DNA of 20,000 bases, taken from NCBI GenBank assembly GCA_037447605.1, contig JBBHKD010000029.1, positions 1 to 20,000 of the forward strand, in the 5' to 3' direction. Under the pieces are notes generated by a model that did no database searches, had not been told where the DNA came from, and saw only the letters and a list, made by a program, of their open reading frames with translations. The translations under genes and the position numbers were made by a program. Below, one piece after another: positions 1-20,000 of this stretch (position 1 is the first letter of the stretch; every line of letters begins with the position of its first letter). Origin of the DNA: Zygnema circumcarinatum SAG 698-1b (taxonomy: Eukaryota > Plantae > Zygnematophyceae).

Positions 1-518
1 CCAATGGCGGGAACCGCCCGCGTGTTCCTCTTTGACTCGGGCCAGGTGAGAGGTGGCCCTGCTTGTCTGAATGCTACGCCCGCGTTATTCGGCTTGCCAA
101 CAGCGCAGCCGTCTGTCGATGCCGCGGTCGAGAGCCTACAGCCTTGATCCGTGACGATCGCGCGTCCGTACCAGCGGGAAGCCGTTATTATGCAGACGAA
201 GCGGAAAAGATCAAAAAGGGGATCAGGGCCAGCGGCACGAATCAATCGCGAGCCGGATTGGTCCCGTGGTGCCAGATTGAGTAAAGGCAGTGATCCTCCT
301 CTCTGGCTGAGAGGAGGGACCTTAGCGTGGCGTGGGGCCATAGGGTATGTGGCAGCCCCACGGGTGAACCGATTCTTATGGTTCGAACCCGGGACTCGAT
401 AGATCACATAGGGTATCCGATGCCCTACTTAGTTAGATGCTGCATTGGATGGAAACATAAAACCACGCGGGGCTCTAAGTAACCCTTCCCCCCTTGGAAA
501 TTGGTAGCGTTCGCTACA
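1..518. mobile_element. Probable LTR terminus (ends ...TTCGCTACA), abutting a gypsy RT remnant
   Basis: Non-coding and GC-rich, ends in ACA at 518; gypsy RT similarity starts within ~10 bp; the other end is outside the window. Confidence 0.4.
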
Positions 519-527
519 TCCGAGCCT

Positions 528-1186
528 ATCGAGATCCAGCACGTCTGGTGATGTGCAGCGCGTTCGAGCAGCAGATTGGTCATTTCAATATAGGTGGCAT
601 TTGCCCACTGGATTGACTAATGCTCGTGACTTTCGGTATCATGAACAGAAGTGTTCATCGTGGATAAGATTTGCTGGTTTACCTCGATGATATCCTTGTC
701 TTCAGTAAGACGGAGGAGGAACATCTTGAACACGTTCGAAAAGTGTTTGAGACCCTAAGGAAACACCAATTTTATACCCGAGAGAAAGAAGTGTCACTTC
801 ATGCGGCGAGTTTAAACGCTTGCAGAGGTACATCTGAATGATCAAGACGCCGACGGACCACAGCAAAGTTCTGGTGAAACCTGAAGCGAAGCCGTGACTT
901 TTACATACGATTCGATCATTCTTAGGATTTTGCGAATTATTTTTCCCAAGTAAGTTCATCCAAGGGTTTAGTAAATTGGTTACTCCCTTGACTAATTTGT
1001 AGCGTTCAGTGTCCCACACTTTGCATAAGACCCACGGAATGTCAAAAGAAGCATTTGGTATCGCCATGCACTATTCGCAGCACCTACTCTCCGTTTAAGC
1101 GGGACCCATCGAAACCATATAAAGTGGTTTGTGATGCTTCCGGATTCGCCTTGGGTGCCGTCTTGTTTCAAGATGGCCAACCTTTG
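528..1186 (+). pseudogene. Decayed Ty3/gypsy RT-RNase H fragment
   Basis: Translatable remnants YLDDILVFSKTEEEHLEHVRKVF and PYKVVCDASGFALGAVLFQDGQPL; near-identical stretches to 16780-17433; many indels; truncated at 1186. Confidence 0.92.
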
Positions 1187-2139
1187 TGTTAGTAATTCCA
1201 TGGGTAGGGGCCTACCTCGAAGCAGTCGCCTCGCTCGGCTCTCTTGAGGTCGTATTGAACATCTTCGCGCGCGACGAGCGTTACGCCCGAAGGAAAGCTC
1301 AAGGCGGTCTGCCAGACAAGAGGCGTCAGATAGAAGCCCGCGGTGTAAAACTCGATTTTTCTTTGGGTGAGTACAGCGATTCAGCGGCCACTGGTACGCT
1401 TAATGCATTTGCACTACCCCGCCCTACTTATTTCCCAAGGTAGCTGACACTACTCCTCTTCTTAGCTACGGGAGGCTCGGCCTGCATTTCATACACACCC
1501 CATTGGCATGTATGGTATGAGGGTTATTTCTTCACGAGGAATGCTACTCTACATATCACTTCCTAGGCTAGCTTCACGTGGCAAATCACATTGGTGGCTG
1601 TCACGCGCCTGTGGTGCATGCGATCCAGCTGACGATTTTAGCGTTGGCAACCGGCTAAAATGCAGGGCCGGTCTCCTCCATGGATTGGCGGCGTCGAGGC
1701 GAGTCGGAAGTAGTGGAGTGTTCCGCCCGGCCGGTACTGGCGTTCGGCCGGCCGGCCTGCGTCTGCGGACCGGTCTCCCATGGATTGGCCGCGTCGAGCA
1801 GGTGAGGTAGTGGAGTGCATGTGCCCGTCACGGTTCACGAACTTAGCGGCTGTGGCGCCCTCGGCGTCGTACATCTCAGGGACTTCCAGCGTCCTGCCTT
1901 CTTGTATATGGCGCTTCGCGTCTGTCGCGATAGAAAAGTGTCGTCCGGCGACATATCGTCGCGTCGCCGGGAAGCGCCCGATACTCCATTTCGTCATGTC
2001 GATCCCCGGAACTATCGCGTCACATTGGTCGCGCGGTAGGTGACCCGTGCTAATAAGCTTCATGTTAGCGTCCTGAGTTCAATTTATCCGGTAGAGACTA
2101 TCGCCCAAGCGTTATGCGACCTCTGGTCCGTCCACAACA
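1187..2139 (-). repeat. Copia 3' LTR (~953 bp, TGTTG...TAACA on minus strand)
   Basis: TGTT/AACA termini; the right end abuts the PPT; the left end coincides exactly with loss of gypsy homology (CCTTTG|TGTTAG versus CCTTTG|GCGTAT at ~17433). Confidence 0.85.
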
Positions 2140-2150
2140 TTCCCCTCGGT
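2140..2150 (-). other. Polypurine tract of the copia element
   Basis: Minus strand reads ...CCGAGGGGAA immediately before TGTTG. Confidence 0.75.
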
Positions 2151-2189
2151 CCTAGGCTCTAAAGGGACCCGAGATTCGGAGGCGATGTT

Positions 2190-3490
2190 CCCTCCATGGG
2201 GTGGTCAGTTGACCCCTTGGTCTCCAACATATACAGGCCATATCTTTTGGTCTTCACAAAAAGGAACCGCGCGATCTCGCCGCCTCCACTAGATCTAAGC
2301 GTATAGTGGTCTTTGGATCTTAATATGTTTGCTTAGCACATGAAATCGCGGATTCTCCATAGATCATGGCGTGGAGGATTTTGTTGTCGGGTCGGGGATA
2401 TGCAGGGAATGCATTGATTAACCACATTCCTGCGAAGAATAGTGCCCGGCCAGACCGCCTCTGCAGCGTACGTGACATCGCGGCCACGTATTACTGCCGG
2501 TACTTCGGCAGAGCCGTATCTGTAATTTTGAACCGAGATGACTCCTCCCGCGTTCAGATACGCGTATCCTGAAGTGGACTTTGCCGTATCTGGATCTCCT
2601 CCCCAATCTGCATCCGTGTATCCGAACACGGAACTGCCGCGCCCCCTCTCGAACCGTAGTCCATAATGGGACGTCCCTTTTAGATATCGAAAGATTCTCT
2701 TGACTGCCTCCCAATGCTTAGCCCCTGGATTCTCCATGTACACGGAAATTAATGCCTGTTGCTTTCGCCCGGATCAGGGCGCGTTCCACCATATAGATTG
2801 CATTAAGAACTGTAGATGGCGGACACGCGCAATTACTACCGCCCATCTCAGCGCCTCCGCCTCGAGTGAGGGCTCATGTCCGGTGAGCTCAGCAGTCCAT
2901 GGGGTGGGCATGGTGAACATTTGTCCATGTTGAACCGCGAGACTTCCGCTGGCGTACTTCTCTAGCCCGAGGAACAAGCTTGATCTCTCCCCCTCTTAAA
3001 GGCCCGGATGCGAAGATATTCAGCGGTAGAGATCGACATCTGAATTACGCTTTAGAAGGTCGAGACCACAGAGGCCGCTCTTCATGGAGGGAACTCACAA
3101 TGATGAGGGAGTCATCTACGTGAATATCTGAACATGCAATGCGTCTCCCTCCCCTTGCGTGTACACCGAGTGGTCGGCGTTGAAGCGCGTGAAGCCATTC
3201 TTGATGAGCAGTTCGTGGATTTTCTGGTACCAAATTCTCGGCGCTTGTTTCAGCCCGTATAGGCTCTTGACAAGTCTGCCCGAGGGCGAGGTGCTTTCTG
3301 CTCACAGTTCAAGCGTTCCCCTCCGGGTTCTTTGCATGCTGTAGATCTCCTCCTGAGATCTCCATAAAAGAAATGCGTTTTGATGTCCAATTTGGTGGGC
3401 GTGCGTATAGATGCGCATGATCGCGAAATCAATCTTGGCCATACTTGATGAGTTGAACAACTTCTGAGGTCGCGAAAGGTTTGAGAATAA
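2190..3490 (-). pseudogene. Copia RT (RVT_2) core and RNase H, frameshifted
   Basis: Remnants LDIKT, SLYGLKQAPR, HVDD (YVDD position), HWEAVKRIFRYLKGT, GYTDADWGGDPDTAKSTSGY and ENPRFH..SKHI. Confidence 0.92.
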
Positions 3491-4492
3491 TCAATTCAAT
3501 TCTGGCGCAAAACCTTTCGCCACTAGCCGTGCCTTGAACCTATCTACACTCCCATCTGATTTCCGTTTGACTTTAAACACCCACTTGCAGCCGATTGCCT
3601 TGCGTCCTGGGGGCAGCTTCTCTAGCCGCCATGTCCCATTCTCCTTAAGACTATTCAGCTCGCTATCTATGGCGACTCTCCACTTCGCTGCGTCCGCTCC
3701 ATCCAATGCGTCGGAATAGGTAGGCGGCTCCTCGAAATGTGCCATAAGGCAAAGTGCCATTCCTGTGAAGTCGGCTGAGTCAAGGGGTACCTTTTCTGGG
3801 TTACCCCTCGGCCTCTTCCCCCTCTGAGTCCATGGGTTCCTTGGACCGAAGTCCCCGTATTTTTCAGGCTTGTTCCTGGGCCTCCAAGGTGGTTTATTCC
3901 CGTAGAAGGGTGTAAACCCCTTCGCGTTGGCGTATAGGGGTGGGTCCATCCCATGCCGCGGTACCCATTTGGGTTGTACCTGCGCAGTAGGGAGCTCCTC
4001 CGCTTCATCTTGAGTGATGTCTTGATCGTTGTCAATATCGGACAGGTTGTCATCGGGCTGTTCCTCCGGGAATGCCGATTCAGGCGCTTCCTCCTGAAGG
4101 GCCTCTTCTCCACGTTGCGGCGACACCGAGCGCCGAGGTGGGTTCTGATCCGTTGGGCCGAAGGGGAAGGACGCTGGTGGGGGCAGATCCTCACCTCCCA
4201 GAATATCCCTCACTGGGAGAAATTCTATGGTCGGGAGCGGCTCCACTCGAGTCCGCGCGTGCTGCGTCTCCTTGCGGTTTTCCTCAACGGTAAGGTCGCG
4301 ACTGGTCAGGACCTTCTCTGTGGACGGATTCCATATGCGATAAGTCAAACTGTCGGCGTTGTAGCCAAGGAAGTAGCCGAATTCTCCTCTCAGACTGAAC
4401 TTCGTCGTCTGCTTGCTCCTGGGAATCGCTAGCCAGCATGGCGAGCCGAATACTCGTAAGTGCTGAATTGTGGGCTTTCTCCCACTCCACAT
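3491..4492 (-). CDS. Copia pol segment: integrase C-terminal SH3-like region, linker, RT N-terminus
   Basis: 333-aa ORF with HLRVFGS..FLGY..YRIWNP and ELNSLKENGTW..KWVFKVK..RFKARLVAKGF. Confidence 0.93.
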   Translation of the reverse strand: MWSGRKPTIQHLRVFGSPCWLAIPRSKQTTKFSLRGEFGYFLGYNADSLTYRIWNPSTEKVLTSRDLTVEENRKETQHARTRVEPLPTIEFLPVRDILGGEDLPPPASFPFGPTDQNPPRRSVSPQRGEEALQEEAPESAFPEEQPDDNLSDIDNDQDITQDEAEELPTAQVQPKWVPRHGMDPPLYANAKGFTPFYGNKPPWRPRNKPEKYGDFGPRNPWTQRGKRPRGNPEKVPLDSADFTGMALCLMAHFEEPPTYSDALDGADAAKWRVAIDSELNSLKENGTWRLEKLPPGRKAIGCKWVFKVKRKSDGSVDRFKARLVAKGFAPELN

Positions 4493-4533
4493 CTCCTCCG
4501 GTACTTTCTTGTGATCCTTCAGGNNNNNNNNNN

Positions 4534-5014
4534 CTGTGGGCTGTACGGGGCCGTGAACTCGTGTCGGATCCCAAGGGACTTGAGATATTCAGAGAATTGG
4601 AGGGATTTATATTCTCCCCCATTATCCGTCCGGAATCTCTGAATCCTCTCGCCGGACTGCCTTTCTACCTCGATCTGCCAAGTACGAAAGGTGTTGAATG
4701 CCTCGCTCTTGTGCTTCAATAGCGCAACCCAGATCTTCCTTGAGTAGTCATCAAGGAATGTGATGAAGTACCTCGATCCTCCCTTAAGTCTGCAGGGTAT
4801 TCGGTCCACGGATGTCCATTTGTGAGCGAGCTCGACCTAAGGTGTTGCGGCGGAGCGTCTCCAGCCAGGTGAATTCAAATGAAGGGGTAGCGATGGGTCT
4901 TACGCCTTGATCGGCCGAGACTTCTCCACGTTTTCGAGGCGTCGTGAGGGAAAACCTGGGGCCGAGGCTACGAGTAAGGTCTCAGTTAGCCGGCACGGCC
5001 GGGTGCCCAAGTCG
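4534..5014 (-). pseudogene. Copia integrase core (rve) plus degenerate zinc-finger region
   Basis: YFITFLDDYSRKIWV, RTDNGGEY and TAPYSPQ; remnants RLGHP (5000-5014) and KTHRYPF (4881-4904); the gap at 4524-4533 hides the rest of the core. Confidence 0.9.
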
Positions 5015-5552
5015 GCCGATTCCGCGGTCGAGAATTTGAATCGGAGGCAGCGTGTATGCGGTTTCGAGTCCCCATTGAATCGCGGCTCCTTACTGCTTTT
5101 TGGTAGAATTTGTAGCGCCGCCCGGAGCATGAGCTTATTCGTCCATTGTCCGCGTCCGCGGCGTAAAGGTCGCGGTAGAGCCAAAATTAAGGGCCCAGGA
5201 CTTAGCCCGTCTTGGCGTATCTTGTCCATTATGGATTAGCGGGTGTTCTCGTCACTCACTTTGTCGGTGACGCTCGTGGTTTCGATTTCGCAAGTTCCCG
5301 TCGGAACTTCCCTCGCTCGTCGAAAATGGCCGCTCCCGTCGTCTTTGTGGGCTGGCCCATGGTGTGGTACGCTGCGTGAGTCTGCGGTTGGAACTTCGCC
5401 ATTGTCGCTGATGGCTCCAGGGCGGAGTTCGCGGTCGATCCCTACTTCCTTGATTTTTTAGAGCCGTTCACACCAGAGTTTGAGGTTAGTCTTCCTCCGA
5501 GTGACCGCAAGACTCGGCAACTAAGCGCCGCTTCGGCTTTCGCTTGGATCGA

Positions 5553-6020
5553 CTAATTCCGTTTTACGGTTTGATCTAGGTAGTAGAGCCCTCCCCGCTG
5601 GGTCCCTCGACACAGGATTTTTCTGGTTTTTCTATGCACTATTTTGCAGGTATTCTGCCTAAATATCCCCTCATATCCGCTCCCGCAGATCTGACTAACC
5701 GAAAAGAAGTTATTTCTAAGGGTTGGGGTGTGCAACACGCTACCAATCCTGATTTGGGAAGCTGTTCCTTCACCGCATGGTGACAGCTGGACTACTCCTC
5801 CTTGTGTAACAGCGATCTGGTCTCCCGTGGCTGACGTCACCGCTCGTGACTCATCCAGCATCTGCATGTGAGAAAATAGAGACTTGTCGCTGCACATGTG
5901 CTTAGAAGCACCTGAGTCTATAAGCCACGGCAGATAATCAGAATAGTCAATTTCATTAACTGAAATTTGATTTACAAATGCTGCGTGCTTTGCTTCACTA
6001 GCCGACAGACTCGCGCTCAT
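5553..6020 (-). CDS. Copia aspartic protease and start of the GAG-pre-integrase region
   Basis: WLIDSGASKHMC, NFFSVSQI and GLYYL motifs. Confidence 0.92.
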   Translation of the reverse strand: MSASLSASEAKHAAFVNQISVNEIDYSDYLPWLIDSGASKHMCSDKSLFSHMQMLDESRAVTSATGDQIAVTQGGVVQLSPCGEGTASQIRIGSVLHTPTLRNNFFSVSQICGSGYEGIFRQNTCKIVHRKTRKILCRGTQRGGLYYLDQTVKRN

Positions 6021-6043
6021 CTGGGCGGCTACANNNNNNNNNN

Positions 6044-7553
6044 GAGCGCGCGGTCACCGCGGTGCCGATTGCCACGTAGATGCCACAGTGGCGCCACGTA
6101 TGCCACGTCGATTCCACACGTGTGCATGTATATCCACGTTGGCGCCACGTCATTTAAAACCACTAAAATTGAACTTCGAGTGTGCTCGCCGTCGCTTGCC
6201 CACCGCCCATTGAAATTGAACATCGTGTCCTGGTACCGGTAGGTCTAGAGTTCGATCTCTACTGGAGGTGCATCGGGTCCTTACGCCCGGCCGCCGCCGC
6301 TTGCCTACGGCCCATTGAATTTGAACATCATGTCCTTGTACCAGGAGGTCTAGAGTTTGATCTTTGCTGGAGGCGTGTTTGCTACACAGCCCGAGCGAGC
6401 GAGGGAGGCCTTGCTTGCTTGCGCAGAGCGGTGTGTGGCGGCCACGCCCCCCCCCTTTACGCATTACCACCGCATGTGCTGCAGGTACGCCTCTATCCAT
6501 CTTTTTGCATTCTGCTTTCAACATTCTGCCTTCTGCATTCTGCATTCTGCATCTTTTTTTCTATCCATCCATTTATGCAGCGTGGTTTACTTACCTCTTT
6601 CTTTTATTGTAGAAATGGATCCAAGAATTCCTCATCTCTATCCTCATCATCTAGGGTTGAGTCCAGAAGACGAAGCGTAGAGCGTATTTGATGATGCCTC
6701 TTATCTAGTGAAGAAGAATAGATGTATTATAGGAGATGAAGAGCTTGAAAGGACAATATTTGCAGCGGAAACGACAATCGAAGATGAAGAGGAACAAAGA
6801 CGCGACATGCCTATAAAGCCAAGGTATGCTTTTGGCTTTCTACTTTTTGCTTTTGCTTTCTGCATTCTGCATTCTGCTTTTTGCATTCTGCATTCTGCAT
6901 TCTGCATTTAGCATTTCAGCATTCAGCATTCAGCATTCAGCATTCAGCATTCAGCATTCAGCATTCTGCATTCTGCATTCTGCATTCTGCATTCTGCATT
7001 CTGTATTCTGCATTCTGCTTTCTGCTTTCTGCATTTTGCATTTTGCATTCTGCTTTCTGCATTCTGCATTTTGCATTCTGCATTCTGCTTTCTGCTTTCT
7101 GCATTCTGCATTCTGTATTCTGCATTTTGCATTCTGTATTCTGCATTCTGCATTCTGCATTCTGCATTCTGCAATCTGTATTCTGCAGTCTGCATTCTGC
7201 ATTCTGCATTTTACATTTTGCATTCTGCATTCGACATTCTGCATTCTGCTTTCTGCTTTCTGCATTCTGCATTTTGCATTTTGCATTCTGCTTTCTGCTT
7301 TCTGCTTTCTGCATTCTGCATTCTGCATTCTGCATTTTGCATTCAGCATTCAGCATTCAGCTTTCAACATTCAGCCTTCAACATTCAGCTTTCAGCATTC
7401 AGCATTCAGCATTCAGCAGTCTGCATTCTGCATTCTGCATTTTACATTTTGCATTCTACATTCTGCATCCTGCATTCTCCTTTCTACTTTCTGCTTTTTG
7501 CATTCTGCATTCTGCATTTTGCATTCTGCATTCTGCATTCTGTATTCTGCATT
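6044..7553 (+). repeat. Copy 1 of a ~1.62-kb tandem duplication (5' end of the Crypton-like gene plus satellite)
   Basis: Near-identical to ~7666-8785 at offset 1621 in the unique part; bounded by N gaps on both sides. Confidence 0.92.
6850..7553 (+). repeat. Heptamer satellite (TTCTGCA)n, array 1
   Basis: About 100 units with TTCAGCA/TTTTGCA/TTCTGCT/TTCTGTA variants; runs into an N gap. Confidence 0.97.
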
Positions 7554-8469
7554 NNNNNNNNNNNNNNNNNNNNNNNNNNNNNNNNAGCTCCCCGCCCCCC
7601 GGCCACCCACCCGCCCTACAGCGTCCTCCCAGGTACGGCGCAGCGCCCGAGCGGGCGACGCCGGCCGAGCGCGCGGTCACCGCGGTGCCGATTGCCACGT
7701 AGATGCCACAGTGGCGCCACGTATGCCACGTCGATTCCACGTGTGCATGTATATCCACGTTGGCGCCACGTCATTTAAAACCACTAAAATTGAACTTCGA
7801 GTGTGCTCGCCGTCGCTTGCCCACCGCCCATTGAAATTGAACATCGTGTCCTGGTACCGGTAGGTCTAGAGTTCGATCTCTACTGGAGGTGCATCGGGTC
7901 CTTACGCCCGGCCGCCGCCGCTTGCCTACGGCCCATTGAATTTGAACATCATGTCCTTGTACCAGGAGGTCTAGAGTTTGATCTTTGCTGGAGGCGTGTT
8001 TGCTACACAGCCCGAGCGAGCGAGGGAGGCCTTGCTTGCTTGCGCAGAGCGGTGTGTGGCGGCCACGCCCCCCCCCTTTACGCATTACCACCGCATGTGC
8101 TGCAGGTACGCCTCTATCCATCTTTTTGCATTCTGCTTTCAACATTCTGCCTTCTGCATTCTGCATTCTGCATCTTTTTTTCTATCCATCCATTTATGCA
8201 GCGTGGTTTACTTACCTCTTTCTTTTATTGTAGAAATGGATCCAAGAATTCCTCATCTCTATCCTCATCATCTAGGGTTGAGTCCAGAAGACGAAGCGTA
8301 GAGCGTATTTGATGATGCCTCTTATCTAGTGAAGAAGAATAGATGTATTATAGGAGATGAAGAGCTTGAAAGGACAATATTTGCAGCGGAAACGACAATC
8401 GAAGATGAAGAGGAACAAAGACGCGACATGCCTATAAAGCCAAGGTATGCTTTTGGCTTTCTACTTTTT

Positions 8470-9410
8470 GCTTTTGCTTTCTGCATTCTGCATTCTGCTT
8501 TTTGCATTCTGCATTCTGCATTCTGCATTTAGCATTTCAGCATTCAGCATTCAGCATTCAGCATTCAGCATTCAGCATTCAGCATTCTGCATTCTGCATT
8601 CTGCATTCCATTCTGCATTCTGCATTCTGTATTCTGCATTCTGCTTTCTGCTTTCTGCATTTTGCATTTTGCATTCTGCTTTCTGCATTCTACATTCTGC
8701 ATCCTGCATTCTCCTTTCTACTTTCTGCTTTTTGCATTCTGCATTCTGCATTTTGCATTCTGCATTCTGCATTCTGTATTCTGCATTCTGCTTTCTGCAT
8801 TCTACATTCTGCATTCTGCATTTTGCATTTTGCATTCTGCATTCTGCATTTTGCATTCTGCATTCTGCATTCTGTATTCTGCATTTTGCATTCTGCATTC
8901 TGCATTCTGCATTCTGCATTCTGCATTCTGCATTCTGCATTCTGCATTCTGCATTCTGCATTTTGCATTTTGCATTCTGCATTCTGCATTTTGCATTCTG
9001 CATTCTGCATTCTGCATTCTGCATTCTGCATTTTGCATACTGCATTCTGCATTCTGCATTCTGCATTCTGCATTCTGCATTCTGCATTCTGCATTCTGCA
9101 TTTTGCATTCTGCATTCTGCATTTTGCATTCTGCATTCTGCATTGAGCATTGAGCATTGAGCATTGAGCATTCTGCATTCTGCATTCTGCATTCTACATT
9201 CTGCATTTTGCATTCTGTATTCTGCATTCTGCATCCTGCATTCAGCATTCTGAATTCTGCATTTTGCATTCTGCATTCTGCAATCTGCATTCTGTATTCT
9301 GCAATCTGCATTCTGCATCCTGCATTCAGCATTCAGCATTCTGCATTTTGCATTCAGCATTCAGCATTCTGCATTCTGTATTCTGCATTCTGCATTCTGC
9401 ATTCTGTATT
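8470..9410 (+). repeat. Heptamer satellite (TTCTGCA)n, array 2
   Basis: About 130 units; variant blocks GCATTCA (~8531-8586, ~9330-9370) and GCATTGA (~9146-9170). Confidence 0.97.
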
Positions 9411-10810
9411 ACGTGCGTGCGCATTTTACATTTTACGTGCATTACGGATTACGCGTGCGGATTACGCATTATTTGATCGGCATTCTGCGTGCATCACGCG
9501 ATGCGTGCATTACAGATACGCATTACGTATTCTACATTCCTACATTCATTTTGACTTTACGCTTTTTCTTTGAGTATACATTTATGTCATTTCTTTTGAA
9601 GAGTATTGAATTAAGGGTTTCTTTCCTTTTTTGTGCGAGGGCAGCTACTGACTCAAAGCCAATTATTAGTTTAGGGTGAGAAGTTCGCCCAAAAATCTAC
9701 AAAGCGTCATGCATGCAATAATAAAACAATTTGTTGCTAAGTGTACGAAGCTTGAGAGAGGGTTGGAGGCGAGTTCGCGTGAGAGAAAAAATTAGCGGCA
9801 TTTTTTTGTTTTTGGAGATTGAAACTATTAGCACTATGAATGCAAGTCCTTTAACAACAACTTTGTCTAATAGTATTTTTCATTCTGACATGCAAAAACT
9901 GTGAAATTTTTATAACAACGTGATCGTATATCTTTGGGTGTAAAGAGTAGTGAAAACTTATGAAGTCAAGTATATAGTGGAGATCATGGCCCGCTCTACG
10001 ATGAAAGAGCGACTTGACAAGTTATCTTTTACGCTTTTCTAACTACTGCGTTCACGTATTACGCGTTGTAGATTCGGCAATCATGCAATTCACGTATTTT
10101 GCATTATGTATTAGCATTATAGATTCTGCATTCTAAATTCGGCATTCAGCGTGCATTCATGTTAAATTCTGCATTCATTCCGGCATTCAGCCATTCAGCT
10201 GTCCAGCGTGCGTGCAACGTTACCGCGTGCGTGCGTGCAATATTTCGTGCATTCTGCATTAGCATTTCATTCTGCATTACCAACTTTGTTGTTCTTCTTC
10301 TCTCTTTCCTGCTGGCGCACGTCTCTCTCTCTCCCTCCTTCTTTCTCCCACGCTTCCTCCTCCTACTCTAAATGTCTTTAGCAGATTTCTTGTGTCTGGA
10401 TGTTCATTGATCCTAAGCGAGGTACATTAGGATAAGCCCAGCATTTTGAGACTTTCAAAAAGTTGTTAAGTATATGGGGTCATTAACAACGAAACATATT
10501 TAAAGTATGGTAGTATGGTAAAATTTCTGTGAAAGCTGATGATGCTTGAGAGATGACCAAAGATCCGATTAGGTTAGTGTTCGATCTATTTATTGATGAT
10601 ATGGTTCTAGCGACTATTGTGTCCCGAATGTCTTTGTCCCCAGGTGTGGTGTCGCGTGGAAAAGAACTACCGGGAGGAGCGGTCGATATGGAAACTCGCT
10701 TTGGGCATTGAGATCCGGGTACGCGGTCGTGGATGGATATCAAGATATTTGTTCCACAGGTTCATTGTATCAGAAGAACCTCCTCCAGATCTTTGGAGCA
10801 ACTACCTTTG

Positions 10811-10911
10811 GTGAGTCTAAACTTATCCAATCAACTATTATTTGTGTATTTTGTTTATATTTTTGCACAAATGTACTGTTTTTATTGACACGTTTGTTTG
10901 TTGTTTTGCAG
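10811..10911 (+). other. Spliceosomal intron (101 bp, GTGAGT...TTGCAG)
   Basis: Canonical borders and a T-rich interior; splicing joins TG|G to give W-Y-K-S-L-L-F-P in frame. Confidence 0.8.
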
Positions 10912-10983
10912 GTACAAATCCTTATTGTTTCCATCCAAAGACTCCACTGAGGTTGAAATGTGTCGTGAAGCGCAATCAGTTAA

Positions 10984-11210
10984 GTAGAAAAAATCATTGA
11001 GCACTTAGATCTCCGTTGTTCAGGCACCTTGCACATATTCCGTGGCGCGGCAGCAAGGGAATGTTTCGCGCACTCTTGTGGGTTTGATCAAATCCAGGTG
11101 GCAGGGAGGTGGGGCCAAGCTTCAAATAAATCCCTTGCAATCAATTACCTTCCTTCGATTGTCCCTCCCGTCTGTAGGGTGCTTGCAGGATTCAAAAAGG
11201 AAGGCGATGA
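10984..11210 (+). CDS. Tyrosine recombinase catalytic C-terminal boxes: HxxR 11032-11043, W 11110-11112, nucleophile Y 11146-11148
   Basis: VEKIIEHLDLRCSGTLHIFRGAAARECFAHSCGFDQIQVAGRWGQASNKSLAINYLPSIVPPVCRVLAGF. Confidence 0.88.
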
Positions 11211-11415
11211 NNNNNNNNNNGAGATTGAGAGGAGGGGAAAGGGTTAACGTTATGTGTTTTTATGTGTAGGTTACTCGTGGAGTGCCTTTTAAGTCCCGGA
11301 ATCGTTCAGCAGGAGGCTTTGTGGACATGCTGCGTTATTTTGCATGTGTTTTATTCCACGATGCATCGTTCGCTCCACAAATTCCACTGTTCGCGAATCA
11401 TCCATTCTTCCAATG

Positions 11416-11776
11416 GTGAGCAATGGGGATGGTCTTCCTTTTAGGGTTGCTGCTGCTTTCAGGGTTGTTACTACTTTTTTTGTTGCTGGCCTTTTTGCAC
11501 TTTCTGCTTTTAGTGCTCCTTTCTCTGCTTTTGCTGCTGCTGCTCCTATTTCAGCTGCTTTTGCTATTGTTGAGAAAACACTGCTACAGCTGTTGTTGCT
11601 GCTGCTGCTGTGTTTTCTCCTGCTGCTGCTTCTTTTTTTGCTTTTGTTGTGTTGCTGCTGTTGGTGCTGCTGTTGCTGTGGGCGGATTGGAGGTGGAGGC
11701 GGAGAGTAAGAAGGAGGAAGGGGGCTTCATTAACGGGGTGAGGCGGACGTCGCCTGTTTTGAGGTTGTTATTTCAG
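11416..11776 (+). other. Spliceosomal intron (361 bp, GTGAGC...TTTCAG) with T/CTG-rich low complexity
   Basis: Splicing joins NHPFFQ to CEEVLNFARAARIE in frame. Confidence 0.65.
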
Positions 11777-12212
11777 TGAAGAAGTTCTCAATTTTGCGAG
11801 AGCGGCCAGGATCGAGGGGGGGAGGAAGAAGGAGGCCTTTGACAGGATCCAAGCTAAGACAACACAATCTCAGTCATGGACTCGAACTATGGTGAGTAAA
11901 ACCATGCTGCATCACTCTCATCACTCTCATCTCTCTAGTGTATCAAACAAAAATTACGAATATCCTCATATACTTGATCTACTTTTTCACACTGGTGTAC
12001 GTTTCAGTATCAACTTTTTGTTGATTATAGACAGAAGCAATATTTCTTGAGGAGCAATGAACACAGACACAAGTGGGACGACAAAGCGGGGTGATGGCAT
12101 GGACCAAAGGTGGAGCTAGGAAGCGGTGACCAGAGAATACTGCAAGCGGCATGCAGGAAAGGACGAATAATGTGGCTGAAGGCAGGGGGAGCCAAGACAT
12201 GCTGGGAAGCGG

Positions 12213-12527
12213 GAGCAAGCATGGACGAGAAGAAAGCGGTTGGGGCCAAGAGGTCAAGAGGCGGGGGAGCAACATGGGCCGAAGGAAAAGCGGTTGGGGC
12301 CAAAGGCGGTCGAGGAGAGGCAGGGGAGCAAGCATGGGCGAGGAAAAGCGGTTGGGGCCAAGGCAGTCAAAGAGGCAGGGGAGCAAGCATGGACGAGGAA
12401 AGAAACGGTTGGGCCCAAGGCAGTCAGAGAGGCAGGCCAGGAATGGGGCCAGGAATGGGGCCAGGAATGGGGCCAAGCATAGAGCCAGGCATGGGGCCAG
12501 CCATGGGGCCAGGCATGGGGCCAGGGG
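12213..12527 (+). repeat. Coding minisatellites: four ~57-bp units, then about eight 12-bp CCAGG(A/C)ATGGGG units (PGMG)
   Basis: Repeated AGCAAGCATGG..AAGCGGTTGGGGCCAA..GAGGCAGG; the 12-mer run spans 12437-12527. Confidence 0.9.
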
Positions 12528-12574
12528 CTGAAGACGATCAGGGACTTAGAGTGCATGTTGGGAAACAGTTAGAT

Positions 12575-12900
12575 AGATATTTAGTCAGCATGCACACAGA
12601 TGTACTTAGCTTGTGGAAGGAGTTCTGGTTAATGGGCGAGAAGGAAAAAAGCCCATCATCGAATTGATGGCATTTTTGGTGTGTAGCGTTGAATGCAGGT
12701 GGTGGACGACAAGAAGGAGAAAATAATCGGGAAAAATGCTTGGTGGAATCAGATATATCCTATTGTCATAGAAATTATATGGAGGATGGATGAGGGTGGT
12801 GAAGACGAGAAAACGGCAGTGGCGAATATCTCTTCAATGATGAAGGCTGTCAGTCCAAAAACCATTGATGGGTTGGTCCGGGCTTTAAAAGGGTGGGATG
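12575..12900 (+). pseudogene. GCR1_C-like DNA-binding domain, frameshifted
   Basis: RYLVSMHTDVLSLWKEFW, then KPIIELM..RWW, then AWWNQIYPIVIEIIWRMDEGGEDEKTAVANI..TIDGLVRAL. Confidence 0.65.
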
Positions 12901-13378
12901 TTGTTAAAAGGGGGAACAGTGGACATGCTCGTGAAGCATTGGGATTGTTGGGAAAAGAACCTGTTGAGCAAAAGACTTTTGGAGAACGTAAGAATACAAA
13001 GAATGATGTGTGGCTATAGTATAGCAGAGAAAAGGAAAAGGAAATAAAAGTAAAATAGAATGTCCAACTACATGCGGTAGAGATTTGCAGCGCTTCTTGG
13101 AGAAGGCCGCCATTGTTAAAGTAAGCTTCTTTGCCCACTTTTCTCCCCATGCATTTTATATTTTTCTTTTTCTTCATCAACTTGGTGATTGTTCTTCTTC
13201 TCCCTTCCTCCCTGCAACTTGCATCCCTTCATACCTCCCTGACATGAAAAAATCGGCTTTTAGGGTTTGTTAGGGTTCTTTTCTATCTCAATCCGTGTTC
13301 AGTTTCATGAAGTCATATTGCTTGACTTTAAAACAAGCTTATATTTGGTTTGGTTTATCTTCGCAAATGTGGTCGCAG

Positions 13379-13549
13379 GCCCTGGACGGACTGCACTTGG
13401 AATGAGAACGATCGTTGGAATCACAATTGCTCGGCTCGTTCTGCTGCCCCTCGTGGTAGCCGGCGGCTTGGGACTCGTCCCTCCACAAGACCCCATGCTG
13501 CGTTTTGTTCTTCTCCTCCAGTTTGCGTGTCCGACCGCCATCAATCTTG
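13379..13549 (+). CDS. PILS: PIN-LIKES auxin carrier, penultimate exon
   Basis: CAG| acceptor and |GT donor; GPGRTALGMRTIVGITIARLVLLP..LGLVPPQDPMLRFVLLLQFACPTAINL. Confidence 0.88.
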
Positions 13550-13731
13550 GTTTGTGGCCGTGCCTAACCTGCATTTAAAACAAGGGAAATTTGCATTTAG
13601 ATTTTTTTGAGTTGACGCACGATTTACTTAATCATTCGTTCACTATTCGCAATGCATGGATTCACTGAGACGATGATATCAAAGCGCACGCAGGGGATGG
13701 AGTTAATGGATGCGTTTGCTAGGAAATACAG

Positions 13732-13856
13732 GAACTATGGCGCAGCTTCACGGTGTGGGGGCTAGTGAAGCTTCTGCAGTAATGTTTTGGGGATATCTCT
13801 TGTGTGGCTTTCCGCTAATTGCCTTCATGGTGATCTGCTTCGCTCTCTTCTTCTGA
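13732..13856 (+). CDS. PILS: PIN-LIKES auxin carrier, last exon
   Basis: CAG| acceptor, phase-compatible with the previous exon; (G)TMAQLHGVGASEASAVMFWGYLLCGFPLIAFMVICFALFF-stop. Confidence 0.88.
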
Positions 13857-14051
13857 TGCTGTGAATGAGGTAAGCAGGCCTTTCTACCCCCTTAATCAGA
13901 GACAGACTATCTCACATTAAACCGTAAAGGGAACAAGATCTTCTAGGTGTTGTGGCTTAGGCCCGCCAATGGCCAGGCATGTGTTTAGTTTGTCCTGGAA
14001 ATTTGGNNNNNNNNNNCAAGCTCCGTGGAGTTTTCTCCAACAGCAAAACAC

Positions 14052-14326
14052 CTGCCGTACATCCCCGTACACGACATCGCAATTGCTGCCTCCCGACTCA
14101 ATCTGTACGGCGGCCGACAAAGGGACGGGGAGGGGAGGGAGAGAGGCAGGAGAGGAGAGCCGACCCCAGGACGCTGTCGGGCGGTCTGCCATCCCCCCAA
14201 GACATGAGCGTCGGCTGGCAGCGCTGGTGCGCGCATTCCGCTAAAAATTGGGGGAAATTATTCCACTCACCGTCTCTCTAACGCGTCGCTCCACTTGTCG
14301 AGCAAGCGGAAGGTCGGAGTCGTCAT
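14052..14326 (-). CDS. Possible first two exons of an unidentified gene (14326-14271, 14102-14052)
   Basis: TATAAAA at 14376-14370, ATG at 14326, GTGAGT donor, and a polypyrimidine tract + CAG acceptor; no recognisable product. Confidence 0.3.
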
Positions 14327-14853
14327 GCAAGTGTGCGTAATTTTAATACAAACGACTGAATGTTTTCCCTTTTATACTCTTGTGCGGGCGTGCGTGGCCG
14401 TGCCAGACGACGATTCGGAGCAGTTGCAGTACTGCATCGTACTCAGTACGGGACGGTGACGCTGGGGGAGAACTTTGTAGAGCAGTGCTACTACGGGAAG
14501 GGGGCCCTCTTCTAGCACTTTGCGGTTCTTAGGCACTTCCAAAATAAGAGCATTCTAAAAACCTGCAAGTATCAAATTCGTGTATCGTGAATGGGCAGTT
14601 ACGTAAATCTGAAATTAGAATTGGACACCCCGGAGGTGGGCAAGGCCCTAGCTGAACTGAGGGTTGAATTGTGCCTCCACTAGTGAGAAATGGCCGACTC
14701 TGTAAATAAAGGATGGGTTAGGATGAAAGGCCATGTGAAAACTCAAGACATATCTTTGGGGTGGATTTGTGAAATTTCAAGCGCTTGGAAACAGCAGTCC
14801 GAGGAGGAAGCCTTGAAGAGAAGGATAGAGAGAGGAGCCAGGATGGAAAGGTT

Positions 14854-15272
14854 GGAGAGGGAGGAGGGAGGGAGGGAGGGAGGGAGGGAGGGAGGGAGGA
14901 AAGGAGGGAGGGAGGGGAAGGAGGGAGGAGGGAGGAGGGAGGGAGGGAGGGAGGGAGGGAGGGAGGGAGGAGGGAGGAGGGAGGGAGGAGGGAGAGGGAG
15001 GGAGGAGGGAGGGAGGGAGGGAGGAGGGAGGGAGGGAGGGAGGGAGGAGGGAGGGAGGAGGAGGGAGGGAGGGAGGGAGGGAGGGAGGAGAGGGAGGGAG
15101 GGAGGGAGGGAGGGAGGGAGGGAGGGAGGGAGGGAGGGAGGGAGGGAGGGAGGGAGGGAGGGAGGGAGGGAGGGAGGGAGGGAGGGAGGGAGGGAGGGAG
15201 GGAGGGAGGAGGAGGGAGGGAGGGAGGGAGGGAGGGAGGGAGGGAGGGAGGGAGGGAGGGAGGGAGGGAGAG
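14854..15272 (+). repeat. (GGAG)n microsatellite, ~420 bp
   Basis: Purine-only GGGA/GGA tract. Confidence 0.97.
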
Positions 15273-15445
15273 TGAAGTTCAGAGGGCCCACCCATGGAGA
15301 CAACTTAGGGCGTGCTCGGCCTTACACTCCCATCGTGGGCCAAGTGGCCAAGATATTGACCACCTAGGACTGGGAAGGGTTCCCTGGAATTGAACCTTGC
15401 GAAGGTTGCAAGGGTTCGATGCGGCGCGGTATACTGAGACATATA

Positions 15446-15938
15446 TGTATCGCGTCGCCGATGTGGTCGAGGGATCACGGAATCCCGACCCACATCTCCT
15501 TATGTTTTGGAGTGACCGCTGTCTGGCACATTACGGGTTACTGCTGTATGCATGGGCTACTAGTTCACTGTGTGCGTGTGGGAAGGACCCGGCCCATGAC
15601 GACGGGACACCGGCCGCGTCGCGCGCGGCGCGCGCGCGGATGCGGGGCATCGCACGCCTACACCCTCTGACCCATCCCAGTCAGACACGTGGCGGTCTGC
15701 CATTGGACAGCCCTGCTTCCAATCCTCCATGCTGGTAGGAGGTTCAACGGGGGAAGCGTAAAGGGGCGAGGGTGACTGTCGTCACCCAACCAACGTACCG
15801 GCATTCGGTTGCACCCCTGCCCGGGGCTGCGCCACCCTCTGAAGCTCTCTCTCTCTCTCTCTCTGCCCTCTCTCGCTGAACTCGGAGTGCTGGTGTGTGA
15901 TTCCGCGCAGACTGAAGAGGCGGTTTTCAGTTGTTACA
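15446..15938 (+). repeat. Gypsy 5' LTR (3' end exact, start tentative)
   Basis: Ends TTACA directly before the PBS; TGTA at 15446 would give TGTA/TACA termini. Confidence 0.6.
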
Positions 15939-15939
15939 T

Positions 15940-15951
15940 TGGTATCAGAGC
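15940..15951 (+). other. Primer-binding site for tRNA-iMet
   Basis: TGGTATCAGAGC starting 2 nt after the LTR-terminal CA. Confidence 0.92.
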
Positions 15952-16312
15952 CGCGTTGCGGCCTTCTCTTTGACAGAGAACCTGCGGGTCATNNNNNNNN
16001 NNNNNNNNNNNNNNNNNNNNNNNNNNNNNGTAATGATGTCTTGGTGAATTGTGCCACGAATGCCATGCATGTCATGCGGGACACATCCCATATCCTTGGG
16101 CTGCATGTGCTGATTCCTCAGCACTTGGCAGTTCGCACTTTTCCCAACGCCAACTGGCGGTTGGTGAAACAGTTGAGGAAAGGGCACAAGTTGGTGGAAG
16201 GATCCACCAGTTCGCTGGTTGGATCCCCCTACACCTTGGTGTGGAGGACAGCTCGTCCTCAACCTTCGCATATAGTGCGATCTATGTTCCACCTTGCCCA
16301 TCGTGCCATGAC

Positions 16313-16898
16313 CTTCATCGGGTCAGCCAATGGCCACCCAGCAGTTCTACTGCTAGATACTGGGGCAGATGCTAACTTTGTTAGTTCTGCGTTCACCCAG
16401 AGATTTGGGTTGACCACAGATCCCCATTCAGAAAGTGTTACTTTCGGGGATGGACGCAAGGGCCAGATCTCTGGTAGCGTCACACTCAAGATCAAGCTCC
16501 AATCCTACTCCGGGGCAGTCAAGTGTCTTCTAACACAACTGGCCCCTGGTACTGANNNNNNNNNNAAGGGCTGGATAGAACCCAGTCAGAGCCCCTTTGG
16601 GGCGCCCATCTTGTTTGTTGGGAAGAAAGATGGTTCGTTGAGGATGTGCATTGATTATCGCGCACTCAACAAGATCACTGTAAAGAATCGATTTGCTTTA
16701 CCACGTATCGATGATCTGTTGGATCGTCTTCACGGCGCCAAAGTGTTCACATCACTTGATCTTGCTCAGGGGTATCATCAGATCCGCGTCACGGAAGCTG
16801 ATGTGCCAAAAACTGCGTTCCGGACGCCGATTGGTCATTTCCAATATAAGGTGTTGCCCTTTGGATTGACTAATGTCTTGCAACTTTCCAGGCTGTGA
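16313..16898 (+). CDS. Gypsy protease and RT N-terminal half (N gap between them)
   Basis: LLDTGA; [52 protein letters not shown]. Confidence 0.95.
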
Positions 16899-17227
16899 GG
16901 AAGTTGACATGTTCACAGCATGGATGAGCTTGTTTTTGGTCTACCTCTATGACATCTTGTCTTTAGGAATATGGATTGAGAACATCTTGAACATGTTCGG
17001 AAAGCGTTCAGTAGCCGAGGAACACTAATTTTATGCCAAGAGGAAAGAAGTGTCACTTCATGCAGCGCGAGTTGTTTATTACAGCCTCATGATCAGGCTT
17101 CCGCCCTTGATCCTGCCAAGTTTCAGTGGGCACAAATTTGGTAAACACTCATTGATGACTTGCACTCAGTCCAGGTCTTTCTGCATTTGTGAGTCATCTC
17201 TGGAATTGATCCCAAGGGTTTAGTAAG

Positions 17228-17614
17228 TTGGTTACTCCTTTGACTAATTTGACACGTTCCGGTGTCCCCTTCACATGGACCCCTGAATGCCAGGACGCGT
17301 TCGAGGGTGTACGCCATGCACTGGTTACCGCACCCACTCTCCGTTTAGCGGACCCGTCCAAGCCTTATGAAGTGGTTTGTGATGCTTCGGGATTCGCCTT
17401 GGGTGCCGTCTTGTTTCAGGATGGCCAACCTTTGGCGTATGAAAGTCGCAAAATGAATCCCGCTGAGCGCAACTATTCTGCAACAGAACAGGAACTGCTT
17501 GCAGTGGTCCACGCCCTAAGGACATGGCGGTGCTATTTAGAGGGGGCGAAAGCGGTCATGCTGGTCACTGACTACTGCCTGCTGACGTTCCTCTGTCCAA
17601 CAGACCCTGCTTAG
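17228..17614 (+). pseudogene. Gypsy RNase H
   Basis: VVCDASGFALGAVLFQ, AYESRKM, NYSATEQELLAVVHAL. Confidence 0.93.
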
Positions 17615-17959
17615 GCGGCAGTGCACCCGTGGTTTGGAGTTCCTCTAAAGTTTGACTGCCAGTGGGTCTCACCGGCCCGGAAGGCCGAAATGTAGCAGAC
17701 CCACTGAGTAGGCAGCCTCGGCATCTTGCCTGGATGGTGCGCTCGTCGACTCGAGTGTTGGTGGAACGAGATGACAGAGGTGAGGGGCCGGCCAACCCCG
17801 AGTCTCCGTCTCCAGTATGCTTTGTCATAGATCCCTCCACCAGTGACGCAGTCAACCCTCCTGCTCTCTCTGATCTCAGACAGATGATTCAGGAGGGGTA
17901 TACTGGTGATCCTTTGTTCCTGGATGGCCAAGGTAATGGCTATAAGGACAAAGTGGTGT

Positions 17960-19970
17960 CTAAGGACGGATTCTGGTACCACGGCCAGCAGTTGGTCGTG
18001 CCCAAGGCCGGGACTGTACGGCAGCTCATTCTGGGTGAGCTACATGATCCTCCGTACCGAGGTCACATGGGAGTTGCCAAAACCCGTGAGGCACTGCTCC
18101 GAGAGTTCTGGTGGCCTGGACTCTCGAGGGATGTGAAAGCGTATGTACTCGCTTGTCCAACTTGTCAACGAAACAAACCCCTGCACTGGCAGGATCCCTG
18201 GCCAGCTGCAACCCCTCACACCTCCTTTTCGGAAATGGGACAGTGTGGGTATGGACTTGATCACAGATCTTCCTGTGACACCTCGGGGGCATGACTCCAT
18301 CCTCGTCTTTGTCGATCGGCTCAGCAAGATGGTGCATTTTGCACCAACTACTAAGACCGCTGGGGCCGACGAGATTGCACGGTTGTATGTTGACAAAGTT
18401 GTTAGTGTAAAGTAGTTAGGACTTGTTGTATACTGGGAAGTTGCCGACCATAGCCCAAGGAGTTGTGTGCTCAAAAGTGTCCACATTGTACGGAGGGGCG
18501 CTTAGGTTGGTCGCACAAGTCTTTAAGGGGTGTGCAAGCAGCGCGAACATCGATCTGGCAAAGCAAGGGCATTGCATAATGTTGTGGAGCCAATCAGTGG
18601 TACGTACTCTGAAGGCCAGGACCTTGGATGTATGGACATTGGTCGGTGGCGCGGCGCGGCGTGGCGGAGTCAGATGTGACGTGGCGCGACGCGACAAATC
18701 GAGAAGTGACGAGGCGCGAATCAGCGCGCGGAGCAGAACTGACGAGGTATCCGTCAGGGAACGTTCACTTGAGGACTTGCGAATCGGAAGACTGCCACGT
18801 GTTGGGGCTTAAGGAAAGCCTGTACGGCCTAGGTCGTGGTGTTGCAAAGGCTTACGGGGTTTGACATGACGCCAAGTATGGAGGAGTCAGTATCATATGG
18901 TGAAGGACTGATGGAGATAAGGCTGAGGCGGATCCCTACCAATGATGCTGCCGGAATCCCGTGAAGCCAGGAGGTATCGATGGTTGGCGGATATTAGGAT
19001 CGGATAAGGGTCTTGCAAGGCGTAGCATGTGCGGCCGTGACGTGACAATGTCACTATTGGCGCCATATTGTATTTAAGGGTTAGATTGTTTGGTAGAAGT
19101 TAACCTTCTCGTGACTCACATTCGGGAGTGAGGCTATCTTGCTTCGGTTAAAGAAGATAGTGGGAAGAGTTCAACTTGTAGTGGGTGGTTTATTCACGTA
19201 GCTTGAGTGGAGGTGCTTGAAGCTTGGCTCTAGTGTTGTCAAGTTGTATTTCATCTTTATCTTAAGGAGTTTTAGGCTGGTGGCTTTCTCCTTACATTTT
19301 CATATTTCCGCTGAGTTGTTCTCTTGCATTTAGTGTGCTTTGTGTGATTGAGCAATTCATTGAAGATGTCGAGTTCTACCCAAGGTAGAGGAGAAGTGGC
19401 CGCCCCACCAAGGGAGGGCGCTGCATCAACAAAAGTGTGGAGCCAGCATGGTCTTCAGTCAGAAATTGTTTCTGACCGTGATCCACGATTCACCGGCCAT
19501 TTTTGGACGGAAGTGCTCAAAATCGTTGGGACCAAGCAGGCGTTGAGTACAGCTTTCCACTGTAACCATGGCTAGACGATGGGCTAACAGGATCCTGGAG
19601 GATTACCTTTGGCATTACATGTGGGACCTACCCTGGAGCTAGGGGGATTAGCGCTCAGCTGCAGAAAGAGCTCATCAAATAATGCTTTTGAGGATTTGAT
19701 TCACCATCTCTTTCCCTTGACTTTGCTACATCCTCTAAATCCCCTGCAACCAAGGGATCAGCCCCCTGATCCGTGGAACATGGGCGTCCACAGAACCCCC
19801 GATCCTTGGAAGCTGAGAGGGACTGATGGGACTCAACCTCCCGCAGTCAGATCTTTTGTCCGGCGAATGTCTGAGGCGCTGCAGAGGGCACGGCAGACCC
19901 TGCTAGCGGCCCAGTCGCGACAAAAGGCCTATGCTGACCGTCACCGTACCCAACTCACCTTCAATGAGGC
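17960..19970 (+). pseudogene. Gypsy integrase, split by a solo LTR
   Basis: H..GHMG..WWPG..CPTCQRNK zinc finger; MDLITDLP, VDRLSKMVHF; VDKV|WSQHGL..IVSDRDPRFT; QSRQKAYADR. Confidence 0.93.
18400..19431. mobile_element. Solo LTR (1032 bp) with 5-bp TSD AAAGT
   Basis: TGTT...AACA termini; AAAGT at 18395-18399 and 19432-19436; removing it restores GAC AAA GTG TGG AGC (DKVWS). Confidence 0.95.
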
Positions 19971-20000
19971 GTGTGGGACGAGGTGTTGCCGAGACGCGAC

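Follow-up and report, generated by a model that had tools for sequence, protein, structure and literature searches.

The 20-kb window (the whole stretch of DNA that we analyzed) carries on its plus strand the damaged exons of a candidate tyrosine-recombinase gene, closely followed by exons of a transporter gene. The features of this locus are the following:

8236..10405, plus strand: claimed 5' exons and heptamer-satellite "introns", unsupported as part of the Crypton gene
10406..10810, plus strand: recombinase exon, N-terminal catalytic half (tblastn and frameshift-aware alignment; NDC10_II match of the relatives)
10409-10432, plus strand: DPKRGTLG, within the recombinase exon
about 10540-10560, plus strand: box-I Arg region LRDDQR, within the recombinase exon, then GK
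10740-10810, plus strand: RYLFHRF..PPDL..W, within the recombinase exon
10811..10911, plus strand: intron, GT..AG, 101 nt (RNA contig joint 10809/10911 in X20, "GT..AG (cut +1)")
10912..11210, plus strand: visible part of the catalytic exon, with H-x-x-R (11032-11043), GRW (11104-11112), Y (11146-11148) and AGF
11211..11220, no strand: assembly gap of 10 N, true length about 150 nt
11270..11415, plus strand: exon after the catalytic Tyr (..GGFVDMLRYFACVLFHDA..HPFFQ; tblastn E = 7e-5, z = 7, RNA joints)
11416..11776, plus strand: intron, GT..AG, about 361 nt (RNA joints in X20 and X25)
11777..11896, plus strand: short exon (EEVLNFARAARIE..; RNA contig X25-17 on 11776-11896, then 12064-12164)
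12055..13019, plus strand: last coding exon (tblastn, frameshift-aware z = 22; stop codon 13017-13019)
13091-13121, about 13378-13553 and about 13731-13856, plus strand: neighboring host exons outside the element, the latter two being the C-terminal end of Mem_trans

The locus was compared with a gene found on three contigs of an uncultured eukaryote in the ENA metagenome GROS21-1 (scaffold_7901, 28869 and 28362, hereafter L003, L001 and L004), which presents the same domain order. Exon translations of these contigs were used as tblastn queries against the 20-kb window, and this yielded five collinear blocks on the same strand within 10406-13019:

10725-10844, plus strand: tblastn block, E = 2e-5 to 3e-4
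10984-11193, plus strand: tblastn block, E = 7e-14
11249-11413, plus strand: tblastn block, E = 7e-5
12572-12733, plus strand: tblastn block, E = 9e-3
12705-12890, plus strand: tblastn block, E = 2e-8 (8e-11 under relaxed settings)

Degraded regions were compared by frameshift-tolerant alignment using shuffled queries as the null. The stretch 10380-10720, which contains DPKRGTLG and LRDDQR, reached z = 10.6, and the values were 18 for 10380-10815, 7 for 11221-11420 and 22 for the C-terminal part; the recombinase exon (10406-10810) obtained a frameshift-aware score of 124 against a null of 30 ± 5. An earlier sequence-only reading had described remnants of a whole recombinase gene starting at 8236. 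Its claim holds for 10406-13019, including DPKRGTLG and the degraded first-Arg box, but not for 8236-10405 (z = 0.3-1.8). There, the supposed first exon (8237-8445) aligns no better than shuffled queries do (z = 0.3; pairwise E = 0.77) and contains an in-frame TAG at 8299-8301. The proposed N-terminal RPK..KQFVAKC box ("PKNLQ..KQFVAKC", 9688-9753) lies at the expected place with a pairwise E of 0.003, yet it is indistinguishable from shuffles (z = 0.9-1.8). When contigs from public runs were placed on the window from 9600 onward, few if any aligned to 9600-10628 with a likeness of 90% or higher; RNA contigs begin in strength at about 10629. By these comparisons, the 5' third of the Crypton gene is unrecognizable in the window.

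A Pfam search of the window's own Crypton pieces alone matched no family, and a comparison with solved Ndc10 chains gave no direct sequence match either. The exons of the relatives match Pfam NDC10_II, the model that covers the CryptonF type of recombinase, at 46.4 and 42.4 bits (cut-off 26.3 bits) over profile positions 13-135, 154-266 and 270-298, positions 13-135 corresponding to the counterpart of exon 10406..10810. Because the window is collinear with these relatives, its predicted recombinase is assigned to the Crypton/Ndc10 type. The sequence further indicates that the Crypton catalytic residues R..K..H-x-x-R..W..Y are all present. The alignment with the relatives (alignment A2) shows no variation at the H (11032-11034), the R (11041-11043), the W (11110-11112) or the Y (11146-11148), all of which lie where the sequence-only reading had placed them. 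The box-I Arg in the window's LRDDQR is at most one residue off the relatives' RGDDQR, and the GK is present, with broken frames around it. Judging by how the family is known to work, an intact enzyme would use this R-K-H-R-W-Y active site to cleave and religate DNA; the element would leave as a circle and insert where a few target bases match one terminus.

Reverse transcriptases were observed elsewhere in the window (RVT_1 at 16566-16895 and 671-838; RVT_2 at about 3500 on the minus strand). Since retroelement genes are thus present in the same window, the recombinase might be the remnant of a DIRS/Ngaro-type retrotransposon rather than of a Crypton. We consider this very improbable: the reverse transcriptases belong to separate and complete units, gypsy-type (RT-RNaseH-integrase) and copia-type, that lie beyond the host exons or on the other strand. 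No RT-like ORF was found within 8236-13019 or next to the gene on the 4-kb L003 contig, and the relatives combine an NDC10_II match with a GCR1_C-like tail, which is the combination of CryptonF.

The sequence-only reading had described a recombinase with a GCR1_C domain and spliceosomal introns. The introns are confirmed by RNA joints. Intron 10811..10911 splits a Trp codon (TG|G), as does the L003 intron at the same position and phase, and all three introns examined share position and phase between the window and L003. The internal gap was also bridged. DNA contig X5-25 covers 10988-11210 and 11221-11952 with 150 letters replacing the 10 N, and in RNA contigs the match to the window stops at 11210 and resumes at about 11268, ~92 letters later (in X25-16, 303 nt comprise 148 left of the gap, 92 between and 63 right of ~11268). 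The two sides of the gap are therefore continuous, and the hidden ~150 nt consist of the ~92-nt remainder of the catalytic exon (~31 codons) and the first ~58 nt of an intron. This is consistent with the relative, in which 38 residues separate "AGF" from the exon end (5 visible and ~31 hidden in the window). Both boundaries of exon 11270..11415 lie at the same positions as in the L003 exon, and RNA joints flank it (11210 to 11268 and 11413 to 11776). The following intron contains CTG-rich imperfect repeats with tandem repeats at 11438-11477 and 11581-11679, and the version of the public runs has an 18-nt deletion at 11438. The intron after exon 11777..11896 extends to about 12054, its ends being uncertain by a few bases.

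The domain assignment of the tail is the less secure part of that description. The last coding exon contains an in-frame TGA (12092-12094) and in-frame tandem repeats of 57 nt and 12 nt (12211-12525), and the GCR1_C-like tail (12572-12890) is broken by two to three frame changes at about 12626, 12673 and 12731. The L003 tail covers positions 6-79 of the 80 in the GCR1_C profile and scores 20 bits (E = 8.5e-4), short of the Pfam cut-off of 23; the three best Atlas clusters for the tail all carry GCR1_C (score 0.91, 186 shared features). The predicted GCR1_C tail is thus a weaker call than the recombinase, and the sub-threshold match is that of the relative, not of the window. An AlphaFold model was too poor for fold comparison (pLDDT 39.9), and a PDB search returned no match.

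As assembled, this copy is a pseudogene that is unable to encode an intact recombinase: four or more in-frame stops interrupt it, and its reading frame shifts about ten times. Damage is heavy in exon 10406..10810, with stops at 10433-10435 and 10709-10711 and ~5-7 frame changes, and the catalytic exon presents an in-frame stop at 10985-10987 with a frame change at ~10977-10987. Public DNA and RNA runs of the same organism contain a closely related version, about 94-100% identical by segment, and RNA contigs show it transcribed, spliced at the predicted introns and free of at least one of the frame breaks. That version may represent this locus in other strains or haplotypes, or else a group of nearly identical paralogues. 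The window's variant letters at most of the listed positions were found in none of the four runs, and at the listed differences covered by a single contig all four runs differ from the window. Such damage may therefore be confined to a minority haplotype or paralogue, or be due in part to consensus errors, and may not affect the main copy of the organism. The stronger view would be that the organism has an intact and working gene, the assembler having chosen a minority haplotype or paralogue or consensus or polishing with paralogous reads having introduced errors; we regard this as less likely than not. It would fit the small indels that the runs carry at 10977/10987, which keep one frame, and the divergence along a single contig, ~6% in 12629-12997 against ~0.9% in the flank (13000-13354). 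Likewise, RNA contig X20-14 shows 0 differences over 289 nt in the neighboring exon region, though X20 shares the differences in the Crypton region. Contig assembly drops rare variants, however, so the window's variant may still exist: the low-depth contig X5-23 (depth 41) is nearer to the window (1 difference in 69 nt), and X1-4 (depth 150) retains the window's letters at several sites. Moreover, a count of ~10 independent frame breaks plus over 60 substitutions is high for polishing error. Several versions coexist in each DNA run (word depth ~681 versus 150 in X1; ~121 versus 41 and 50 in X5), and since the major DNA contig continues from the gene into the flank, they look like haplotypes or a segmental copy, unlike insertions. 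The locus should be used with caution: the version in the assembly is broken, and no public run among the four compared reproduces it.

The Crypton gene ends ~70 bp upstream of exon 13091-13121, which an RNA joint (13120 to 13730) splices to the last exon of Mem_trans; a loose RNA end before 13086 leads to an exon outside the window. The consecutive neighboring exons match the Mem_trans profile (343 positions) over 251-311 at 17.9 bits and 310-342 at 22.1 bits, each alone below the cut-off of 25.7 bits, and their Atlas clusters are Mem_trans, some from Streptophyta. By these profile and cluster matches, the neighbor is identified as the C-terminal exons of a Mem_trans (auxin-efflux-carrier/PILS-like) gene. 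The Crypton gene probably lies inside an intron of this transporter gene, on the same strand, and one RNA contig (12495-13120, joined to 13730) may represent a transcript running from the recombinase gene into the last transporter exons.

The linkage to PILS exons proposed by the sequence-only reading is supported by DNA contigs of two independent studies (X1-6 and X5-26), which span 12515-13354 and thereby include the tail and exon 13091-13121. These contigs also bear on contamination, which that reading had named as a danger: fungal or oomycete sequence might have been joined to plant sequence by the assembler, given that CryptonF is best known from fungi and oomycetes and that the assembly has many gaps, one of them within the gene. 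Since DNA contigs link the 3' end of the gene to an exon spliced into Mem_trans, we exclude this explanation and leave it hardly any probability. X5-25 bridges the internal gap, all the runs that yielded these contigs are labeled as the same organism, and no close fungal or oomycete match exists among 1.84 billion representatives. A phmmer search of these representatives with the catalytic exon retrieved P0002 at E = 2e-6; the one true match is a fragment of an uncultured eukaryote with 37% identity over 70 aa (BLASTP), which argues against a recent transfer from a sequenced fungus or oomycete. More generally, the gene may have come by horizontal transfer or by ancient retention, the two origins that the sequence-only reading had put forward.

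Taken together, 10406-13019 on the plus strand is likely a copy of an intron-bearing Crypton-type DNA-transposon gene with CryptonF architecture, whose sequence predicts a Crypton/Ndc10-fold tyrosine recombinase, a low-complexity linker and a GCR1_C-like tail that is probably DNA-binding. The known CryptonF elements Crypton-Cn1 of Cryptococcus and CryptonF-1_cRei of Chlamydomonas reinhardtii likewise consist of a single intron-containing recombinase gene with a GCR1_C-type tail and no reverse transcriptase (PMC3212892, PMC9977147). Terminal direct repeats of 5-6 bp define the family (for example CACCG/CAYCG in Chlamydomonas), whereas the window holds only one readable copy, with no second copy, termini or target site defined. 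The window also differs from CryptonF in its long tandem-repeat linker between the domains, its broken copy, the 20-bit GCR1_C score of its relative's tail and its great distance from anything named. The GROS21-1 genes are 37% identical to the window in the catalytic exon and 32-35% in the tail; their exons are open whereas those of the window are broken, their G+C content is 37.5% versus about 45%, and a tandem-repeat linker like that of the window is absent from them.

The gene could alternatively belong to a small family of domesticated, Crypton-derived host genes that are selected, expressed and immobile, with conserved introns. Domestication of CryptonF is documented in yeasts for Gcr1, Msn1, Hot1 and Cbf2/Ndc10, and the NDC10_II and GCR1_C domains of Cbf2/Ndc10 and Gcr1 share a common origin with those of CryptonF (PMC3212892). 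Such a status would agree with the transcription and splicing of the related version, with intron positions and phases conserved at just 37% identity, with DNA contigs that run unbroken from gene to flank, so that the repeated or allelic unit exceeds the gene, and with the fact that many copies were not seen in the window or in databases. We nonetheless consider it unlikely. The yeast host genes are fixed, single-copy and have lost their catalytic residues (PMC3212892), whereas both the window and the relatives retain the full set, H, R, W and Y included; the window's copy is decaying, and Cryptons of fungi and Chlamydomonas are also intron-bearing and transcribed. The more specific proposal of a few Crypton-derived host recombinase genes that the organism maintains at fixed loci, expressed, catalytically complete and with conserved introns, this one residing within a transporter intron with transcripts running into its last exons, appears more doubtful still.

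Cryptons are among the rarest and least understood transposons of eukaryotes, with a scattered distribution so far recorded in fungi, oomycetes, diatoms and animals and in a single chlorophyte. Our literature search found no Crypton described in the lineage of this organism. The earlier suggestion of an undescribed plant Crypton lineage was nevertheless overstated, as the green alga Chlamydomonas reinhardtii is already known to harbor active CryptonF elements that encode a recombinase with GCR1_C (PMC9977147). The organism is thus a further host of a known element type and the element is not a new type. A CryptonF-like lineage with introns and transcripts in a further genome of the green lineage extends the range of Cryptons, and its only detectable relatives are contigs of an uncultured eukaryote. 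This lineage offers material to test if such recombinases can still move and also if they are undergoing domestication, as occurred for Gcr1 and Ndc10 in yeasts.

Nine translated pieces of the window were compared with Pfam and yielded zero matches, even at E <= 10. When the 75-aa catalytic piece (10984-11208) was searched with phmmer against 1.84 billion representatives, two proteins were returned. One of them (P0001), a carbohydrate-binding repeat protein of 983 aa with a score summed over five repeats, was rejected as a false positive. The single true match (P0002) is a 143-aa fragment that presents 37% identity over 70 residues to the catalytic piece and matches NDC10_II at 26.1 bits. It constitutes one exon of an intron-bearing gene found on three metagenome contigs of uncultured eukaryotes (L001, L003 and L004). 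In these relatives, the preceding exon matches NDC10_II at 46.4 and 42.4 bits (cut-off 26.3) and a later exon reaches positions 270-298 of the same profile. Their last ORF aligns to positions 6-79 of 80 of GCR1_C at 20 bits, under the 23-bit cut-off (E 8.5e-4), and its three best clusters in the Atlas protein cluster resource are all GCR1_C (score 0.91, 186 shared features). The domains that the sequence-only reading had assigned to the window are recovered in profile searches through the relatives, above threshold for NDC10_II and below it for GCR1_C. PDB sequence searches with the relatives and the tail profile gave no Ndc10 or recombinase match, the AlphaFold2 model of the tail has a mean pLDDT of 39.9, and the 108-aa C-terminal ORF of the window retrieved only weak, uninformative bacterial look-alikes in Atlas.

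The exons of the relatives match the window collinearly and on the same strand:

10725-10844, + strand, relatives' exon match (E 2e-5)
10984-11193, + strand, relatives' exon match (E 7e-14)
11249-11413, + strand, relatives' exon match (E 7e-5)
12572-12733, + strand, relatives' exon match (E 9e-3)
12705-12890, + strand, relatives' exon match (E 2e-8; 8e-11 under relaxed settings)

Because the reading frames of the window are broken, we used a frameshift-tolerant local alignment in which each query was compared with 40-60 of its own shuffles:

10380-10720, degraded, with DPKRGTLG, LRDDQR and GK: observed 79, null 27 +/- 5, z 10.6
10380-10815: observed 124, null 30 +/- 5, z 18
11221-11420: z 7
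C-terminal part: z 22
Frame-broken upstream half of the C-terminal part, taken alone: z 14

The catalytic H-x-x-R, W and Y, the box-I Arg region and GK are still readable in the window copy. As judged from these sequence comparisons, 10406-13019 is a real, collinear copy of a CryptonF-like recombinase gene. In contrast, the 5' third (8236-10405), also proposed as part of the gene, failed the shuffle test, and the observation therefore holds for 10406-13019 only. The "PKNLQ..KQFVAKC" box does pair with its counterpart in the relatives ("PHNTKLAYY..HFIAWC") in the expected position (pairwise E 0.003), but it aligned no better than shuffles (z 0.9-1.8); neither did the putative first exon 8237-8445 (z 0.3, pairwise E 0.77) nor the stretch 9790-10410 (z 0.8). 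L001 and L003 carry an N-terminal box of the form "P-x-N-T..Y..W-C", which true 5' exons of the transcribed version would be expected to encode.

A 1.5-kb block, which takes in upstream sequence together with the putative exon 8237-8445 and the beginning of a heptamer array, is present twice (6044-7553 and 7667-9170). Both copies are identical outside the satellite except for a 2-bp indel at ~6118, and the first is flanked on both sides by N gaps (6034-6043 and 7554-7585). This repeat is probably a redundant contig set by the scaffolder rather than a true tandem duplication. The window contains two long arrays of the TGCATTC heptamer (6827-7553 and 8448-9410; ~100-137 copies per array, 84-88% matches) and short ones at 6506-6552 and 8127-8173. 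The placement of this satellite in introns of the Crypton gene is not supported, because it depends on the unsupported 5' exons. Two adjacent ~100-bp units at 6190-6380, and again at 7810-8000, each carry a ggtctagagttcgatct motif recalling a tRNA T-arm; they could be a SINE-like remnant, and ARAGORN called no tRNA.

The predicted domain order is that of a Crypton/Ndc10-type tyrosine recombinase, followed by a linker and a GCR1_C-like tail. The gene possesses spliceosomal introns and lacks a reverse transcriptase; Kojima and Jurka (PMC3212892) assign the combination of recombinase, GCR1_C and introns to CryptonF, which agrees with the architecture first read from the sequence. RNA contigs define four introns:

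10811-10911, + strand, intron (GT..AG)
gap to 11269, + strand, intron
11416-11776, + strand, intron
~11897-12054, + strand, intron

Three introns match those of L003 exactly in position and phase: one within a Trp codon (split TG|G), one at the start of the exon beginning 17 residues before the "V-[KD]-[IM]-L" motif, and a phase-2 intron after "HP[LF]F-x". The assembly gap inside the gene is bridged by a DNA contig of 1160 nt (X5-25), which covers 10988-11210 and 11221-11952 and replaces the ten N by 150 letters; since it spans both sides, these are continuous. An RNA contig of 303 nt (X25-16) joins 148 nt left of the gap to 63 nt right of ~11268, with 92 nt between. The gap hides part of the catalytic exon, about 31 codons, and the start of an intron of ~100 nt. 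This fits the relative, which has 38 residues from AGF to the exon end, as the window has five visible and ~31 hidden.

As assembled, the window copy cannot encode the protein. About five to seven frame changes occur in 10484-10709, a single one at ~10977-10987 and two or three in the tail (~12626, ~12673 and ~12731), along with the following stops:

10433-10435, + strand, stop
10709-10711, + strand, stop
10985-10987, + strand, stop
12092-12094, + strand, TGA in the spliced frame

The last Crypton exon contains in-frame tandem repeats at 12211-12525, a 57-nt unit present four times and a 12-nt unit present 7.6 times that encodes Gly-Pro-Gly-Met-type runs. This stretch is ~170 nt shorter in the transcribed version of one RNA-type run (X25), which indicates that the repeat number varies.

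We further compared the window with four sequencing runs of the same organism (two DNA studies and two RNA-type runs) by placing reads on 9600-14000. None of the four reproduced the exact window sequence, and at most listed positions all placed contigs differ from the window letter. Small indels in the runs at 10977 and 10987 yield, in net, one continuous frame where the window breaks. Divergence is uneven: ~6% in 12629-12997, ~4% in 11304-11610 and 10904-11025, and 0-0.5% in 11026-11210 and 11759-11952; the flank 13000-13354 differs by ~0.9% on the same contig as the ~6% stretch. Versions coexist within DNA runs, with word depths of ~681 and 150 at 11320-11479 (X1) and of ~121, 41 and 50 at 10854-10978 (X5), bearing in mind that contigs drop rare variants and that contig depths are not copy numbers; the low-depth versions are partly nearer to the window. 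Uneven divergence and coexisting depths suggest that haplotypes or homeologues are present or that gene conversion has acted between copies. The window may represent a minority haplotype or a paralogue of a duplicated segment, with a majority version that carries less damage and is expressed. Alternatively, the runs may come from other strains carrying an intact allele.

Directly 3' of the gene lie exons of a PILS-like transporter (Mem_trans):

13091-13121, + strand, host exon directly 3' of the Crypton gene
~13378-13553, + strand, host exon (Mem_trans profile positions 251-311 of 343)
~13731-13856, + strand, host exon (Mem_trans profile positions 310-342 of 343)

The latter two fall in Mem_trans clusters of Atlas, some from Streptophyta; a PDB search with the transporter exon gave no match. 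The major DNA contigs X1-6 and X5-26 cover 12515-13354 without a break, from the tail into and beyond exon 13091-13121, and an RNA joint from 13120 to 13730 enters the last Mem_trans exon. These two independent contigs and this joint support the linkage to plant exons that had been noted on the same stretch. Together with the bridged internal gap, they oppose a fungal or oomycete contaminant, an origin named beforehand as one that would refute the reading. RNA contigs join exon 13091-13121 straight to ~13730, leaving out exon 13378-13553, which was seen only in an intron-retaining contig (X20-14; depth 89, compared with a depth of ~1660 at the last exon). In RNA contig X25-19, the sequence extends from 12495 to 13120 before jumping to 13730, which may reflect read-through or an assembly-graph path. 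The sequence preceding 13086 at the loose ends of transporter transcripts was not found in the window, which must place the upstream exons of the transporter on another scaffold or at a distance of over 13 kb. The Crypton gene and the transporter gene share a strand, and the former probably lies within an intron of the latter.

The Crypton gene (+ strand) lies between copia-type and gypsy-type units in a window rich in transposable elements:

671-838, + strand, isolated RVT_1 fragment
~2300-6020, - strand, copia-type element (RVT_2, SH3_retrovirus, Pol_BBD)
~16000-19600, + strand, gypsy-type pol (RVT_1, RT_RNaseH_2, Integrase_H2C2)

Seven N gaps occur in the window, two of which (15993-16029 and 16556-16565) break the gypsy-type pol. 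A (GAGG)n microsatellite of ~107 copies occupies 14857-15270.

In Chlamydomonas, mutation-accumulation data now support the Goodwin model (PMC9977147). Reasoning by analogy from that model, an intact protein would cut out the element and insert it where a few target bases match one terminus, and DNA binding would be the role of the tail. The version expressed by the organism may be either a live transposon or a retained host gene. For the window copy, neither termini nor a target site nor a second insertion could be defined.

Database relatives were few. P0002 retrieved three members, forming one small family, from a set of 5.8 billion clusters, and the tail profile retrieved two, both of its own family. 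A homologue search with the 108-aa C-terminal ORF gave no match, two JGI metagenome scans (queries A2, an alignment with the catalytic residues, and A3) returned no relative, and the literature searched held no report of Cryptons in streptophytes. CryptonF elements have been described from fungi and oomycetes (PMC3212892), and a family with tyrosine recombinase and GCR1_C is active in Chlamydomonas reinhardtii, a green alga (PMC9977147). A Crypton of the green lineage is consequently not new in kind, and the suggestion of an undescribed plant lineage is overstated. The lineage itself is very sparse in databases, which argues against a sequenced fungus or oomycete as a recent donor.
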